A DNA stretch of 63,620 bases. Origin: Candidatus Kerfeldbacteria bacterium (lineage in GTDB: Bacteria; Patescibacteriota; Patescibacteriia; SBBC01; CAIJZX01). The notes below the pieces were generated by a model. That model worked only from the letters and a program-made list of their open reading frames with translations. It did no database searches and was not told the origin of the DNA. Location of the stretch: NCBI GenBank assembly GCA_903825245.1, contig CAIJZX010000032.1, positions 1-63,620 of the forward strand, read 5' to 3'. How positions within the stretch are numbered: position 1 is the stretch's first letter; each line of letters starts with the position of its first letter. Below, one piece after another: positions 1 to 63,620 of the stretch. The position numbers and the translations under genes were made by a program.

Positions 1-133
1 CACACCGCCCGTCAAGCCAAGAGAGTCGAGAATACCCGAAAGCCCTTTACGGGGAATAAGGTAGGTTCGATGATAGGGGCTAAGTCGTAACAAGGCATGC
101 GTAGCGGAAGCTGTGCATGGATCACCTCCTTTC
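1..133 (+). rRNA. rrs: 16S rRNA, 3' terminal ~133 nt (partial, continues upstream of window)
   Basis: CACACCGCCCGTCA at 1-14, AAGTCGTAACAAGG at 82-95, anti-SD GGATCACCTCCTTT at 119-132. Confidence 0.9.
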
Positions 134-437
134 TAGGGAGTACCATGATGCAAGTTTATCTTGCACAAGGTCTAGTATACGCGGTGTACGCGATACTTAC
201 TGTTTCAGTTGTTCACTTGCGCTTTGCGTAGTGACGCTGATATCAAGCCTAGATGGTCGCGTTCAACCCTTACACTCATCATTTTTCTCTCCCGGACTTG
301 ATCCGGGATCTGAGACTACATCATGAACAGGATTGAGCTTAGGCAACGTGAAACGTTGCATATACTAAAATTACGACTCAAAGTATAAAGTTAATGTTTG
401 CACTTACCACGTTCTGATTCGTCAATGATCCCAATGA

Positions 438-458
438 ACAGCAGTGATGCTGTTTTTT
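438..458 (+). terminator. Rho-independent terminator-like hairpin downstream of 16S
   Basis: ACAGCA-gtga-TGCTGT stem-loop followed by TTTTT. Confidence 0.45.
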
Positions 459-593
459 GGTTATATGCTAGCTTGCCACGGGCCGCGACCCCGGGGGGGG
501 CGGTTTTTGTGTTTGACTTCGTCTTACCATGATAGTATTAGGACGGGCGTAGTTGATTTGAAGCATCCTTTCGCCCTCAGAGGAGAAACCACC

Positions 594-794
594 ATGAACG
601 AGCATCTGAACGAAAATGTGCGGCGGGCCGTCACCGCTCTGGCTGACGCGCTGTGTGAGTGGGAACGAATGAGTGGAATTCAATCGGTTCTGATCATTCG
701 CGAGCAAGGCGACTTCTCTTTCCGGGCCCAATCTGGCAAGCCCGGTATCCCGGAAGATGTGACAGACGCCATGCTCCTCGATACTCTGCAATAA
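594..794 (+). CDS. Small hypothetical protein (66 aa)
   Basis: Internal ATG of ORF 444..794, preceded by AGAGGAGAA RBS; terminator follows at 817-842. Confidence 0.55.
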   Translation: MNEHLNENVRRAVTALADALCEWERMSGIQSVLIIREQGDFSFRAQSGKPGIPEDVTDAMLLDTLQ

Positions 795-816
795 GGGTAT
801 CACGCAAAAAGAATCC

Positions 817-842
817 GACGGCACTCCTGTGCCGTCTTTTTT
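817..842 (+). terminator. Rho-independent terminator
   Basis: GACGGCAC-tcct-GTGCCGTC followed by TTTTTT. Confidence 0.75.
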
Positions 843-972
843 ATCGAATCTTTCTCAGCGACCTATCCTCGCATAGGCGAAGAAAATTAGGGGCAGTTTT
901 TGCATTGACGAAAACATACACTAGCGCTACTGTCTTATGAGACCGCTCATTCATCGCGCCAAGGAGGCAAGG

Positions 973-1152
973 GTGTTCGAACTCCACGTACTTTGCCGGA
1001 TCGAAAGCTGTCGACACGAGACTCGTATTGTCATCGATCCCGATCATACATTCCAGATCTCACACGCGAAGTGTGAAAAGTGCCACACTCCGCTCGCTAT
1101 CGACCTCAACACGCTGGTGTCGCTCATGGCTTCTCGTCACACTCGTTCCTAA
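973..1152 (+). CDS. Small Cys4 (CxxxxC...CxxC) zinc-ribbon-like protein, 59 aa
   Basis: In-frame GTG at 973 lies 5 nt after AAGGAGG (961-967), inside ORF 937..1152; motifs CRIESC and CEKC; terminator follows. Confidence 0.55.
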   Translation: MFELHVLCRIESCRHETRIVIDPDHTFQISHAKCEKCHTPLAIDLNTLVSLMASRHTRS

Positions 1153-1174
1153 CCACCTCAGCAGTGGTTTTTTC
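1151..1174. terminator. Hairpin plus T-run between convergent genes
   Basis: AACCAC-ctcagca-GTGGTT then TTTTT; abuts the stop of minus-strand gene at 1175. Confidence 0.6.
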
Positions 1175-1648
1175 TTACTTTCGAACTGCGGCTATGCTAA
1201 GTTTCTTTTGACGACGATAGACAAAAGTTCCGGTTAACCATAGTGCGAACCCAACGTACGTCAAGAGAAACCACGGCATCGCCAACCAATCAAACCAACC
1301 GTGAATTTTCCAGGTCGCTATCGGCCACAGAATCGGCGTCGGCATGGTGGTATGTCCGGGAATATCGATCAGAATATGTAGTGCCCACGGCCAGGTATAG
1401 AGAAATGCTTTGCGCCATTTGATGGTCAAGATTAACGAAACAATGCCCCAAATAACGAGACTATGCGAAATATTATATGGACCGTTGAAAAAATGAATTT
1501 TTCCGGTTGCCAATAAATTTACAAAGGTAACCGGCAGCCAAAATATATCCGGCCACATTCCAAAAAAAACTAGCCATCGCCAACTTACCTTGCTTCGCAC
1601 CGATTGTCCGGCGGCATATGAAACGAGACCGTGAGCGAAGGTATCCAT
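1175..1648 (-). CDS. Membrane-bound metal-dependent hydrolase-like protein (YdjM/DUF457-like)
   Basis: Polytopic; N-terminus MDTFAHGL typical of the family. Start moved to the internal ATG (1648) to avoid overlapping the upstream pilin gene. Confidence 0.45.
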   Translation of the reverse strand: MDTFAHGLVSYAAGQSVRSKVSWRWLVFFGMWPDIFWLPVTFVNLLATGKIHFFNGPYNISHSLVIWGIVSLILTIKWRKAFLYTWPWALHILIDIPGHTTMPTPILWPIATWKIHGWFDWLAMPWFLLTYVGFALWLTGTFVYRRQKKLSIAAVRK

Positions 1649-1691
1649 GGGTATTCGTCTGCCCCGATAGAGTCGGGAAATTTTCTGAATA

Positions 1692-2792
1692 TTAATACGT
1701 ACAGCCAGGTTGGCCGTGCGGGATAAAATGCACGCCACTTCCTACACCAGCTAAACATCCTATAGTAGGGTGGCCAGTCCCATCATCTCCCTGATGACAA
1801 GATTGAATTTCTGCTATTTTACCCGTTTCATAGCAGTTTGGCGGATTGGCATTATCACAAGTCCAACCCCAACAATGACCTGACGGTAAACATTGTAATG
1901 GAAAGTCACGATCAAGGACGTGGTCACAATAAATGCCATAGTCCACCCCCGTGCCCGTCGCCGGCGCCGCGTCGCTCACGTGTCGCAACGATCCAGTACA
2001 GCCTAGATAGTATGTGCCTCGAGGGTAGGTAAGATCATTGGCGTTTACTAAATTTCCTGAGTTATCAATTGGAGCATAGTGTGTCGCTCCACACGGCACC
2101 GTCCAATCAAACCATGGACTGGCAATGCCGCCCTGATGCGTGCCTGCCCCCTGACACAAATTCGGAGTTTCATCATTGTGATGTTGTACATCCATGAAAT
2201 AAATCATGTAGTCGCCCTCGTATGGATTATTATTGGTAACGAAAACATCCCCAGTAATTTGGCCGCTGCTTGAAATGATGTTGTTCGCTCCCGGACCCTC
2301 CATTGGGTAGGCAATAAGATAGTGTTGTGAGTTGTCCATCGGCCCGCTGACAATAACGAACCAGGCGTGCTGCGGGTCAGGTGATCCGTCCGCACCAAAG
2401 AGTTGCGGGTCCTGCGGTAACGATGGTAAATACGGCGCCAATGCGTCCGCCAGCGCGGCCCAACTTACGTCCACCTTGTGCATACACCACGGCTGATCAA
2501 CTCCCGTATAATTCCCGTGTGAGTCAAGGCTGGCCGGCACCATCGGAATTTTATCTCCGTTGTAATCTACTGTCGGGAAAGGATACTTCCCATTCGCGGC
2601 ATAATACTTTTCCATCGCGATCTTTATTTTATTGACATCCGCAACGCGTTGCGCGTTGCGCGCTCGTGCTTGTTGACTCGAAATTGTCCCCACGCTAATC
2701 GCCGCCAAAATACCAATAATTGCTATCACCACCAATAACTCAATGAGGGTGAAGCTTTTCCGTTCGCGGTTGATGTTAACAATTCGTTTCAT
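1692..2792 (-). CDS. Type IV pilin/pseudopilin-like protein with large Cys-rich globular domain
   Basis: N-terminal prepilin motif ...RKS/FTLIELLVVIAIIGILAAI; many Cys in the C-terminal ~250 aa. Confidence 0.8.
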   Translation of the reverse strand: MKRIVNINRERKSFTLIELLVVIAIIGILAAISVGTISSQQARARNAQRVADVNKIKIAMEKYYAANGKYPFPTVDYNGDKIPMVPASLDSHGNYTGVDQPWCMHKVDVSWAALADALAPYLPSLPQDPQLFGADGSPDPQHAWFVIVSGPMDNSQHYLIAYPMEGPGANNIISSSGQITGDVFVTNNNPYEGDYMIYFMDVQHHNDETPNLCQGAGTHQGGIASPWFDWTVPCGATHYAPIDNSGNLVNANDLTYPRGTYYLGCTGSLRHVSDAAPATGTGVDYGIYCDHVLDRDFPLQCLPSGHCWGWTCDNANPPNCYETGKIAEIQSCHQGDDGTGHPTIGCLAGVGSGVHFIPHGQPGCTY

Positions 2793-2943
2793 TCGATATT
2801 TATACCCATATCATAGAACAAAATGGGCGAAAAAACCAGGCAATACGGGAAGTGGCCTGATGCTTGCCATTTTTACGCTTTTTTGTTACCCTACTCACGT
2901 TTCTCACGTACGTTTTGTGGTCGCTAATAAGCAAATTCTTGGG

Positions 2944-3020
2944 GGGCGCGTAGCTCAGGTGGTTAGAGCGCGTCACTGATAATGACGAGGTCGATGGTTC
3001 GAGTCCATCCGCGCCCACCA
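2944..3020 (+). tRNA. tRNA-Ile (anticodon GAU), CCA encoded
   Basis: Cloverleaf by hand: acceptor GGGCGCG/CGCGCCC, D arm GCTC-AGGTGGTTA-GAGC, anticodon arm CGTCA-CTGATAA-TGACG, T arm GATGG-TTCGAGT-CCATC, ACCA. Confidence 0.92.
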
Positions 3021-3039
3021 AGAATTTGCTTGTTTGTGT

Positions 3040-3340
3040 TAGCTCAGGTGGGTCGAGACCGGTTCCGCCGTAAGGCGGAAAGCACATGAACTGCTTCATG
3101 TGCGTCCGGTCGAGACGGGCGGCGCGATGTGCCAACAGCACAGCGACGCCCCGGACTAGAGCGCGTCACTGATAATGACGAGTCCCGAAGCAATCGCAAA
3201 GCGATTAATCGGGATGCCGAATCCCGCCGTGCGGAACTTCGGGAGCCCCAGGGTTGCGAAGCAACAGGTGCGACAAGGTGGGGCACCCCGGCCCCGAGGG
3301 GGGGGCGATTCCTGGATCGCGATCTAGGGTTACAACCATA
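3040..3340 (+). other. tRNA-Ile-derived fragment embedded in GC-rich, helix-rich sequence (pseudo-tRNA or unclassified structured RNA)
   Basis: 3040-3051 matches 2951-2962 and 3157-3182 matches 2964-2989 exactly. The two pieces are separated by a 105-nt insert with helices CCGCC-gtaa-GGCGG and GCACATGAA-ctgc-TTCATGTGC. Further stems follow: TCCCGAAG/CTTCGGGA and GTTGC-gaa-GCAAC. Confidence 0.4.
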
Positions 3341-3401
3341 AGAAACCATTGACTCATACATCCGGTTGATGTAGATTTTTCGTATCCAAAAGGGGGTTAC
3401 C

Positions 3402-3692
3402 GTGTCCGTCGTAACTGGGAATGAAGAGGAAGATGAACGGCTGCTTCTTGAGAGCCTCGAACGTAACTTGCGTCGTTTCGATCAAATAGCGGATAAGGAA
3501 ATTCGCCGAATGGCTGGTCGCGACGAACCATTGCTCGATCCCAACGGCACCGTCACTCAACCGTCAGCTATTATCTTCTGGCGGGAGACAAAAGAATGGG
3601 TTGCCGACGCGCTCCCGAAACTTCGCTTTGATCAAGTTGTTGTCCAGCTCTTTCGAGATCTCGCGCGACGATTTCACCAGCCACCATCCTAA
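3402..3692 (+). CDS. Hypothetical protein (96 aa, acidic N-terminus)
   Basis: GTG start after AAAGGGGG; no recognisable family. Confidence 0.45.
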   Translation: MSVVTGNEEEDERLLLESLERNLRRFDQIADKEIRRMAGRDEPLLDPNGTVTQPSAIIFWRETKEWVADALPKLRFDQVVVQLFRDLARRFHQPPS

Positions 3693-3776
3693 AAATTGTG
3701 TGGCTTTTTTCTTGTAGACATTTAAAGAAATAATAAATTATACAAAAGATGTTTTCAAAGAAGAAATATGAGCTAA

Positions 3777-3875
3777 CCCCGTTAGAGGCGAAGAGGTTAT
3801 TGTTATTGGTGTAGCGCCGTTACCAAAATATTTATTTTCTCCAATCTAAAAATGTTTGAATCGTCTCTAACGGGG
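3777..3875. repeat. Inverted-repeat element A (15-nt arms, 69-nt spacer)
   Basis: CCCCGTTAGAGGCGA (3777-3791) versus TCGTCTCTAACGGGG (3861-3875), 14/15 complementary; same arm motif recurs at 63174-63268. Confidence 0.7.
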
Positions 3876-3976
3876 CTAACATTAGCGCAGAATTTTTATT
3901 TGCTGGAAATAAATTATTTTTCTACGTAATAATTATTTTTTCTCTTGCAGCATGCATTGCGATTGACATCAAAAAA

Positions 3977-3985
3977 TGTTACAAT
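3977..3985 (+). promoter_or_regulatory. Extended -10 promoter candidate (TGtTACAAT)
   Basis: TGTTACAAT about 105 nt upstream of the 4092 start, in an AT-rich spacer. Confidence 0.35.
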
Positions 3986-4091
3986 CACTGTCCGGTGGTA
4001 ATTGTGGATAACATTTTTTCATAACAAAACCAATTGATGAGCGTTGTGCCTTGCGTACCGCGCTCGACAAAAACGAAGGAGGTGTGTACAC

Positions 4092-4169
4092 ATGGCAAAG
4101 AAAGCAAAGAAGGCAACAAAGAAAACAGCAAAGCGCAAAGTCGCAAAGAAGTCGGCGAAGCGCCGTTAG
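4092..4169 (+). CDS. Lys/Ala-rich basic micro-protein, 25 aa (MAKKAKKATKKTAKRKVAKKSAKRR)
   Basis: GAAGGAGGTG RBS 7 nt upstream of ATG; terminator immediately downstream; below the ORF-track length cutoff. Confidence 0.5.
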   Translation: MAKKAKKATKKTAKRKVAKKSAKRR

Positions 4170-4177
4170 TCTGAAAG

Positions 4178-4213
4178 AAAAACTAGTTCGTAAGTAACGA
4201 GCTAGTTTTTTTG
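4178..4213 (+). terminator. Rho-independent terminator
   Basis: AACTAGTTCG-taagtaa-CGAGCTAGTT followed by a T-run. Confidence 0.7.
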
Positions 4214-4217
4214 TTAA

Positions 4218-4243
4218 CCCTCCCCCTCATATGAGGGGGAGGG
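4218..4243. repeat. Perfect 26-nt palindrome CCCTCCCCCTCAT/ATGAGGGGGAGGG
   Basis: Read directly; lies between convergent genes and is followed by a second hairpin TCCCGC-tgaaat-GCGGGA (4250-4267). Confidence 0.85.
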
Positions 4244-4284
4244 AGGAGATCCCGCTGAAATGCGGGACGACGGCAGGGGGTAAA

Positions 4285-5526
4285 CTATTTTTTGCTAATC
4301 GGCGCTTCTCCAATATTCAAAAATGGCAAAATCGCCATCACCACAAACAGAATCATCAGATCGTTCTTGAACAATGGTGTATCGACAAATCCGTGAGCTA
4401 GTATCGCCAGCATTGCGGCCACGGCAATCGTTGCTATGATATTACCTGAGGCAGTTTTTTTCCACAGAACAATTACCCAACTCACGATAAACACCATAAA
4501 GATAATAAGTCCGAGCAAGCCGGTTTCAAGCCACAGGGCAAGGAAGAGTTGGTGTGGTTGCGACACCAACCACTCCAGTGGTGGCCAATATAATTTCGGG
4601 ATCGTTTCACGATAGATATTTTCATAGGCATTTGGTCCAACACCAAACCATGGCCGATCCTTTATCATCTCCACTGAGGTTCGCCAAATTTGCGTACGTA
4701 CTAGGCTTGAGGAGCGATCGCTAGCCGTAACTTTTTCTGCAAGGTAGCTCGTCTTTGATAATACGCCAACACCAAAAAGAAAAACCGCGCCGGCGATCAT
4801 CAGCGCCATACCGCGCTGTCGACGGCTCGGCCAGCGCCACCAGAGAAATGCGAGTCCGACAATCAATGACAGGTATCCGCCGAATGACACGGTTAGAATA
4901 AGCGCAATAAACATTACACCGACGGCAGCCCACCAGCTTCGTCCAAGAATTTTCCACAGTATCGCCCCAACCGTCACAACGAGAATCGGCGCCAGAAACA
5001 TCGCCGCATAGTTTGCTACCGGATGGAAAAATGAACTGAGGCGGTGATCTTGCAATGTGTCGCGCCACCAAATAAATTGCGCGAACCCGGCCAGGGCTAC
5101 CATTGTTCCGCTCAGCACCAAGCTTTTCAGAAGCAGCGCACGCTGTGGTGTTGAGCGAATATACAGCAATAACAAAGTGCCATAGAGCAACGGATCGATC
5201 AGCCACGCCTTAAAGGCGCCGAGGCTTGCTTGGCAATCGGTTGAATTGAGTGTTGACAGTGTCCAAGCAATAACCCATACCACAATAGAAATAAGAAACC
5301 AGCGCGGCAATCTCGGCCACATGAAATCTTTTTTGATTGCCGTAACAATCGCGCAAGCAAGGGCGACCGAATAAATGGCCAACTCAAGTGCTGTCGTCGG
5401 TACGCCAAAGAGTTTTGTTCGCAGAAGATAACTCGGCAAAAGCAACAGAGTCGCCGCAACACCAATTTCGCGGCGCCAGAGCGTCAACAGAAACATGGCC
5501 GCGCAAATAAGGATAATCCAGATCAT
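4285..5526 (-). CDS. O-antigen ligase/polymerase-like (Wzy_C-type) polytopic membrane protein
   Basis: About 10+ TM segments with a large loop. Start set at ATG 5526, which overlaps the upstream stop (ATGA). Confidence 0.6.
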   Translation of the reverse strand: MIWIILICAAMFLLTLWRREIGVAATLLLLPSYLLRTKLFGVPTTALELAIYSVALACAIVTAIKKDFMWPRLPRWFLISIVVWVIAWTLSTLNSTDCQASLGAFKAWLIDPLLYGTLLLLYIRSTPQRALLLKSLVLSGTMVALAGFAQFIWWRDTLQDHRLSSFFHPVANYAAMFLAPILVVTVGAILWKILGRSWWAAVGVMFIALILTVSFGGYLSLIVGLAFLWWRWPSRRQRGMALMIAGAVFLFGVGVLSKTSYLAEKVTASDRSSSLVRTQIWRTSVEMIKDRPWFGVGPNAYENIYRETIPKLYWPPLEWLVSQPHQLFLALWLETGLLGLIIFMVFIVSWVIVLWKKTASGNIIATIAVAAMLAILAHGFVDTPLFKNDLMILFVVMAILPFLNIGEAPISKK

Positions 5527-6896
5527 GTTTTTGATGGTTGACGTACCGCAATAGCCATCGCCACAAGTAACCACATCAGTTCCATCAAGTGCGGATACTG
5601 CAAACCGTTGACGAATTGGCTGTGGGCAAATAAACCGAGCATGCCAGCAAATGCACCGAGGCCAAAGCCGCGCCACTCTGCAGATAGTGCCCTATCTTTC
5701 CATGTCTTCCAAAGTTCTAACAACATGGCCACAAAGAGCCATAAGTATACGGCGAGACCGATAGTGCCGGTCGTCACCCACACCGTTAACAAGCTCGAAT
5801 CAGAACCGCTGGCGGAGTGCTCACTCGTTGTGGTCATGAAATTATATTCCACTTGGACGTACTTATAGAGGTTGTACCCGATACCGAGCCATGGATGATC
5901 GCCGATGACCGTGAAAGCATTTTGGTACGACACGAGGCGTAATTGAGCTGTCTCATCAATAGTGCGAATACCGATAACGCGCTCCTGAACGCGCGGTACG
6001 AATAGAATAACCGACATCATCGCTAACAATCCGATAATCAACATCGTCCGCGATCGAAATAACGCCACAAAACCCATGGCGATGACGAAGCCGACGTAGC
6101 CGCTGCGTGAGTATGTTAAAACTGTTGCCAGTGTTAGCGCAACCACCGCCACCCACCACCAGCGCGCCTGTCGGAATGGAACGGAGAGTGCGACACCGAG
6201 CGCCACGGCCGTGATAACGGTAAACAGTCCGCCGAGGTAATTCGGGTCAAACCACGTGGAGAGCAGGCGGCCGATGTGCGGATCCCAACCCTTCGGTACC
6301 ATCGAAGAAAAATCTGGAAACACCTTGAGTTGAATGAACCCGAGCACCGCCAGAACAACACCGACCCACACCAGTAACGACAAATACTTATGCGCGCGTT
6401 GGTGAGTGCGGAAGTAATCTTGGCCAATCCAAAAGAGCGCTAAGTATTCGATCCAGCGAACGAAATATAGCGAGCCACTCCACCACTCAGACGCGTTCTC
6501 GCGGCCAATGTTCGCCACCAACGACAAGCCCATGATGGTAATCATCAATACCAACGGCAAGGTGAGACTATGCTTACGAAGTCCCCAGTGTTGGCTCGCC
6601 AAGCGGCGCAACGTCCACACCACGATAAGCGCAGGAATAATGACGTCGTTTGGTAGAATTTCACTACTGCCAACCGGGATGCGAATAAGCTGACCAATGA
6701 TAATTGATCCGATGCTGGCAATGAATGCTGTTTCCGGATAGAGAAACACAATCACACCAATGAGCGCACCGCCGATAGCAATCGAACCGAGCAAAAAGTG
6801 GCTACCCACCATCCAAGCGGTTGCTAAAATAACTACCAAAGAACTGACAATAGTGATTGTCGCTCGATGTCGGTGAATATGGTGACGAAGGTTCAT
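5523..6896 (-). CDS. O-antigen ligase/polymerase-like polytopic membrane protein (paralog)
   Basis: Same architecture as the gene at 4285-5526; start at ATG 6896 overlaps the GT2 stop (ATGA). Confidence 0.6.
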   Translation of the reverse strand: MNLRHHIHRHRATITIVSSLVVILATAWMVGSHFLLGSIAIGGALIGVIVFLYPETAFIASIGSIIIGQLIRIPVGSSEILPNDVIIPALIVVWTLRRLASQHWGLRKHSLTLPLVLMITIMGLSLVANIGRENASEWWSGSLYFVRWIEYLALFWIGQDYFRTHQRAHKYLSLLVWVGVVLAVLGFIQLKVFPDFSSMVPKGWDPHIGRLLSTWFDPNYLGGLFTVITAVALGVALSVPFRQARWWWVAVVALTLATVLTYSRSGYVGFVIAMGFVALFRSRTMLIIGLLAMMSVILFVPRVQERVIGIRTIDETAQLRLVSYQNAFTVIGDHPWLGIGYNLYKYVQVEYNFMTTTSEHSASGSDSSLLTVWVTTGTIGLAVYLWLFVAMLLELWKTWKDRALSAEWRGFGLGAFAGMLGLFAHSQFVNGLQYPHLMELMWLLVAMAIAVRQPSKT

Positions 6897-7777
6897 GCTC
6901 GTGAAGTATGCACGAGTTTTTTCGCCTGCGCAAACGACTGCCATGGCGCCAGCAACCACGAAATTTTTCCGTGACCATAGTACAACCAGCACGCGGCCAT
7001 CGCTCGCGCCTTTCGCACCAGGAGCATTGGCAGATAGCGATTCGGAAAATGTTTCAGGAAGAAGTAGTTTTCGTTAAAAAAGAAGTCGCGATACCACGTC
7101 AATCGATCCGCCGTTCGCGATCCACCCGCTAGGGCTAGGTGAGTCAGGCTTGCCCGCGGCTCAAATACGATCCGCCAACCAGCTTCCACCACGCGCAGTG
7201 AGAAATCCGTTTCTTCGCGCATGGCGTTCCCGCGAAATTGTTCATCGAACATACCGACATCGACGATAATCTGTTTTCGAAAGGACATGTTGCCGCCGCG
7301 CGGTGCATTGATGTCTTGCGACACTGTTGATGTCGCGTTCGGATAAATACGTCCGGTTTTTGTAACACGGCAGACTGGACCGGTTTGTTCGCGATTAAGT
7401 TCTTGATTGACATCCAGCACGCGACCGCCAACGCCGGCGATGTTTTCATCATCGTAGTGGCTAGAATGAGCCAACAAAAACTTATTGTCTGCTAAGCGCA
7501 CATCGTCGTCGGTAAAAACAATAATAGCACCTTGCGCCGCGCGAACACCGGTGTTTCGCGCTACACATGTGCCACCAGTAGTAATCCGTATCACCCGCAA
7601 ACGTGAGTCGTTTTTGGCAATGTCTGCTAACTGTATATTTTCAGCTGTACTTGCATCTACCACGATCATTTCAAACCGCGGATAGTCTTGGGTTTGAAAA
7701 TCATGGACGAGATCAACGATCGCTTGCGGGCGATTCAGCGTGGGCACAACAACAGAAAGTAGTGGTTGTTCAATCAT
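6893..7777 (-). CDS. Glycosyltransferase family 2
   Basis: LSVVVPTLNRP..., VVDAS, FTDDD motifs typical of the GT-A/GT2 fold. Confidence 0.8.
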   Translation of the reverse strand: MIEQPLLSVVVPTLNRPQAIVDLVHDFQTQDYPRFEMIVVDASTAENIQLADIAKNDSRLRVIRITTGGTCVARNTGVRAAQGAIIVFTDDDVRLADNKFLLAHSSHYDDENIAGVGGRVLDVNQELNREQTGPVCRVTKTGRIYPNATSTVSQDINAPRGGNMSFRKQIIVDVGMFDEQFRGNAMREETDFSLRVVEAGWRIVFEPRASLTHLALAGGSRTADRLTWYRDFFFNENYFFLKHFPNRYLPMLLVRKARAMAACWLYYGHGKISWLLAPWQSFAQAKKLVHTSRA

Positions 7778-9276
7778 GTTCCAGGCAATGAGTTTGTTGT
7801 TTCCGTTTTTCGCGCTACTAACTCACGCACCAGGCTTGGCGACAAAAGTTTTGTTGCAAAAACCATCGCCACATATACCACAACACTAACGCCAGCCGCC
7901 AGCCACACGTTGACTGAGCGAAGCGCGAAGATGGTGGCCGCCATAGCCACGCCAGCCAATAGTATTTTTGGTATCGCCGACACACGCAAACGAAAATGCA
8001 GAACGCGCGTGATGAGAATGTACCCGACAATCGCCGTCAGCGATTCGGTCACGATCGTACCGGTGGCACCGCCATAGAGCGAGAACCTTGGGATAAGTGT
8101 CAAATATAGGACGAGCCCAATCACTGCCACACTCAAATAACTCCATACCATTTGTCGTTGGCGATTGATAATCGTCACCACATGGCCGGAGAGTGACCCG
8201 AGGAATAGGGCGCTGACAGCGATCAACAGTAGCCGCAGTACCGGCGCGGCTGGCGCATATTCCTGACCACCGATAAGAACAATGATTGGCCGGGCGAGCA
8301 TCCAACCAACGACCAACATCGGCACAATCGCCACCAGGAGTAGGTCAAAGCCTTTTTGAAAGATGGCGCGGAAGCGTTCGGTATCACCGCGGCTAAACGC
8401 TGAACCAAGGCTCGGCAACAACAGGCCGACGAACATAATTGGAAACGTGTTGAGGATTTCTAAAATTTTGTAGGCCGCGCCATATAACCCGACATCGTAT
8501 GTTCCTTTGTATAAGCGCAAAATAATTGTATCCGCGCGGAAGTAAATCAGATTCAACACAATGGAAATAGCAATCGGCAGCGTATCACGAAGCGTCGAGC
8601 TCCAATATGGCCAATCAAAGTGCAGTCGAATACGCACGTAACGCCGCGCCGACCACCACACGAAGATGAAATTCACAATGCTACTTGTCACAACCGCGAA
8701 CACCACGCTGTACAGTGAGCCGTAGAAATGAATAACCAGGTAGGTGGTGACGAGGAGTACAATCCGGCCAAGTAGCTCACCGACTGCCACGTAGATCATG
8801 GCCAACTTCGATTGAAAAATGCCGACCATGAGTTGCGTCGCGGCCACCGCTAAGTACGAACCGGTACCGATCAGGACAGCAACTTTTTCAATCGTGGTGA
8901 AATGAAACGCCCACACCGCAATCGCGCCGGCTGATAAAATACAAAACGCCGATACCCAGCGCAAAGCGAGTAAGTTGCCGACAACTTTTTCCGGATCAGC
9001 ACCAGGTTTGTTGAGATCGCGAATAAGAATCAGATATAATCCGAGATCAGCCACCACCGAAAAAAATCCGAGGTACGCCATGACCGTCGTATAGGAGCCA
9101 TTACCCGCCGGATGCAGGTACCGCAAAATCAACACGCTGGTTGTAAATCCCAGAATGGTGCTCAATATTTTTCCGACAAATTGGACGATCGTGTTTCGTC
9201 CGACTGCGCGGGCAAGACTTGGACTAGCGACTACAGCTGATTGACCGTCCATGTTCACAGATGAAAGATAGACCAC
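7774..9276 (-). CDS. Polysaccharide/oligosaccharide flippase (Wzx-like, MOP superfamily)
   Basis: About 14 TM helices; operon context with GT2 and ligase-like genes; stop overlaps the GT2 start. Confidence 0.65.
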   Translation of the reverse strand: MVYLSSVNMDGQSAVVASPSLARAVGRNTIVQFVGKILSTILGFTTSVLILRYLHPAGNGSYTTVMAYLGFFSVVADLGLYLILIRDLNKPGADPEKVVGNLLALRWVSAFCILSAGAIAVWAFHFTTIEKVAVLIGTGSYLAVAATQLMVGIFQSKLAMIYVAVGELLGRIVLLVTTYLVIHFYGSLYSVVFAVVTSSIVNFIFVWWSARRYVRIRLHFDWPYWSSTLRDTLPIAISIVLNLIYFRADTIILRLYKGTYDVGLYGAAYKILEILNTFPIMFVGLLLPSLGSAFSRGDTERFRAIFQKGFDLLLVAIVPMLVVGWMLARPIIVLIGGQEYAPAAPVLRLLLIAVSALFLGSLSGHVVTIINRQRQMVWSYLSVAVIGLVLYLTLIPRFSLYGGATGTIVTESLTAIVGYILITRVLHFRLRVSAIPKILLAGVAMAATIFALRSVNVWLAAGVSVVVYVAMVFATKLLSPSLVRELVARKTETTNSLPGT

Positions 9277-9347
9277 CGTTCGGATTGAAAATGAGGTGCG
9301 AACGGTAGTGAAAAATCGTCTCGACTGTATCAGTTTTATGATGAAAA

Positions 9348-9459
9348 GTCAACCCAGCACTACAATGATTGATTCGCTTTTGTTGTGAAATTTTCATTAA
9401 CCCACGAAAGAAAAAACAATACAAAGGTTTTGTTGGTGTCATTGTGGTGCTGGGTCAAC
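9348..9459. repeat. 21-nt imperfect inverted repeat with 70-nt spacer in a divergent intergenic region
   Basis: GTCAACCCAGCACTACAATGA (9348-9368) versus TCATTGTGGTGCTGGGTCAAC (9439-9459); 18 Watson-Crick pairs plus 1 GU out of 21. Confidence 0.65.
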
Positions 9460-9497
9460 GAAAATTTGTTGGAAAATATTGACAAAACACCAAAAAT

Positions 9498-9905
9498 ATG
9501 GTAACCTGCTTGTACTGGTGGTTTGCGCTGTTGCGTTCTGTTTTCAGTAACAGCATTCCTTACGCCATGGATTTTTCATCGACCATTACCGTCCCACACG
9601 CTCGCCCCGATCAATCGCGGGCGCTTTGGGAGCAATTGCTTCAAGATGGTTTTGCGACTGAGGAATTGAAGGTACCACCGATATCATCGGCTAATTTTGT
9701 GGTGCTTATCCAGGATTCGCGATCGTTCTCAGCCGAGATAAGTAATCAATCGTGCCAAGCATGGCCGTTGCGGTGCGAACGATGGTTGAATCGACTCAGC
9801 TCAATTATTACTGGACAAATGTTTATCGAGTTACCAATCGAAAAACGGCGAGCGATTTGTCACGCCGCCATCCTACTCGCCGAACGTCCGGAATTATTGG
9901 CCTGA
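9498..9905 (+). CDS. Hypothetical protein
   Basis: ORF only. TTGACA (9480-9485)-N17-TAACCT overlaps the listed start, so the true start may be ATG 9567. Confidence 0.35.
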   Translation: MVTCLYWWFALLRSVFSNSIPYAMDFSSTITVPHARPDQSRALWEQLLQDGFATEELKVPPISSANFVVLIQDSRSFSAEISNQSCQAWPLRCERWLNRLSSIITGQMFIELPIEKRRAICHAAILLAERPELLA

Positions 9906-10517
9906 TTTTGTTAACTGGTCGTGAAGCTCGAACGCTGTGTGTTCGTGTTTTTCAACAACTTTTGACGAGTCGCCCGGGTGCTCGAGGCGGTCGTCAATTT
10001 TGTCAGTGAGTTCAAGTATCATCCGCGCTACTTTTTCCGGGTGCGGTACTTGCTGAAAAATAAAGCGTTCGGTTTTACCAGCGGTTTGAATATAGACATT
10101 GCCAAAACGCAATGCTGTAGCCACAATACCGTTCGTGTCGCTGGTGACATCTTGAATGCGGGAGAGCCGCTCTTCGGCTACCGTTCGGCCGAATAACCCG
10201 GATTGTTCGATATCGACGATTCGCTTATTGGTAACAATAAATGCATCGAGATAGTAATCCAGCCAATAGCCATACAACAGGATCCACAGAAACAGGTAAT
10301 ACAGCGCGCCCAGAAATATAATAACGGTATACCCGAGCGTACCGCTAGCCAGTGTCCACGAGGTGATGTGTGACCAAAGCAGCATCACAATCCATGGCGC
10401 CGCCCCAATAAGTACCAGCACAAATGCACTTCGCACGAAGACAAACCAATGACGATGGAATACTTCCACCGCATGCTCGTCAGGTTCGCGTCCGGGGAAG
10501 TTTATGTCGTGCGGCAT
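9894..10517 (-). CDS. Membrane protein with bacterial PH (bPH_2/YdbS-like) domain
   Basis: Two TM helices followed by ...VTNKRIVDIEQSGLFGRTVAEERLSRIQDV...GNVYIQTAG; start set at the internal ATG 10517. Confidence 0.55.
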   Translation of the reverse strand: MPHDINFPGREPDEHAVEVFHRHWFVFVRSAFVLVLIGAAPWIVMLLWSHITSWTLASGTLGYTVIIFLGALYYLFLWILLYGYWLDYYLDAFIVTNKRIVDIEQSGLFGRTVAEERLSRIQDVTSDTNGIVATALRFGNVYIQTAGKTERFIFQQVPHPEKVARMILELTDKIDDRLEHPGDSSKVVEKHEHTAFELHDQLTKSGQ

Positions 10518-10519
10518 GA

Positions 10520-10780
10520 CTATGATCCGAAATTGATAAAGTTCATGCTCGGCAGCGGGATAGTAACGTTGTTCGTCCAAGAAATTGATTGTGCTGTCGT
10601 TACCGACATCCAGACAATCACACCCAGACCGAAGACGAAAATGCCGCTACTGAGCACCGTCAAACCCATGTGAGAGCCGTGCCGTAAACCGACCAACAAG
10701 TAGGCAATGGCCAATACCAACAAGACCGCACCCAGCGCCATAAACGCATAGAGAATCCAAATTGCCGGTAGTTGTATCAT
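10520..10780 (-). CDS. Small membrane protein (86 aa)
   Basis: Three hydrophobic segments; packed tightly between ruvB and the PH-domain gene. Confidence 0.4.
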
Positions 10781-11817
10781 AGTCCGAGTTTTTGGTTTTC
10801 AGTATTCTGGTGCATGACCGGAAAACCGAGGTGTTGGTAGGCCGCTGGGGTCGCAGTGCGGCCGCGGGGCGTACGGCTTAAGAAACCGAGTTGCAGTAAA
10901 AACGGTTCGTAAATATCTTCAATCGTTTCTTGTTCTTCCGAGACCGCGGCCGCAATTGTGTTGAGCCCAACCGGCCCGCCTTGGAATTTTTCAATAATGA
11001 AGCGGAGGATTTTTCGATCGACGTGGTCGAGACCGAGTGGATCGATATCCAGCGACTGCAACGCGCGTTCAGCAATCGCCTCGGTGATGACGCCATTGCC
11101 CTTGACTTCGGCAAAGTCGCGAACGCGTTTCAGTAATCGGTTAGCAACGCGCGGCGTTTTACGTGAACGGCTAGCAATCGTCACCGCCGCTTTCGGTTCA
11201 ATTTGCGCATCAAGGATTTTTGCTGAACGAGTAATGATATGAATGAGTTCATCATCATCATAAAAGTCTAAGCGATATGACACACCGAATCGGTCGCGGA
11301 GCGGGGAGGAAATGAGACTCAATCGCGTCGTCGCGCCAATCAGGGTGAAGTGATTGAGGTCGAGGCGAACCGTGCGTGCTGACGGACCTTTGCCGATAAC
11401 GATGTCCAACTGAAAATCTTCCATCGCCGGATACAACACTTCTTCAATCGTGCGATTGAGGCGATGAATTTCATCAATGAACAACATGTCGCCTTTTTCT
11501 AAGTTCGACAAAATCGCCGCTAGGTCTCCAGGACGCTCAATCGCCGGCCCCGATGTGATTCGAATATTCACACCGACTTCCTTGGCCAGAATATGCGCCA
11601 AGGTGGTTTTTCCTAAACCCGGCGCGCCGTGGAGCAGAACGTGATCGAGTGGTTGTTGACGCTTCTTCGCCGCATCGAGAAAGACCTGAAGGTTTTCTTT
11701 AATTTGCTTCTGACCAACATAATCGGCGAGGCGTTGTGGGCGTAAATTATCATCCAAAACAGCATCCTCACCAGTGGTGGTGCTCGTCAGAATGCGGGCT
11801 TCGTCGGTCGCGTCCAT
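10777..11817 (-). CDS. ruvB: Holliday junction branch migration helicase RuvB
   Basis: Walker [18 protein letters not shown], conserved RuvB C-terminal winged helix; start at ATG 11817 (MDATDE). Confidence 0.92.
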
Positions 11818-11872
11818 ATATCTTGAGGATAGCGTTTTTTGGCTAAAAACACAACCGTTTTCGGCCCACCCC

Positions 11873-11901
11873 TTGACAAAATTGCCTACCCGTGATAGCA
11901 T
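11873..11901 (+). promoter_or_regulatory. Sigma70-like promoter TTGACA-N17-TAGCAT
   Basis: Read directly; would give a ~200-nt leader before the GTG at 12102. Confidence 0.45.
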
Positions 11902-12101
11902 GCTCAGTCAAGTTAAAGGAGATATTTAACGGTTTCTTTAGTGCCGATGTACCTGTGGGCACGACAAGCATGGAGGTTATTCCGTGGGTGATCCGGGTTT
12001 TTACCTAGAGCGCTCCATAGTACAACCTTCTTGCCCACAGATATACCGGCATTCATTGTATACTGACAAAATCGGGCACCTTACAATATAGGAGGAAACA
12101 C

Positions 12102-12401
12102 GTGAACGCTCAGGTTAGGTTGATCGAGTTCAAGCCGTCTGTTCGTCAGGAGAAGCTGCGCAGAGTTGTGCGAGGATTCGCCGGCTGGTTGGACGATCAT
12201 TGGGCCGCGCCCACCATCATCATGAGTATCGTGGCGTTCTTCTACGGTGCCGCCTTGATGGTCGAGCATTTCTCCAGTGACGCCATCGCGAACCACAGCC
12301 TGCTGAATTTCACGCCGCAGCTGACCATCGGCTTGACGTTGTTCGTCGGTGGCACCATCGCTCTCGTTGCTAGTATTGGACGAGCGACCAGGGACACGTA
12401 G
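12102..12401 (+). CDS. Small membrane protein (99 aa)
   Basis: GTG start after TAGGAGGAA RBS; two TM segments. Confidence 0.5.
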   Translation: MNAQVRLIEFKPSVRQEKLRRVVRGFAGWLDDHWAAPTIIMSIVAFFYGAALMVEHFSSDAIANHSLLNFTPQLTIGLTLFVGGTIALVASIGRATRDT

Positions 12402-12427
12402 GTTTTTTCACCACATGGAGGTTTTCC

Positions 12428-12658
12428 ATGCGCACGACGCGCAATCACGTGATCAGCTTCTGGCAGTGCATCGGATTCATCGTCGCCGTGCTGCTCGTGT
12501 TCGGGGTTGGACGGCTGACGTGGTACTCGCTGTCTAGTGCAGGTCAGTGGATCGTCGTCTCGATCATCGTGATCAGCGCCGTGATCTGGCTGGTCAGGAA
12601 ATCGGCTGATGACGCGAATCTGACCGTCTGGTCATGGCTCCGTCAACTGATCCGCTAA
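12428..12658 (+). CDS. Small membrane protein (76 aa)
   Basis: ATG after GGAGG; two TM segments. Confidence 0.5.
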   Translation: MRTTRNHVISFWQCIGFIVAVLLVFGVGRLTWYSLSSAGQWIVVSIIVISAVIWLVRKSADDANLTVWSWLRQLIR

Positions 12659-12687
12659 CTTCCCCAAGCCGCGGAACAGGAACACCG

Positions 12688-12810
12688 ATGTGGTTCAAAA
12701 TCGGACTCGTCGTTGCCATCGCGTTCCCGATCATCTGGACCGCGCTCGGTACCGTGAAGCCGGAGGATCTCTCCCAGGAAAAATACCCGTCGTCACCGGA
12801 CCGTTGGTGA
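12688..12810 (+). CDS. Candidate 40-aa single-TM micro-protein (MWFKIGLVVAIAFPIIWTALGTVKPEDLSQEKYPSSPDRW)
   Basis: Alternative frame to the listed ORF 12690..12896, which is Arg-rich and implausible; hydrophobic helix; terminator follows. Confidence 0.35.
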   Translation: MWFKIGLVVAIAFPIIWTALGTVKPEDLSQEKYPSSPDRW

Positions 12811-12838
12811 CATCGCTCCTTACGCGACACACGTCGCA

Positions 12839-12870
12839 AACCCCCGCTCTCATGAGACGGGGGTTGCTTT
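12839..12870 (+). terminator. Terminator-like hairpin
   Basis: AACCCCCG...CGGGGGTT stem followed by GCTTT. Confidence 0.5.
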
Positions 12871-12914
12871 ATAATACAGAAAATTACCGCTACTGACGCG
12901 TGGTTTGTTTCGGT

Positions 12915-12936
12915 CCCCTCCTCATGTGAGGAGGGG
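12915..12936. repeat. Palindrome CCCCTCCTCA-tg-TGAGGAGGGG
   Basis: Read directly; abuts the stop codon of the DUF559 gene. Confidence 0.85.
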
Positions 12937-13299
12937 TTAGGGGGTGGTGAGAAATTCTTTCAGTCGCTCAATGACTGAGAATGGATCGTGAATTACTTCA
13001 TCATTGCGCACTCGAAATGTTCGGATTCCGAGTGTTTGAAAAAATCGGTCGCGGTTCTTGTCATGACATATTCCAGCTTCATCGAAATGACTATCACCAT
13101 CAACCTCAACTACCAATCGTCGAGACGGACAATAAAAAGCCACGATATAGCGGCCAATGCTGTGTTGTCGACGAAATTTTAAACCCAACGTCTGTCGCCC
13201 TTTCAGATAACGCCAAAGAATATGTTCCGCTGGGGAACGATCGTGTCGAAGCTGACGGCGAACTTCTTTAAGATGTGGCAAATTAAAAACTCGGCGCAT
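12937..13299 (-). CDS. DUF559 (Vsr-like endonuclease fold) domain protein
   Basis: ILWRYLKGR...LKFRRQHSIGRYIVAFYCP...LVVEVDGDSH...RD..L...G..FRVRNDEV pattern. Confidence 0.75.
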   Translation of the reverse strand: MRRVFNLPHLKEVRRQLRHDRSPAEHILWRYLKGRQTLGLKFRRQHSIGRYIVAFYCPSRRLVVEVDGDSHFDEAGICHDKNRDRFFQTLGIRTFRVRNDEVIHDPFSVIERLKEFLTTP

Positions 13300-13369
13300 A
13301 GTACGTACCTGCGCCAGGCCACAAACTAAAACTAGATCAACACTGGTAATTTGTCAACCACCCCTGCGC

Positions 13370-13389
13370 CCCTCCTTTGCAAAGGAGGG
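13370..13389. repeat. Perfect 20-nt palindrome CCCTCCTTTG/CAAAGGAGGG
   Basis: Read directly; lies between the VanW stop and the DUF559 start. Confidence 0.85.
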
Positions 13390-13403
13390 AGCCGGCACAC
13401 ACA

Positions 13404-15380
13404 TTACTGATTCGTCGGTGTAACAGCGGTGTTTGTGTTGACCACAGGAGCCGCACCCGTTTCAACCGGCGGAGTAGTGTTCGTTGGAGTCGTAGTGTTT
13501 GTTACTGGAACAACCGGTACTGGAGTCGGTGCTGGTGATTTTTGCGCCGCTTTCCCAACCCGACAGATAACACCAATCGCACGGTAGTGACTTTGGAATG
13601 TTTGTGTGACCTTTGTGCCATCAGCTTTCGTCACGGTGTACGTTGCGGTTGCATCAGCACCGGGATGCCCCGGTTTTTGGCACTCCTCTTCGCCCGGTTT
13701 CAAATCGGTCACTTCAACGGTTTTTGTGGCCGGGATCGGAACCTGATTGTATACTTTCGGCGTCAGGATATCGACTGTTCGTCCGTCTGTTGTCCCGTAA
13801 AATTTAAAATCAATAATCTTTCCCGTTACCGATGTTTCGAGTAATAACGGTGTTTTGTAATCATTCACAAAACGCAAATCTGGTTGCGGATCATAGATGG
13901 TCGCATCTAATCCAACCGGGGGTTCATAGTAACTAATGCGTAAGCTATGGTTGTGCCGTTCGGTAATCGGCAACCCAGCGTTGAGCGCCGTACGGAACAG
14001 TGTTGTGGCTACCTGACATAAACCGCCGCCGAACTCCGGCTTAATGCTCGAACCAAGAATAACGAGTTCTGGCTTCCAGCCGTGTTTATCATCGATAATA
14101 CCAAGTGCCTTAACGAGTGAAAATTCTTCGCCTGGTTGAATAAGTAAACCATTCAACAGTGATGCACCATACGTTAAATTATATTTCCGGTTCGCCGGAC
14201 TATTACCAAAGTTCGTACTTGCCTCACCGACAATTTCGGAAATACCTAATTGATTTGTGCTAGCGGTATCGGTCATCGGTACGTCGGTATCAACGGCAAT
14301 TGTGGCTGTGGTTTTCGCGGCGTCTATCAGATCGGCCTGCATCGCTTGGATGGTTTTATCAAAATTCAACGTAATACCAGTAACACTCGGCTGGAATTCT
14401 TTCGCTTGCCCATCGACGATAGTGAATTTCGCGTTTTGAGCCTTGACGTTGAGATCGGTCGCGATGGTATTCAAATATTTTGTCGTTGCTGTGGTATCAA
14501 AACCAAGTCGTGGCGCCGCGGTTGTTCCTACCAGACCGACGAGTTTACGAAGTTGTTCGCGACTGATCGACCACTGACGATCGGCGTAGTTTAACGTGAA
14601 CGGTGCGCGGTCAAGGAGTGTTTTTGCGCCGGCTGTCACAACCGTCCGTACCGCAGCTGAATCGGTAGTTGTCGGCTGAGCCACGACCGTCGGTACCACA
14701 ATTGCGCCACCATTGAGCAGATGTGATTGCTGAACAGCCTGATCGGCGGCGCGTTGATAGTCAAAAGTTGAACCGGTTTGCGACGGAGTTGTGGTTATCT
14801 TTCCGTTTGTGTCAACTGTCAAACCGATATTTTTTGCTGGTTGCTCCTGTGCCTGAAAAGCTGTAACGATTGCTGATTGTATTTCTTGTTCGTTCACCGT
14901 AACCACGCCGAGTTCATGGTGCCGACCAAAATATCCACTCGTTCGTTCGCGAACTTGTTGCCACCAATTTCCGCGACGACCAAAGCTCAACGCTCGATCA
15001 ATCGACAGCTTCGGATCAAATCCAACTGAGCTTAGTACAACCGCTGTGTCACTCGCACTATCGTTTGCTACCAAAATAGTGGACGTTTTTCCGTTAGCCG
15101 AAAATTGAAAAGCTTGGGCGGAAAATGTGTCCCATTTTTTTTGTAGCAAGTTGATTGCCGTCAGCGAATCCAACCTACCAACGTCAACGCCTGCGACCGA
15201 TGCGCCGCGGATGATTTTTGTACCGGCTGATTGATAGGCAACAAACACAACGATTGCGCCGCCAATAATTACAAAAGACGCAACCGAAGCAACCCACCAC
15301 ATCCATGGTCGGAATTTGGAAACCGCCGGCTTAGCTTCAGTCGCGGGCGAGGTAGGAGTTGAGCTGGTCGATTTTTTCAT
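13404..15380 (-). CDS. VanW family protein (YoaR-like) with N-terminal TM anchor and G5-like C-terminal domain
   Basis: VanW core ...PGEEFSLVKALG...GGGLCQVATTLFRTALNAGLPITERHNHS...; Pro/Thr-rich tail. Confidence 0.8.
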   Translation of the reverse strand: MKKSTSSTPTSPATEAKPAVSKFRPWMWWVASVASFVIIGGAIVVFVAYQSAGTKIIRGASVAGVDVGRLDSLTAINLLQKKWDTFSAQAFQFSANGKTSTILVANDSASDTAVVLSSVGFDPKLSIDRALSFGRRGNWWQQVRERTSGYFGRHHELGVVTVNEQEIQSAIVTAFQAQEQPAKNIGLTVDTNGKITTTPSQTGSTFDYQRAADQAVQQSHLLNGGAIVVPTVVAQPTTTDSAAVRTVVTAGAKTLLDRAPFTLNYADRQWSISREQLRKLVGLVGTTAAPRLGFDTTATTKYLNTIATDLNVKAQNAKFTIVDGQAKEFQPSVTGITLNFDKTIQAMQADLIDAAKTTATIAVDTDVPMTDTASTNQLGISEIVGEASTNFGNSPANRKYNLTYGASLLNGLLIQPGEEFSLVKALGIIDDKHGWKPELVILGSSIKPEFGGGLCQVATTLFRTALNAGLPITERHNHSLRISYYEPPVGLDATIYDPQPDLRFVNDYKTPLLLETSVTGKIIDFKFYGTTDGRTVDILTPKVYNQVPIPATKTVEVTDLKPGEEECQKPGHPGADATATYTVTKADGTKVTQTFQSHYRAIGVICRVGKAAQKSPAPTPVPVVPVTNTTTPTNTTPPVETGAAPVVNTNTAVTPTNQ

Positions 15381-15528
15381 CGTCCGTTACTTGATGATCA
15401 AGTGAAATATTCCATTGTTGACCAATGGTTGGTGCCGTAGGAAACCAATTGGTTGGTAACTCTGCCTGGCCGTCAGGTGTACGCACAACAGTAACTGTGG
15501 GATGAGCGGCAACAATAGTAACAAGCAT
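15337..15528 (-). CDS. DUF3006-like small protein
   Basis: 63 aa. Pattern: beta-rich N-terminus, then LP..W.P...G..W, then an acidic helical tail. Start at ATG 15528. Confidence 0.4.
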   Translation of the reverse strand: MLVTIVAAHPTVTVVRTPDGQAELPTNWFPTAPTIGQQWNISLDHQVTDDEKIDQLNSYLARD

Positions 15529-15532
15529 CACA

Positions 15533-15967
15533 TTACTCCTCGTCTTCATCGACCACGGTAATCGGGCCGGCCGGCGGGCGCTCGTTCTTCGGTAAGGTTA
15601 CCCGTAATATGCCATTCTTCATTGAGGCGGTTACTTTTTCCGCCTTGACCTCGACCGGCAAAATAATCGTTCGGGAAAATCCGCCCCAGTAGCATTCCTG
15701 GTAGAGGTAATCATGCGCTGGTATGTCCTCATCAAGGTGTCGCGAACCCTTAATCGTTACCATATCGTTATTGACGCTGATGTCGATGTCTTCCGCTAAA
15801 ATACCGGCGATCGCAGCGCGAATAACGATAGCGTTTTTTGTTTGATAGACGTCAATGGCGAGCTGGCCTTCGTAGTCATTGGTCAGGCTCCGCTCGCGGA
15901 CTTCTTCCGTGGCGCTCGCGAGCTGGTCGAAGTATTCGTCTGGTTGATGTTGTTTCTTCTTTGCCAT
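15533..15967 (-). CDS. Hsp20/alpha-crystallin family small heat-shock protein
   Basis: ...LAIDVYQT...IVIRAAIAGI..EDIDISV..DMVTIKG...NGILRVTLPK; start at ATG 15967 (MAKKKQ). Confidence 0.88.
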   Translation of the reverse strand: MAKKKQHQPDEYFDQLASATEEVRERSLTNDYEGQLAIDVYQTKNAIVIRAAIAGILAEDIDISVNNDMVTIKGSRHLDEDIPAHDYLYQECYWGGFSRTIILPVEVKAEKVTASMKNGILRVTLPKNERPPAGPITVVDEDEE

Positions 15968-16039
15968 GTGTCGACTATACCACAAAAAGACGCCTACTTC
16001 AATGCCTACTCCTTACAGACGCCTTCTCCCATGCTTTAA

Positions 16040-16510
16040 TTATTTCCCAAATACCAGCCGTAAACCTCCGGCGAAAAAAATCGCCCAAACGGCAACCGTG
16101 AAAAATGTTTGTAAAATCACATATGTTTTTGCTCGCATCCCGCGGTACCCAAGCAAACCGATAAACATGGTGGTGACAAAGGCGCTAGCGAAAACCGCGG
16201 ATAATGAAACTGCCAATATCTGGCTAGTAGCAATGAGTCGAGCGTGGTTTGCTCGAAACGAGGTGGCCTTTGCTGTACTCCAGCGCGCAAAACGGCCAAG
16301 GATTGATCGCGAGTCCGCTTCACGCTGAAACCACGTGAACAACCAGAGACTTATAACACTATAAAGTGATCCAAAGAGAAGAATGGAAATGAGCACACCG
16401 AGACGGTGGATGGACAAAATAAAGACTGATTCATTGATGACAAAAAGTGTGCCACCAAGAACTGCCCCGAAAATGCGTTTCGAGACGGTCAAAAAACTGG
16501 TTTTTGTCAT
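16040..16510 (-). CDS. Hypothetical polytopic membrane protein
   Basis: Four or five hydrophobic segments; no family recognised. Confidence 0.5.
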   Translation of the reverse strand: MTKTSFLTVSKRIFGAVLGGTLFVINESVFILSIHRLGVLISILLFGSLYSVISLWLFTWFQREADSRSILGRFARWSTAKATSFRANHARLIATSQILAVSLSAVFASAFVTTMFIGLLGYRGMRAKTYVILQTFFTVAVWAIFFAGGLRLVFGK

Positions 16511-16615
16511 GAACGAAGTATATCAGAAAACTAATATCACTGCTTGATGTCCACACAATAAATCTACCATTCGCTATTACCATGCGACGGCTCAAACCTG
16601 GGTTTGTTTCTAGGT

Positions 16616-17170
16616 TTAGATGGAAGACTTCGGTTTTGCGTGTTTCAGAATTTCGGCGTTCAGTTCTTCTTCCGCTTTTTTCGCTAATCGTATGAACGAT
16701 GTCACGTCGGCCGGTTCAAAGTGCCGAGGTTTAACGTCTTTTACACAAAACACGCCGATTGGCTGCTTCGAACGACGGTCGTGTAGCGTCACTCCCATAT
16801 ACGCCCGAATATGTGGTGTACCGGCAACGTACGGATTGTCACTGAACCTGTCATCCTGAAGCGTGTCTTCCACGATAAAAATCTTGGACGAGAACAGCGT
16901 GTGCCCGCAAAACGAAATAGAGCGTTTCCCCTCCGACACCTCAATGCCGCGGCGCGATTTATACCATTCGCGATCACGATCAATCAGGGAGATGGTTGAA
17001 ATTGGCGCCCGCAAGTATTCTGTTGCCGATTTTGTAATTGCATCAAAACGCTCTTCCGGGGGCGTATCGAGAATTGCTAGGTCGTGCAGAGCAGAGACGC
17101 GGTCTTCGTCGTGCTTGGGGATGGGGGCGAACAACATAGGCCAAAGATGAACTAATGGTTCGTTCTCCAC
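16616..17170 (-). CDS. GAF domain protein
   Basis: ...ISLIDRDREWYKSRRG...FCGHTL...FIVEDTLQDDRF.DNPYV...IRAYMGV.L...G..IGVFCV.D. Confidence 0.7.
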   Translation of the reverse strand: MENEPLVHLWPMLFAPIPKHDEDRVSALHDLAILDTPPEERFDAITKSATEYLRAPISTISLIDRDREWYKSRRGIEVSEGKRSISFCGHTLFSSKIFIVEDTLQDDRFSDNPYVAGTPHIRAYMGVTLHDRRSKQPIGVFCVKDVKPRHFEPADVTSFIRLAKKAEEELNAEILKHAKPKSSI

Positions 17171-17430
17171 AGTTTGCGCTTTTTGTAGGGGTTGTCAAAT
17201 CGCCACAAACTACGGTCACGGGAAATATTTGGAACCGCCGAGTTAACGCTAACTCACCTACTAAATCGGGGGTATGGCGGAGAAAATCCCATTTGGTGGC
17301 CATCCACGATCTGGCACCTGGACTACAGGAGTATTGTAAGGCGTTTTTGCGCTATTTCCTATAGCTCGATGTAGGCCTCTCGGTCGGGGGCTTAGCGTAG
17401 GACCCTACGATAGTTATAGCCGCGGCGACA

Positions 17431-18288
17431 TTATGGCTTTCTAACAGTATTAAAAATGTAGATGATAATGAATAGTGCATTGCCCGCGTAACTTGAACGA
17501 AGAACAAGGTTGTTCATGGTCGTGAAATTAGACAACGATCGTCCAGATTTTTGCAACCAGAGATAGCAAAAAAGGATAACCGCAAGAAAATATGCTCCCA
17601 GGATAGCTAGTGCGTACCATGGTTGGCCAGAAACGATAAACGTGGCAAACAAAAGTATGCCCGCCACACTCATCAGAATAGCTGCACTACCCAGGGTGAC
17701 TCGTTCACCGTAAAGCACGGTAATGGATATATCGCCACGCGATCGATCTTCTTCGCGCTGATGTATTTGGGTCATCAAGTAAATTGAGGCTAAGAATAAA
17801 CCAGCTGTTATGCCTCCGAGAAAAAATATCGCGGCTGTTGGATGGACAAATGACGTAGCCACAAGGAAGGTCATTACACCGAGAATAAAGTTAAAGACAA
17901 CCGCCACATAACCATTGGCCTTGAATCGAAATTTCTTGTGAGAATACAAAACCGATAGAAGGACTGTAACAGCGTAGACTATCAAGAACAGTGGCGGCAG
18001 CAGCGCGGTCATTACAAGTCCTGCAAGTTTTAACACCCATGCCCCGACGAGCATGGCCGGAGTCGTGGCGGGAGGCCGAGGTAAACCAGCAACCGCCCCC
18101 TTATCTTTATCGTAATACGAATTATAGACAGCAATGCCGGAACACAAGAAAAACCAGGCAACACAACCACCAACAACGAGCAATGAAAACTCTACGTGGC
18201 CAACCGTTAGCCCGAAAAGAAAGCCCAGCAAAACAAATGATTGTAATCGCCACCTCATATGGATTAGCACCCGCTGGACTTCATTCAT
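17431..18288 (-). CDS. UbiA-family prenyltransferase-like membrane protein
   Basis: About 8 TM helices; N..YD.D-type motif (YNSYYDKDKG) in the first cytoplasmic loop. Confidence 0.5.
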   Translation of the reverse strand: MNEVQRVLIHMRWRLQSFVLLGFLFGLTVGHVEFSLLVVGGCVAWFFLCSGIAVYNSYYDKDKGAVAGLPRPPATTPAMLVGAWVLKLAGLVMTALLPPLFLIVYAVTVLLSVLYSHKKFRFKANGYVAVVFNFILGVMTFLVATSFVHPTAAIFFLGGITAGLFLASIYLMTQIHQREEDRSRGDISITVLYGERVTLGSAAILMSVAGILLFATFIVSGQPWYALAILGAYFLAVILFCYLWLQKSGRSLSNFTTMNNLVLRSSYAGNALFIIIYIFNTVRKP

Positions 18289-18446
18289 ACGTACAAGTCA
18301 ATAATCCTAATACAAACAAGGCAATGGTACAACAACTCGGCGATAAAAAGTATCGGTGGTTTCGGAATAGTTTTGTGGTGGCCCTAGTGGGAGAACGCTG
18401 GAATCAGCTTATGGAGGAAATAAGACGCTTCGCTTTTCTAGGCCGC

Positions 18447-18860
18447 CTATTTAATGGTGAAATGAGTGTCTGGGGTGACGAAGGCGCTAAACTCCGTTCC
18501 AGCCTGGACTCGAACCCGATATGTTCCAGGACTAAGTGTTAATGCCCAATCAAATGTTCCTATGTTTGATGGCAAAGTAAAACTTCGTTGTAGTACCAGG
18601 TTGTTTGAGGAATCAAATACCCGCAGGTCTGCATCTGTGGGAACTAACTGGTATTTGATTACCACATGAACGGGGCTTGTCGTTACCGCAAAGTCTTTCG
18701 GACTAACTATCTTAATTGGGCTGAAGTTTAAAAAAAAGAATACTAATCCAATAATAATCACTCCAACAATTCCCGCAAGAATAAGAAATTTTTTCCATTG
18801 TGCTTTTTTATCGAGCCTGCTTGTTTTGAATTTATCCATAGACGTAATTAATCTGTGCAC
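18447..18860 (-). CDS. Membrane-anchored hypothetical protein (beta-rich ectodomain)
   Basis: Single N-terminal TM helix; no family recognised. Confidence 0.45.
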   Translation of the reverse strand: MHRLITSMDKFKTSRLDKKAQWKKFLILAGIVGVIIIGLVFFFLNFSPIKIVSPKDFAVTTSPVHVVIKYQLVPTDADLRVFDSSNNLVLQRSFTLPSNIGTFDWALTLSPGTYRVRVQAGTEFSAFVTPDTHFTIK

Positions 18861-18913
18861 TACCGTTAAGTATAGAGTAAGCCGCTATCGGTAGCAATGC
18901 GCTACTGTGTTTC

Positions 18914-18988
18914 TGGTAGCCCCACGGGGAATCGAACCCCGATTACCGGCTTGAAAAGCCGATGTCCTAACCGTTAGACGATGAGGCC
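18914..18988 (-). tRNA. tRNA-Glu (anticodon UUC), CCA encoded
   Basis: Reverse complement GGCCTCATCGTCTAACGGTTAGGACATCGGCTTTTCAAGCCGGTAATCGGGGTTCGATTCCCCGTGGGGCTACCA folds as a cloverleaf with anticodon loop TTTTCAA. Confidence 0.88.
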
Positions 18989-19064
18989 AAAATGTATCGA
19001 TGTATCGAAAAACCTCGCCGAGTGTAGCGTATATTCACCTTTACGTCAATGATTCTTACTTGTT

Positions 19065-19637
19065 CTAGACTACCTTGGATCGGTTAACCACTGCCGTGGT
19101 AACTATCGACATACCAATCGACAGAACCAACCCTACCAACCACACCGCAAGTGCCATCGTACCTAGATTATCGATCCGTCGTTCGGTCTCTGTTAGCGAC
19201 CGCCCGACAATAACAAAGATGTTGCCGTTTTTTACTGACTGAATAACGGTCGCCAAGCGGACGCCTTTCTTCGGTTGCCAGGTAGTTCGGTTCTGATCGT
19301 TCTTTGTCGCCAATAAAGTTCCGGTTGGTGGAACGCGCTTAGTGCCGTCGAGTATCGCGTTCGAGGCAATGACGTTACCACTAATATCAGCGATAGTAAT
19401 AAATATTCCTGAGTTAGTGGCCAAATCAATGGCCTGTAGTGGAACAAGCGCAGATGGTTCAGTGCCAGCGGCAATTTTTGTCGCGACTTCATCAGCCGTT
19501 TGAATCTGCGGATCGTTGGCCGCCATACGATAGCCCTGCTGACCAACCACATACACCAACAGCGTCAGCGCAGTAAACACAATAGCCAGCGGAAGCCATT
19601 GAAATGTCGCCGTGAGAAAGTCCTTTTTTCCAATCAT
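19065..19637 (-). CDS. Hypothetical protein with two TM helices flanking an extracytoplasmic domain
   Basis: Topology only. Confidence 0.45.
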   Translation of the reverse strand: MIGKKDFLTATFQWLPLAIVFTALTLLVYVVGQQGYRMAANDPQIQTADEVATKIAAGTEPSALVPLQAIDLATNSGIFITIADISGNVIASNAILDGTKRVPPTGTLLATKNDQNRTTWQPKKGVRLATVIQSVKNGNIFVIVGRSLTETERRIDNLGTMALAVWLVGLVLSIGMSIVTTAVVNRSKVV

Positions 19638-19723
19638 AATAGTAGACTACCACGCCGTACTTGACTTATTCAAGGGTTACGCTAGGATGATATCATATTG
19701 ATATCACTCACTCATTTATCCCT

Positions 19724-20590
19724 ATGATCCAAGAAAAGCCGGCTTCTGCGTTTAATGGTTGGTTGATGGTTATCGTCTTACCGCTCGTCATGATCGCTTC
19801 CGGACTCGGCGTTGCCTATACCGTGAAAGGAAACAACGCTTGGGGCTTGTTGTTCGTGGTGCTCATTGTTATCGCCGCGTTTTGCATGAATGGTTTCTTT
19901 GTGGTCAATCCAAACATGGCTACTGTCACGACCGTCTTCGGGAGCTACGCCGGTTCGGTGAAAACACCGGGATTTTGGTGGATGAATCCATTTTCGGTCA
20001 AGCGGCACCTGTCATTAAAAGTTCGGAACTTTGAAAGTGGTCATCTCAAGGTCAACGACCACGAGGGGAATCCGGTTGAGATCGCGGCGATCGTTGTGTG
20101 GAAAGTTGTCGAAACAGCTGAGGCGCTTTTCAATGTCGAGAACTACGAGGATTTCGTTCGCGTCCAAAGCGAGTCCGCCATCCGTAATATGGCCAGCACC
20201 TATCCGTACGACTCACACCAAGAAACTGTTTTATCCCTGCGCGGCAACACGAACGAAGTCGCAGATAACCTCAAGCACGAAATTCACCAGCGCCTAGAAA
20301 AAGCCGGCATCGAAATTGTTGAGGCGCGTATTTCGCACCTCGCCTACGCGCCGGAAATCGCCGGCACCATGTTGCGCCGTCAACAAGCGAACGCCATCAT
20401 CGCCGCTCGCACCCGCATCGTTGAGGGCGCCGTCTCAATGGTCGAAATGGCGCTCGATAAACTGGAAGAAGGCGGCAAGGTCAAGCTCGACGATGAACGT
20501 AAGGCGTCGATGGTCAGCAACTTGCTCGTCGTTCTCACCAGCGACCGCGATGCTCAGCCGATCGTGAACACTGGCACGCTGTACCAGTAA
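19724..20590 (+). CDS. SPFH/band-7 (stomatin-prohibitin-like) domain protein
   Basis: N-terminal TM helices plus SPFH core (...[19 protein letters not shown]...[12 protein letters not shown]...). Confidence 0.75.
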
Positions 20591-20592
20591 TC

Positions 20593-20772
20593 GTGGCCGA
20601 AAAGAAACAAAAATCATTTCTGTTGCGCGTCGACCAGGAAACCCTGGCGACGTTGCAGCATTGGGCGGATGAAGAGTTTCGCAGTTTAAACGGACAAATT
20701 GATTGGCTGCTCCACGAGGCACTCAAACGTCACGGCCGCAATAACAAACAAACACGGAGGTCGCATGGCTAA
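20593..20772 (+). CDS. Arc/MetJ-type ribbon-helix-helix protein, 59 aa (not in ORF track)
   Basis: GTG 2 nt after the SPFH stop; KSFLLRVDQETLATLQHWADEEFRSLNGQIDWLLHEALKRHGR matches the Arc-like RHH pattern. Confidence 0.6.
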   Translation: MAEKKQKSFLLRVDQETLATLQHWADEEFRSLNGQIDWLLHEALKRHGRNNKQTRRSHG

Positions 20773-21973
20773 AACCCATCAGCCACACCTTAACCTCCTG
20801 CGCGGAAAGCAACGGGCGGAAAAAAGGAAACGTGTCTTAGCAAAGCCGTGGAAAATTGTCATTGGTATTGTGCTTGGCATCGCCTTGCTCGGCGCGGGTT
20901 ACGCTGGCGTCTTATTCGTCGGACAATATGCGATTAACCACCACCTGACGGATGTGGCCGGCGTGGTTGATCCCAATAGCGATGCCTATAACACCTTAGC
21001 TCGGTCGCTCCTAAATATTCCGCTCGAACAACTCCATTTGCCCGGCGTTGACTCACGCGATGACGGCGCAAAAAAATTCGCCGCCGCACAAGACACTTGC
21101 CAACTACAAACCGTACGCTTAACCTACCCGATTAACGCCGAGAAAATCTCCGCTGCGCAAACCGCCGGTGCGGCACACAATATTATCGCCAAAATGTTGT
21201 TCGCTGTTCGATTGCGTGATACAGACCCCGCGTTTGTCGCTTCGTTTGATGGGTGTATAACAGCTCCTAACCAATCAGCTCCAACAACGCTCGTGCTCCA
21301 CACTGATAATATTTTTCCTTGGGCGAATCGTGAAGAGTGGGGAATCGCCCAAACCGGTTTCTCACGCGACGTGAAAACTATTGATAAAGCCGCTGATGCC
21401 AGCGATATTGAGGCACGTATGATTGTCGCTACCGGCTTTGTCGAACAAATGCGTTTGTATTTTACTGAGCGCGAAGTCTACGAAAAGTTCTTCAAGCCAC
21501 TGCGCGTCCTCGGCAATGCGACGCAGTTCGCTTGGGGCATCATGTCCATCAAGGAAGCTGATGCGATTGACGTGGAAAACCACCTCAACACCCGGACATC
21601 GCCGTACTACCTCGGCACGGATAAAGAACACCTGCTTGATTTTACGAGTGACGATAAAACAAAAGAGCGCATGACACGACTAACTGATGAAAAAAATCAT
21701 TACTACTCGTATCTTTACGGCGGGTTGCAGTTAGCACAATTCATGGCGCAATGGAAAAGGGCCAACTTCCCGATTAATGATCGCCCGGAGGTGCTCGCCA
21801 CACTGTATAACATCGGGTTTGGCAAATCAAAACCAAACGCCGATCCGAAGGTTGGCGGCTCAACGCTGACGATTGCCGATACACAATATACCTTCGGGGC
21901 ATTAGCTTTTGAGTTCTATTACTCCGGGGAAATGCTTGATGTATTTCCGTATACGACAACCACGGCGCAATAG
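20765..21973 (+). CDS. Membrane-anchored hypothetical protein (402 aa)
   Basis: ATG after ACGGAGG RBS (internal Met of ORF 20699..21973); one TM helix; no family recognised. Confidence 0.55.
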   Translation: MAKTHQPHLNLLRGKQRAEKRKRVLAKPWKIVIGIVLGIALLGAGYAGVLFVGQYAINHHLTDVAGVVDPNSDAYNTLARSLLNIPLEQLHLPGVDSRDDGAKKFAAAQDTCQLQTVRLTYPINAEKISAAQTAGAAHNIIAKMLFAVRLRDTDPAFVASFDGCITAPNQSAPTTLVLHTDNIFPWANREEWGIAQTGFSRDVKTIDKAADASDIEARMIVATGFVEQMRLYFTEREVYEKFFKPLRVLGNATQFAWGIMSIKEADAIDVENHLNTRTSPYYLGTDKEHLLDFTSDDKTKERMTRLTDEKNHYYSYLYGGLQLAQFMAQWKRANFPINDRPEVLATLYNIGFGKSKPNADPKVGGSTLTIADTQYTFGALAFEFYYSGEMLDVFPYTTTTAQ

Positions 21974-22034
21974 AAAAACCTGACCAACGCCGCCTCAGTC
22001 GACAATCTGCTCAAAAATACTATCGTAGCCCCCA

Positions 22035-22835
22035 CTATGCTTCCGTCGTTGGTTTTGCCAGCATTACTGCGAATAAAATGCTTTGCGTGTTTTTGCTAAC
22101 GGAAAGAGTGTTCCGGTCAATCTCTATTGAGGATTCATGTTGGACGATCCCTCGGTATTCATTGTTGAGCACCAGCGCATTTTCCAAAATATAACACAGT
22201 TCTAAAAAACTGCTCTCATTGTTGTAGTGCTTGCTGGTCGCGGCATTCTTTCGAAAGAAGTCGACAAAAAACGATCTCATCGCGCTAATGCCCTGATCGG
22301 TTGGTAAACCTTTTGGCGCAAGATGGTGTGCCCAAATAACCATTTTTGGCGACAAGGCGGAAATATTTTTTCGTACAGACTCTCGCGGCGCATTGTCTGT
22401 GGAATCTGTCTTCGGCGGGGAAATAAAAAGAATGTCCGGCTGGCCCAGTTCTTGTAGCTGTTGAGCTGTCAGTACATGTGCGTTATCAGCCAAATGCATA
22501 AACCGAACGCCGTCGACGGTATAATGGTAGGCAATATTCACGTCGCCGTTCCACTCATACACCACCGTTCCTCGAAGATCTAGCCCAGGAAATGGGTCAC
22601 TGTTCGGTTTTGTTGTGGGAGCGTTTTCCAGCCAATCGCCCGGCGCATTGGCATGATCGGCGTCCGGTTCGGACATTAACACAATATTTGCCCCCATCGG
22701 TTTTCCAGCAAACACCTTGGGGAATGACAAACCTAAACTCCACTCCGGCGCATCATTAAACGGATCGACTAGAACACGAAAACCCTGATCGTTTTCGATC
22801 ATGAACGACGACAGTCCGATAAAGTGAATTTTCAT
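22035..22835 (-). CDS. Hypothetical protein, possibly MBL-fold-like with a degenerate metal motif
   Basis: MKIHFIGLSSFMIEN...VLVDPF... and SEPDADH in place of HxHxDH; start at the internal ATG 22835. Confidence 0.35.
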   Translation of the reverse strand: MKIHFIGLSSFMIENDQGFRVLVDPFNDAPEWSLGLSFPKVFAGKPMGANIVLMSEPDADHANAPGDWLENAPTTKPNSDPFPGLDLRGTVVYEWNGDVNIAYHYTVDGVRFMHLADNAHVLTAQQLQELGQPDILFISPPKTDSTDNAPRESVRKNISALSPKMVIWAHHLAPKGLPTDQGISAMRSFFVDFFRKNAATSKHYNNESSFLELCYILENALVLNNEYRGIVQHESSIEIDRNTLSVSKNTQSILFAVMLAKPTTEA

Positions 22836-22954
22836 ATATGGGATTCGAAAGTGTGTATATGTTAATAATAGCACATGGCGTTCCCGCATACCGCAACAGC
22901 AATACCATAGAAAAAGAGCCAACGATATGTTGTTGGCTCTCATGACAAACGAGG

Positions 22955-23338
22955 TTAGTCGTTTGTCCCATCGGGAATGTCCGGGAAGCGGAGCTTGAGT
23001 TTCTCTACAATATCGTAGAGCGTTACAAACTCGCTCGCCCTCCACTCGCCATCCAGAAAATCCTGGACAGTCAGTGCGACACCCGGTTGCTTTGGCTGAT
23101 CGTTAGGATTCAGCCCGAGCAACTCCTGCGCCTCGGACACCGAATATCCAAACCCAATCAGCTCTCGAGCAATGATTCGCCGGAGAATAAACCGCCGATA
23201 CGAGTATGGGCCGGTTGTCAGAAGGGTTGGTTGAATATCAACCAACGACGGGGAACCTTTTTGGTTCTCCAGGTATTCCTGCGGCACGCCGCCCCAGAAC
23301 ATCCGACAGAAGAAGTCGGAAATCTTCTCGTGGAGCAT
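22955..23338 (-). CDS. Hypothetical protein (127 aa)
   Basis: ATG 23338 preceded by AAGGAGGAA RBS. Confidence 0.5.
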   Translation of the reverse strand: MLHEKISDFFCRMFWGGVPQEYLENQKGSPSLVDIQPTLLTTGPYSYRRFILRRIIARELIGFGYSVSEAQELLGLNPNDQPKQPGVALTVQDFLDGEWRASEFVTLYDIVEKLKLRFPDIPDGTND

Positions 23339-23483
23339 TGTTTCCTCCTTTGTAAGGAACGTTTCGAGTCGCGACGATCGCAACCCGATATTGTGTTTTC
23401 AGTCTGAACCGACAACTCCTCGTTCTCGGTTCGGATCGAAAGGCTAACTCGCTGGTTAGCCTTGTTTCGAAAGTGCGTGGCGC

Positions 23484-23807
23484 TCATCCTCCGATATAAT
23501 CGGAGCATCGCGCCCGTAGAGCGGCCGCCACCTCGGCCTCAGTCACCTCTTTGGTCGCGACCCATCCCTCGCCGATAATTTCCTCGTCGAGGTAGAAGCC
23601 ACGATCCTGCGGGTGTTTCGGTATCCAAGCGGAGGGGATCCGCAGGATGTTCCGCACCTGCTTCATGTCATAACCCGCCATGAGCAGCAGCACCGGAACA
23701 CAGCACCCCGCCAGAGTGGAACTGCCCGGAATTGCAACCGCCCCACCTAGGGGACCAACCAACGCCGACAGGCAGGCGAGAGCGGCCTTATACTGATCCT
23801 TATTCAT
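23484..23807 (-). CDS. Hypothetical protein (107 aa) with Gly/Ala-rich hydrophobic N-terminal half
   Basis: ATG preceded by ACGGAGGAAG RBS. Confidence 0.5.
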   Translation of the reverse strand: MNKDQYKAALACLSALVGPLGGAVAIPGSSTLAGCCVPVLLLMAGYDMKQVRNILRIPSAWIPKHPQDRGFYLDEEIIGEGWVATKEVTEAEVAAALRARCSDYIGG

Positions 23808-23909
23808 GCTTCCTCCGTTGTTCGGGTTGTTGTAAGGTGCGTGGTCGTTTTGTTTAACGTAGAAGTATACTCCTAGTATATGAAATTGTCAACGATTAGT
23901 GGCTAATTA

Positions 23910-23938
23910 TTGACAATTTCCTGATGTTCGTATATACT
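23910..23938 (+). promoter_or_regulatory. Near-consensus promoter TTGACA-N17-TATACT overlapping a 9-bp inverted repeat
   Basis: TTGACA 23910-23915, TATACT 23933-23938; AATTGTCAA (23884-23892) pairs with TTGACAATT (23910-23918). Confidence 0.6.
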
Positions 23939-23977
23939 GTATATACATTTCGTCTTTCTTTTCGCTTATCTTAGCCC

Positions 23978-24757
23978 ATGGTCAATATCGAGGACATCAA
24001 GAAATCCCTCTATAGTTCGCTCCAAGAGCTCGGTTTAGGCGAAGCCGAGTCGTTGCTCTATATGACTTCGCTGGCGTTAGGGCCGACAACGATTGCCGAT
24101 TTGGCGACCCACCTCGGTATGGCGCGGCCGAATGTCTATAAGGTGATTGAGCAACTCGAAAAGCATGGCTTAGCAAAATTCACCGATCGCCCGAAGTTTG
24201 TACGGACATTTGTTGTTGAAGCGCCGACAAAACTACTTGAACTGGTGCGGCAGAAGCGTGATGCTATGGCCGGGCTCAACCATGCGTTGGTAGCGGTCAT
24301 GCCGGATTTACTCGCCGCTTTTCATCAGGGCGAAACGCCGACCAATGTCCGAATTATGCAGGGGAAAGAGCAATACTTGAAGGTGTTTTTTTCCATGCTC
24401 GATGAAGCGAAAGATGAAATTCAATTCTTTGGATCCGCCGCAGACTTTATTGGTTTTGTTTCATGGGCTGAGGAACGAACATGGATTAAAGAGCGCATGA
24501 GGCGGGGAATTCGGATGCGATCATTACTCTTGCCGAGCGCTGATACGGAAACACTGAAAAAAGATGACCAACAAGAAATGCGCGAGACGCGGGTAATGAA
24601 CAGCGCGGCACCATTCGTGACATCGTTTCAGCTCTTTGCCAATAAAGTATTGATCTGGCAGCCGAAAGCATCGCTTGCGATTCTGGTTGAGGACGAGTAT
24701 ATTGTGCAAATGTTACGAAGTATTTTTGAAATGATGTGGGGCGCGTCAGCTCTATGA
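23978..24757 (+). CDS. TrmB-family transcriptional regulator
   Basis: N-terminal wHTH ...LGLGEAESLLYMTSLALGPTTIADLATHLGMARPNVYKVIEQLEKHGL. Confidence 0.7.
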   Translation: MVNIEDIKKSLYSSLQELGLGEAESLLYMTSLALGPTTIADLATHLGMARPNVYKVIEQLEKHGLAKFTDRPKFVRTFVVEAPTKLLELVRQKRDAMAGLNHALVAVMPDLLAAFHQGETPTNVRIMQGKEQYLKVFFSMLDEAKDEIQFFGSAADFIGFVSWAEERTWIKERMRRGIRMRSLLLPSADTETLKKDDQQEMRETRVMNSAAPFVTSFQLFANKVLIWQPKASLAILVEDEYIVQMLRSIFEMMWGASAL

Positions 24758-25341
24758 AAATTCTTCGACCATTAACCGACGCCGAGGTGGTCTCAGCGTT
24801 TATTCGTGCTGAACTATCGTCGCCACGCTTCCGAAAAAATATGTTGACTCACGCTACTGGGCTTGGCGTAACAGAGGTTGAACTACTCGATTCAAGCACT
24901 GCTGACAACCAGCTTAACATCAAGCGTCGGAACGTTTTAGTTCACGCCCGGCCGGGGATTATGAAAACATTACCGACCGATGTTGTGTGGCAAGAAGTGC
25001 TGTTCTCTGTTGAAGAGTGGTCGCGAATCCAATATATCAACGATGAGCCGTGGGTTGTTTTTTCCGATAACACGAGGCTTGTTGCTCGCGGCGCGGCCAA
25101 AGCTACACAAGAATCAGATAGAACAATTCATCAGCGGGTGGTAGAAATACACGAAAAACTTCAGCGCGGTAAAAAAATAGAAAAGATTATCCTCTTGGCC
25201 GATCCAAAATTAACAAAGATTGTCGTAGTCGAAGGCCATGTCCGAGCTACAAGCTATCTTGCGCTTGATCAGGTATCTATGGTAAAGATTCCCATCATTC
25301 TTGGTGTTTCTCAGCATCCGGAAACATGGTCACTTTACTAA
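24754..25341 (+). CDS. Hypothetical protein (195 aa)
   Basis: ATG overlaps the TrmB stop (ATGA); no family recognised. Confidence 0.5.
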   Translation: MKILRPLTDAEVVSAFIRAELSSPRFRKNMLTHATGLGVTEVELLDSSTADNQLNIKRRNVLVHARPGIMKTLPTDVVWQEVLFSVEEWSRIQYINDEPWVVFSDNTRLVARGAAKATQESDRTIHQRVVEIHEKLQRGKKIEKIILLADPKLTKIVVVEGHVRATSYLALDQVSMVKIPIILGVSQHPETWSLY

Positions 25342-25342
25342 T

Positions 25343-26374
25343 ATGAGGGTTCTCGGTATTGAAACATCCTGCGACGACACGGCGATCGGCATCGTGTCCT
25401 CCGCGAATAAGAAAATTGCCATTGAAGCGAGCGTTACCGCTTCACAAGTATTAACACACCGTAAATATGGCGGCGTGGTGCCCGAAATTGCCGCGCGCGA
25501 ACATGCACTAACAATTCTTCCAACCATCGCCGCGGCCATGAAATCGGCGAAGGTGGGGTGGAAAGATATTGACGCTTTGGCAGTCACCGGTGGGCCGGGC
25601 TTAAACACGGCGTTACTTGTCGGCGTAGAAACAGCGCGAACAATTAGTTATACGCTCAACAAGCCCGTGGTGCGAGTAAATCACATCGAGGGGCATGTCG
25701 TCAGTTCGTGGGCATCGCCAAACGTAGGAACCATTCGTTTTCCGGCGGTAGCACTTATTGTTTCCGGTGGCCATACCGAGCTCATTCTCGTTAAAGACTT
25801 CGGAAAGTACACACTGCTCGGCCGCACCGTTGATGACGCAGTCGGGGAGGCGTTTGATAAGGTGGCAAAAATACTGGGACTTCAGTATCCGGGCGGACCG
25901 GAAATTGCTCGACGTGCGATGCTTGGCAATCCGAATGCATTTCTCTTTCCTCGCGCCTTCATGAAACAAGGAAGCCTTGATTTTAGCTACTCCGGATTAA
26001 AAACATCGGTATTGTATGCCTTACAAAAACAGCGAAACGTTACGCCCACGTTGGTGAATGATATGGCTGCGAGTTTCCAGGTGGCCGCGATTGCGCCGTT
26101 GATTGCAAAAACTCGTTGGGCGGCAGAAAAAGTTGGTGCAAAAACTATTTTGCTCGGCGGTGGTGTTGCGGCAAACGCCATGCTGCGCGAGAAACTACAA
26201 AACATGGTTACAACCGAGTTGCCGGAAACCCGGTTCGTTCCACCGGTACTGTCGCTGTGTATGGATAACGGCATCATGATTGCTATTGCCGGTACATTTC
26301 GTGCGCAGAAAAAAGACTTTACGCCGTGGAAAAAATTATCCGCTGATCCGGGATGGGAATTAGTTGACAGATAA
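25343..26374 (+). CDS. tsaD: tRNA N6-adenosine threonylcarbamoyltransferase TsaD (Kae1/Gcp family)
   Basis: MRVLGIETSCDDTA..., HIEGH, SGGHTEL, GGGVAAN motifs. Confidence 0.92.
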   Translation: MRVLGIETSCDDTAIGIVSSANKKIAIEASVTASQVLTHRKYGGVVPEIAAREHALTILPTIAAAMKSAKVGWKDIDALAVTGGPGLNTALLVGVETARTISYTLNKPVVRVNHIEGHVVSSWASPNVGTIRFPAVALIVSGGHTELILVKDFGKYTLLGRTVDDAVGEAFDKVAKILGLQYPGGPEIARRAMLGNPNAFLFPRAFMKQGSLDFSYSGLKTSVLYALQKQRNVTPTLVNDMAASFQVAAIAPLIAKTRWAAEKVGAKTILLGGGVAANAMLREKLQNMVTTELPETRFVPPVLSLCMDNGIMIAIAGTFRAQKKDFTPWKKLSADPGWELVDR

Positions 26375-26399
26375 TAATTTATATCGTAGTCTCACAGCA

Positions 26400-26640
26400 A
26401 CGCGCAACGACTCCGACCTCATGTCATCGGACGAGTGCTGGGAAGATGCCGTCCTGAGCAAGACAAAGGGGCTCGGTTGACGGAAGTAGAACCCAAAAAG
26501 AAAAAGTGCCCCCACACCAATCGGAATGAACCAGACAATGTCGTTCAAGGTTATCATCAAGCCGATTGGTGTGGGGGAATTCAGGTGGTACCACCGAATT
26601 CCAAAAATGGAATATCGGCCCTGAGCTGAGCAACTATCGT
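26400..26640 (+). promoter_or_regulatory. T-box-like leader upstream of valS
   Basis: AATTCAGGTGGTACCACCG (26578-26596) resembles the T-box consensus AANNNGGGTGGTACCGCG. Antiterminator-like fold: TTCAGG/CCTGAG helix, 7-nt bulge TGGTACC, then helix 26594-26618. Preceded by a 16-bp perfect stem (26509-26524 / 26562-26577). Confidence 0.5.
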
Positions 26641-26653
26641 GCTTTGTCTCTTT

Positions 26654-29182
26654 ATGCCTGAACTCTCGAAAGCCTACAATCCGCAAGAATTCGAACAGGA
26701 AATCTACCGCCGCTGGGAAGCTTCGGGGTTGTTTAGTCCGGATAAATTGCCGTTAGCGCGTCATCGTAAACCATTTACGATTTCCATGCCGCCGCCGAAC
26801 ATCACTGGCGAATTGCACATGGGACATGCTTTTCAGCTTACGCTTGAAGACGTTCTCGCTCGGTATCATCGAATGCGTGGTGATGCGGTGCTGTGGCTTC
26901 CTGGTACCGATCACGCCGCGATTGCTACCCAGGTGGTCGTTGAACGAGAATTGCGTAAAGAAGGCGTTGATCGGCATGCTCTTGGTCGAGAAAAATTCTT
27001 GGAACACGTTTGGAAATGGAAGGAAAAATACGGCCAACAAATCGTCGAACAAACGAAACGCATGGGTGCTTCGGCCGACTGGTCGCGCGAGCGTTTCACT
27101 ATGGACGAAGGCCTAACGCTTGCAGTCAATACAGCCTTTAAGCGGCTCTACGACGACGGATTAATCTACCGCGGCGAAAGGATAACAAACTGGTGCACCG
27201 CCTGCCAAACGACCATTTCTGACCTTGAGGTTGACCATGAAGAGACTCCGGGAAAGCTATGGTATATCAAGTATCCGCTGACCGATGGTTCAGGACACAT
27301 TACGGTGGCCACGACCCGACCAGAGACCATGCTAGGAGATACCGCGGTGGCGGTTCATCCGAACGATGCGCGGTTTGCCGGATTTACCGGGAAAACCGTC
27401 CGATTGCCGATTGTTGATCGCGATATTCCGATCATTACCGACGCCCGCATTGATCGTGAGTTTGGGACGGGCGCGGTCAAGGTAACGCCGGCTCATGACG
27501 CGCTTGATTATGACCTTGGACAAACACATCATCTGCCGATTATTCGGGTCATTGACCTCGATGGAAAAATTTTACCCGAAGCCGGCGTTGAATTCTACGG
27601 CTTGCCAGTGTTAGAGGCGCGCCAACGCGTCCTCGATAAACTTCGTGAGCTTGGCGTGATCGAAAAAGAAGAAGATTACATCCATGCTGTGGCCCTGTGC
27701 TCGCGATCGAAGACAGTGATTGAGCCATTACTGTCGAAACAATGGTTTTTGAAAGTAAAGCCGTTAGCGGCGAAAGCGATCCGTGCGGTGCGCTCGGGAA
27801 AAATTCATCTTGTACCTGATCAATTTGAAAAAATATACTTCCAGTGGATGGAAAATATCCATGACTGGAATATTTCCCGACAAATTTGGTGGGGGCACCG
27901 TCTGCCGGTCTGGTACCGAACACGTAATGGTAAGGAAGAGGTTAAAATATCCGCGACTTCGCCCGGTTCAAGCTGGACGCAGGATCATGACACCCTCGAC
28001 ACTTGGTTCTCGTCAGGTTTGTGGACCTTCTCAACGCTTGGTTGGCCGCGCCGTACATCGGATTTGAAACGTTTTCATCCAACCACCGTGCTTTTCACCG
28101 CGAAGGATATTCTATTCTTCTGGGTAGCGCGGATGATTATGTTTTCGATGTATTTCTTGGATGAGGTGCCGTTTAAAACCGTCTATCTCCATGGCCTAGT
28201 GCTCGATGAGCACGGAAAGAAGATGTCAAAGTCGAAAGGTACAGGCGTTGATCCACTCCTCATGAGCGATCAATATGGCACGGACGCATTGCGCATGAGC
28301 CTCATCATCGGCAACGCGCCTGGCCAAGATTTTCGTTTGTACGAAAAGAAAATCGAAGGCTATCGAAACTTCGCCAATAAACTCTGGAACGTGGCGCGGT
28401 TTATTCTGGCGCACGAACGGCCGACAAAGAAGATGGCGCCGGTAACGTTAGCCGATAAGTGGATTCTTTCCCGATTGGAAACCGTTACGGCGATGGCCAC
28501 AAAATACATTGAGGCTTTTGATTTTTCCGGTGCTGGCCAAGCGTTATACGACTTTGTGTGGCACGACTTTGCCGATTGGTACCTTGAGGCGTCGAAGATA
28601 CATCCGAACGCCGGCGTGCTCTACACTACGCTCGACGCGGTTGTACGGCTTCTTCACCCGTTCATGCCATTCGTCACCGAGGCAATTTGGTCGTCCGTGC
28701 GTCCAAACGACATGCTAATGGGTTCGGCCTGGCCAAAAACAATCTCGGCGTGGAAAAAATACACGGCCGAGGTAAAACAGTTTGATGGTTTACGGGATAC
28801 GGTCGGCGCGATGCGGAATTTCCGCGCCCATAGCGGCTTGCCGGCCAGCGCACCGTGTCACTATATCCCAACTGTGCCGTATGACGATGATGCCTTGTTG
28901 CGATCTTTAAGTGGCGCTTCGGTACAACCGGTTTCCCGTCTCACCGTCGACAGTCGCTACGAAAACATTCTGCTTGGGCACGTCCATTTTCAGGTGGAGC
29001 GTGTGTACCTCGAGCGGTATGAGGCTTGGCGACAAAAAGAGCGCGCCGGACTACAGCAATACATCGCCGGTATTAAAGACAAGTTAGCCAACGACCGGTT
29101 TGTCGTCCACGCTCCGGCTAATCTCGTTGATGAGGAACGAAAAAAACTCGCCGGGGCCGAGCGGCGCTTATTAGAATTATAG
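26654..29182 (+). CDS. valS: Valine--tRNA ligase
   Basis: Class I motifs PPNITGELHMGH and KMSKSKG; CP1 editing domain; C-terminal coiled coil; start at MPELSKAYNP. Confidence 0.95.
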   Translation: MPELSKAYNPQEFEQEIYRRWEASGLFSPDKLPLARHRKPFTISMPPPNITGELHMGHAFQLTLEDVLARYHRMRGDAVLWLPGTDHAAIATQVVVERELRKEGVDRHALGREKFLEHVWKWKEKYGQQIVEQTKRMGASADWSRERFTMDEGLTLAVNTAFKRLYDDGLIYRGERITNWCTACQTTISDLEVDHEETPGKLWYIKYPLTDGSGHITVATTRPETMLGDTAVAVHPNDARFAGFTGKTVRLPIVDRDIPIITDARIDREFGTGAVKVTPAHDALDYDLGQTHHLPIIRVIDLDGKILPEAGVEFYGLPVLEARQRVLDKLRELGVIEKEEDYIHAVALCSRSKTVIEPLLSKQWFLKVKPLAAKAIRAVRSGKIHLVPDQFEKIYFQWMENIHDWNISRQIWWGHRLPVWYRTRNGKEEVKISATSPGSSWTQDHDTLDTWFSSGLWTFSTLGWPRRTSDLKRFHPTTVLFTAKDILFFWVARMIMFSMYFLDEVPFKTVYLHGLVLDEHGKKMSKSKGTGVDPLLMSDQYGTDALRMSLIIGNAPGQDFRLYEKKIEGYRNFANKLWNVARFILAHERPTKKMAPVTLADKWILSRLETVTAMATKYIEAFDFSGAGQALYDFVWHDFADWYLEASKIHPNAGVLYTTLDAVVRLLHPFMPFVTEAIWSSVRPNDMLMGSAWPKTISAWKKYTAEVKQFDGLRDTVGAMRNFRAHSGLPASAPCHYIPTVPYDDDALLRSLSGASVQPVSRLTVDSRYENILLGHVHFQVERVYLERYEAWRQKERAGLQQYIAGIKDKLANDRFVVHAPANLVDEERKKLAGAERRLLEL

Positions 29183-29189
29183 ATTACTC

Positions 29190-30050
29190 ATGAATATGGG
29201 GGGGGTTCAGGAAGTCTCGCCAATTGATCGGGGATTTGTCGCCCCTGATATGGACAACACTCATCATGACTGGTTAAATGGTGATCGCGAAAAAGCATTC
29301 GATGTGATGTCGGCTGAAATTCGAAGACTGAAACAAGGGGCCGCCAATGGCGGGGAAGTGTTGCTCGGTATACTAAAAAATGCTTCTTCGCCAGCCTTTG
29401 GATACGAGGCGCGATTTAGAGGTCGTTTGTCCCCCGAAGATATGCAGCACATTCTCTGCCAAGAAGCAGATACTGTATTAGCCTCTGACATTGCTGGTGT
29501 TCCTGTAGAGCGCCTTGTTTTCGTTGTTGAGGACGACGTTGTGTATAGCAAGCTACAAGAAGCGCTTCACTTACGGCCTGGCGCTGCCCACGGTTTTAAT
29601 TTGCCGGGCTTAGTATTTACTGATCGTCCGGAATGGAAAAACGCGACCCTGCTTATTACTCAAGACCGACCCGTTACCATCCAACACGAAATCCAACACA
29701 CGATAGATCCGATATCTGAGCGTCATGGTTATGACCGAATGATTGAAGAGGTTTTTGCTTTCGTAGCAAACTTTAGATCGGCAAAGGGTGTTGATTGGCA
29801 ACAACTTGCAAACTCGGTTGCCCATACCGAGTATTTCAAAAAGTATTCTCAGGGTCTAGGGGAAAACGAAAGGATTTCTGAGGCTGCATGGAAACAACGT
29901 GTTGCTATGGCTGTTGTGGCTACCCGGGACATCGTTGGTCTTGTGGGGGAAATACCCGCTCTCCGAAGTTTAGCAAAAATGAACTCCGTTGATGAACTGT
30001 TGCTTGAGTGGAAGCACTTGCAACCACCAACAACATCTAGTGCAACGTAG
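29190..30050 (+). CDS. Hypothetical protein with HExxH motif (IQHEIQH)
   Basis: Single HExxH motif; no family recognised. Confidence 0.45.
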   Translation: MNMGGVQEVSPIDRGFVAPDMDNTHHDWLNGDREKAFDVMSAEIRRLKQGAANGGEVLLGILKNASSPAFGYEARFRGRLSPEDMQHILCQEADTVLASDIAGVPVERLVFVVEDDVVYSKLQEALHLRPGAAHGFNLPGLVFTDRPEWKNATLLITQDRPVTIQHEIQHTIDPISERHGYDRMIEEVFAFVANFRSAKGVDWQQLANSVAHTEYFKKYSQGLGENERISEAAWKQRVAMAVVATRDIVGLVGEIPALRSLAKMNSVDELLLEWKHLQPPTTSSAT

Positions 30051-30052
30051 GT

Positions 30053-31735
30053 TTATTCCGCTACCCTGAAGACTTCTTCGACGGTTGTGTTGCCGTCAAG
30101 CGCCTTCAGAAGCCCATCTTGAACCATGGTGATCATACCTTGGTGTTTGGCTACTTCTCGCATTTGGTATTCACTGGCCTGGCTGGTAAGAATGACTTTT
30201 TCCAATTCCTCATCAACCACAAGAACTTCAAAAATACCAATTCTTCCGAGAAACCCAAGTTGGTGACACTGGTCACAGCCGGCACCGCGCTTAAAGGTGA
30301 GCGGGCGGCTTGGGTCAACGGTGTATCCGGAGTTTTTTGGAATACTAGCAATAAGTGTTCGTGCGCGTTCCATAACTTCCGGCGCCAGCACATCTTCCAC
30401 GGCGCAGTGTTCACAAACCCTTCGAACAAGCCGCTGGGCAACCACGGCGTTCAGGGCTGGAGCAAGTAAGTATGGTTTTGTACCCATGGACAAGAAACGA
30501 GGAATAGCCCCAGCTGCATCATTGGTATGCACGGTCGATAACACGAGGTGGCCCGTTAACGCCGCTTGAATGGCCGTATCCGCGGTTTCAAGATCTCGAA
30601 TTTCTCCAACCATAATCACGTCTGGGTCTTGGCGGAGAATAGACCGTAGACCCTGAGCAAAGGTATAACCCTTCGCCCAATCAACCTGGCTCTGGTTGAT
30701 GCCTTCCAGCTTATATTCGACCGGATCCTCCAGGGTAATAATTTTTGTGTCTGGGGCGTTTAGTTTTGTTAGCACCGCATACAGTGTTGTTGTTTTTCCT
30801 GATCCTGTTGGTCCGGTTACCACAACCATACCATTTGGTCGGCTTGTTTCCTTGGTGAGTTGTTCGTACGCACGGTCACGGAGCCCTAGCTCATCAAATG
30901 TTACCGATGTCGCAGTCGAACGCAAAAGCCGCATGACCACGCTTTCGCCAAACGTTGTTGGTAGTGTTGAGACGCGAATGTCAATCTTGTCTCCGGCCAT
31001 CAACATCGTGATACGCCCGTCCTGCGGGGCGGTAGTGATGTTTATTTTTAAACTGGACATCAGTTTAATGCGCGAAATAATCCGCGGCCACTGTTCTTTT
31101 GGGATTGTAGCAATCGTGGTTAAAACGCCATCAATACGGTAACGCACGCGAATGCCGGCGGCCTCTGCCTCAATATGAATATCCGAGGCGCGCGCCTGAA
31201 GCGCGCCAGCCAAGATGAGAATAAAGGTGTCGGTCACACTTGTTGTTTTCAGTCGCTCAGCAATATCTGTGGCACCATGAATGGTTGACTGTAGTCGTTC
31301 AAGGTCGCTGGTAGCAATTTCCACATCGCTTGTTGTTTTGCGGATCCTCGGTAAACGATCGTAGAGCCTCGTGGCCACTTTCAGACTATGCTCGGATATC
31401 ATGTAGAGCTCGACATCGGCATGATATTTTGCTCCTAGTGCGGCGATAAGCGGCTGGAGCTCTGGTTGGTCAGGGTTGATCGTACCAAGTCGAATTTGCC
31501 CCGCTGTTTTTAAGAAACAAACCGTTTGTAGTTTTTCAGCGTCTGCCTTTCGCAAGAGGGCAATTGTTTCTGGTCCAATTGGAAAGCCAACTAAATTAAT
31601 ATAGCCCAGTCCGAGTTGCTGCGCGGTGGCCGCCGTTCCGGTTTCTTTTTCTTTCAGTGCAATGCTGCCTATTTTCTCTTGTAGCGCGCCTTCGACGTCA
31701 GTATCAGCAAGGTGGAGGGTTGTTGGTTGAGCCAT
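30053..31735 (-). CDS. pilB: Type IV pilus assembly / type II secretion ATPase (PilB/GspE family)
   Basis: Walker A GPTGSGKTTTLYA, Asp box, Walker B, His box, tetracysteine CEHC...CDQC. Confidence 0.9.
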   Translation of the reverse strand: MAQPTTLHLADTDVEGALQEKIGSIALKEKETGTAATAQQLGLGYINLVGFPIGPETIALLRKADAEKLQTVCFLKTAGQIRLGTINPDQPELQPLIAALGAKYHADVELYMISEHSLKVATRLYDRLPRIRKTTSDVEIATSDLERLQSTIHGATDIAERLKTTSVTDTFILILAGALQARASDIHIEAEAAGIRVRYRIDGVLTTIATIPKEQWPRIISRIKLMSSLKINITTAPQDGRITMLMAGDKIDIRVSTLPTTFGESVVMRLLRSTATSVTFDELGLRDRAYEQLTKETSRPNGMVVVTGPTGSGKTTTLYAVLTKLNAPDTKIITLEDPVEYKLEGINQSQVDWAKGYTFAQGLRSILRQDPDVIMVGEIRDLETADTAIQAALTGHLVLSTVHTNDAAGAIPRFLSMGTKPYLLAPALNAVVAQRLVRRVCEHCAVEDVLAPEVMERARTLIASIPKNSGYTVDPSRPLTFKRGAGCDQCHQLGFLGRIGIFEVLVVDEELEKVILTSQASEYQMREVAKHQGMITMVQDGLLKALDGNTTVEEVFRVAE

Positions 31736-31781
31736 GCTTCGAAGTATAGCAAAAAGCTTCCAAATTCAACAGTCGCGACTA

Positions 31782-32906
31782 TTACTGTACACCTGACGAG
31801 AGTTGACGAATGGTGGCCGCCACAACCGTCGAAAAGTCTCCAGGAATTATTCCACTTAAATAGTTCGAACCTCGTACAACGAGTTGTGCTGGCAGATTTG
31901 TTGGCGGCATGGCGGACTGGTACACCCCGTGCACCGCGACGCCCTGCTCGGTTTCAATAAACAGACACGTGACTTCGGCGGTTGCCGCTTCCGTCATCAG
32001 TTCGTCAAGTACGCCCGTTGCGTCGTCGACCGTCGTATGTGTTGCCTGTAGGTCGTGAGCGGTAATGGTCGTCCACACTAGGCGGTTTTCTTTTGCGGTT
32101 TGTAGTCGACCTAGCGCCAGCCCCCACAGGCGCAATGTGGCCAGGGTTTTGGTTTGGTAGAGGTGGCGAACAATGTCTTCTCGTCGTGCTCCGGCGCTCA
32201 TCAGGTGTGAAGCAATGGCCAACGATCGCGGAGTGACCCGTTGATTTTGAAAAATCTTAGTTTTGGAAATTATCCCGGTCAACAGGCTGGTCGCCACCTG
32301 TTCGTCCATCTGCTCGCGACCAAGTGCTTGGACAATTTCAAAAATAATTTCTGAAACCGAGCTGGCCACAACATCAACCACGTTGGTGTGACCATACCGG
32401 CTATTCTCTGAATGATGATCAATGTTCAATATTGGCACCTGGTAAAAAAACTCGGTGTTATCGTGGTAGAGCGCGCCAAGACTATCGAGCGACGAAAGGT
32501 CTAGGGCAATAATTAGGTCGTAAGCAAACGACCCAGACGACGTAGTAACGTCTTTTGCCTCGTAAAATCCCTGCTTTGGTGATAGGTGAATAGCAAGTCG
32601 GTCGCCCTGTATATCGTAGCTTAGCTCGTCGAGTTTTGTTCGAGAAACATCGACAGTAATAATAAAATGCCGCAGTGACGTCAGCTGTGTTTCGACAACA
32701 TGGTTTTTTGGTAAAAAGCTATGTCCTGGTGGAAGGGTAAAGTTTGGGCTGACAATTTTTGCTGTTTTCCCGAGTTTTTCCAACACTAATAACAACGCTA
32801 ATCCGGCCGCGAGCGCATCAGACGACGGCTCGGCTGGCAGTAGAATGAGTGGTGTGGTACTCTGGCGCAAGAGCGCACAAGCTTGTTCAAGAGGAGATAA
32901 TTCCAT
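31782..32906 (-). CDS. DHH-family phosphoesterase (NrnA-like)
   Basis: DHH motif NIDHHSEN, DHHA1-like C-terminus. Confidence 0.75.
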   Translation of the reverse strand: MELSPLEQACALLRQSTTPLILLPAEPSSDALAAGLALLLVLEKLGKTAKIVSPNFTLPPGHSFLPKNHVVETQLTSLRHFIITVDVSRTKLDELSYDIQGDRLAIHLSPKQGFYEAKDVTTSSGSFAYDLIIALDLSSLDSLGALYHDNTEFFYQVPILNIDHHSENSRYGHTNVVDVVASSVSEIIFEIVQALGREQMDEQVATSLLTGIISKTKIFQNQRVTPRSLAIASHLMSAGARREDIVRHLYQTKTLATLRLWGLALGRLQTAKENRLVWTTITAHDLQATHTTVDDATGVLDELMTEAATAEVTCLFIETEQGVAVHGVYQSAMPPTNLPAQLVVRGSNYLSGIIPGDFSTVVAATIRQLSSGVQ

Positions 32907-32979
32907 GACTGTTCAACTGGGTGCCGGGCGACAACGTCGTCGTCCCGCCACCACCATCCCTCGCCAGAGGGCTAACAAA

Positions 32980-33444
32980 ATGAAGAGGGCACCATACCAG
33001 AACACGACCACTCCGTCAAGTTCCTGGGCATGCCCGCGCCCTCAAGACACCGCCCGGGTGGCCCGGCTGTTAACTGACACCGTTCGTGATAATGTTTGGC
33101 TATTGCGCGGCCCCTTGGGTAGCGGAAAAACAACATTTGTTCGGGGACTTCTGCGTGGGCTAGGATATCGCGGTGTTGTGACTAGCCCGACGTTTGTGTT
33201 GACTCGGACATATCTTTTGCCCCCAAATAAGCGCTGGGGTGTCGTACTTCATATTGACGCCTACCGCTTACGCGATCGCCATGAAGGGGCGGCACTGGAT
33301 ATCGCCTCGGCCGCGATGAATCCGCGCTGTTTAGTAGTGATTGAGTGGCCCGAGCGACTACAGGAACACCCCTGGTCATCGTCACATACATTGCGGTTCC
33401 GCCATATAAAAAACGGCCGCCAGATCTCACTTCGTACCAAATAA
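32980..33444 (+). CDS. tsaE: tRNA threonylcarbamoyladenosine biosynthesis ATPase TsaE
   Basis: LRGPLGSGKTTFVRGLLRGLG, SPTF, H.D.YRL motifs; start at the internal ATG 32980. Confidence 0.8.
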   Translation: MKRAPYQNTTTPSSSWACPRPQDTARVARLLTDTVRDNVWLLRGPLGSGKTTFVRGLLRGLGYRGVVTSPTFVLTRTYLLPPNKRWGVVLHIDAYRLRDRHEGAALDIASAAMNPRCLVVIEWPERLQEHPWSSSHTLRFRHIKNGRQISLRTK

Positions 33445-33446
33445 CA

Positions 33447-33719
33447 TTACGCTGTCGGTTGCGGCGTCGGCGCGGTACTGCTTGTTCGGGAAACCGCATC
33501 ATCAACAACAAGTTCACGGTCGGTGACTGAAACAACCTGGTGGCGATGAATAAGAAGGGGAGACCAAACAACGTCGGGCACCAGCCGACTGGGTTTAACG
33601 TGATACTGAACAACGGCCTGTGTATCGGGATCAATACTTACATCAACGACGTTGCCAAGTGGCTGGCCCGACTCGGTACGAACAGAAAGGCGTAGTGGAC
33701 TAATGCTGTGGTTGGTCAT
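33447..33719 (-). CDS. PRC-barrel domain protein
   Basis: ...VRTESGQPLGNVVDVSIDPDTQAVVQYHV... pattern; co-oriented downstream of yidC. Confidence 0.55.
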   Translation of the reverse strand: MTNHSISPLRLSVRTESGQPLGNVVDVSIDPDTQAVVQYHVKPSRLVPDVVWSPLLIHRHQVVSVTDRELVVDDAVSRTSSTAPTPQPTA

Positions 33720-34497
33720 TGGAAACCTGAACGACGGCCGGCTTGAGCGGGTGTCGTTTCAAGAATATGTATTGTTGGGCAACTGTCAGCACCGACTGCG
33801 TTGTCCAATAGAGTGCGAGTCCGGCTGGAAACTTATAGGCAAGGTAGGCGGTGAACAGTGGCAAGATATACGTCATCTGCTTGTTCATCGCGCTCGTCAT
33901 TGACTCGTCGCGCGCTTCTTTTATCTTTGGTTCGCTTGGCGCAGCCAACATCTTCGTCTGCCAGAATTGTGATCCGCCGGCCAGCACCGCTAAGACGATG
34001 TTTGCAATACCATGAGATGTTGATAGGTTGATAAAGCCCAAGAACATGGTGTTAATCGGCGTGCTCTGGTAGTACGTGCGTAAGAACGGATAGACGTGTT
34101 TCAGGGTAGCTGGGAGCAGAACGCTGGTGTGGGCGTCGATTTTCAGTCCGGAAATAAACACCTGGTAGAGGCCGATGAAAAAAGGAATTTGGATGAGCAG
34201 AGGTAAACACGATGCCAGCGGGTTGACCTTGCTCTCTTTGTACAACGCCATCTGCGCTTGGGCGAGTTTTTCCTTGTCGCCCTTATACAGCGTTTGAATT
34301 TCTTTCAGTCGCGGCTGTAATACCTGCAATTGTCGTGAGGCGCGAATGCTGCTGAGCGACGGAAGGTAGAGGATGGCCTTTATCAACAGCGTCAATAAAA
34401 TAATAGCTAATCCGAGATCGTGTCCAGGCAGAAGTTTTTGAATATAGAGGAGGCCGTTGAAAAGCGGCTCAAAAATTCCGATAGTGAACCAGGTCAT
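33700..34497 (-). CDS. yidC: Membrane protein insertase YidC (short form)
   Basis: YidC/Oxa1 core (...MQ.LQP....IQ..YK.D..K..QE...LYKE..VNP...CLP.LIQ.P). Confidence 0.88.
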   Translation of the reverse strand: MTWFTIGIFEPLFNGLLYIQKLLPGHDLGLAIILLTLLIKAILYLPSLSSIRASRQLQVLQPRLKEIQTLYKGDKEKLAQAQMALYKESKVNPLASCLPLLIQIPFFIGLYQVFISGLKIDAHTSVLLPATLKHVYPFLRTYYQSTPINTMFLGFINLSTSHGIANIVLAVLAGGSQFWQTKMLAAPSEPKIKEARDESMTSAMNKQMTYILPLFTAYLAYKFPAGLALYWTTQSVLTVAQQYIFLKRHPLKPAVVQVSNDQPQH

Positions 34498-34736
34498 ATG
34501 CGATGTGGTACATGATCAATCCCCCCGGCAGCCCAGGGGTGACAGCGAACGAGTCGTTTGATGGTTAACCAGCTTCCGACAATAACACCGTGGCGCTCGA
34601 GCGCATCAATGGCATACATCGAACAGGTTGGATGGAACCGGCAAAATCCATATGGATATAAACGGCGCCGCGGGCTATGATCCGGCGACAGGATGGCTTG
34701 ATAGAATTTAATGACGGCGATGAGAAGGCGACGCAT
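34494..34736 (-). CDS. yidD: Membrane protein insertion efficiency factor YidD
   Basis: ...IKFYQ..LSP.....CRF.PTCS.YA..A....G...G..L...R..RC.P; internal Met of ORF 34494..34982. Confidence 0.85.
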   Translation of the reverse strand: MRRLLIAVIKFYQAILSPDHSPRRRLYPYGFCRFHPTCSMYAIDALERHGVIVGSWLTIKRLVRCHPWAAGGIDHVPHRI

Positions 34737-35064
34737 GTGTTGTTGGTGGCAAGAGTAATGTTTGCCGAAGATCGTTATTGAGTTGGTCGTAACTCGCACC
34801 AACGGCGGCTCGGGTAGCGTAGACGATAATTTCTGATCGCAGTTGCGGCAACAGTTTTTGGACGGCGTCGCGGAGTCGGCGTTTGACCAGATTTCGGTCG
34901 GTGGCCTTTTTTGCAACGGTCGAAGATACGACGAAACCGCTCTTCGCCACGCCGATGGCTGGACGAGCGCGAATAATGACATAGCGCCCGCGCAGTACGC
35001 GCCCCATGCGCCACAGTGTCCGGTGATCGCGGGCAGAGTGAATCCGATGCGCCCGGTCTAACAC
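34708..35064 (-). CDS. rnpA: Ribonuclease P protein component
   Basis: Basic ~118 aa protein; RNR-like motif KKATDRNLVKRRLRD; rpmH-rnpA-yidD-yidC synteny. Confidence 0.85.
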   Translation of the reverse strand: MLDRAHRIHSARDHRTLWRMGRVLRGRYVIIRARPAIGVAKSGFVVSSTVAKKATDRNLVKRRLRDAVQKLLPQLRSEIIVYATRAAVGASYDQLNNDLRQTLLLPPTTHASPSHRRH

Positions 35065-35068
35065 GTTA

Positions 35069-35206
35069 TTACACCGTCAATTTCTTGCGGCCCTTGCTCC
35101 GTCGTCGACGGATAACATTGCGGCCGGTAGGACCGGCTTGGCGCGCGCGAAAACCGTGTACTCGTGCTCGGCGTCGTTTCTTTGGTTGGTACGTTCGTTT
35201 CGGCAT
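35069..35206 (-). CDS. rpmH: 50S ribosomal protein L34 (45 aa, not in ORF track)
   Basis: Hand translation [45 protein letters not shown]. Confidence 0.92.
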
Positions 35207-35228
35207 AAAGCTAGGCCAGTATACCAGG

Positions 35229-35367
35229 TTATCCACCGTAGGTCAAAGGGTGTGGGGTGGGGGTGGTTAAAATAAAGTTATCCACAGCCTTTGAACAGAA
35301 TATTCACTTTTTGGCTAATATAAGGCATTTTTTTAGCCTGTGGATTGTGGTATTATGTTTATCCATG
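35229..35367. other. DnaA-box cluster (oriC candidate or dnaA promoter region)
   Basis: TTATCCACA perfect box at 35278-35286; TTATCCACC at 35229-35237; TGTGGATTG at 35339-35347; TTATCCATG at 35359-35367. Confidence 0.65.
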
Positions 35368-35387
35368 CTTAATTTAGGGGTAAAACA

Positions 35388-36770
35388 ATGACCAACGATC
35401 AGCTTTGGCAAACCGCACTCGGTGAGTTAGAGCTGTTAATTAGTAAGGCAAACTTCACCACGTGGTTTAAAAACACGTTTTTAACCGATATTTCCGACGC
35501 GTCGGCCATTATTGCTGTGCCAAACGGCTTTACGAAGGCCTGGTTAGAGACAAAATACCATCCAGCAATCTTAAAGGCGCTCCAAAACGCTGCGCAACGA
35601 CCAATTTCTCAGATTGACTACCGAGTTGAAACAAAGCGCGCGCCGTCCTCGCTTCAACCAGCAATTGCGCCCACCACAACAAACCAACAGAAGGGCGGTA
35701 TCGCTGAGACCACGCCCGAAGTACTTCCGGTTCCGGGACAAAGTAAAACCGGTCTCGACCCACGGTATGTTTTTTCAACATTTGTTGTTGGCAAGGGAAA
35801 TGAGTTGGCGCACGCCGCGGCAAACGCGGTGGCCGATAAGCCCGGGCTTGTCTACAATCCACTTTTTATTTATGGGGGTGTTGGTTTGGGAAAAACCCAC
35901 TTGATGCAAGCCATCGGACACAAGGCGCTGGAACAAAATCCGCGTCGTCGGGTAGTATACGTTACGTCCGAGCGATTTACGAATGAGTTTATTCAGGCCG
36001 TATCTCACGGCGGCGGGGAAAAGTTTAAATCGTTCTATCGAGGGGTCGACGTACTCTTGATCGATGACATTCAGTTTCTGTCCGGCAAAGAAGGAACGCA
36101 AGAAGAGTTTTTTCACACCTTCAACGCCCTCCACCAAGCAAACAAACAGGTGGTTGTCACTTCTGACCGCCCACCAAAATCAATCCCCGCGCTTGAGGCT
36201 CGGCTCGTATCCCGATTCGAGTGGGGAATGATCGCGGACATTGCTCAACCAGACATGGAAACACGGGTTGCTATTCTCGAGGCAAAGTGTCGTGAAAAAA
36301 ATATTTTTCTTAGCACCGAAATCTTGCAATACATTGCCAACACGGTCCAAAGCAACGTCCGCGAGCTTGAGGGCGCCCTTAATCGTCTCATGGCCTATGC
36401 TCAACTCAACCACACCGAACCGACGCTTGATAGCACGCGTGATTTATTAAAATCACTCTCGCAGGGCGCAAAACGCGGGGGATTAACCCCAAAACAGCTG
36501 GTCGCATCGGTGGCTCAGTTTTTTGATGTCTCGGTTGAAGATATTTTAGGCATCAGTAGAAAAAAAGAGCTTGTTGAGCCGCGACAAATTGCCATGTATC
36601 TCCTTCGTGAAGAGCTCCATTCGTCGTTTCCGGCAATTGGCCACGAGCTTGGCGGACGCGATCATACAACCGCGATGCACGCGTGCTCGAAAATTTCCGC
36701 ACAGCTTGTTGATAATGACAAACTCAAGCAAGACATCGCGCTCATCAAGCAACGACTGTTTGGGAATTAG
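35388..36770 (+). CDS. dnaA: Chromosomal replication initiator DnaA
   Basis: Walker A GGVGLGKTHL, DDIQFL, sensor motifs, C-terminal domain IV ...GGRDHTT. Confidence 0.97.
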   Translation: MTNDQLWQTALGELELLISKANFTTWFKNTFLTDISDASAIIAVPNGFTKAWLETKYHPAILKALQNAAQRPISQIDYRVETKRAPSSLQPAIAPTTTNQQKGGIAETTPEVLPVPGQSKTGLDPRYVFSTFVVGKGNELAHAAANAVADKPGLVYNPLFIYGGVGLGKTHLMQAIGHKALEQNPRRRVVYVTSERFTNEFIQAVSHGGGEKFKSFYRGVDVLLIDDIQFLSGKEGTQEEFFHTFNALHQANKQVVVTSDRPPKSIPALEARLVSRFEWGMIADIAQPDMETRVAILEAKCREKNIFLSTEILQYIANTVQSNVRELEGALNRLMAYAQLNHTEPTLDSTRDLLKSLSQGAKRGGLTPKQLVASVAQFFDVSVEDILGISRKKELVEPRQIAMYLLREELHSSFPAIGHELGGRDHTTAMHACSKISAQLVDNDKLKQDIALIKQRLFGN

Positions 36771-36871
36771 TTGGGGACACCCTGCGGACAACCGCCGGCA
36801 AAAAAGTGAACAAGTTTGTGTGTCTGCTGTCGACGCCCTGTGAAGAAAGTGGTAACAAAAAAACACGATAA

Positions 36872-37020
36872 AGTTTTCCCCGCTCTTCTCACTATCTGTT
36901 CACTGGTCGTCTGTGTGAAGTAATGTGCTTTTTCCTTAATGCTACCAGTGTGCTCATAGTTTTCCCCGCTCTCCACACCCCTTATTACTATTATTAATTT
37001 AATTATACATTTATATACCG
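36872..37020. other. dnaA-dnaN spacer: 15-mer direct repeat plus AT-rich stretch (candidate DUE/oriC part)
   Basis: AGTTTTCCCCGCTCT at 36872-36886 and 36958-36972; AT-rich 36981-37020. Confidence 0.5.
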
Positions 37021-37021
37021 T

Positions 37022-38125
37022 ATGAAATTCACGTGCACACAGGAAAATCTTTCACACGGGTTATCGGCTGTCAGCCGCGTCGCAAGCAAGAGCGCCGTGC
37101 TAGCGATTTTGAATAATGTTTTGCTAGTAGCAGAAAACGGTCAGGTACAACTCCAAACAACTAACCTTGAACTAGCGATCATTGTTACTATCCGCGCAAA
37201 AGTAGAGACACCGGGGCGCTATACGGTTCCATCAAGACTCTTAACCGACTTTATTTCACTCCTCGGAAACGAGCGGGTGACACTTGAACAAACGCCGGCG
37301 GGTCTGCACATTGTTTCTGGTCACACCCAAACAACCATTAAAGGAACCCCTGCAGACGACTTCCCGGTTCTTCCAACACATGACGCCCCGACCGAAACAA
37401 CCCTTCCTGCGGCCACCCTTCGTCATGCCCTGGAGGGCGTAATCTTTGCTGCCGCGAACGACGAATCGCGCCCAGAAATTTCTGGCACCCTGATGGTCAT
37501 ACAAGAAAAACACTGCACACTTGTCGCCACAGACAGTTATCGCCTGGCCGAGAACAAGATTTCCACACTAACCAGCGTTTCAGGAGAACACAAAGCAATC
37601 ATACCGTCTCGCACCGCCCAAGAGGTGTTACGTCTGCTCCCAGACGACGAAACCGTGGTAAGGGTTTTGCTTGGGGACGACCAGGCGCGATTTTTATTGC
37701 CAGACACAGAAATTGTTTCCCGGGTTATTGAGGGGCAATACCCAGATTATCAACAAATTATCCCCACGGCGTGGCAGACGAAGATGGTGTGTGATCGCGA
37801 AGAACTCATAAAGAACATTCGGGCCGCCAGCCTGTTTTGTAAGGCCGGTATTAATGATTTATCTATCGCCATTGATCAAAAAGAAAAACAACTAAAACTC
37901 AGCGCAGCCAACACACAACTCGGCGAACACGTGGCGACTGTTCCAGCAGAAATCGATGGCGAGTCGATGAGTGTAGTGTTTAATTTTCGATACATTCTTG
38001 ACGGTCTACAAAGCCTCGGTGGAAAAAACATCTCAGTTGAATTTCAAGACCAAAACACCCCCGGCGTTATGCGAAGTCCGGAAAGAAAAGACGCGCTCTA
38101 TTTGCTTATGCCGATTCGTCAATAA
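37022..38125 (+). CDS. dnaN: DNA polymerase III beta sliding clamp
   Basis: Three-domain clamp, 367 aa, MKF.C....L; dnaA-dnaN synteny. Confidence 0.95.
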   Translation: MKFTCTQENLSHGLSAVSRVASKSAVLAILNNVLLVAENGQVQLQTTNLELAIIVTIRAKVETPGRYTVPSRLLTDFISLLGNERVTLEQTPAGLHIVSGHTQTTIKGTPADDFPVLPTHDAPTETTLPAATLRHALEGVIFAAANDESRPEISGTLMVIQEKHCTLVATDSYRLAENKISTLTSVSGEHKAIIPSRTAQEVLRLLPDDETVVRVLLGDDQARFLLPDTEIVSRVIEGQYPDYQQIIPTAWQTKMVCDREELIKNIRAASLFCKAGINDLSIAIDQKEKQLKLSAANTQLGEHVATVPAEIDGESMSVVFNFRYILDGLQSLGGKNISVEFQDQNTPGVMRSPERKDALYLLMPIRQ

Positions 38126-38436
38126 TGGACTCTGTCGGTAAACTTCTTCAGCATACCGGGCCTGATCAAGCAACACACACGGCCGCCCTTGTTGTGGCTA
38201 CGGTAAATGCCGTACTACAGGAACGAGTGGGTGTACTGGTGCGCGACGCGCGAGCCACAAGTTTCCAACAAGGCACGATTCGGATTCATGTTTCACACGG
38301 AGCGGTGGCTGGACAACTCAACCAGCGAGCAGAGGAGATTCTAGAGCTCTGCAATAACAGCCTGGCACGTCTTGGTGCCAGCCGTTTTCGTATACAGCGC
38401 ATTCAAACCAGAGTTACGGGGCTACCGCCACAGTAA
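38125..38436 (+). CDS. DUF721 (DciA-like) protein
   Basis: About 100 aa; pattern ...A...SF..GT..I.V.....A..L......IL...N; position after dnaN. Confidence 0.5.
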   Translation: MDSVGKLLQHTGPDQATHTAALVVATVNAVLQERVGVLVRDARATSFQQGTIRIHVSHGAVAGQLNQRAEEILELCNNSLARLGASRFRIQRIQTRVTGLPPQ

Positions 38437-41296
38437 CCGTATCACTTGTGGTCACGTGACCCTTAGCGCTCTTCATGGTCGCGAGAAGCTGGTACTGGCC
38501 CGGAGCGGTTGTCGGCCAGGAAAAGGTGATTGTTTTATCGGCCGGCGAATTCACCGAGTCGAGGACGGCGGTTGTGCCGTCGGTGTTTTTTGTTAACAAC
38601 GTAACATTTGCTACGCCGTCAGGATCACTCGCAATAACCGTCACGCTTCGCGGAAAACTCGACGCGGCCAAAGATGTTTTTGGAGCGGGCGAAGAAATAT
38701 AGACCGTCGGAACCGATCCGGGCAGAACATTTATCTGTACCGAAGCAGCCGCGGTGGCGCCAGTACTGTCGGTGGCCGTAGCGCCGATGGTGTGAAAACC
38801 GCTCGTCGCGGCCGACAAATCGAGGGTGACAGAAAAAGGCGCAGACGTGCTCGTCGAAACGGGAGCATTGTCTAGGGAATATACCACGCTGGTAATAGAC
38901 GACGAACTGGAGGCCTGTACACTAACAGGTACGCTGCCGGGCGTAATCGTGGTATTTTCGGCCGGCGCAGTGAACGACACCGACACAACGGAACTTCCAG
39001 CGCGCAACGAGCAGGATTCAAATCCTGGACTTTTAGCTACGTAGCCATTCTTTGTTGCCCAGGCTTGCACGGGCGCCTCCCAGCGTGTATACATTGGGTC
39101 GGTTGTGGGGTCGGTTGGCTGTGCGCCGTTGGGATCATCTTTGTTAACGTAGTACAAAATATCGTGAACCTCTTTGACTACCACCTGTTTAATGTTTGCT
39201 GCCGGCCAGCTCGCTAAACAACTATCAGGAATTTGCTTTCCAGTTTCACTGTCGACAGAAATCGGTGTGTTGGCTGACAACTTTCCAAGAAGTACGGGTT
39301 TGGTGGACTTATTAGGGGTCGGTTTTGTAAATTTCTCAACCGGTTTTCCGGCTAACGCCCGCTCCATAAAGTTGTGCCAAATCGGTGCCGCCACCACGAC
39401 GCCGTCAGAACCAGCCTTCATGGCGGAGTTATCGTTATTGCCAACCCATACACCGGCGGCGAGCGACGGTGTAAAGCCCATTGTCCAGCCATCCCGGTCA
39501 TCGTTTGTGGTGCCTGTTTTAGCGGCTACCGGACGGTTGCTGAGGGTAAGGTTGTTCTTCGTGCCAAAGACAAAGGCGCGGGCGCTATTGTCGCTCATTA
39601 TATCTTCCAACTCATGGACGGCGTTTGCATCAACAGCGCGCGTTGGTTTGGGGGTATACTGTTCCATAAGTTTCCCGTTCTTATCCTCGACGCGTAAAAC
39701 CATGGTGACCGGATTTCGCATGCCGTCATTTGCTAGCGCTGCAAAAGCACCAACGTGCTCGGTTAACGTGACCCCTCCCCCGCCGATCGCTAGGGCGAGA
39801 CCAACCTTCGAGCTATCAATGGTGGTGTACCCAAGTTGGCTGGCCATAGTTAAAACATTTGGGATGCCAGCAAGGTAGAGGGTTTTTACGGCGGGGATAT
39901 TCAACGATCCAGCGAGTGTTTGCCGCATCGTTAGTGGACCATGCTCTTTGAGGTCGTAATTATTTGGAATAAAATCCTTTCCTGAACCATCCGGTCCGAA
40001 GTTTGTTTTCAAATCAAACAACAGGGTGTCGGGAGAATATCCTTTGGTAAATGCGGTTAAGTAGACGATAGGCTTGAACGATGATCCGGGGTTTCTTATG
40101 GCTGTGGCTACATTGAAATTCCCATCATGTGCCGTGTCAAAGAAATCAACCGATCCAACCATGGCCAGCACCTCGCCCGTTTTTGGGTCGCTCGCCACCA
40201 AAGCCGCATTAGAGGCCTTATACTTTACGTTTTTTGCTGCACCCGCCACCACCTCTTCCTCGGCAATTTTTTGTAGGGCCGGATCGAGCGTTGTTACTAC
40301 TCGGAGACCGCCGCCCTCGACAAGCGCCTCACCATATTTTTGCACCAACTGGTCACGCACTGTAAAAACAAAATGGGGCGCCGTTATCGAATCACGAACA
40401 GGGCTTACTTGAGCAAGAACATCAATCGCCTTGGCGGCATCGGCCTGCGTCTGGGAAATATACCCATTTTTTACCATCTCACTGAGCACGAGGTGTTGTC
40501 GATCGAGCAAAGCCTGGCGGTGGATACCATTCGGGGAATAGTATGTTGGCGCCTGGACAACGGCCGCCATGACCGCGCTTTCAGCTAGATCAAGATCTTT
40601 AGCGTGCTTTCCAAAATACGCCTCGGACGCCGCCTCAATACCGTAGTTGCTGGCACCATAAGGAATATCATTAAAGTACATCTGAAGAATTTGATCTTTT
40701 GAGAAGCGTTGCTCGATTTGGTATGACAGAATAATTTCTTTCACTTTGCGAATGTAGGATTTGTCGGTTGTTAGGATCGAGTTTTTTACGAGCTGTTGGG
40801 TGAGTGTTGATCCGCCCTGAGCCTTGCTTCCCGACAACACATCAACCACGACCGCGCGCATAGTGCCCATGAGTGAAATCCCGCTGTGTTTGTAAAAACC
40901 CTTGTCTTCAATACTGATGGTTGCCTGTTTAATGTAGGTTGAAATATTGCTTAAACTAACCACCGTTCGTCGTTGGTCGCCGTGAATCTCATATAACAAC
41001 GTTGAGCCATCACGGGCGTAAATTTCTGTGCTTTGGGCCACGACACGGTTGTTGATTTTATTCGGGTCGGGTAAGTCCTGGGACACCCAAGCGACCAAGG
41101 CCACCGCCGAAACGGCACCAAGGAGTATCACGGTAACACCAATCTGAAGAACGATTCGCCGCCAACGGTGTTGGCGGGGTGGTCGGCCGGGGAATTGGCG
41201 GCGCGGAGTGGCTGGTTCGGGGGTGACCCGCCGGGTGGTGTCTGTAGCCGGATGACGGCGTTTCGGGGTAATAATCGACATAGGGTATGCTGTCAT
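38414..41296 (-). CDS. Class A penicillin-binding protein (GT51 transglycosylase plus transpeptidase) with C-terminal Ig-like repeats
   Basis: EDKGFYKHSG, GGSTLTQQ, RKVKE (GT51); SSFKP, SLN, KTGTT (transpeptidase). Confidence 0.92.
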   Translation of the reverse strand: MTAYPMSIITPKRRHPATDTTRRVTPEPATPRRQFPGRPPRQHRWRRIVLQIGVTVILLGAVSAVALVAWVSQDLPDPNKINNRVVAQSTEIYARDGSTLLYEIHGDQRRTVVSLSNISTYIKQATISIEDKGFYKHSGISLMGTMRAVVVDVLSGSKAQGGSTLTQQLVKNSILTTDKSYIRKVKEIILSYQIEQRFSKDQILQMYFNDIPYGASNYGIEAASEAYFGKHAKDLDLAESAVMAAVVQAPTYYSPNGIHRQALLDRQHLVLSEMVKNGYISQTQADAAKAIDVLAQVSPVRDSITAPHFVFTVRDQLVQKYGEALVEGGGLRVVTTLDPALQKIAEEEVVAGAAKNVKYKASNAALVASDPKTGEVLAMVGSVDFFDTAHDGNFNVATAIRNPGSSFKPIVYLTAFTKGYSPDTLLFDLKTNFGPDGSGKDFIPNNYDLKEHGPLTMRQTLAGSLNIPAVKTLYLAGIPNVLTMASQLGYTTIDSSKVGLALAIGGGGVTLTEHVGAFAALANDGMRNPVTMVLRVEDKNGKLMEQYTPKPTRAVDANAVHELEDIMSDNSARAFVFGTKNNLTLSNRPVAAKTGTTNDDRDGWTMGFTPSLAAGVWVGNNDNSAMKAGSDGVVVAAPIWHNFMERALAGKPVEKFTKPTPNKSTKPVLLGKLSANTPISVDSETGKQIPDSCLASWPAANIKQVVVKEVHDILYYVNKDDPNGAQPTDPTTDPMYTRWEAPVQAWATKNGYVAKSPGFESCSLRAGSSVVSVSFTAPAENTTITPGSVPVSVQASSSSSITSVVYSLDNAPVSTSTSAPFSVTLDLSAATSGFHTIGATATDSTGATAAASVQINVLPGSVPTVYISSPAPKTSLAASSFPRSVTVIASDPDGVANVTLLTKNTDGTTAVLDSVNSPADKTITFSWPTTAPGQYQLLATMKSAKGHVTTSDTVTVAVAP

Positions 41297-41335
41297 CCTA
41301 CGGTTTTTCTGCTATACTTTCAAGCCTAGACCCTT

Positions 41336-42535
41336 ATGGCCCTCTCAAACCAGTCACTTGACCTGCTCGAACGCGGGGTTTCCGAAGTTATTGAACACCG
41401 CAGTCTCGAGGCGAAGCTTGGGCGTCGAAAGCCGTTGCGGATAAAATTTGGCATTGACGCTACCGGGTACCAGCTCCACCTCGGTCACGTGGTGCCGTTG
41501 CGCAAACTGCGCGCCTGGCAAGAGGCGGGTCACCAGGCAGTACTTATCATTGGTGATTACACCGCACAAGTTGGCGACCCAAGTGGTCGGGACAAAAGCA
41601 GGAGCAGCTTAAGCGCGGAACAAACGAAAAAATTCGCTACCTCATACCTTGAGCAAGCGGGGCACGTCATTGATATTCACAAGACGGAGGTTCATTATAA
41701 TAGCGAGTGGTTTAATCGGTTTACAGCCGCAGATTTTTTACGACTCATGACGTCGGTGGGTGCAAATCAACTCTTAACTCATGAAACATTTCGACGACGA
41801 CTTGATAAAGGACTACCACTTGGTCTTCATGAGCTTATGTATCCACTTCTGCAAGGGTATGACTCGGTGATGGTAAAAGCCGACGTTGAGCTCGGGGGTA
41901 TGGATCAAAAATTTAGCCTCCTTACCGGGCGCGATGTGCAAACGGCATACGGTCAGGACAAACAGGACGTTATGTTGTTTGACTACCTACTCGGCACCGA
42001 CGGCAAAGAAAAAATGAGCAAAAGTATTGGCAACATCATTGCGGTTGAGGATTCGGCCGTTGATATGTTTGGAAAAACCATGTCGATCCCCGATAAACTC
42101 CTTCTTGACTACTTCACATTGGCAACCGACACGGACACAAACACCCTAACCACTATTCGGGCGGAGCTGAAAAAGAAAACAACTAACCCTCGAGATATAA
42201 AAATTCGGCTGGCAAAAGCAATTGTTGAGCTCTATCACGGTTCACAGGCCGCAACCGAAGCAGGGTTTGAATTCGCCCACGTCTTTCAGAAAAAGGGCCA
42301 ACCAACGAGTATGGAAGTGGTTGAGGTGCGACCAGGTGAACACTCCATCCTCAATTTGTTGGTGAGCCATCACCTGGCGGGAACTCGTTCTGAGGCGCGA
42401 CGCCTCGTGGAACAGGGCGGAGTAAAAATAGATCAACGAAAAATTACCGACTGGGAACAACCGGTGGTGGCAATTAATGGCGCCGTCCTACAGGTTGGAA
42501 AACGAAAGTTCGTTAGACTTTCGGTTCGTTCGTAA
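41336..42535 (+). CDS. tyrS: Tyrosine--tRNA ligase
   Basis: HLGH, KMSKS, C-terminal S4-like domain. Confidence 0.92.
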   Translation: MALSNQSLDLLERGVSEVIEHRSLEAKLGRRKPLRIKFGIDATGYQLHLGHVVPLRKLRAWQEAGHQAVLIIGDYTAQVGDPSGRDKSRSSLSAEQTKKFATSYLEQAGHVIDIHKTEVHYNSEWFNRFTAADFLRLMTSVGANQLLTHETFRRRLDKGLPLGLHELMYPLLQGYDSVMVKADVELGGMDQKFSLLTGRDVQTAYGQDKQDVMLFDYLLGTDGKEKMSKSIGNIIAVEDSAVDMFGKTMSIPDKLLLDYFTLATDTDTNTLTTIRAELKKKTTNPRDIKIRLAKAIVELYHGSQAATEAGFEFAHVFQKKGQPTSMEVVEVRPGEHSILNLLVSHHLAGTRSEARRLVEQGGVKIDQRKITDWEQPVVAINGAVLQVGKRKFVRLSVRS

Positions 42536-43508
42536 ACGCCGGTCGATAGAACAGTGCAGCCTCTTCCGGCGGCACCGTGTTTACGACGAGTCGTGACCCA
42601 AGCTCAACGCCAGCCCAGACATCTCGACGTGGGGCAACCCGAAGGTACATGTGTTCGCCGCGGTCGCCGACGACCTGGTGCAGGTAGTAGTTGTATGGTA
42701 AGTGTAACTCGCCCACCTTCATCAGGATTGTTTTGAGGTAGTGCGCCATTTCCTTAATTTCGCCGTCTGAGAGAAGTCCAATATTGTCGACACGTCGCCA
42801 GGGCATAATCCATGCTTCGTAGTTGTATAGCGAGGCGTAGGGCGCTAGGGCGCACACGTGCTTGCCGGACGCGATCCATCGCGGACCATTTTCTTCGCCG
42901 ATAAGTAAGTCGCTGTAATAATCGCGATTGTGTTGGATACGATACTCTTCAGCGCGTTCCCGACGGGTAATAATGTGCGGCGGAACGTATTGTGAGGCAA
43001 AAATCTGGGAGTGGGCGTGATTAATCGAGGCGCCGGCACTTCCACCGTTGTTCTTAAAAATTAAGATGTAGCGGATTTTTTTATCGCGCTGGAGTTGACG
43101 CATGCGCTTGCCGTAGACACGAAGCAGGTCGGCAATGTGTTCTTCCGGCAGGGTCGAAAGCTCAACGCCATACTTTGGTGTTTCCACTACCACCTCTTGG
43201 TAGCCATATGCCTTAGGATTTTCCGGAGTAACGACTGGAAAAATATTTTTTATCACCTTGATGCGCCATGATTTTTGGCCACCGACCGTCAAGAGCGCTT
43301 TTACGCCACGCAGATTTTCTGTAGAGAAAACATCCTTTGCTGGGGTGGCGCTGGATGCGGTGGCCTCAAAATTTGGGTTCACCGTATCGTGCGGACGCCG
43401 ATTACGACCAGGTGCAATAATTACCTGCCGGTCGTGAACATAGTCTTCACGGATTTCAGCTTGCGGCGTTGGTGGAACCTCAAGTTTCGATGTAGGATTT
43501 TCTGGCAT
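42513..43508 (-). CDS. GalT-family (HIT superfamily) hexose-1-phosphate nucleotidyltransferase-like protein
   Basis: HxHxQ motif INHAHSQIF; two half-barrel repeats; no N-terminal Cys zinc motif. Confidence 0.65.
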   Translation of the reverse strand: MPENPTSKLEVPPTPQAEIREDYVHDRQVIIAPGRNRRPHDTVNPNFEATASSATPAKDVFSTENLRGVKALLTVGGQKSWRIKVIKNIFPVVTPENPKAYGYQEVVVETPKYGVELSTLPEEHIADLLRVYGKRMRQLQRDKKIRYILIFKNNGGSAGASINHAHSQIFASQYVPPHIITRRERAEEYRIQHNRDYYSDLLIGEENGPRWIASGKHVCALAPYASLYNYEAWIMPWRRVDNIGLLSDGEIKEMAHYLKTILMKVGELHLPYNYYLHQVVGDRGEHMYLRVAPRRDVWAGVELGSRLVVNTVPPEEAALFYRPAFTNEPKV

Positions 43509-44934
43509 ACGTATAGAGGTTACTATAGTCGCTGGCTGAACGCGCCCACGAGAAGTCTTCGGTCATATCTCGGGTACGCACAGCTTGTAGTTTATCGTGT
43601 TCGTGATAGAGACGCAATGCGGCAACAATAGTTGTTCGTAGTGCGCCGGCAATCGGGTCAGAAAAAACAAAACCGGTTCCGTCCGGATGAAGCGATGTGT
43701 CGCGGACAGTATCATGTAGCCCGCCCGTGTCGCGGACGATTGGAATGGCACCATAGCGCATAGCAATCATCTGCCCCAAGCCACACGGCTCGAATCGCGA
43801 TGGCATCAGAAAAAAATCACTGGCGGCATAAATCCGCTGAGCGAGCGCCGCATCAAACCGTAAAATTGTCTTACAAGCCGACGGAAATGCCTTGGTGGCG
43901 GAGACAACCAACTCTTCGACCTCAGGTACGCCGCTACCAAGGATGACCACTTGGCCGCCAGCGTTAACGATATCGCCAATAACACTAGCCACCAAGTCGA
44001 CGCCCTTTTGCGAGGTGAGTCGACCAACAAGCCCAAAGAGCGGCCCATCGCTATCTGGTAATCCAAGTTCTTTTCGAAGTGCGCGCTTGTTGATGAGTTT
44101 GCCAACGACGGCGGTCGAGGCAGAATATTGGGCTGGAATTCGCGAGTCCGTTTCCGGATTAAATACTGCCACGTCAATTCCATTCACAATCCCCCGCATA
44201 CCGTCCGGCCGGGACTGAATATCGCGCTCAAGTCCGGCGCCGTATAGCGGAGACAGCACCTCAATCGCGTATTGCGGACTAACGGTAGTGACGACGGTGG
44301 CGGTACGGATACCCGACTGGAGGGCGTTGAGGTTATTATCAACATCGCGAAACTCAAGCCCCGGAACCTCGTGGCCGGTAAGCCCGAGCCAAGAAAAAAC
44401 CTCTTCCGCCCGCCAGCGTCCCTGGCTTTCCATGTTGTGGATCGTGAGCATGGTCGGAAGGCGCACCTTTTTGACCGCCAGGAGCGCTGGTAACAAACCG
44501 GTGTGCCAATCATGGCAATGAATAACATTAATCGGCCAATTCAATAACGTGGCGCAGTGCGCGGCCGCCCACGAAAAAAACGTGTATCGCTCTTCAGCAA
44601 GCCGAATACCTTCGGGACCATTGTGTTCATAATAAATCGCGTCGCCCTCAAACAGTGTTGGCGTTTCCAGGAGGTATAATGTCGTCGCGGTTGGTAGTAA
44701 TGTCGATTCAATAACTTTCACCGGCACTTGTTGGCCGCGCCAAAGCACAACCGTTTCGACAACAATACGTTTTTCCGGTGCCCGGTCGGCGGTGATGACA
44801 CTGTATTTTGGCAACATGACGCGAACATCGTGACCTAATGCCGATAATGCGGACGGCAAAGCGCCAACAACGTCGGCCAAGCCACCGACCTTTATCAGTG
44901 GCGCCGCCTCAGATGCGACGAAGAGAATATTCAT
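43480..44934 (-). CDS. glgA: Glycogen/starch synthase (GT5), copy 1
   Basis: MNILFVASEAAPLIKVGGLADVV, HCHDWHT, PSRFEPCGL. Confidence 0.92.
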   Translation of the reverse strand: MNILFVASEAAPLIKVGGLADVVGALPSALSALGHDVRVMLPKYSVITADRAPEKRIVVETVVLWRGQQVPVKVIESTLLPTATTLYLLETPTLFEGDAIYYEHNGPEGIRLAEERYTFFSWAAAHCATLLNWPINVIHCHDWHTGLLPALLAVKKVRLPTMLTIHNMESQGRWRAEEVFSWLGLTGHEVPGLEFRDVDNNLNALQSGIRTATVVTTVSPQYAIEVLSPLYGAGLERDIQSRPDGMRGIVNGIDVAVFNPETDSRIPAQYSASTAVVGKLINKRALRKELGLPDSDGPLFGLVGRLTSQKGVDLVASVIGDIVNAGGQVVILGSGVPEVEELVVSATKAFPSACKTILRFDAALAQRIYAASDFFLMPSRFEPCGLGQMIAMRYGAIPIVRDTGGLHDTVRDTSLHPDGTGFVFSDPIAGALRTTIVAALRLYHEHDKLQAVRTRDMTEDFSWARSASDYSNLYTYARKSYIET

Positions 44935-45977
44935 GATTGTGTGAGGAGCTTAACAAGCACGTCAATTCGCTTGGTAAGAAGCTGACAGTAGGCTCGACCA
45001 GGATTATTGTCTTCGCCAAGCGTCTGAAGCGTGATGGAGAGAATATCAATTGCTGAACGCAACTCAAAAATCGGTACATCAGCTGCGGTTTTTCGCCAAG
45101 ACACCGCACCAATACTTTTTGCATAGCCCTGTAAAAAACGCTCGCGCCAATGCTGTACCCGCGATTCAGCCACACGGCCGTGGCACATGACTGCCAGGTG
45201 GGTGACAAACGTTCCAAGGTCAAACGCGGTTGGACCGACGCCGCTCAACGTAAAATCAATAATCCCAATAGCCGACCCAAGAATAATATTACTAGCCTGG
45301 AAGTCTTTATGGGTGAGCCCTGGCTGACGGCTCCACGCCAGTCTTTCATGGGTTTGTAAGACAGTAATTACTCGAGTCGCCCAAGTGCGGCGCGATGGTG
45401 ATCGACGCACAATGGCGGCGTGGCAGGTGCGTAGAAAATCTACCTCTTGGCGCCAATGTAATTGACGTAGCCCACGTGCTGGGGTGCAATGAAACGCAGC
45501 GAGTGAGCCGCCGATTGACTCGGCAATGGCCGGCCAACGCGACGACGTGAAGGCGAGTTGACGTAATGTTGACCCACTCGTTTCTTCATAGAGGATATAC
45601 CCGGGCGGTGTCAGATAATCGAGCGGACGCGGCGAACGAAAAACGTGTTTCGTTTGTGCGAGACGACGAAAGATGGCCGACGTTTGCTGATCGACAGTGT
45701 TTCCGCGAACATGGTGGACACGTTTTCCGTTGGGATACTGAACGGTGACATCAAATCGCGTTAGGTAGCTCGACGTGGAGAGCGTTGGTCGGTGTGTATA
45801 TCGGCAGCTAACAACACGCATTGCCCCGGGGAAGAACGCTTGTTCCCGGCGTGAAAAAAACCCTCGCATCGCTTCCGGCGAAGCCAGCGAAGTAAAAAAG
45901 CGTTGATGTGGCGCTGGCTGTAAGCCGGTGCTACGCGCTGGAGCCGGTGATGTCTGCTTTCTTAGCATTGAGTTCAA
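44931..45977 (-). CDS. Protein-kinase-like fold phosphotransferase (APH/maltokinase-like)
   Basis: Brenner motif LTHKDFQASNIIL, downstream IDF; start uncertain because it overlaps the GH57 3' end. Confidence 0.55.
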   Translation of the reverse strand: MNSMLRKQTSPAPARSTGLQPAPHQRFFTSLASPEAMRGFFSRREQAFFPGAMRVVSCRYTHRPTLSTSSYLTRFDVTVQYPNGKRVHHVRGNTVDQQTSAIFRRLAQTKHVFRSPRPLDYLTPPGYILYEETSGSTLRQLAFTSSRWPAIAESIGGSLAAFHCTPARGLRQLHWRQEVDFLRTCHAAIVRRSPSRRTWATRVITVLQTHERLAWSRQPGLTHKDFQASNIILGSAIGIIDFTLSGVGPTAFDLGTFVTHLAVMCHGRVAESRVQHWRERFLQGYAKSIGAVSWRKTAADVPIFELRSAIDILSITLQTLGEDNNPGRAYCQLLTKRIDVLVKLLTQS

Positions 45978-47319
45978 TAACGCGATCGCGAAGTTGGGCT
46001 GCCCGTTCGTATTCTTTGTGGCTCGCCGAGGCTAGCATCTGCTTTTCCAAATTATTCACCATATTTTCGAACTCTTCGAGCGGAATGTGCGGCATTTCTT
46101 TGGTGATGCGCTGAGTAACATCTTCATCCGAGGCCTTAATGCGTTCGGCAATTTTATCGTTGCGTTGCCAATCGAAGGCAGTGAAGACGATGCCGCGATA
46201 CAGCTCTTCGGCGCGCGTCTTTTCTGTACCTGTAGCTTGCGGGTTGTCGAGGACTACGTCACGAAGCTCCTTGGCGCCCATTTCCATCATTTCGATGCTC
46301 CACCATGGACTAGCCGACGCCCACCAGTACTGATCGGAGTGGACGGCGCGATCGAGTGCATGGCGAACTGTTTTCCAGGCCGGATTTTTTTCATCGAGCT
46401 TCTTGAAACTGTCGATTGCCAAGTACGTGAGTTCCCACTGCATCTTGTGTATTTCATTTGTTTCGTCCTGCCAGCGCGAGAACGGCGTATTTTGCTCTAA
46501 ATCTTTTTTCATCAATGCCCAACTCGACGGCAACGGTTCAACCTCGGCGCGCTTGGTGACAACTTTTCGCAATTCCGATAACGTGACCGACTTCAATTCC
46601 GGCACGTTATACATTTCAAACAGCAAGGCATCGAGTCCCGGGCGGTGGTGGCCGAACGTTTCACCGTCCATCGCGGTCAGCAGGTATTCATCGGAGTTCA
46701 CGCGATCGCCGAGGAGTTTTAATAACATGCCGGCGGAAAAAACGCTGACGCCGACCTCGGCTGAGAGAATACGGAAACTTGCATCGCGTTCGCGGAAGAA
46801 AATCGAGAAGTCGTCGCTGTTTTTCAGAGTGTAAATCGTGTCGCGGCGGATATCGTGCATCTTGCCACTGAAAGCTAACTCATCGATGATTAACCAATCG
46901 AAACCCATGGAGCGCACGACATCGGCAACTTTTCGATTGTAGCCCATTTCCGGCGGGAAGAAACCTTTCGGGTTGTAGGCATCGCCGAAGTAATGGCGAT
47001 TTGTTTCTGTATTGAGCTCGATTTGGCGGCGAATTTCTGATTCGGGCATCAGCGGCAGGAACGGATGGTATTTTGCGCTGGCGGTGAACTCGATTTGTCC
47101 GCGTTCGGCGAGCGTTCGCAGACCGTCGATAACATCATGCGCGCCGTATTTATCGAAAAACTCAACTAAGACGGCATTAATGTTCAGTGTGGCCCTTGCT
47201 TGTGGATTTTCTAGCCAACCTTTCACCAGGACGCGGTAACACTCGTTGGTAATTTTCTTCACCCAGTATTCTTTTTGCGTCGGCGGCTGGTAGAAGTGGA
47301 GGAAATTTGCCCAAAGCAT
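45931..47319 (-). CDS. GH57-family glycoside hydrolase-like protein with C-terminal UVR motif, copy a
   Basis: MLWANFLHFYQPP..., ...DGETFGHH...; C-terminus LEKQMLASASHKEYERAAQLRDRVIEL. Confidence 0.8.
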   Translation of the reverse strand: MLWANFLHFYQPPTQKEYWVKKITNECYRVLVKGWLENPQARATLNINAVLVEFFDKYGAHDVIDGLRTLAERGQIEFTASAKYHPFLPLMPESEIRRQIELNTETNRHYFGDAYNPKGFFPPEMGYNRKVADVVRSMGFDWLIIDELAFSGKMHDIRRDTIYTLKNSDDFSIFFRERDASFRILSAEVGVSVFSAGMLLKLLGDRVNSDEYLLTAMDGETFGHHRPGLDALLFEMYNVPELKSVTLSELRKVVTKRAEVEPLPSSWALMKKDLEQNTPFSRWQDETNEIHKMQWELTYLAIDSFKKLDEKNPAWKTVRHALDRAVHSDQYWWASASPWWSIEMMEMGAKELRDVVLDNPQATGTEKTRAEELYRGIVFTAFDWQRNDKIAERIKASDEDVTQRITKEMPHIPLEEFENMVNNLEKQMLASASHKEYERAAQLRDRVIELNAKKADITGSSA

Positions 47320-47473
47320 ACGATATTTAGTGCATCAATAAGTGGTTGCAGTATACCGCACTTTTGGTTGTTTTTCCATGTTTTGTATTGATGGTCTTGC
47401 GACAATAAATACAGCACAGATATGGATTAGCGGAGGTTAGTCAGGGTTGTTGGTTAAGTAAAACACCCATCAT

Positions 47474-47504
47474 AAATAAAAAGACTACCAATGCATTGGT
47501 AGTC
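47474..47504 (-). terminator. Rho-independent terminator ending the rSAM operon
   Basis: Perfect 22-nt palindrome GACTACCAATGCATTGGTAGTC (47483-47504), followed on the minus strand by TTTTTATTT. Confidence 0.8.
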
Positions 47505-47533
47505 ATAGTACAGAGCGGTCGTATATTTAGTGG

Positions 47534-48820
47534 TTAGAGGACCAGGCTGTTGTTCAAAGAAATGATGAAAAAATTTCTTGGAACAAGCATGGTCATGACT
47601 CGATGAAATTCAGCATCATCAGTCGTCGTGCAAAATTGTTCGGCCAGGCGGTTTAACGACATCGGTGCCGCTGTTCTGGTGGCAACGATGAAATCCCGTA
47701 GCGCCTGGTTGATGTGCAAAATGTCGCGTGAGCGTCCCGATGTTACCAACCATCCATCGCCATCCGGGCGTTCGAGATACTTGCGACTAGGTCGAACGAT
47801 GGTCGTCGGGTAAAGATCGGGAGGAGGCGCCAACGTCAACACTGGTTCACTTGAGATCATCAATTCCTCAAGCGCTCCAGCTTCACGCACAGCGGCATCG
47901 ATCGGACATCCACCACTTGTGGCAACATCGCAGGCCAAACAACTCCGGTGTGTGTTACCAACAGCGGATCGCCAATCCTGCATACGTTCCCAAATAGAAC
48001 CGAGGCTCTCATTCAGGACGTTTCCATAAACACGAGGATTGTGTCCGCAAGGACGCACGTCACCGTTAACCGCGATCGTTCCATTACGTTTGCCGGCATT
48101 GCAGGCCCGAAAAACAAACGGCAGTCGCAGATCAAAGGCTCGTTGCGGAATGACTCGCCGTGGCAAAGCCTCCATCACATCTACGTCGAGACCAAGCGTT
48201 TCATGCGCCCACACGAGATCGGACAACACCTGCCGTGTTTCCGCCAAAGATAACGGCAGTTCAAACTGTGGCGCACGCGCATTGAGACTCACCGGCGTTG
48301 CGGCAAAACGTCGAACACCGAGCTCAGCCATACGAATAGCCGTAGCCCGAACATCATCACGATTCAACTGGCTAACAACCATGTTGACGGTGTGATTGAC
48401 GCCCGTGGAGACGACCTGCCGTAGATTCGTTTCGAATCGGTCGTAGTTCCCGCCACCAGTGATATGCCGGTACTGCTCCGGTGTACTCGATGGACAGGAA
48501 ATCAGGTAGTGATCAACCCGAAGTTCGGACAACACCTCATCTGTCAATGGCGCCAGACAGGTATTTAGCGAGAGGATGGTACCGTGATTGGCCAAATACT
48601 TCGACAACTCAATGACCAAACGACGACGGGTCAGTGGTTCACCTCCAGTGAACGTGACGAAGAAAATACGATTCCGAACGATGTGTTCGGCGATGCGAAA
48701 CATCTCGTCGTCCGACAAGTCAGCTGTCCGTTGAGGGATAGCGGCACTGAGTAAGTAGCAGTGCAGGCAACGGTACGGACAATGTTCGGTCAACTCCCAC
48801 TGCAGGACTGCGGGGATCAT
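47534..48820 (-). CDS. Radical SAM enzyme with SPASM/twitch-type auxiliary Cys cluster and PqqD-like (RRE-like) C-terminal extension
   Basis: CPYRCLHC (Cx3Cx2C) near the N-terminus; CX12GX4C then CLACDVATSGGC; C-terminal ~100 aa ...WLVTSGRSRDILHINQALRDFIVATRTAAPMSLNRLAEQF...FHRVMTMLVPRNFFI. Confidence 0.8.
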   Translation of the reverse strand: MIPAVLQWELTEHCPYRCLHCYLLSAAIPQRTADLSDDEMFRIAEHIVRNRIFFVTFTGGEPLTRRRLVIELSKYLANHGTILSLNTCLAPLTDEVLSELRVDHYLISCPSSTPEQYRHITGGGNYDRFETNLRQVVSTGVNHTVNMVVSQLNRDDVRATAIRMAELGVRRFAATPVSLNARAPQFELPLSLAETRQVLSDLVWAHETLGLDVDVMEALPRRVIPQRAFDLRLPFVFRACNAGKRNGTIAVNGDVRPCGHNPRVYGNVLNESLGSIWERMQDWRSAVGNTHRSCLACDVATSGGCPIDAAVREAGALEELMISSEPVLTLAPPPDLYPTTIVRPSRKYLERPDGDGWLVTSGRSRDILHINQALRDFIVATRTAAPMSLNRLAEQFCTTTDDAEFHRVMTMLVPRNFFIISLNNSLVL

Positions 48821-48841
48821 GACTCACTCCTTGTGGTTGGA

Positions 48842-49489
48842 TTACTCGGTTATAGATTGTAAAGATCGTTCGATCGTTTGTTTGATGTCATGTGTATTAC
48901 GATACTCCTTTAGGATCGTAGCTCGAAGCTCTTGATGTTGCGGATAACCAATATCTTGAATCCCGGGCATCAGATCACTAAATTCTTCATTGAGTAGCAC
49001 TGTTAGGGCTTCCTTCATATCATTCGAAACTTTTGCTCCGTGTTTGACCTGGATCTCATCCCTAAAAAACGCATAATAGTACCAATGCCATAATTCATGC
49101 ATCAGTGTTTTCGTAACAGCCTTCAGGTTTGTATGAATAAAGAAATATCCACGCTCATAGTTATATGAGCATCGATCATGAACCGTTAAGTATACCGTCA
49201 ACCGATCCATTGGTAATGGTTTACCAAATATTGCATTTGCCCGGGTAAAGTATTTCGTTTCAATGGCGATCCAGTTTGCCTCAATGTCAGACAATACTTT
49301 ATTCGGATCGATGTTGTGTTCCCGAAGATACCATTCGGAAAAGGCAATGGCGTTTGGGCGAGTCAGTTCAGCGTAGTGCTCAAAAAAAAGAACTTGGCGC
49401 GGACTTGCTTGGGCATGATTTTTTGAACCAAAAGCCGCGCGGAAGTTTTCATATTCGTAAGATGGGTCGTAGCGAAAGTTGATGGTCAT
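48842..49489 (-). CDS. HExxH (HELWH) protein, putative metallopeptidase-like partner
   Basis: TLMHELWHWYYY motif; 21 nt upstream of the rSAM start; visibly AT-richer than its neighbours. Confidence 0.55.
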   Translation of the reverse strand: MTINFRYDPSYEYENFRAAFGSKNHAQASPRQVLFFEHYAELTRPNAIAFSEWYLREHNIDPNKVLSDIEANWIAIETKYFTRANAIFGKPLPMDRLTVYLTVHDRCSYNYERGYFFIHTNLKAVTKTLMHELWHWYYYAFFRDEIQVKHGAKVSNDMKEALTVLLNEEFSDLMPGIQDIGYPQHQELRATILKEYRNTHDIKQTIERSLQSITE

Positions 49490-49541
49490 GATAAAAAGTG
49501 GGAGAGTGGATCAGGTTCTCCCGTGTGTGATGTACAGACTT

Positions 49542-49673
49542 CTAGTAGTTGTCAGTATTCCCGTCGTCACAGCCGCCATCGCAATCGCAGTTCTCGGTCT
49601 GAGCCGAGACCAGCTTCATGCCAGCGAACGGTGAAGGACGGGAATCCTCCAACATCACATTGTCGTGGTCCAT
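49542..49673 (-). CDS. 43-aa Cys/Asp-rich peptide, candidate RiPP precursor (MDHDNVMLEDSRPSPFAGMKLVSAQTENCDCDGGCDDGNTDNY)
   Basis: Hand translation; GGGAGG RBS 5 nt upstream of ATG; first gene of the operon, 52 nt upstream of the HExxH gene; below the ORF-track cutoff. Confidence 0.6.
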   Translation of the reverse strand: MDHDNVMLEDSRPSPFAGMKLVSAQTENCDCDGGCDDGNTDNY

Positions 49674-49775
49674 GTGGACCTCCCGAGAAGATAGCTCATT
49701 ATCATCGCGCGGTTGCGCAACAGGCCTGACAGATCCAAGTCAGAAACCGAATGTTAATGAGCTTGTCTGCACAGG

Positions 49776-49804
49776 ACACTAACGGCAAAGACTAAATATG
49801 TCAA
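49776..49804 (-). promoter_or_regulatory. Promoter candidate TTGACA-N17-TAGTGT for the peptide operon
   Basis: Minus-strand TTGACA at 49804-49799 and TAGTGT at 49781-49776. Confidence 0.45.
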
Positions 49805-49822
49805 GCGCCGTCGCGACGGCGC
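49805..49822 (-). terminator. Perfect 18-nt GC palindrome GCGCCGTCGCGACGGCGC downstream of GH57 copy b
   Basis: Read directly; lies immediately upstream of the -35 element. Confidence 0.5.
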
Positions 49823-49891
49823 ACATGAGCCTTAATCCAACACAGCCCCTTGTCGAGAGCAAGCATGTTTTTGTTACAACCCCCTGTTACG

Positions 49892-51112
49892 TTACACCCG
49901 CTTCCCACCCATAAACCGGATGTCGCCGGTTTGTTGTAAATACGTTCCTTGCCGGTGTTTCGCTAAGCCGGTTTTTTCCCAAAGCTCGGTTGTGGTGGCG
50001 ACTTGTTGCATCAATCGTTCAGCGGCATTCATGGTTTTTGTCGGCACACGCGTCAGTGTCGCGAGTACGTCGACCAAGCGCTGTGTTTCGCGGATGACAA
50101 TCGTCATGTCCCACCACGGACTAGCCGATGCCCACCAGTATTTATCTGATGTTAAAGCCATATCGAGCAAGCGGCGAGCAACTTCAAACGTCGGATCGCT
50201 TTCGGCGCTTCGCACAGCGGTGATAACGAGGTGCGTGAGTTGCCACTGGAGCTTGTGAATCGGATTATTCGGATGGTTCCACAGGCCGAACGGAATATTG
50301 GCGGTAATTTCTTGTGGTTGCGACGACCAACTGCCGTCGTGAAGCTCAATTACCGATTCTGTTGATTGTCGGTCGCGGTATTCCGAAACGGTTTCGGTTG
50401 CAATCTCCGGCCAGGTAACGAGTATCTCCCAGAGACGATCAACGCCGGCGCGATGGTGGCCGAGATTCTCTCCGTCCATCGCCGTTACTAGGCCAGCCGT
50501 GGTTCGTATATCTCCCTGGAGCGCGGCGACAGACTTTTCCGGCTGATCAATAGTCGCTGAAAATGACAAAAAGTCGCTCAAGAAGCGATTGCGAAACACG
50601 ACGCCAAGTCCGCCACCGGTCATATAGCGCCGATCAAAAAGCGTGGTGCCAAGTGGTTGACCAGAACACACCTCATCAATAATTATCCATTCGTAACCAC
50701 GGTTGATCAGTATCGGCTCCAGCGACGCACTGTAGGCCATTTCTGGTGCGTAGAAGCCCTTGGGGTGGAAGGCTGAGCCGAATGTCTCTCGACAGACAAT
50801 TTCTTGTAGTTCGATTTGGCGGACAATTTCTTCGGCCGGCAATAGCGGTAAAATTGGATGATATTTTGCGCTGCCAACCAACTCGATTTGTCCGCGCTCG
50901 GCGAGGCGGCGAATGCTCTGCAGAACATCGGTTAATCCAAGCGCGACCAACTGATCAATGAGCGAGCCGGTAATATTGAGCGTAATTTTAATTTCCGGAT
51001 GTTGCTGTAAAATAGCTACCATCGGTTGGTAGGCTTCGGCCGTGGCGCGACGAACAATCGCCTCATCCCACGCCGGCGGTTGGTAGATATGAAAAAAATT
51101 ACTCCAGTGCAT
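49892..51112 (-). CDS. GH57-family glycoside hydrolase-like protein, copy b (no UVR tail)
   Basis: MHWSNFFHIYQPP..., ...DGENLGHH...; roughly 45% identical by eye to copy a over the N-terminal 150 aa. Confidence 0.8.
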   Translation of the reverse strand: MHWSNFFHIYQPPAWDEAIVRRATAEAYQPMVAILQQHPEIKITLNITGSLIDQLVALGLTDVLQSIRRLAERGQIELVGSAKYHPILPLLPAEEIVRQIELQEIVCRETFGSAFHPKGFYAPEMAYSASLEPILINRGYEWIIIDEVCSGQPLGTTLFDRRYMTGGGLGVVFRNRFLSDFLSFSATIDQPEKSVAALQGDIRTTAGLVTAMDGENLGHHRAGVDRLWEILVTWPEIATETVSEYRDRQSTESVIELHDGSWSSQPQEITANIPFGLWNHPNNPIHKLQWQLTHLVITAVRSAESDPTFEVARRLLDMALTSDKYWWASASPWWDMTIVIRETQRLVDVLATLTRVPTKTMNAAERLMQQVATTTELWEKTGLAKHRQGTYLQQTGDIRFMGGKRV

Positions 51113-52571
51113 GGTGCGCCGCAATCGTTCGCTTGTAGAGGTCGACGTACTGTTTGGCCGGCAAACCCCAGGAGAATGATTGGCGCATCGCCTGCCAGGT
51201 GAGGTGTTCCCAAACGCGAGGGTATTTATAGGTTTCGATGGCGCGGGTCATGGCCATAATCAGATCCGGGCCGGTGTAGTTGTAGAGGACGAAGCCGGTG
51301 CCGACGCCGGTGCGCGGATCGAAGTCGGTAATGGTATCAGCTAAACCGCCGGTGCGATGGACGATCGGAATGGAACCGTAGCGCAAACTGATGAGCTGAG
51401 AAATACCGCACGGTTCATAGCGACTCGGCATCAAGAACATATCGGAAGCGGCGTAGATGCGGGATCCGACGGCTTCGGAGAACTCCAGATGCACCGCCAC
51501 TTGGTGCGGATACTTCTTGGCCATTTGCCGGAAGAAATTCACGTAGCCGCGATCACCGCCACCGACGACGACTAGTTGCACCTGCTGGCGCATGAGTACC
51601 GGAAAAATTTCCATGATGAGGTCGAATCCTTTTTGTTCAGTCAATCGGTGAACCATTCCAATCAAGGGTACGTCTTTTCGTTCCGGTAGATGGAATTCTT
51701 TTTGTAACAGGCGTTTATTTTCAGCTTTTTTATCAAGCGAGTTCCAATCGTAATGAATTTTTAGGTGCTGATCGAAACTCGGGTTGAAAATCGTATAGTC
51801 GATGCCGTTAATAATGCCGAAAACACGATCTTGTCGCCGGCGTAGAACACCATCGAGACCTTCACCGAATTTTTTGGTCATAATTTCCTCGGCATAGCGA
51901 ACACTAACGGCGCTGATCGCGTCGGCGTTTTTAATAGCGCGCAACGCAAAGTTGGTGGTGCGGATTGTGGCGGTGTCAACCGGTGGCAAACCCCGACCTT
52001 GGTCGCGTTTTTCGGGCGGCAAGTTAAACCACATGCCTTGCATTTGGTAGAGCAGGTTGTGAATGGTGAAAACACTAACCGTATCTCGCCACAGAGGGTT
52101 TTTCCGATATTCACAATTGAGGTAGTTCGGAATAAGTCCAGTGTGCCAGTCATGACAATGAAGAACATCCGGAATATGCCCGAGAAATTCGAAGAGCAAA
52201 AACACCGCTCGATCAAATACTTGGAAGCGCAGGTTGTCGTCAGGATAACCAAACGAGCGGTCGCGCTCGGTAAAAAGTTCGTCCTGAGCTAAAAAGTACA
52301 CCGGCACCTTACTGTGCTCAGAGAGTTCACCACGATAAAAACGAATCGGGTATTCCTTTTTACCCAAGGTTACAACGCTATCGCCGAGATGTGTCACCGG
52401 CAGTGATTGGGCGGCAATTTGTTTGTAGTACGGCGTGACGACGGAAACTTCGTGCCCGAGACCCTTCACGTGCTTCGGCAGGGCGTTCGCGACGTCGGCT
52501 AAGCCGCCGGTTTTGCTGAACGGGCTGACCTCCCAGGAAACGATGGCGATGTGGAGTGGTCGATCGGACAT
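51099..52571 (-). CDS. glgA: Glycogen/starch synthase (GT5), copy 2
   Basis: LHIAIVSWEVSPFSKTGGLADVANALP, HCHDWHT, PSRYEPCGI; start at ATG 52571. Confidence 0.9.
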   Translation of the reverse strand: MSDRPLHIAIVSWEVSPFSKTGGLADVANALPKHVKGLGHEVSVVTPYYKQIAAQSLPVTHLGDSVVTLGKKEYPIRFYRGELSEHSKVPVYFLAQDELFTERDRSFGYPDDNLRFQVFDRAVFLLFEFLGHIPDVLHCHDWHTGLIPNYLNCEYRKNPLWRDTVSVFTIHNLLYQMQGMWFNLPPEKRDQGRGLPPVDTATIRTTNFALRAIKNADAISAVSVRYAEEIMTKKFGEGLDGVLRRRQDRVFGIINGIDYTIFNPSFDQHLKIHYDWNSLDKKAENKRLLQKEFHLPERKDVPLIGMVHRLTEQKGFDLIMEIFPVLMRQQVQLVVVGGGDRGYVNFFRQMAKKYPHQVAVHLEFSEAVGSRIYAASDMFLMPSRYEPCGISQLISLRYGSIPIVHRTGGLADTITDFDPRTGVGTGFVLYNYTGPDLIMAMTRAIETYKYPRVWEHLTWQAMRQSFSWGLPAKQYVDLYKRTIAAHHALE

Positions 52572-52575
52572 AGAC

Positions 52576-53064
52576 TTAGTGTAGCACTTTCGAAGCCGAT
52601 CCGCAGAGGGCAATGGCGATCGCATCAACCGTATCGTCGTGTTTTGGAAGTCGCGTGAGATTGAGAAGTAACTGAATCATCCGTCCCATCTGTCGTTTAT
52701 CGGCTCGACCATCGCCGGTGACTGACGACTTGACGGAGGTCGGCGTGTATTCATCAACCGGTAATCCGTGCTCGGCTGCGGCCAGGATGAGTACGCCGCG
52801 TGCGTGAGCAACAGCGATGCCGGTGGTGACGTTCTTCGTGAAGAAAAGTTTTTCCACAGCCATACGATCCGGACGATATTCGCGAATAATGTCGGTGACG
52901 CGCTCGTGCAACGTTTGTAATCGGTGCTCGAGTAATTGGCCGGCGGTCGTTTCAACACACCCACACCCAACTAACGCCGCTGTGCCGCTGCGATTTTCAA
53001 TAATCGCCCAACCCAACCGGGCTAAGCCAGGATCGATGCCAAGGACTCGGATATTATGCTTCAT
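52576..53064 (-). CDS. ruvC: Crossover junction endodeoxyribonuclease RuvC
   Basis: VLGIDPGLARLGWAII..., EKLFF, D..DAIAIA. Confidence 0.9.
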   Translation of the reverse strand: MKHNIRVLGIDPGLARLGWAIIENRSGTAALVGCGCVETTAGQLLEHRLQTLHERVTDIIREYRPDRMAVEKLFFTKNVTTGIAVAHARGVLILAAAEHGLPVDEYTPTSVKSSVTGDGRADKRQMGRMIQLLLNLTRLPKHDDTVDAIAIALCGSASKVLH

Positions 53065-53776
53065 TGTTTGAGACGCGAGTAACGTCGTCGAGTTCATCCA
53101 GAAGCTCTAAGAGATTGTGCAAACTTGTTCGCGTAGCGTCATCCAACGCGACCGTTGTTGTTGGTACAAACTCGATATCGCTTTCCGCATTCAGTTTTTT
53201 GTCGGCCAAGAGCTGTTGCAGGGCGACCAATTTTTCCGGCGGGGTAATTACGACGACCTGGTCGTCTTCTTCTCGTACATCATCAGCCCCAACATCGATG
53301 CAGGCGAGTTCGAGCGCCTCGAGCGCCTCGGTCGAAACCAGGTGACTCGGAATCCGAGCCACGCCCGCGCGGGCAAACATCCAGCCGACGCTATTTTGCG
53401 CACCCATCGAGCCGCCATGCTTGCTGAAAACATTCCGCACTTCCGCTGAAGTACGATTGCTGTTATCTGTAATCGCTTCAACTAGCACCGCCACGCCGCC
53501 AGGACCGAAACCTTCGTAGAGAACGTCTTTTGTTAGTCCCTCTTGACCGCTACCGGTGCCGGATTTGACCGCGCGATCAATATTATCGTTTGGAACGTTC
53601 GCGGCGCGTGCTTTATCGATCGCTAAACGCAACCGAAAGTTCATTTCCGGATCACCGCCGCCAAGTTTGGCGGCAATAGTGATTTGGCGTGTCAGTTTTG
53701 TAAACGCGGCTGACCGTTTTGCATCGGTGACAGCTTTTTGGCGTTTGATGGTCGACCACTTTGAGTGACCTGACAT
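53054..53776 (-). CDS. yebC: YebC/PmpR family DNA-binding regulator
   Basis: MSGHSKWSTIKRQKAVTDAKR...; start at the internal ATG 53776. Confidence 0.9.
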   Translation of the reverse strand: MSGHSKWSTIKRQKAVTDAKRSAAFTKLTRQITIAAKLGGGDPEMNFRLRLAIDKARAANVPNDNIDRAVKSGTGSGQEGLTKDVLYEGFGPGGVAVLVEAITDNSNRTSAEVRNVFSKHGGSMGAQNSVGWMFARAGVARIPSHLVSTEALEALELACIDVGADDVREEDDQVVVITPPEKLVALQQLLADKKLNAESDIEFVPTTTVALDDATRTSLHNLLELLDELDDVTRVSNNEA

Positions 53777-54008
53777 GATGACGGGCGATAAAAGCGAAGA
53801 AAGCGTCATCAGCGTAGCAATTTTTTTGCTCGTCGTCAATCCAAAACGCGTATCACGGGCCGGAAGGTCTTGCGTTGCTCCACGAGCTCTGCTACAGTAT
53901 GGGCGACTGGTCGACAATAGGTCGGAAGCGACCACGAAATAATACCGATCGAGCAATTCCCGCCACCCATGCTTGGGCGGGAGTTGTCTTTTTCCGAACG
54001 CCGTACTC

Positions 54009-54017
54009 TGGTATACT
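54009..54017 (+). promoter_or_regulatory. Extended -10 (TGgTATACT) ending 6 nt upstream of the ATG: possible leaderless transcript
   Basis: TGGTATACT at 54009-54017; ATG at 54024; no SD sequence in between. Confidence 0.35.
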
Positions 54018-54023
54018 GTTCGC

Positions 54024-55655
54024 ATGCATTGGCACTCCACAACAAAGCAGTTTCTCGCTCGACAGTGGCCCTGGCTTTCCTACGTAACGGTGTACGTTAT
54101 CGCTTTTGCGTTGTTCATGGTTTTTCAGGCCAGTCCGTACTTTGCCGATCCGGATTCGTTCTACCACGCCAAGATGGCGCTCCTCATTCGCGATCAAGGG
54201 ATTATCCACCAGTTTCCTTGGCTGCAGTTGACGGTACTGGGACAGCAATATACCGATCAACATTTTCTGTACCACGTGCTGTTGATACCGTTTGAGACCT
54301 GGTTCGGACCGCTGATCGGTCTCAAATTAGCAACCGTGGTCTTTGGCGCCACATTGGCGACAGTTTTTTACTGGGCATGCCGACGACTCGGTGTGCGCTG
54401 GGCATTTGCTTTTACCATGATTTTCTTAGCCGTGCGACCACTGACCTTCCGCATCGCTTTAGCGAAGGCGCCAAGCACGTCATTGATCATTCTTTTGATT
54501 GGTATTGTGTGGTTGTTTGAGCGAAAACTGAAGCGACTATTCGTGCTGGGTTTTATTTACGTTTGGTACTATGGAGGATTTCCATTGCTTGGCGTTAGTG
54601 CGGCCGTTATTAGTACCACCAACTGGTTTTATAACCGCTTCATCACCCGACACACCAGCGAACGCTACCTTGATAAAGTGTTGAGCACCGTCCATCGCGG
54701 ACTGCGAAAGAATCGCCGTCGCTGGCCGAATTTGCAGCTCTTCGCGGTAGCTATCGGTAGCTTGGTAGCTGGACTCGTGTTCAATCCGTATTTTCCGGGC
54801 AATTTGTTTTTCTACGAGCACCAGTTAATAAATATTGGTATTATTAATTTTCAAAAAGTTATTGGTGTTGGTAACGAATGGTATCCCTATAAAATTGTCG
54901 ACCTCCTCACGAATGGTGCCTTTGTTTCGTTACTGTTATTGCTAGCGATGGTTGGGATAATGCTACGTTGGCGCGCGCAAACCAAGCGGTCCTGGGCACT
55001 GGCCATACTCGCGGTTTTTTCGTTTGTCCTAACACTCAAATCACGACGGTATGTTGAGTACTATGTACCGTTGACCATGTTATTTACTGCAGTCAGTATT
55101 TCCGACTCACTGCGAGGAGTAAGTCTGCCGCGTACGGCTCACCAGTTGTCGGTTTGGTTTTTTCAGCGCCGTTTCGGTCAAGTCATTGGTGCGCTGATTG
55201 CGGTCTATCTGGCGCTTGGGATTGGATACGTTGCTGGTCGGGATTTTCGTAATGAACTAAACGACCTCCATCAGGGTTTCCGCGTTGATAAATTTCAAGC
55301 GGTAGGCCAGTGGTTATCGGCGAACACGCCAGCGGGAAGCCGTATTGTTCACTCAGACTGGGACGAATTCCCAGTGCTCTTCTACCAGGATAGCCACAAC
55401 ACATATATTGTTGGTCTTGATCCCACATTCCTCTACATGGCCAATAAGGACACATACTGGACATGGGCTCACATAACACTTGGTCAGTTTAACGGTGATC
55501 TGGTATCAGCTGTTCGCGATACGTTGAAGAGTCAGTATGTGTTCATAGCCGCTGGGCACGAAGCGATGGACGCAGAATTCCGAAATAACCCTAATTTTAG
55601 GATCATCTACCAAGACGCCGAAGCAAAAGTTTACCAACTGGTGCCAGCAACATGA
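54024..55655 (+). CDS. GT-C-fold-like polytopic membrane glycosyltransferase (ArnT/PMT/STT3-like)
   Basis: More than 10 TM helices; first loop FADPDSFYHAKMA (DxD-type loop); soluble C-terminal domain. Confidence 0.5.
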   Translation: MHWHSTTKQFLARQWPWLSYVTVYVIAFALFMVFQASPYFADPDSFYHAKMALLIRDQGIIHQFPWLQLTVLGQQYTDQHFLYHVLLIPFETWFGPLIGLKLATVVFGATLATVFYWACRRLGVRWAFAFTMIFLAVRPLTFRIALAKAPSTSLIILLIGIVWLFERKLKRLFVLGFIYVWYYGGFPLLGVSAAVISTTNWFYNRFITRHTSERYLDKVLSTVHRGLRKNRRRWPNLQLFAVAIGSLVAGLVFNPYFPGNLFFYEHQLINIGIINFQKVIGVGNEWYPYKIVDLLTNGAFVSLLLLLAMVGIMLRWRAQTKRSWALAILAVFSFVLTLKSRRYVEYYVPLTMLFTAVSISDSLRGVSLPRTAHQLSVWFFQRRFGQVIGALIAVYLALGIGYVAGRDFRNELNDLHQGFRVDKFQAVGQWLSANTPAGSRIVHSDWDEFPVLFYQDSHNTYIVGLDPTFLYMANKDTYWTWAHITLGQFNGDLVSAVRDTLKSQYVFIAAGHEAMDAEFRNNPNFRIIYQDAEAKVYQLVPAT

Positions 55656-56998
55656 CGCGCGCGGATGCGCCTGAGCCGACGAACTCGGCAAACGCCCTAC
55701 TACTCCTAGGCGGATCGTTTTTAGGCGTGGCTATGGTGGCTAAGAACGCGATCCCGCCGTATTTTGCGGATCTCAGAAACCTGCTGGCCATTTCCCTTGT
55801 TTCTCTTGTCGGTCCTTGTTTGTACTACCTGGTTGGCCTTCGTCCATCGTTTGCCGGCGATCGACGACGGTTTTGGATCGCCGCCGCAACGTGCGGGCTG
55901 ATTGTTTTTGGTTTGATGGCGAAGCAAGTTACGCTTCGTGGTTCAGAGCACCTGCCAGTAGGTATTCATGATGGTGCTGTGCAGACAGAGGTAGCCGCCC
56001 AAAAACTACTGAGCGGTGAAAACCCCTATGGCGCCGATTATCGGAGTACTCCATACCAGGCTCTCAATCCGCCAATCGTTGGTGGGCCGACTGATAACGT
56101 TGTCTGGCATCATTATATGTATCCGCCGGTGACAATTCTCTTGACGGCTGGGTTAGATATCATAGCGCGCGTAGTTCACGCTCAGGCCGACTTTCGATTT
56201 ATCACCATGGGCGCCGCGCTGGTGTTGGCGCTGGTGTTACTCATGCGCGCAACAAGTTGGAGCGACCGAACGCGTCGACTTCTGCTGATACTTGGAAACC
56301 CGGCAGTATGGATTTTCGTACTCATTGGCGCAAATGAATCGGTAGTGTTGTTAGCGCTAGTAGCGGTGGCATGGCTAACACAACAACGACGGTGGTTGTT
56401 GGCGGGGATGATGATGGGTATTGCACTGGGCACGAAACAAAGCGCTTGGTTGGCGTTACCGTTGTGGTTCATTTGGCTTTGGGCGATGGCACGAAAAAAA
56501 GAACTTTCAAGCCGCGGCATGAGAACTATTGGCGCCAGCCTCATCGGCATGGTGGCGTTAATTTTTGGGCCGTTTATTGTCTGGAGTTGGCAGGCATTTT
56601 TCCGTGACATTATCACCTATGCCTCCGGAGCAATTCCCTATACATATCCAATTTCCGGCACAACGTTTCTCCAATATCTTCATATCTGGCACGTTGTGCC
56701 TTCGGCCTGGACGGTTATTTCTGCCGCACCATTTCAACTGCTCGTGGGTTTGCCAATGTTATATATTTTGGGACGGTGGATATACCGTAATCCGAGCGTG
56801 AGTAATTGGTTGTTAGCTGTGGCGCTGTTTATACTTTCTATTTTGCTTGTCAGTCGGTATCTCAACAATAACTATGTTTCACTTATTATTGGTCTGTGCG
56901 TTGTTGCCTATCTTCAACAAACAATCGCCGTGCCCGAAGTGCTCCCAGTCCTGGTGGCGGTGCGGCCAGCGAAACACACACCCCCATCAACGTCATGA
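55652..56998 (+). CDS. Polytopic membrane protein, DUF2029/GT87-like
   Basis: YMYPPVTILL motif; about 10 TM helices; ATGA overlap with the upstream stop. Confidence 0.45.
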   Translation: MTRADAPEPTNSANALLLLGGSFLGVAMVAKNAIPPYFADLRNLLAISLVSLVGPCLYYLVGLRPSFAGDRRRFWIAAATCGLIVFGLMAKQVTLRGSEHLPVGIHDGAVQTEVAAQKLLSGENPYGADYRSTPYQALNPPIVGGPTDNVVWHHYMYPPVTILLTAGLDIIARVVHAQADFRFITMGAALVLALVLLMRATSWSDRTRRLLLILGNPAVWIFVLIGANESVVLLALVAVAWLTQQRRWLLAGMMMGIALGTKQSAWLALPLWFIWLWAMARKKELSSRGMRTIGASLIGMVALIFGPFIVWSWQAFFRDIITYASGAIPYTYPISGTTFLQYLHIWHVVPSAWTVISAAPFQLLVGLPMLYILGRWIYRNPSVSNWLLAVALFILSILLVSRYLNNNYVSLIIGLCVVAYLQQTIAVPEVLPVLVAVRPAKHTPPSTS

Positions 56999-58596
56999 AT
57001 AATCGTCGCTTTTTTTTATTCTCATCTTTAATAATTATCCTGGTAGCGACATTACCATATCTTATTGGGCTGGCACTTACTCCTCACAACGCAATGTTTT
57101 TCGGTAATCGAGTAATAGCGCCGGCCGATTTCAGCATCTACTACAGCTATATCAACCAAGGACGCCTAGGTCACCTGTTCATGAGTGATGCCTTCACGAG
57201 CGAGCCGTACCCGGCCACGCTCATTCAGCCACTATGGCTGGTGCTAGGGCTAGCGGCTAGAGCGCTACACATCAGTGCCCCAGCAATTTTTGCGATCGCT
57301 CGGGTATTGGCAATTCCAGTGTTTCTGTGGACACTGTGGTGGGCGACAGGCTGGATTTGGCCAGATGACTCTACGAAACGACGGATTGGATATATTTTCC
57401 CCATCGTGGCCAGCGGCCTGGGCGGCCTTGCCATACTGTTTCAGACTGGTAGCATAACCAACAACATTTGGACGTATCCTGATTTATGGGTTTCCGAGGC
57501 TTATACCATGCTCACGCTTGGTAGTAGTCCGCACTTTATTTTGGTTACCGCCGGGATCATATTTATTTTAGTTAGTGTGGAGCGTTCGTGGTCGAGCGCG
57601 ACGTGGCGGCCAACAATTCTAGCGGGCATCGTCGCATTATTGACCCTATCAATTCATCCGTTTCATGTTCTTACCTGGTTCATTGTATGGTTACTATTAA
57701 CAATCTGGCGCTGGATTCAAAGTCGTAAGTTTCCGTGGTCATATGTTGTGCGCTGGATGACGGTGATATTTATGGCCAGTCCAGTCTTGTTGTTGTATGC
57801 CCTACAACTTCTGACCGACCCGCTAACCATTAATCGTGCAATACAAAATATTAATACCACCACGCCGCTCTGGATGACGATTATTGGTTTAGGTTTGCCC
57901 CTGTTCGCTGGCGGGTTTGGTGTGTTAATGTGGAAACCAAAAGACGAGCGCTGGCGTTTTATTGTGGCCTTAGTAGTAAGTTATTTTGTGGCCATATATT
58001 TACCCTTGGCATTCCAGCGGAGGCTGAGCCAGGGAATAATGATACCGATCGCGTGGTTGGCGGTGCCGGCAGTTGTCGCGCTGTTTGAGTATTGGCGTCG
58101 AAAATATGAACTCTTGGCGCCGGTCATTATTTTCTTTGCCCTGCTTCTTGTCTCGTCGACGTGGCTGCTTGTTGACTACGTTACGGTCGCTGATTATTTC
58201 CGCGACCTAAGTCTGCCCGCGCGCATGTACTATGTTCCCCAGAAGTACCTGGCGTTAGGAAAATATTTACAAACCACAAAACTGGATCAACCGGTGATGT
58301 CAACTCTTCTGGAAGGTAACGTTCTGGGTGCACTCTCGGCGCACCATTTTTATATCGGCTATGGCGTAGAAACAATAAACTTTAGCGCCAAACTAGACAC
58401 CATCAATCTTTTTTATCAAACAATGACCATCGAACAACAACGTGGTCTGCTACAGCAAAACAGCCTCTGTTATGTTATTGATAGTTCGCGAACGCGCGCC
58501 TATGGCCAAGCCTTTCAACCGCAACTGTGGCCCGATCTTCGCGCCGTTTGGTCGGGTGCGGATATTGTTCTCTATCGTACACCATACTGCCGATGA
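56995..58596 (+). CDS. Large polytopic membrane protein (GT-C-like), paralog 1
   Basis: ATGA overlap; shares ...F.S..(F/L)TSE......L..PLWLV.G....L.HIS with the next gene. Confidence 0.45.
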   Translation: MNNRRFFLFSSLIIILVATLPYLIGLALTPHNAMFFGNRVIAPADFSIYYSYINQGRLGHLFMSDAFTSEPYPATLIQPLWLVLGLAARALHISAPAIFAIARVLAIPVFLWTLWWATGWIWPDDSTKRRIGYIFPIVASGLGGLAILFQTGSITNNIWTYPDLWVSEAYTMLTLGSSPHFILVTAGIIFILVSVERSWSSATWRPTILAGIVALLTLSIHPFHVLTWFIVWLLLTIWRWIQSRKFPWSYVVRWMTVIFMASPVLLLYALQLLTDPLTINRAIQNINTTTPLWMTIIGLGLPLFAGGFGVLMWKPKDERWRFIVALVVSYFVAIYLPLAFQRRLSQGIMIPIAWLAVPAVVALFEYWRRKYELLAPVIIFFALLLVSSTWLLVDYVTVADYFRDLSLPARMYYVPQKYLALGKYLQTTKLDQPVMSTLLEGNVLGALSAHHFYIGYGVETINFSAKLDTINLFYQTMTIEQQRGLLQQNSLCYVIDSSRTRAYGQAFQPQLWPDLRAVWSGADIVLYRTPYCR

Positions 58597-60188
58597 TTCG
58601 CTGGCGCTGGACACTATTGATAGTTGTCGGGATGTGGGTGGTGACGAGCCTGCCGCAGGTTGTTGGGGTGATACAACAAGGAAAATATGGCGAGTTCTTA
58701 GCGCCGGTCCAAAGCAGTCCGGCTGATGCCGCGGCGTACTACTCAAACATAGAGCAGGCAAAACAAGGTCGACTTCTTTTTTCCAACCAACTCACCAGCG
58801 AAGCCCAGCAACCATCGTTATTCCATCCGCTGTGGTTAGTCACCGGCTGGATGGCGGCACTGTTCCACATCAGCTCAGAGTTGGCATTTTTTCTCGTCCG
58901 TCTCATGGCGGTGGCGGTATTTATTCTGGTAGTACGACGATTGTTGCCAGCATTTTTCCCTGATTCTCGAGAACAATTGTTGGCGCTGATCGTGTTAGTA
59001 ACAAGCTCCGGCGTGGGCTGGCTTTTTGCTAATCATGATTACTCCGGATTAGCGGTATTGCATGCGCCGACCGACCTATGGGTGGCAGAGAGTAACACAT
59101 TTCAAACGTTAGTTCACTCGGCACAGTTTATTTTTGGTGAGGGGGTGCTGTTGATTACCGTTTGGGCGACATTCATGCGCACCCAGAATCAACGAATTTC
59201 CTTTGAGCGTTGGATTGGCCCGGCATTACTTTTGTTGGCCTGTATACATCCCTATGATTTAGTAACGGCTTTCACGGTGTCGCTGGTCTGGGTTTTGTTG
59301 TGGCTGGTACTGGAGATGCCCAGTCGGCAAAGGTGTCGAGCGATGGCGATATGGTTATTTCGAACCTGGTGCTGGGTGGTGCCAGCAGTGGCCTATTACT
59401 GGTTTGGCCCAATGCAACAACTGGCGGTGCGCGGATGGTTTGCTCAAAACATTACACTGCCGACTACGCCGTTAGCGGAAGTTCTCGGGATGGGGCTATT
59501 GTTACCGTTAGCGGTGGTGGCCATCTTCCGTTCTGCGCCGAACCAGCGTCGGCAGGTTCAGTTTTTGGTAACCTGGTTGTGTACTTCTATTGTTTTATCA
59601 TACCTACCCCACGTGAGTATCGCGCGAAGATTTCTTGGGGGAATACACATTCCTTTGGCGTTATTAGCGGCCATCGGAATTCTTCAAACCCAGAAAATCA
59701 TTTTAAAAAAATTCCAAACCGCGTTCGTAATCTGCTTGATGCTTTTTCTATCGATGACAAATATTAAAATGGTGCAAGGCTATATCTACGAAATTACTCA
59801 CCCGGCACGCGCCCAAGAGCAGCTCTATATGACTACCGACATGCAGCGCGCCCTGGTGTGGCTTCGAAACCATAGTAGCCTGGATCAGGTAGTCTGGGCA
59901 TCCTTTTGGAATAGCAATACGCTGGTTGGACAAATCGCCCGCCCGGTTGTTTTTGCTCATCCAAACCAAACCGTGAAGTCATGGGATCGTGAAAAAGACT
60001 GGAAACAATTTATACAGCAAAACCTTAGTCAGTCAGATCGACAAGCAATGGTGGGTCGATTACGGGTGCACTGGTTACTGTGGACAACCGAAGATCAACA
60101 GCAAGCCAGCTACCATCCGGCCGCTGATTCCATGTGGCGCGCGGTGTTGACGACCCCGACGGTCACGGTCTATGAATTACAACCGTAG
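58593..60188 (+). CDS. Large polytopic membrane protein (GT-C-like), paralog 2
   Basis: ATGA overlap; paralogous to 56995..58596. Confidence 0.45.
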   Translation: MIRWRWTLLIVVGMWVVTSLPQVVGVIQQGKYGEFLAPVQSSPADAAAYYSNIEQAKQGRLLFSNQLTSEAQQPSLFHPLWLVTGWMAALFHISSELAFFLVRLMAVAVFILVVRRLLPAFFPDSREQLLALIVLVTSSGVGWLFANHDYSGLAVLHAPTDLWVAESNTFQTLVHSAQFIFGEGVLLITVWATFMRTQNQRISFERWIGPALLLLACIHPYDLVTAFTVSLVWVLLWLVLEMPSRQRCRAMAIWLFRTWCWVVPAVAYYWFGPMQQLAVRGWFAQNITLPTTPLAEVLGMGLLLPLAVVAIFRSAPNQRRQVQFLVTWLCTSIVLSYLPHVSIARRFLGGIHIPLALLAAIGILQTQKIILKKFQTAFVICLMLFLSMTNIKMVQGYIYEITHPARAQEQLYMTTDMQRALVWLRNHSSLDQVVWASFWNSNTLVGQIARPVVFAHPNQTVKSWDREKDWKQFIQQNLSQSDRQAMVGRLRVHWLLWTTEDQQQASYHPAADSMWRAVLTTPTVTVYELQP

Positions 60189-62105
60189 CGTGCCGACAGT
60201 AACTTGGCCGAGCTGTTTGCTGGAATCAATAATATCCTGAAACGTGCGCAGTCGATTTAATCGATACCGACCCTGAGGAATATATATTTCGGCGGTTATC
60301 GTGACTGTGCCGTGCCACGCGTTTGAAACCAATACCGTGTCATGGGTTCGCCACGTTGAACCGATCGGCCACTCACTCGCCGGTTGCGGCCCCTGACCAA
60401 TGATACGCGGTTGCTGATCAAGGATGGTACCGTTTTGTCTAATAGTGTAACGAATGGAAACCGGACTGTCTTGTTTGGTGCTGATTGCTTGCCAGGCGTT
60501 AGTGATGGTAATCACGCGTTGCCCAAGTGCTGGGTCAGACGCAAGAGACAGTGTTGGTTGGCCAACCATGGCCACTGAACCCATAGTAATATGTGGTTCG
60601 TTTTTTGTATCGGACGGCGTTGAACTTGTATCGGCACTCCCGCCACGTCGGTATACAGTGATGGTGCCATAGCGAGCCACCACACCTAAGCCCTGCCGTG
60701 TGAATTCGTTTTGGATTCTTTGGAGGCCACTCTGGCCCTGAAAAACAGTTGTGAGGTAAAGGAATTGGTAGTCGTATAATTGTTGCCAATCAATAACCGC
60801 CACGTCGATGTCGGTAGGAATAGTATAGGGAATCTCTGAGTATTGTCGGCGGCCAAGGTAGAGGTAGTTAAAGGAGTACAGTGCACTTCGGTTCGCGAGC
60901 GACGGTAAAAAAGCAAACGTGGTTAAAACACGATCGTTCGGTTGGACGTCACGGACAGCGCGGAGCATAGCGGTAGAGGTAGGAAGGGGTTCATGTTGAA
61001 CGCCGCTCCAGGGCCACTCAGCTGGTCCGATAACGAGCGACGAGTAAAGCGGGGCAACGATGGCAAGTAAGGGAATAGCAACCCCGGCCACTCGACGATC
61101 AAGGCGAGGCAACAGCTTACCGCGGCGAAAATCGCGCAGCGCCTCGAATGCCGCCCAGGCAATGAACGGTAAAAACGGTATGGTGTAATGGAGTCGGAGG
61201 TAGGTGCCCGGCTGACTATTTCCGATGAGTAACTGAGCCCCGACCAAAAGGAGTGGCCACAGACGCCGCGGTCGGAGCCAACAGAGAAACCCGACGGTGA
61301 CCGTGAGGCCAATAATCGTGCCAAGATTATTAAAAGTAATAATTTGTTGGAGAAAGAGTAGTGGATGACGAAACGGAAAGGTTACTATTTCAGTCGGCGT
61401 TGTTCCCAGCCAGCGGTAGAAGGCCATGTATTTATACACCCCATCATGGTTGGCAGTACGAATGATTTCCTGAGCCGCCGGAAACCAACCAGCGGCGAAC
61501 ACAAGGGCTGGTGCCCACCAACGCCACGAGCGTCGGTCGATTGCCGCCAGTATGCCCCAGCCGGCCACAATGAACGGCATATCTTCGCGCACGAACAAAA
61601 TCAACACCAAACTGACAAGCCACAAATTTAGTCGCCGCTCGCTATACCACCAAATTGACCACAATAATAAGGGGAGAGCAAACGCCATTCCATGAAACTC
61701 GTAGAGGGCGACATTATAAAGTAGGGGATGGACGACGAATAACGCGCACACAACAATGCTTATCTTTCCGTTGAGTAGTTTATTTGCTAACTTGGCTAAC
61801 GGAATGAGCGACGAGGCGAGGACGAGCGTCTGAATCCAGAGGAGTGTTAGTGGAGAACCCCACAAACGATATACCCAGCTCACCGGAATTAACCACAACT
61901 CGAGATGGTCGCCAAGGTAGGACGGATCATGAATGCTGGAAGCAAAACCGTGGCCATGTGCGAGCGACCACACGACCTGGGAGTAAATACCGAGATCTAA
62001 TCCATTATATCCAAAATGAGTATACTTCCACCATTGCAACCACCCGATAGCAATGACGAATATCGTGCCTAGTAATCCGATCCATAGCCACTGCTGTTTT
62101 TTCAT
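60177..62105 (-). CDS. DUF2079-like polytopic membrane protein with beta-rich C-terminal domain
   Basis: N-terminal ...GYNGLDLGIYSQVVWSLAHGHGFASSIH... pattern. Confidence 0.5.
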   Translation of the reverse strand: MKKQQWLWIGLLGTIFVIAIGWLQWWKYTHFGYNGLDLGIYSQVVWSLAHGHGFASSIHDPSYLGDHLELWLIPVSWVYRLWGSPLTLLWIQTLVLASSLIPLAKLANKLLNGKISIVVCALFVVHPLLYNVALYEFHGMAFALPLLLWSIWWYSERRLNLWLVSLVLILFVREDMPFIVAGWGILAAIDRRSWRWWAPALVFAAGWFPAAQEIIRTANHDGVYKYMAFYRWLGTTPTEIVTFPFRHPLLFLQQIITFNNLGTIIGLTVTVGFLCWLRPRRLWPLLLVGAQLLIGNSQPGTYLRLHYTIPFLPFIAWAAFEALRDFRRGKLLPRLDRRVAGVAIPLLAIVAPLYSSLVIGPAEWPWSGVQHEPLPTSTAMLRAVRDVQPNDRVLTTFAFLPSLANRSALYSFNYLYLGRRQYSEIPYTIPTDIDVAVIDWQQLYDYQFLYLTTVFQGQSGLQRIQNEFTRQGLGVVARYGTITVYRRGGSADTSSTPSDTKNEPHITMGSVAMVGQPTLSLASDPALGQRVITITNAWQAISTKQDSPVSIRYTIRQNGTILDQQPRIIGQGPQPASEWPIGSTWRTHDTVLVSNAWHGTVTITAEIYIPQGRYRLNRLRTFQDIIDSSKQLGQVTVGTLRL

Positions 62106-62189
62106 AGACGGTCATTGTACCATTGACGTCAGGCTCTCGGCCACCCCGGCCTGGCTCCTGTGATGGCAATAGGTGGTGTATACCAAACC

Positions 62190-62213
62190 GCCTCCGCTTT
62201 CGCGGAGACGGCA
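62190..62213 (-). terminator. Terminator hairpin after the pilin-like gene
   Basis: Plus-strand CCGCCTCCGC-tttc-GCGGAGACGG; the minus-strand reading is followed by TTTGG. Confidence 0.55.
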
Positions 62214-62233
62214 TGGAAGAATTCAGAAGGGAG

Positions 62234-62620
62234 TTAGGCGTTCGATGTAACGTTCGTTGTCGTTTTCGCAACGAAGATAACAACAGCCCAGGCGAGAAGA
62301 ACGATGATTAAGCCGATAACTGCAGCAGAAATAATTTTCTTTGCTTGATCAACTTTTTCCTCATTACCGCCAGCGGTGAGCCAGGTGAAGCCGCCGATGA
62401 TGATCATGACCACCGCGACGAGAGCCAAAAGGCCGAGTGCGAGGTTCAAAATATTCATTACCGTTTGCTTCAAGTCGCCATTACCGAGACCGAGCGAACT
62501 GCCGATCGAGTCCATACTGTATGTTGTGGCCTCTGTTGCAGCGTGGCTGACGACTGGAAGCGCGAGCATGCTGATGGAGCCGGCGATGACCGCGAATCTA
62601 GCAAGTTTATTCATTTTCAT
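62234..62620 (-). CDS. VirB2/TrbC-like (T4SS-pilin-like) small membrane protein, copy 1
   Basis: Signal peptide ...SHAA; two TM helices flanking GGFTWLTAGGNEEKV. Confidence 0.5.
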   Translation of the reverse strand: MKMNKLARFAVIAGSISMLALPVVSHAATEATTYSMDSIGSSLGLGNGDLKQTVMNILNLALGLLALVAVVMIIIGGFTWLTAGGNEEKVDQAKKIISAAVIGLIIVLLAWAVVIFVAKTTTNVTSNA

Positions 62621-62661
62621 GTGTATTCACCCCCTTTCGATGGGAAATATTTTTCAACAGA

Positions 62662-63048
62662 TTAGGAATTACTTGTAACGTTCGAAGTGGTGTTGGCCAC
62701 AAAGAGGACAATAGCCCAGGCGAGAAGAACGATGATTAAGCCGATAACGGCAGCGGAAATAATTCTCTTTGCTTTTTCAACATTCTCTTCATTTCCAGCG
62801 GCAGTAAGCCAGGTGAAGCCGCCGTAAATGATGAGGACGACCGCAACGAGAGCCATTAATCCGAGGGCTAGGCGGATAATGTTGAGAACCGTTGTTTTTA
62901 AGTCCGCATTACCAAGACCAATCGAGCCGCCAATCGGTTCAATACTATATGATGTTACCGGCGCCGCAGCGTGCAGAACCATTGGAGCAGTGAATGTAGC
63001 AAAAACACCGATCAAGAGTGCTACTTTGGCGATTTTTTGTAAACGCAT
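62662..63048 (-). CDS. VirB2/TrbC-like small membrane protein, copy 2 (tandem paralog)
   Basis: 128 aa from ATG 63048; C-terminal half nearly identical to copy 1, including long identical DNA runs. Confidence 0.5.
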   Translation of the reverse strand: MRLQKIAKVALLIGVFATFTAPMVLHAAAPVTSYSIEPIGGSIGLGNADLKTTVLNIIRLALGLMALVAVVLIIYGGFTWLTAAGNEENVEKAKRIISAAVIGLIIVLLAWAIVLFVANTTSNVTSNS

Positions 63049-63173
63049 ATGTGTATGCTTAGATAATATTTTGTAAAAAATCCTTTTTATGAGCAATGAA
63101 TCTCCAGACTGGACCGCCCATGCACAGAGATTATTACGAAAAGTACCCAATTTGTCAACTAAGTTATCCTCAG

Positions 63174-63268
63174 CCCCGTTAGAAGTGGGGAAATACGACT
63201 ATGAAAAAGGACTTTTGGACGCGAAAGGTCTTGATGTAGGAAATAAAAAAGCCTCGCCTCTAACGGGG
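63174..63268. repeat. Inverted-repeat element B (same arm motif as element A, 68-nt spacer)
   Basis: CCCCGTTAGAAG (63174-63185) and TCGCCTCTAACGGGG (63254-63268). Confidence 0.65.
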
Positions 63269-63348
63269 TTCAACCCTCCCCAAAAAAAAGGAACACACAG
63301 GGTTTGATGTGATGTGTTGTCGAGATTGTATCTGTTAAATTACACAAA

Positions 63349-63373
63349 GAAGTCCCGTTGAGTGCGGGACTTC
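63349..63373 (-). terminator. Rho-independent terminator
   Basis: GAAGTCCCG-N7-CGGGACTTC, followed on the minus strand by TTTGTGTAATTT. Confidence 0.65.
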
Positions 63374-63391
63374 CTAGACAGAGAAAAATAA

Positions 63392-63620
63392 CTACCGCGA
63401 CGTCCCAGCGACGGTTTTCAGAACGAATTGGATAATCACCCAACTCAACAAAATCACGATAATACCGATCGTCGCCCACACCAGAGTTTCACGAGCTTTT
63501 TTTACTTGTTCGGCGTTCCCACCAGACGTCAACATCATGATGCCGCCCCAAATAAACATCAAGGTGGCGATAATCGCGATCGTGCCGAGGATGTAGCGAA
63601 TCACTTGACTAATAAGACAG
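63392..63620 (-). CDS. VirB2/TrbC-like small membrane protein, copy 3 (probably 5'-truncated by the window end)
   Basis: ...WGGIMMLTSGGNAEQVKKARE...; the frame stays open to the window edge. Confidence 0.45.
   Translation of the reverse strand, partial: CLISQVIRYILGTIAIIATLMFIWGGIMMLTSGGNAEQVKKARETLVWATIGIIVILLSWVIIQFVLKTVAGTSR

Follow-up and report, generated by a model that had tools for sequence, protein, structure and literature searches.

Introduction

CteB (SCIFF/thermocellin) and PapB (freyrasin) combine a radical SAM core, a SPASM extension and a fused, N-terminal RRE, and both are encoded alongside a Cys-rich precursor. SkfB, the sporulation killing factor sactisynthase, has an N-terminal RRE as well, together with a genuinely shortened twitch domain whose single auxiliary cluster is held by three cysteines and keeps an open site; for CteB and SkfB it has been proposed that the open coordination site of the auxiliary cluster binds a cysteine of the substrate (PMC8326336). 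PqqE forms a Glu-Tyr C-C bond with its RRE supplied as a separate protein, PqqD, and QhpD is a radical SAM/SPASM enzyme that makes S-C-beta(Asp) and S-C-gamma(Glu) links, uses an RRE (PMC13692751) and acts on a protein subunit of quinohemoprotein amine dehydrogenase. An RRE at the C-terminus of a radical SAM enzyme has been reported for the proteusin epimerases (PoyD/OspD type; PMC8326336), which contain the radical SAM cluster only, without SPASM or twitch. In the literature that we searched on C-terminal RREs in SPASM enzymes and on CPR ranthipeptides, these epimerases were the sole precedent found for a C-terminal RRE on a radical SAM enzyme; neither an RRE that follows a SPASM region nor the enzyme family treated here turned up in it.

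The gene described here lies in a stretch of 63,620 nucleotides from a Candidatus Kerfeldbacteria bacterium, an ultra-small member of the CPR (GCA_903825245.1 CAIJZX010000032.1:1-63620); the whole stretch is called the window. Genome miners usually seek radical SAM-SPASM maturases whose RRE is N-terminal or a discrete protein. What the second SPASM cluster does has long been debated, and to our knowledge few natural-product pathways are known from CPR/Patescibacteria. The window enzyme is of a known kind, a radical SAM-SPASM RiPP maturase with a fused RRE, in which the order of the domains is permuted; what distinguishes it is an RRE that is specific to its family and escapes sequence profiles, a precursor family not described before, and Aux II ligands that were lost secondarily. 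We consider it rather probable that the locus is a three-gene RiPP cassette in which the radical SAM protein modifies the precursor under the guidance of its leader, probably forming thioethers, with a single auxiliary cluster.

With CteB and PapB the window enzyme shares the set of domains and the neighbouring Cys-rich precursor, and CteB is its second-best fold match; however, its RRE stands after the SPASM region, its sequence identity to the two enzymes is below 20%, it is short of two SPASM cysteines, and its precursor family, with F-x-x-M leaders and CD repeats, is unrelated to theirs. SkfB is the best match both by fold (E 2e-13) and by profile (6e-23), and its cluster is in the state that we propose for the window enzyme, which nonetheless retains a full-length SPASM polypeptide. 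The best PDB sequence match is PqqE (E 5e-8), in which the position of the third Aux II ligand can be non-Cys, and from which the window enzyme differs in having its RRE fused. QhpD resembles our proposal in being a radical SAM/SPASM enzyme, in its Cys-Asp/Glu thioethers and in its use of an RRE, but it has another architecture and gene context and falls outside the best sequence matches. The proteusin epimerases provide the precedent for an RRE at the C-terminus, but they lack the SPASM region of the window enzyme, and their substrates, with nitrile-hydratase-like leaders, and their chemistry are unrelated to the cassette.

The radical SAM gene and its product

The gene occupies positions 47534..48820 on the minus strand and encodes 428 amino acids. 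Its ATG is preceded at a distance of 7 nt by a Shine-Dalgarno sequence, AAGGAG, and in the alignment the relatives begin at the same MIPA(L/V)VQWE; since the CX3CX2C motif follows near this common N-terminus, the protein has no N-terminal domain. A wrongly assigned start codon that would hide an N-terminal RRE was considered and rejected, as the Shine-Dalgarno site and all the homologues concur.

Pfam places Radical_SAM (PF04055) at residues 9-160 and SPASM (PF13186) at residues 240-298; the former reaches 64 bits where 29.5 are required, the latter 32.5 where 21.5 are. The CX3CX2C motif, at residues 14-21 (C14/C18/C21; 48758..48781, minus strand), is invariant in 34/34 aligned relatives, and besides it the window protein retains GGEPL and 35 further invariant columns of the alignment. 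The AF2 model of the full-length protein (pLDDT 85.8) finds its best PDB fold matches in SkfB, CteB and SuiB, all of them RiPP maturases. The motif, the PF04055 match and the fold matches to radical SAM structures place the protein in the radical SAM superfamily, and its extension is of the SPASM type. Every NCBIfam model stays below its cut-off for this protein, the best match reaching 76 bits against 395, and no curated maturase equivalog is reached, be it MftC (TIGR03962; 59 bits against 265), StsB (51 against 625), PqqE (TIGR02109; 48 against 381) or AlbA (29.5 against 850).

A three-gene cassette with a Cys-Asp precursor

On the minus strand the genes follow each other in the order precursor, HExxH protein, radical SAM enzyme. 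The precursor gene (49542..49673) encodes a peptide of 43 amino acids, MDHDNVMLEDSRPSPFAGMKLVSAQTENCDCDGGCDDGNTDNY, and has a Shine-Dalgarno sequence, GGGAGG, shortly upstream of its ATG. Between it and the HExxH gene, direct reading of the minus strand at 49492..49522 gives a hairpin, GGGAGA...TCTCCC, followed by ACTTTTTAT, which is a possible attenuator and which the terminator scan did not flag because its loop exceeds 8 nt. The second gene (48842..49489, minus strand) encodes a protein of 215 amino acids (MHELWHWYYY ... KEALTVLLN), a putative zinc leader peptidase with a weak SprT-like Pfam match and with the glutamate of KEALTVLLN downstream of the HExxH motif; its stop lies 21 nt ahead of the start of the radical SAM gene. 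The scan detected a terminator-like hairpin with a 9-bp stem and a T-run at 47483..47504 on the minus strand, 30 nt after the radical SAM stop, which is likely the end of the operon.

The cassette recurs in relatives. A conserved precursor stands beside the radical SAM gene in 9/9 inspected loci, that is, in the window and in eight others (L001-L008), so that a radical SAM-SPASM enzyme next to a Cys-rich precursor is a property of all of them. An HExxH partner is present in five loci; homologues of the HExxH protein of the window lie directly upstream of the radical SAM gene in L002, L003 and L004, and L005, which is Bacteroidota-like, has one adjacent to that gene. L003 and L008 contain other HExxH proteins. 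In L001, a transglutaminase-core protein takes the place of the HExxH protein.

The precursor of the window has a leader with an F-x-x-M motif and a core made of a Cys-Asp repeat, and no family of Pfam or NCBIfam matches the precursor peptides. Small ORFs beside the radical SAM gene end in ...SRFASMEVFDTDTSCCDCDCDCDCGDTDNY in L001, ...SLFASMSAALQSQQADCDCDCDCDCDDGNIDDY in L002, ...SPFAEMKSGDGACGLCETCDCDGGCDDGNIDNY in L003 and ...SAFAGMCLLADSGSCDCDCDDGNIDNY in L004, whereas the more distant members, L005-L008, have Cys-Asp/Asn-rich peptides with F-x-x-M(K/R) leaders. Cysteine together with Asp/Asn is the only core feature common to the whole family. The core in the window, CDCDGGCDDGNTDNY, served by a five-Cys enzyme as counted in the SPASM-like extension, is near-identical to the core in L003, CDCDGGCDDGNIDNY, for which the enzyme is a seven-Cys one.

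All five precursors of the CPR clade terminate in D-(N/D)-Y, the one in the window in D-N-Y. These ends could indicate chemistry on the C-terminal Tyr instead.

Proposed chemistry

From the sequences of the cassette, the enzyme most likely modifies the Cys/Asp core in a leader-guided manner, through one three-Cys auxiliary cluster, and by analogy with the described systems the cross-links would probably be thioethers. The thioether proposal draws on cysteine with Asp/Asn being the sole shared core feature, on the precedents of PapB and QhpD, and on the fold matches to thioether synthases and SuiB. PapB cross-links Cys to Asp at spacings of 0-6 residues, the directly adjacent pair included (PMC9413430), which makes a Cys-to-Asp cross-link plausible for the cassette. 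The C-terminal RRE would bind the leader of the precursor and deliver the core to the active site, where the 5'-deoxyadenosyl radical would take a hydrogen from the acceptor residue, most likely an Asp at its C-beta. The thioether would then be formed by a Cys thiolate bound at the open iron of whichever auxiliary cluster lies closest to the active site, following ranthipeptide/QhpD-type logic, and the HExxH protein would take off the leader.

A different reaction is a real, if somewhat doubtful, possibility: a sactionine (S to C-alpha), epimerisation, Cys oxidation, or an MftC-like oxidative decarboxylation at the Tyr in which the CPR precursors invariably end. The shared D-(N/D)-Y ends would agree with the last of these, the MftC, PqqE and StsB models do match the enzyme weakly, and Cys109 (SCPS), kept in 32/34 family members, could be a hydrogen donor as in epimerases. 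Nevertheless, the distant precursors lack the terminal Tyr (L005 ends in ...SIDD, L006 in ...CDENA and L008 in ...SCNR), what the cores have in common is cysteine with Asp/Asn motifs, and the MftC match stays far below its cut-off, with no Val-Tyr terminus on the precursor in the window. Cys-Asp thioether formation is the reading that we carry forward. The Cys-Asp repeat peptides represent an uncharacterised chemical space.

A reduced set of auxiliary-cluster cysteines

The window enzyme has cysteines at residues 14, 18, 21, 88, 109, 240, 258, 294, 297, 305 and 397. On direct reading, a CX12GX4C motif is formed by C240-NAGKRNGTIAVN-G-DVRP-C258 and a CX2CX7C motif by C294-LA-C297-DVATSGG-C305, and the two delimit the reduced auxiliary-cluster region (47906..48103, minus strand), as found by alignment and motif scan; the original prediction, that the CX3CX2C site is followed by five cysteines in SPASM-like spacing, agrees exactly with these positions. 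The full seven- or eight-Cys SPASM motif (CX9-15GX4C, CX2CX5CX3C, C) is thus represented by five cysteines. By alignment, cysteine table and motif scan, 52/54 family members have the canonical CX2CX5CX3C and an upstream Cys, the latter near-invariant and part of the motif ALPKC, 18 residues ahead of the Cys that opens SPASM, which brings the extension to seven cysteines. In the window enzyme the third Cys of CX2CX5CX3C is gone through a 2-codon deletion, and the upstream one, the seventh of the relatives, is replaced at codon 222 (48155..48157, minus strand) by Arg, the position being Cys in 32/34 relatives. The final downstream Cys of the SPASM motif was not found in the window enzyme, nor was a conserved downstream eighth Cys found family-wide in the alignment and motif scan of the 54 members.

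In CrpC, both cysteines of CXnGX4C and the last one of CX2CX5CX3C are ligands of Aux I, and the CX2CX5C trio plus one downstream Cys are ligands of Aux II (PMC13692751). Under this canonical assignment, C240, C258 and C305 would ligate Aux I in the window enzyme and leave an open site, much as in the three-Cys cluster of CteB with its site for a substrate Cys, and Aux II would be left with C294 and C297, at most two Cys ligands.

The upstream Cys ligates Aux I in anSME and SuiB. By analogy, Cys222/223 of the relatives may belong to Aux I, or may stand in for the missing downstream ligand of Aux II; either placing leads to the same outcome for the window enzyme, three cysteines at Aux I and two or fewer at Aux II. 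A single auxiliary cluster is then the most economical reading, and judging from the cysteines the enzyme most likely runs on one, in a state derived from a SPASM enzyme and resembling twitch. The original prediction had spoken of a twitch-like enzyme with a single auxiliary cluster. The single cluster is plausible from the cysteine count, and no structure matches the fold better than SkfB; the framing has to be changed, as the protein has its full length and branches within a clade of full-SPASM sequences, so that this is a degenerate SPASM enzyme and not one of the twitch lineage. The term twitch-like fits its proposed function, not its ancestry.

Alternatively, the enzyme might still build two auxiliary clusters, with non-Cys ligands or substrate cysteines in place of the two lost ones, in which case it would be an ordinary SPASM enzyme, unusual in its ligands, and not a twitch-like one. 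We regard this as unlikely, although PqqE, which has an Asp at the very site where the Cys is deleted here (PMC8326336; alignment), keeps a second cluster conceivable. Asp298 or residues of the conserved GGCPIDAAVRE stretch could be the non-Cys ligands, the Cys-rich substrate could provide others, and the strong conservation of the stretch CLACDVATSGGCPIDAAVRE between the window enzyme and its nearest relative suggests a retained, structured function. Against these points stand the mere pair C294 and C297 left for Aux II, a loop two residues shorter, AF2 confidence that drops sharply at the remodelled loop (pLDDT < 50 at residues 289-303 and 314-327), and the loss of both ligands together in one lineage.

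Origin of the cysteine loss

A search of 5.8 billion proteins for relatives of the enzyme gave about 54 full-length ones, with 26-71% identity. All of them cover 98% of the query, which makes the C-terminal domain a family feature, and the architecture with the C-terminal RRE marks out a small family, which falls into about 60 clusters at 50% identity; most of these come from CPR bacteria. Those relatives that are named by source are CPR bacteria (Komeilibacteria, Falkowbacteria), and a more distant branch contains a Mariniphaga-like Bacteroidota sequence.

Among the 54 members, the reduced motif is confined to the window protein (P0001) and to P0002, 71% identical to it. Both have the two-residue deletion, and Arg or Gln at position 222 instead of Cys. 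An assembly error as the source of the deletion was ruled out, given that the deletion and the change of Cys222 are also present in P0002, from an independent sample. In the maximum-likelihood tree the pair forms a clade (100/100) nested in the CPR clade (100/100) and sister to sequences with the full motif. This nesting indicates that the reduced motif is one secondary loss, not a trait of the family, and the window enzyme is a degenerate SPASM enzyme descended from seven-Cys ancestors. Over residues 289-327 the two proteins share 82% identity, above their 71% average, compared with 36% to the full-motif P0003; conservation above the average argues for a new, selected configuration of the remodelled stretch rather than for decay.

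The cassette was not found in four genomes of the same genus, and it was missing from all but one or two of 60 relatives, whose genomes yielded only one distant copy, with 37% identity and two in-frame TAG codons, and added no carrier of the reduced motif to P0001 and P0002; the cassette is accessory. It is in this setting that one may ask whether the loss of two otherwise near-invariant cysteines, in a cassette so sparsely distributed, has left an inactivated relic that is decaying. We find this improbable: the three genes are intact, with their Shine-Dalgarno sites and the terminator, the enzyme retains CX3CX2C, GGEPL and the other invariant columns, and the same changes are maintained in a relative otherwise 71% identical, with the remodelled segment conserved above the average.

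The two-member subclade, which has lost Aux II ligands and kept the type of substrate, offers a direct comparative handle on the role of the second cluster. If the five-Cys enzyme of the window and the seven-Cys enzyme of L003 are both active, Aux II is dispensable for the chemistry of the cassette, and the pair, if this is true, is a natural experiment on what the second SPASM cluster does. A bolder and rather less likely reading is that evolution within a single orthologous family has led from SPASM to one auxiliary cluster with the substrate nearly unchanged, and that the cassette constitutes a new RiPP class; if true, the permuted order together with Cys-Asp repeat precursors would characterise a class typical of CPR, whose product may be a metal-binding or signalling peptide.

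The C-terminal domain

Downstream of the SPASM region the enzyme has a domain of roughly 90 amino acids (47561..47803, minus strand), identified as of the RRE type by AF2, Foldseek and a weak profile alignment to TigE. The stretch WLVTSGRSRD...PRNFFI, which the original prediction had quoted as the peptide-binding part, corresponds to residues 354-417 and is conserved in all full-length relatives. Residues ~340-420 are confidently modelled in the full-length AF2 structure (pLDDT 83-96), with strands at 341-344, 349-353, 356-360 and 368-370 followed by helices at 372-380, 389-395 and 403-412. A separate AF2 model of residues 330-428, for which nine family sequences were the input, reached a pLDDT of 88 and has the same order, with strands 12-15, 20-24, 27-31 and 38-41 preceding helices 43-51, 60-66 and 74-83 in its own numbering. 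As modelled, the domain is a beta3-alpha3 winged helix of the RRE type.

When the domain model was compared with the PDB by Foldseek, about 40 of the top 42 matches were RRE domains of RiPP enzymes, among them MccB, TigE, McbB, ThcOx, lasso B1 and PqqD, and further CteB, MibB, PbtF and SuiB, with probabilities up to 1.0, query TM-scores of 0.5-0.68 and modest E-values, from 0.015 to 1. As the matches are almost all RREs, we take the domain to be an RRE sited after the SPASM region. Structure prediction with Foldseek recognises it and sequence methods do not: Pfam gave no PqqD (PF05402) match to the domain, nor one to any family at E up to 10, and a profile of the domain found only chance-level matches among PDB sequences, such as Csm2 and TFE. 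In the family profile, its region aligns weakly to the N-terminal RRE of TigE. Searched against 1.84 billion protein representatives, the domain profile retrieved 63 proteins, in which it always forms the C-terminus of a protein of ~430-450 amino acids or a short fragment, and for this reason it appears to be a divergent RRE specific to this radical SAM family.

The C-terminal RRE-like domain that had been predicted is thereby supported by its modelled fold, by the RRE matches and by the TigE alignment, and the structural comparison that had been proposed as a check returned the winged-helix RRE fold with PqqD among the matches; its restriction to so few proteins, always at the C-terminus or as fragments, likewise favours the distinct maturase clade that the prediction had suggested. 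It is very improbable that the winged helix is instead a DNA-binding or protein-protein module, for instance one docking the HExxH protein, because even though the fold is generic, the PqqD Pfam match is absent and sequence profiles match TFE and TcaR weakly, the strands come before the helices as in RREs and not in the usual wHTH order (PMC12710340), the top Foldseek matches are nearly all RREs, and the domain is always fused to this enzyme family, beside peptides with a conserved leader motif. With an RRE that follows the SPASM region and escapes the PqqD profile, clusters of this kind are overlooked, especially in CPR/Patescibacteria.

Genomic setting

In the window, the cassette lies between two modules of GH57 and glycogen synthase, and in 4/4 CPR relatives it is beside HisKA_7TM sensor genes. 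The identical radical SAM protein is encoded on 4 contigs, which likewise speaks against an assembly error. The GC content of the HExxH gene is 41%, whereas that of the radical SAM gene is 53%.

Genomic context of the cassette

In all four CPR relatives inspected, one to three HisKA_7TM (PF16927) genes per locus adjoin the cassette of precursor peptide, HExxH protein and radical SAM (rSAM) enzyme, being located at 816-3549 in L001, 2244-2915 and 7384-7738 in L002, 7519-9287 in L003, and 2524-4605 in L004. The HisKA_7TM domain is the membrane sensor portion of histidine kinases and the presence of such sensor genes beside the cassette in these relatives may point to the peptide being a signal. 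In the window's own genome, three PF16927 genes are arranged in tandem on a separate contig, away from the cassette (G000:C29:5205-7065). The L001 locus lacks the HExxH gene; directly 3' of its rSAM gene lies a sequence encoding a transglutaminase-core (papain-like) protein of 160 aa (L001:5365-5847), which may be an alternative leader peptidase.

The cassette itself has the appearance of an accessory insertion with components of mixed origin. It is flanked on each side by a GH57 plus glycogen-synthase module, both in the same orientation (window 43480-52628), and it was not found in four genomes from the same genus. The GC content is 41% in the HExxH gene vs 53% in the rSAM gene and 50% in the window. 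On the downstream side of the cassette, the GH57 enzyme (45931-47319) carries a C-terminal UVR motif of the UvrB/UvrC type (PF02151, E 9e-7), and the second GH57 copy (49892-51124) is devoid of PF02151.

The rSAM enzyme and its homologues

Cys109 of the rSAM enzyme (motif ISCPS; window 48494-48496), located immediately past barrel strand 4, is kept in 32 of 34 family members and missing from the two most distant; it could act as an H-atom donor or contact the substrate. A scan of 60 related genomes revealed a single homologue, L011 (G032:C1:777443-778738), with 37% identity and two in-frame TAG codons; it could be a pseudogene or a case of stop-codon recoding. Besides the window enzyme, the reduced SPASM-region motif was found only in the relative P0002 (L009:236-1564), which has a C-terminal extension of 14 aa ending in ...SSAGNNDCGDCGD. 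This extension is similar to the Cys-Asp core of the precursors.

Follow-up and report, generated by a model that had tools for sequence, protein, structure and literature searches.

We found that a 43-codon open reading frame on the minus strand of a Candidatus Kerfeldbacteria contig (GenBank assembly GCA_903825245.1, contig CAIJZX010000032.1, positions 1 to 63,620; this whole stretch of 63,620 nucleotides is hereafter the window) very probably encodes the RiPP precursor of a radical-SAM/SPASM enzyme encoded nearby. The small ORF, an F-x-x-M leader motif, a Cys-Asp core, and a position beside the enzyme gene are conserved in relatives down to about 30% enzyme identity, under protein-level selection. 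The most complete explanation of these data, and probably the right one, is a three-gene RiPP cassette of a family without a curated model, for which we propose a mechanism below. The precursor family is found mainly in the ultra-small CPR/Patescibacteria, and also in some Bacteroidota.

An initial annotation made from the sequence had reported a hidden minus-strand ORF for a 43-aa peptide at 49542..49673, and the frame is present as described, with a GGGAGG ribosome-binding site. It is the longest in its reading frame and comprises 43 codons for MDHDNVMLEDSRPSPFAGMKLVSAQTENCDCDGGCDDGNTDNY, followed by a stop. It is hidden in a relative sense only, as the exact 43-aa product was already called as a protein on three contigs from the same organism in a metagenomic protein collection. 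The N-terminal part is indeed free of Cys, over 28 residues rather than about 27, and the last 15 residues hold the three Cys that had been counted, with five Asp in place of six and two Asn in place of three (the third is reached only by counting N28). All three Cys have Asp as the next residue, and the peptide ends in Asn-Tyr. The precursor gene and the features around it are as follows.

49542..49673, minus strand: precursor peptide gene, recognized by translation, orthologous small ORFs, motif specificity, and codon-level constraint.
49590..49673, minus strand: leader, residues 1-28, a Cys-free stretch.
49545..49589, minus strand: core, residues 29-43, CDCDGGCDDGNTDNY, from the translation.
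49617..49628, minus strand: codons for F16-A-G-M19, which form the F-x-x-M motif of the family leader; the first Cys is the tenth residue past M19.
49679..49684, minus strand: Shine-Dalgarno GGGAGG with a 5-nt spacer to the ATG, read from the sequence.
49776..49804, minus strand: possible promoter, recognized by eye within the 218-nt intergenic region.
49490..49522, minus strand: weak hairpin from folding (49500..49522), with a 6-bp stem GGGAGA/UCUCCC and an 11-nt loop, followed by ACUUUUUAUC (49490..49499).
48842..49489, minus strand: 215-aa HExxH protein, a candidate zinc metallopeptidase with HELWH at residues 131-135.
47534..48820, minus strand: 428-aa radical-SAM/SPASM enzyme; the CxxxCxxC motif spans residues 14-21, the SPASM region about 222-305, and the C-terminal domain about 340-420.
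47475..47504, minus strand: terminator-like hairpin (47504..47483) with a 9-bp stem and a T-run, found by a terminator scan and beginning 30 nt past the stop of the radical-SAM gene.

On the minus strand, the order is thus peptide gene, 215-aa ORF, radical-SAM gene, and terminator-like hairpin. The radical-SAM gene had been described as adjacent to the peptide gene, and this does not hold, given that the 215-aa gene sits between them. The hairpin at 47475..47504 is likely the end of the three-gene unit. Orthologous peptide genes have AAAGGAGG-type ribosome-binding sites at the same position as in the window. The possible promoter was read by eye as a perfect TTGACA (49799..49804), a 17-nt spacer, and a weak -10 element TAGTGT (49776..49781); a consensus promoter scan reported no promoter upstream of the peptide gene, the TTGACA at 49799..49804 included. 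The HExxH gene, the F-x-x-M motif, the hairpin past the peptide gene, and the absence of two conserved auxiliary-cluster Cys from the enzyme were not part of the initial annotation. Two paralogous sets of glycogen genes flank the cassette, one with glgA and a GH57 gene and the other with a GH57 gene, a kinase gene, and glgA.

Because searches with the single sequence returned only the 43-aa peptide itself and no homologue, both in a word-indexed search of 5.8 billion proteins and in an exhaustive phmmer search of 1.84 billion representatives, we traced relatives through the neighborhood of the enzyme. The radical-SAM enzyme has about 55 relatives at 24-71% identity; several of them belong to Patescibacteria, Komeilibacteria and Falkowbacteria included, and some to Bacteroidota. 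Among 45 loci encoding such relatives, fetched from genome and metagenome collections and in some cases representing the same contig from two collections, 38 had a same-strand small ORF adjoining the radical-SAM gene with a strong Shine-Dalgarno sequence, the F-x-x-M motif, and a Cys-Asp-rich C-terminus. The conserved core was also present in loci L024 and L026, there without a canonical start codon, giving 38-40 of 45 in total. Of the five loci without a small ORF, three are truncated by a contig end on the side in question. A regular expression for the motif matched a single one of the 756 small ORFs in the window, namely the 43-codon ORF itself. In the related loci (314 kb with 2701 small ORFs) it had 36 matches, all of them on the same strand as the radical-SAM gene and at most 1.3 kb from it. 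Since the matches occur only beside the enzyme gene, a chance ORF is excluded.

The codons of these small genes also bear the mark of selection on the protein. Among the peptide orthologues, pS was 0.66-0.9, at or near saturation, versus a pN of about 0.25, and pairs that were not saturated gave dN/dS values of 0.06-0.5. Pooled over 69 pairs in an alignment guided by the sense-frame translation, pN/pS came to 0.39 for the sense frame; one antisense frame gave 0.58, and the four others 1.0-1.3. As pN/pS was lowest in the sense frame of this sense-guided alignment, the plus-strand ORF at 49523..49729 appears to be an antisense shadow of the peptide gene, in agreement with how it had been interpreted at the outset. 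Both the reading frame and the Cys positions, whose lack of conservation in homologous loci had been named as grounds for abandoning the ORF, proved to be conserved. The comparative evidence therefore strongly supports the earlier leader-plus-core reading, that is, a genuine gene whose partner is the radical-SAM/SPASM enzyme encoded nearby.

Within the peptide family, lengths range from 32 to 57 aa, and 28 of 31 nonredundant peptides contain the F-x-x-M leader motif, with the first Cys mostly 10-12 residues past the motif Met. In one alignment (A2), M19 is invariant and F16 nearly so, and in distant clades the leader motif often takes the form F-x-F-x-x-M-x-[VIL]. Core composition is dominated by Asp (28%), Cys (20%), and Gly (16%), and Asp directly follows 88 of the 116 Cys (76%), against its 28% frequency in the core. 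The unit conserved in the family is the Cys-Asp dipeptide, and tandem runs of the form (CD)3-5 are frequent. Specifically, peptides of the window's clade have (CD)2-5, then [AGD]G[DN][IT]D[ND]Y and a stop, such that all ten end in D-[ND]-Y with a terminal Tyr. This C-terminal Tyr is absent in more distant clades, where the peptides end in ...GCDCDSPN, ...GGGCDNN, or CDRD. Scanned against Pfam and NCBIfam, 23 peptides of the family gave noise only, and we found no description of the peptide family in the literature open without subscription.

The 428-aa enzyme matched the Pfam families Radical_SAM (2.5e-17) and SPASM (1e-7), both above gathering scores. In NCBIfam, none of the best 25 of its 62 matches reached the cutoff of the respective model: the leading models were TIGR04053 (the top match, 76 versus 395 bits), GeoRSP, AhbD, NirJ2, and MftC, with 59-76 bits versus cutoffs of 265-500, and neither the SCIFF maturase model nor the QhpD model was among these best 25. 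A Foldseek search with the AlphaFold2 model (pLDDT 82) ranked SkfB first (E = 7e-15), then SuiB and CteB (structure 5why, E = 6.5e-12), and thereafter viperin, DesII, MoaA, PqqE, and anSME. When the family profile was compared with solved structures, SkfB was again best (1.1e-12), SkfB, MoaA, and PqqE being about equal by sequence, while the match to CteB (8.5e-7) covered the radical-SAM core only. PqqE was the only full-length sequence match among PDB structures.

The domain layout of the enzyme is distinctive. As CxxxCxxC begins at residue 14, the protein has no N-terminal leader-binding domain such as thioether-forming maturases typically have. At the other end, a domain of about 90 aa (residues ~340-420) is confidently modelled as three strands followed by three helices, and this succession is the topology of PqqD-like RREs. 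Searches for an RRE match to this domain in Pfam (13 domain sequences), with a PDB profile, and by hhalign to the N-terminal extension of a neighboring radical-SAM protein returned none, at a low power illustrated by the probe N-termini, which missed PqqD too. Eleven Cys columns are conserved across 50 family members. Of the seven SPASM-region Cys, the window's enzyme has five. P0003, its nearest relative at 71% identity, lacks the same two, whereas all 48 other members keep the full seven. One of the two is replaced by R222, and the other, the third Cys of CxxCx5Cx3C, is lost through a 2-residue deletion. The dN/dS between these two enzymes was 0.08, which indicates that the Cys-depleted variant is maintained and not decaying. 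Because the two auxiliary-cluster Cys are missing, the activity of the window's enzyme may differ from that of the rest of the family.

The gene between precursor and enzyme encodes a protein that had no match in Pfam, NCBIfam, or the sequences of the PDB, remote profile searches included. Across 50 homologues, H131, E132, H135, D179, G181, Y182, P183, Q184, and H185 are invariant, and E160, located 25 residues downstream of HExxH, is nearly so. Its AlphaFold2 model had a pLDDT of 96.9 and gave no significant Foldseek match (best E = 0.23, TM about 0.33); the top hits were nearly all zinc metallopeptidases, with weak fold hits (E 0.2-2) to vibriolysin, ArdC, M1 aminopeptidases, EryP, and LasB, and to the M4 family. 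The HExxH family has more than 353 members, mostly hypothetical proteins from CPR, and only part of it is tied to the cassette, since distant members and also the closest one (66% identical, in L049) stand alone without a radical-SAM gene. The GC content of the HExxH gene in the window is 0.41, versus 0.53-0.55 for the peptide and radical-SAM genes.

Moreover, the partner gene of each locus is one of three unrelated peptidase-like types. The 215-aa HExxH type is present in the window, in three loci with the same order of peptide gene, HExxH gene, and radical-SAM gene (L004, L005, and L050), and in five with the HExxH gene located past the peptide gene (L006, L007, L010, L041, and L043). L050, which has exactly the gene order of the window, is from a closer relative, and its peptide ends in ...SAFAGMCLLADSGSCDCDCDDGNIDNY. 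Ten loci have a Transglut_core protein with Cys, His, and Asp (E = 1e-15), and 17 have a Peptidase_MA_2-like protein with HEYxH...EGLA (E = 2.7e-6, below the Pfam cutoff). In other clades, the peptide gene is placed either upstream of the peptidase gene and the radical-SAM gene or downstream of the latter, and one locus (L038) has two precursors in tandem. The presence of three unrelated peptidase-like partners at the same place suggests that their role is leader removal. Precedents for such a role are the transglutaminase-like B proteins of lasso peptides for the Transglut_core partners, where the likeness is functional only, and the M1-type peptidase EryP of class III lanthipeptides for the HExxH protein, to which it is linked by a weak fold hit only. 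In the related loci compared, no transporter, exporter, or immunity gene was conserved near the cassette, and the cassette loci had no MftB- or PqqD-like partner or chaperone gene.

The weak hairpin at 49500..49522 is located in the 52-nt spacer past the peptide stop. In the window, its fold alone was not significant (z = -0.16 and z = -0.85 in two computations). At the same position past the peptide gene, a stable hairpin (z < -2, median -3.9) occurs in 25 of 29 related loci, and 16 of the 29 have a terminator-like structure with a U-tail. A hairpin after the precursor gene is a classic means of keeping the precursor transcript in excess over the enzyme transcript, and we consider the structure at 49490..49522 a candidate attenuating terminator.

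Taken as a whole, the cassette is built as a radical-SAM RiPP system would be, and its closest likeness is to the ranthipeptide systems, namely PapB, which makes freyrasin from the precursor PapA, and CteB, which acts on SCIFF to make thermocellin. Shared with these are a small precursor, a Cys-free leader, a Cys-rich core with acidic acceptors, and a single radical-SAM/SPASM maturase, and CteB is among the top structural matches. Unlike them, the window's enzyme has no domain before CxxxCxxC, has an extra domain at its C-terminus, reaches no curated cutoff, and is without two auxiliary-cluster Cys; an N-terminal RRE on the maturase is what we take to define the ranthipeptide family. Additionally, the repeat is the Cys-Asp dipeptide rather than Cys-X3-Asp, and the F-x-x-M leader is unrelated to those of PapA and SCIFF. 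Judged by sequence, the enzyme falls outside the maturase families for ranthipeptides, sactipeptides, mycofactocin, and PQQ.

Other systems offer partial parallels. QhpD, a radical-SAM/SPASM enzyme, forms several Cys-to-Asp/Glu thioethers in QhpC, a small polypeptide that stays in the machinery of its producer as the gamma subunit of quinohemoprotein amine dehydrogenase. In contrast, there are no amine dehydrogenase genes near the cassette of the window, and the substrate is a free peptide of 32-57 aa with a leader motif. SkfB, the maturase of the sporulation killing factor and the best structural and profile match to the enzyme, forms thioethers as a RiPP maturase and has a reduced domain of the Twitch type, for a single auxiliary cluster, which the Cys-depleted SPASM region of the window's enzyme may parallel. 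SkfB has an N-terminal leader-binding domain and forms one Cys-to-Met alpha-carbon link; it differs from the window's enzyme in sequence (18% identity), and the other members of the enzyme's own family keep the seven SPASM-region Cys. Mycofactocin (MftA/MftC) and PQQ (PqqA/PqqE) likewise combine a tiny precursor with a radical-SAM/SPASM enzyme and a dedicated peptidase and have no exporter, and MftA also has a C-terminal Tyr, a likeness limited to the window's clade. They differ from the present cassette in model scores, which are far below cutoffs, in their separate MftB or PqqD gene, and in the Tyr, which is not family-wide here; furthermore, MftA-type peptides end in Val-Tyr, versus Asn-Tyr in the window's precursor.

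In the mechanism that we propose, the maturase would bind the leader around F-x-x-M, possibly via its C-terminal three-strand/three-helix domain, and 5'-deoxyadenosyl radical chemistry would join the sulfur of every Cys to a carbon atom in an Asp located downstream. The attachment point would most likely be the carbon beside the side-chain carboxylate, as with PapB and QhpD. The leader would be removed by the HExxH protein, and elsewhere by the transglutaminase-like or Peptidase_MA-like protein, and the hairpin past the precursor gene would raise the ratio of precursor to enzyme transcripts. The product would be a small, multiply cross-linked, and very acidic peptide. PapB links Cys to Asp or Glu and accepts Cys-Xn-Asp with n = 0-6, which makes the Cys-Asp thioether the best-precedented chemistry; we adopt it by analogy and tentatively, as an assignment about as likely to be wrong as right. 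The initial annotation had likewise related the Cys and the acidic or amide residues of the core to thioethers of the ranthipeptide or sactipeptide type, a reading that may prove correct.

The precursor reading could hold and the chemistry still differ. Links of the sactipeptide type, from the Cys sulfur to an alpha-carbon, would be in keeping with the top rank of SkfB, which forms alpha-thioethers, in both the structural and the profile comparisons, and with weak NCBIfam matches to the sactipeptide maturases StsB (8e-14) and AlbA (2.5e-7), but the latter are far under their curated cutoffs (51 versus 625 bits and 29.5 versus 850 bits, respectively). Furthermore, Asp follows Cys almost universally (76%), which points to selection for a carboxylate side chain, as chemistry of the PapB type requires, and we know of no such acceptor preference for alpha-carbon links, so that this variant appears quite improbable. 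A reaction that forms no thioether at all is somewhat less so, and still unlikely. Under it, the enzyme would make a PqqE- or MftC-like carbon-carbon link, decarboxylate oxidatively at the C-terminal Tyr, epimerize residues, or oxidize or heterocyclize Cys, and the product would act within the cell as a redox cofactor, or bind metals through thiolates and carboxylates, rather than be secreted as a cross-linked peptide. The full-length match to PqqE, unique among solved structures, the MftC, AhbD, and NirJ2 models among the best NCBIfam matches, the D-[ND]-Y end of all ten peptides in the window's clade, and a cassette without a conserved exporter all agree with such chemistry, and metals bind well to the unmodified side chains of Cys and Asp. 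Set against it are scores of 59 versus 265 bits for MftC and 48 versus 381 bits for PqqE, and a cassette lacking any MftB- or PqqD-like partner. In addition, distant clades have CDSPN, CDNN, or CDRD ends without the Tyr, while Cys-Asp is universal, and because of these Tyr-less clades, Tyr chemistry cannot be the common reaction of the family.

A small ORF with no role as a product, arising by chance or translated as a regulatory leader that senses Cys or Asp supply through attenuation, is the least credible account, and we give it hardly any weight. The ORF is short and of low complexity, and the hairpin and U-run that come after it are attenuator-like, as a regulatory leader would have them. 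Nevertheless, the radical-SAM gene precedes the peptide gene in several clades, an order incompatible with a 5' leader role, the downstream genes are not for Cys or Asp biosynthesis, and attenuation does not explain F-x-x-M or the amino-acid-level constraint. The chance variant is excluded by the specificity of the motif regular expression. Gene order and selection together led us to reject both the chance ORF and the regulatory leader, leaving the precursor of a radical-SAM maturase as the reading on which we rely.

No characterized RiPP class is known to use the Cys-Asp dipeptide as its unit, and for this reason the cassette may yield a new product scaffold. With more doubt than we attach to the thioether itself, we suggest that neighboring Cys-to-Asp links could form small seven-membered rings, or that the product could be a thiolate/carboxylate-rich metal-binding peptide or redox cofactor kept inside genome-reduced CPR cells, made by an enzyme that reads the leader via its C-terminal domain and that, in the window's lineage, is a variant with two fewer auxiliary-cluster Cys. 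A cofactor or metal-binding product of intracellular use would fit the lack of an exporter in the cassette.

CPR/Patescibacteria have usually been reported as nearly without biosynthetic gene clusters, and one survey found none in its Patescibacteria genomes (PMC11613949). The loci described herein establish a conserved three-gene peptide-modification cassette in CPR/Patescibacteria and some Bacteroidota, with precursors that are missed by homology searches and have no curated model. What is new is an uncurated family with a Cys-Asp dipeptide core, a different domain layout of the enzyme, and interchangeable peptidases, in a group thought to be poor in such clusters. The F-x-x-M leader and Cys-Asp core motif can be used to annotate the family, and the cassette provides a defined, testable enzyme-substrate pair. 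The natural radical-SAM variant with a reduced auxiliary-cluster site could show the role of the auxiliary clusters in peptide cross-linking, and tandem Cys-Asp linking, if true, would extend the enzyme toolbox for compact thioether-stapled peptides.

Two paralogous glycogen-metabolism gene sets, spanning window positions 43480 to 52628 on the minus strand, flank the cassette, and may represent a duplication with the cassette located at its junction. The genes were, in the upstream and then the downstream set:

51099 to 52628, minus strand, glgA (upstream set)
49892 to 51124, minus strand, GH57 (upstream set)
45931 to 47319, minus strand, GH57 with a UVR motif (downstream set)
44931 to 45977, minus strand, APH-type kinase (downstream set)
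43480 to 44934, minus strand, glgA (downstream set)

Within the cassette, the HExxH gene (48842 to 49489) had a GC content of 0.41 (GC3 0.41), clearly below that of the peptide gene (0.55), the radical-SAM gene (0.53), and the entire window (0.50). Moreover, two independent short contigs from the same organism ended about 10 nt past the peptide stop codon, with the HExxH gene beginning just beyond. The low GC and the contig ends may together reflect strain variation or recent acquisition of this gene. In the radical-SAM/SPASM enzyme (47534 to 48820), residue C109, the cysteine of an 'SCP' motif within the radical-SAM core, was retained in 48 of the 50 family members compared and is not among the three SAM-cluster ligands.

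The conserved precursor core, ...NCDADGSEGSGCDCDSPN, was also found 5′ of the peptidase gene in two loci encoding relatives of this enzyme, L024 (about 200 to 275) and L026 (1 to 75), where the reading frame has neither an ATG, GTG, or TTG start nor an F-x-x-M leader. Decay of the precursor could account for this arrangement, as could a frameshift or use of an unusual start codon.

Elsewhere in the window, the following features were identified:

1 to 132, final 132 nt of the 16S rRNA
2944 to 3020, tRNA-Ile(GAT)
38414 to 41296, minus strand, class A penicillin-binding protein of 960 aa

The 16S rRNA and tRNA were separated by about 2.8 kb and no 23S rRNA match reached the gathering score across the entire 63.6 kb, such that the rRNA operon looks to be unlinked or interrupted. 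At its C-terminus, the penicillin-binding protein was extended by a long stretch rich in Ser, Thr, and Ala, which resembles repeated Ig-like modules.

Among the related loci, a different, second radical-SAM/SPASM enzyme, extended at its N-terminus by about 100 aa, adjoined the cassette in L002/L016 and L008, which may be small RiPP islands. Additionally, the window's clade included four loci with genes for HisKA_7TM seven-transmembrane sensor histidine kinases no more than a few kb from the cassette. The positions of these neighbors were:

L002/L016, 3614 to 4963, opposite strand, second radical-SAM/SPASM gene
L008, 7578 to 8948, second radical-SAM/SPASM gene
L003, 2816 to 5549, HisKA_7TM kinase gene
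L004, 4244 to 4915, HisKA_7TM kinase gene
L005, 9519 to 11711, HisKA_7TM kinase gene
L050, 2524 to 4605, HisKA_7TM kinase gene

The recurrence of the kinases may reflect the mere commonness of such genes in CPR genomes, or may hint at a signaling role for the peptide.
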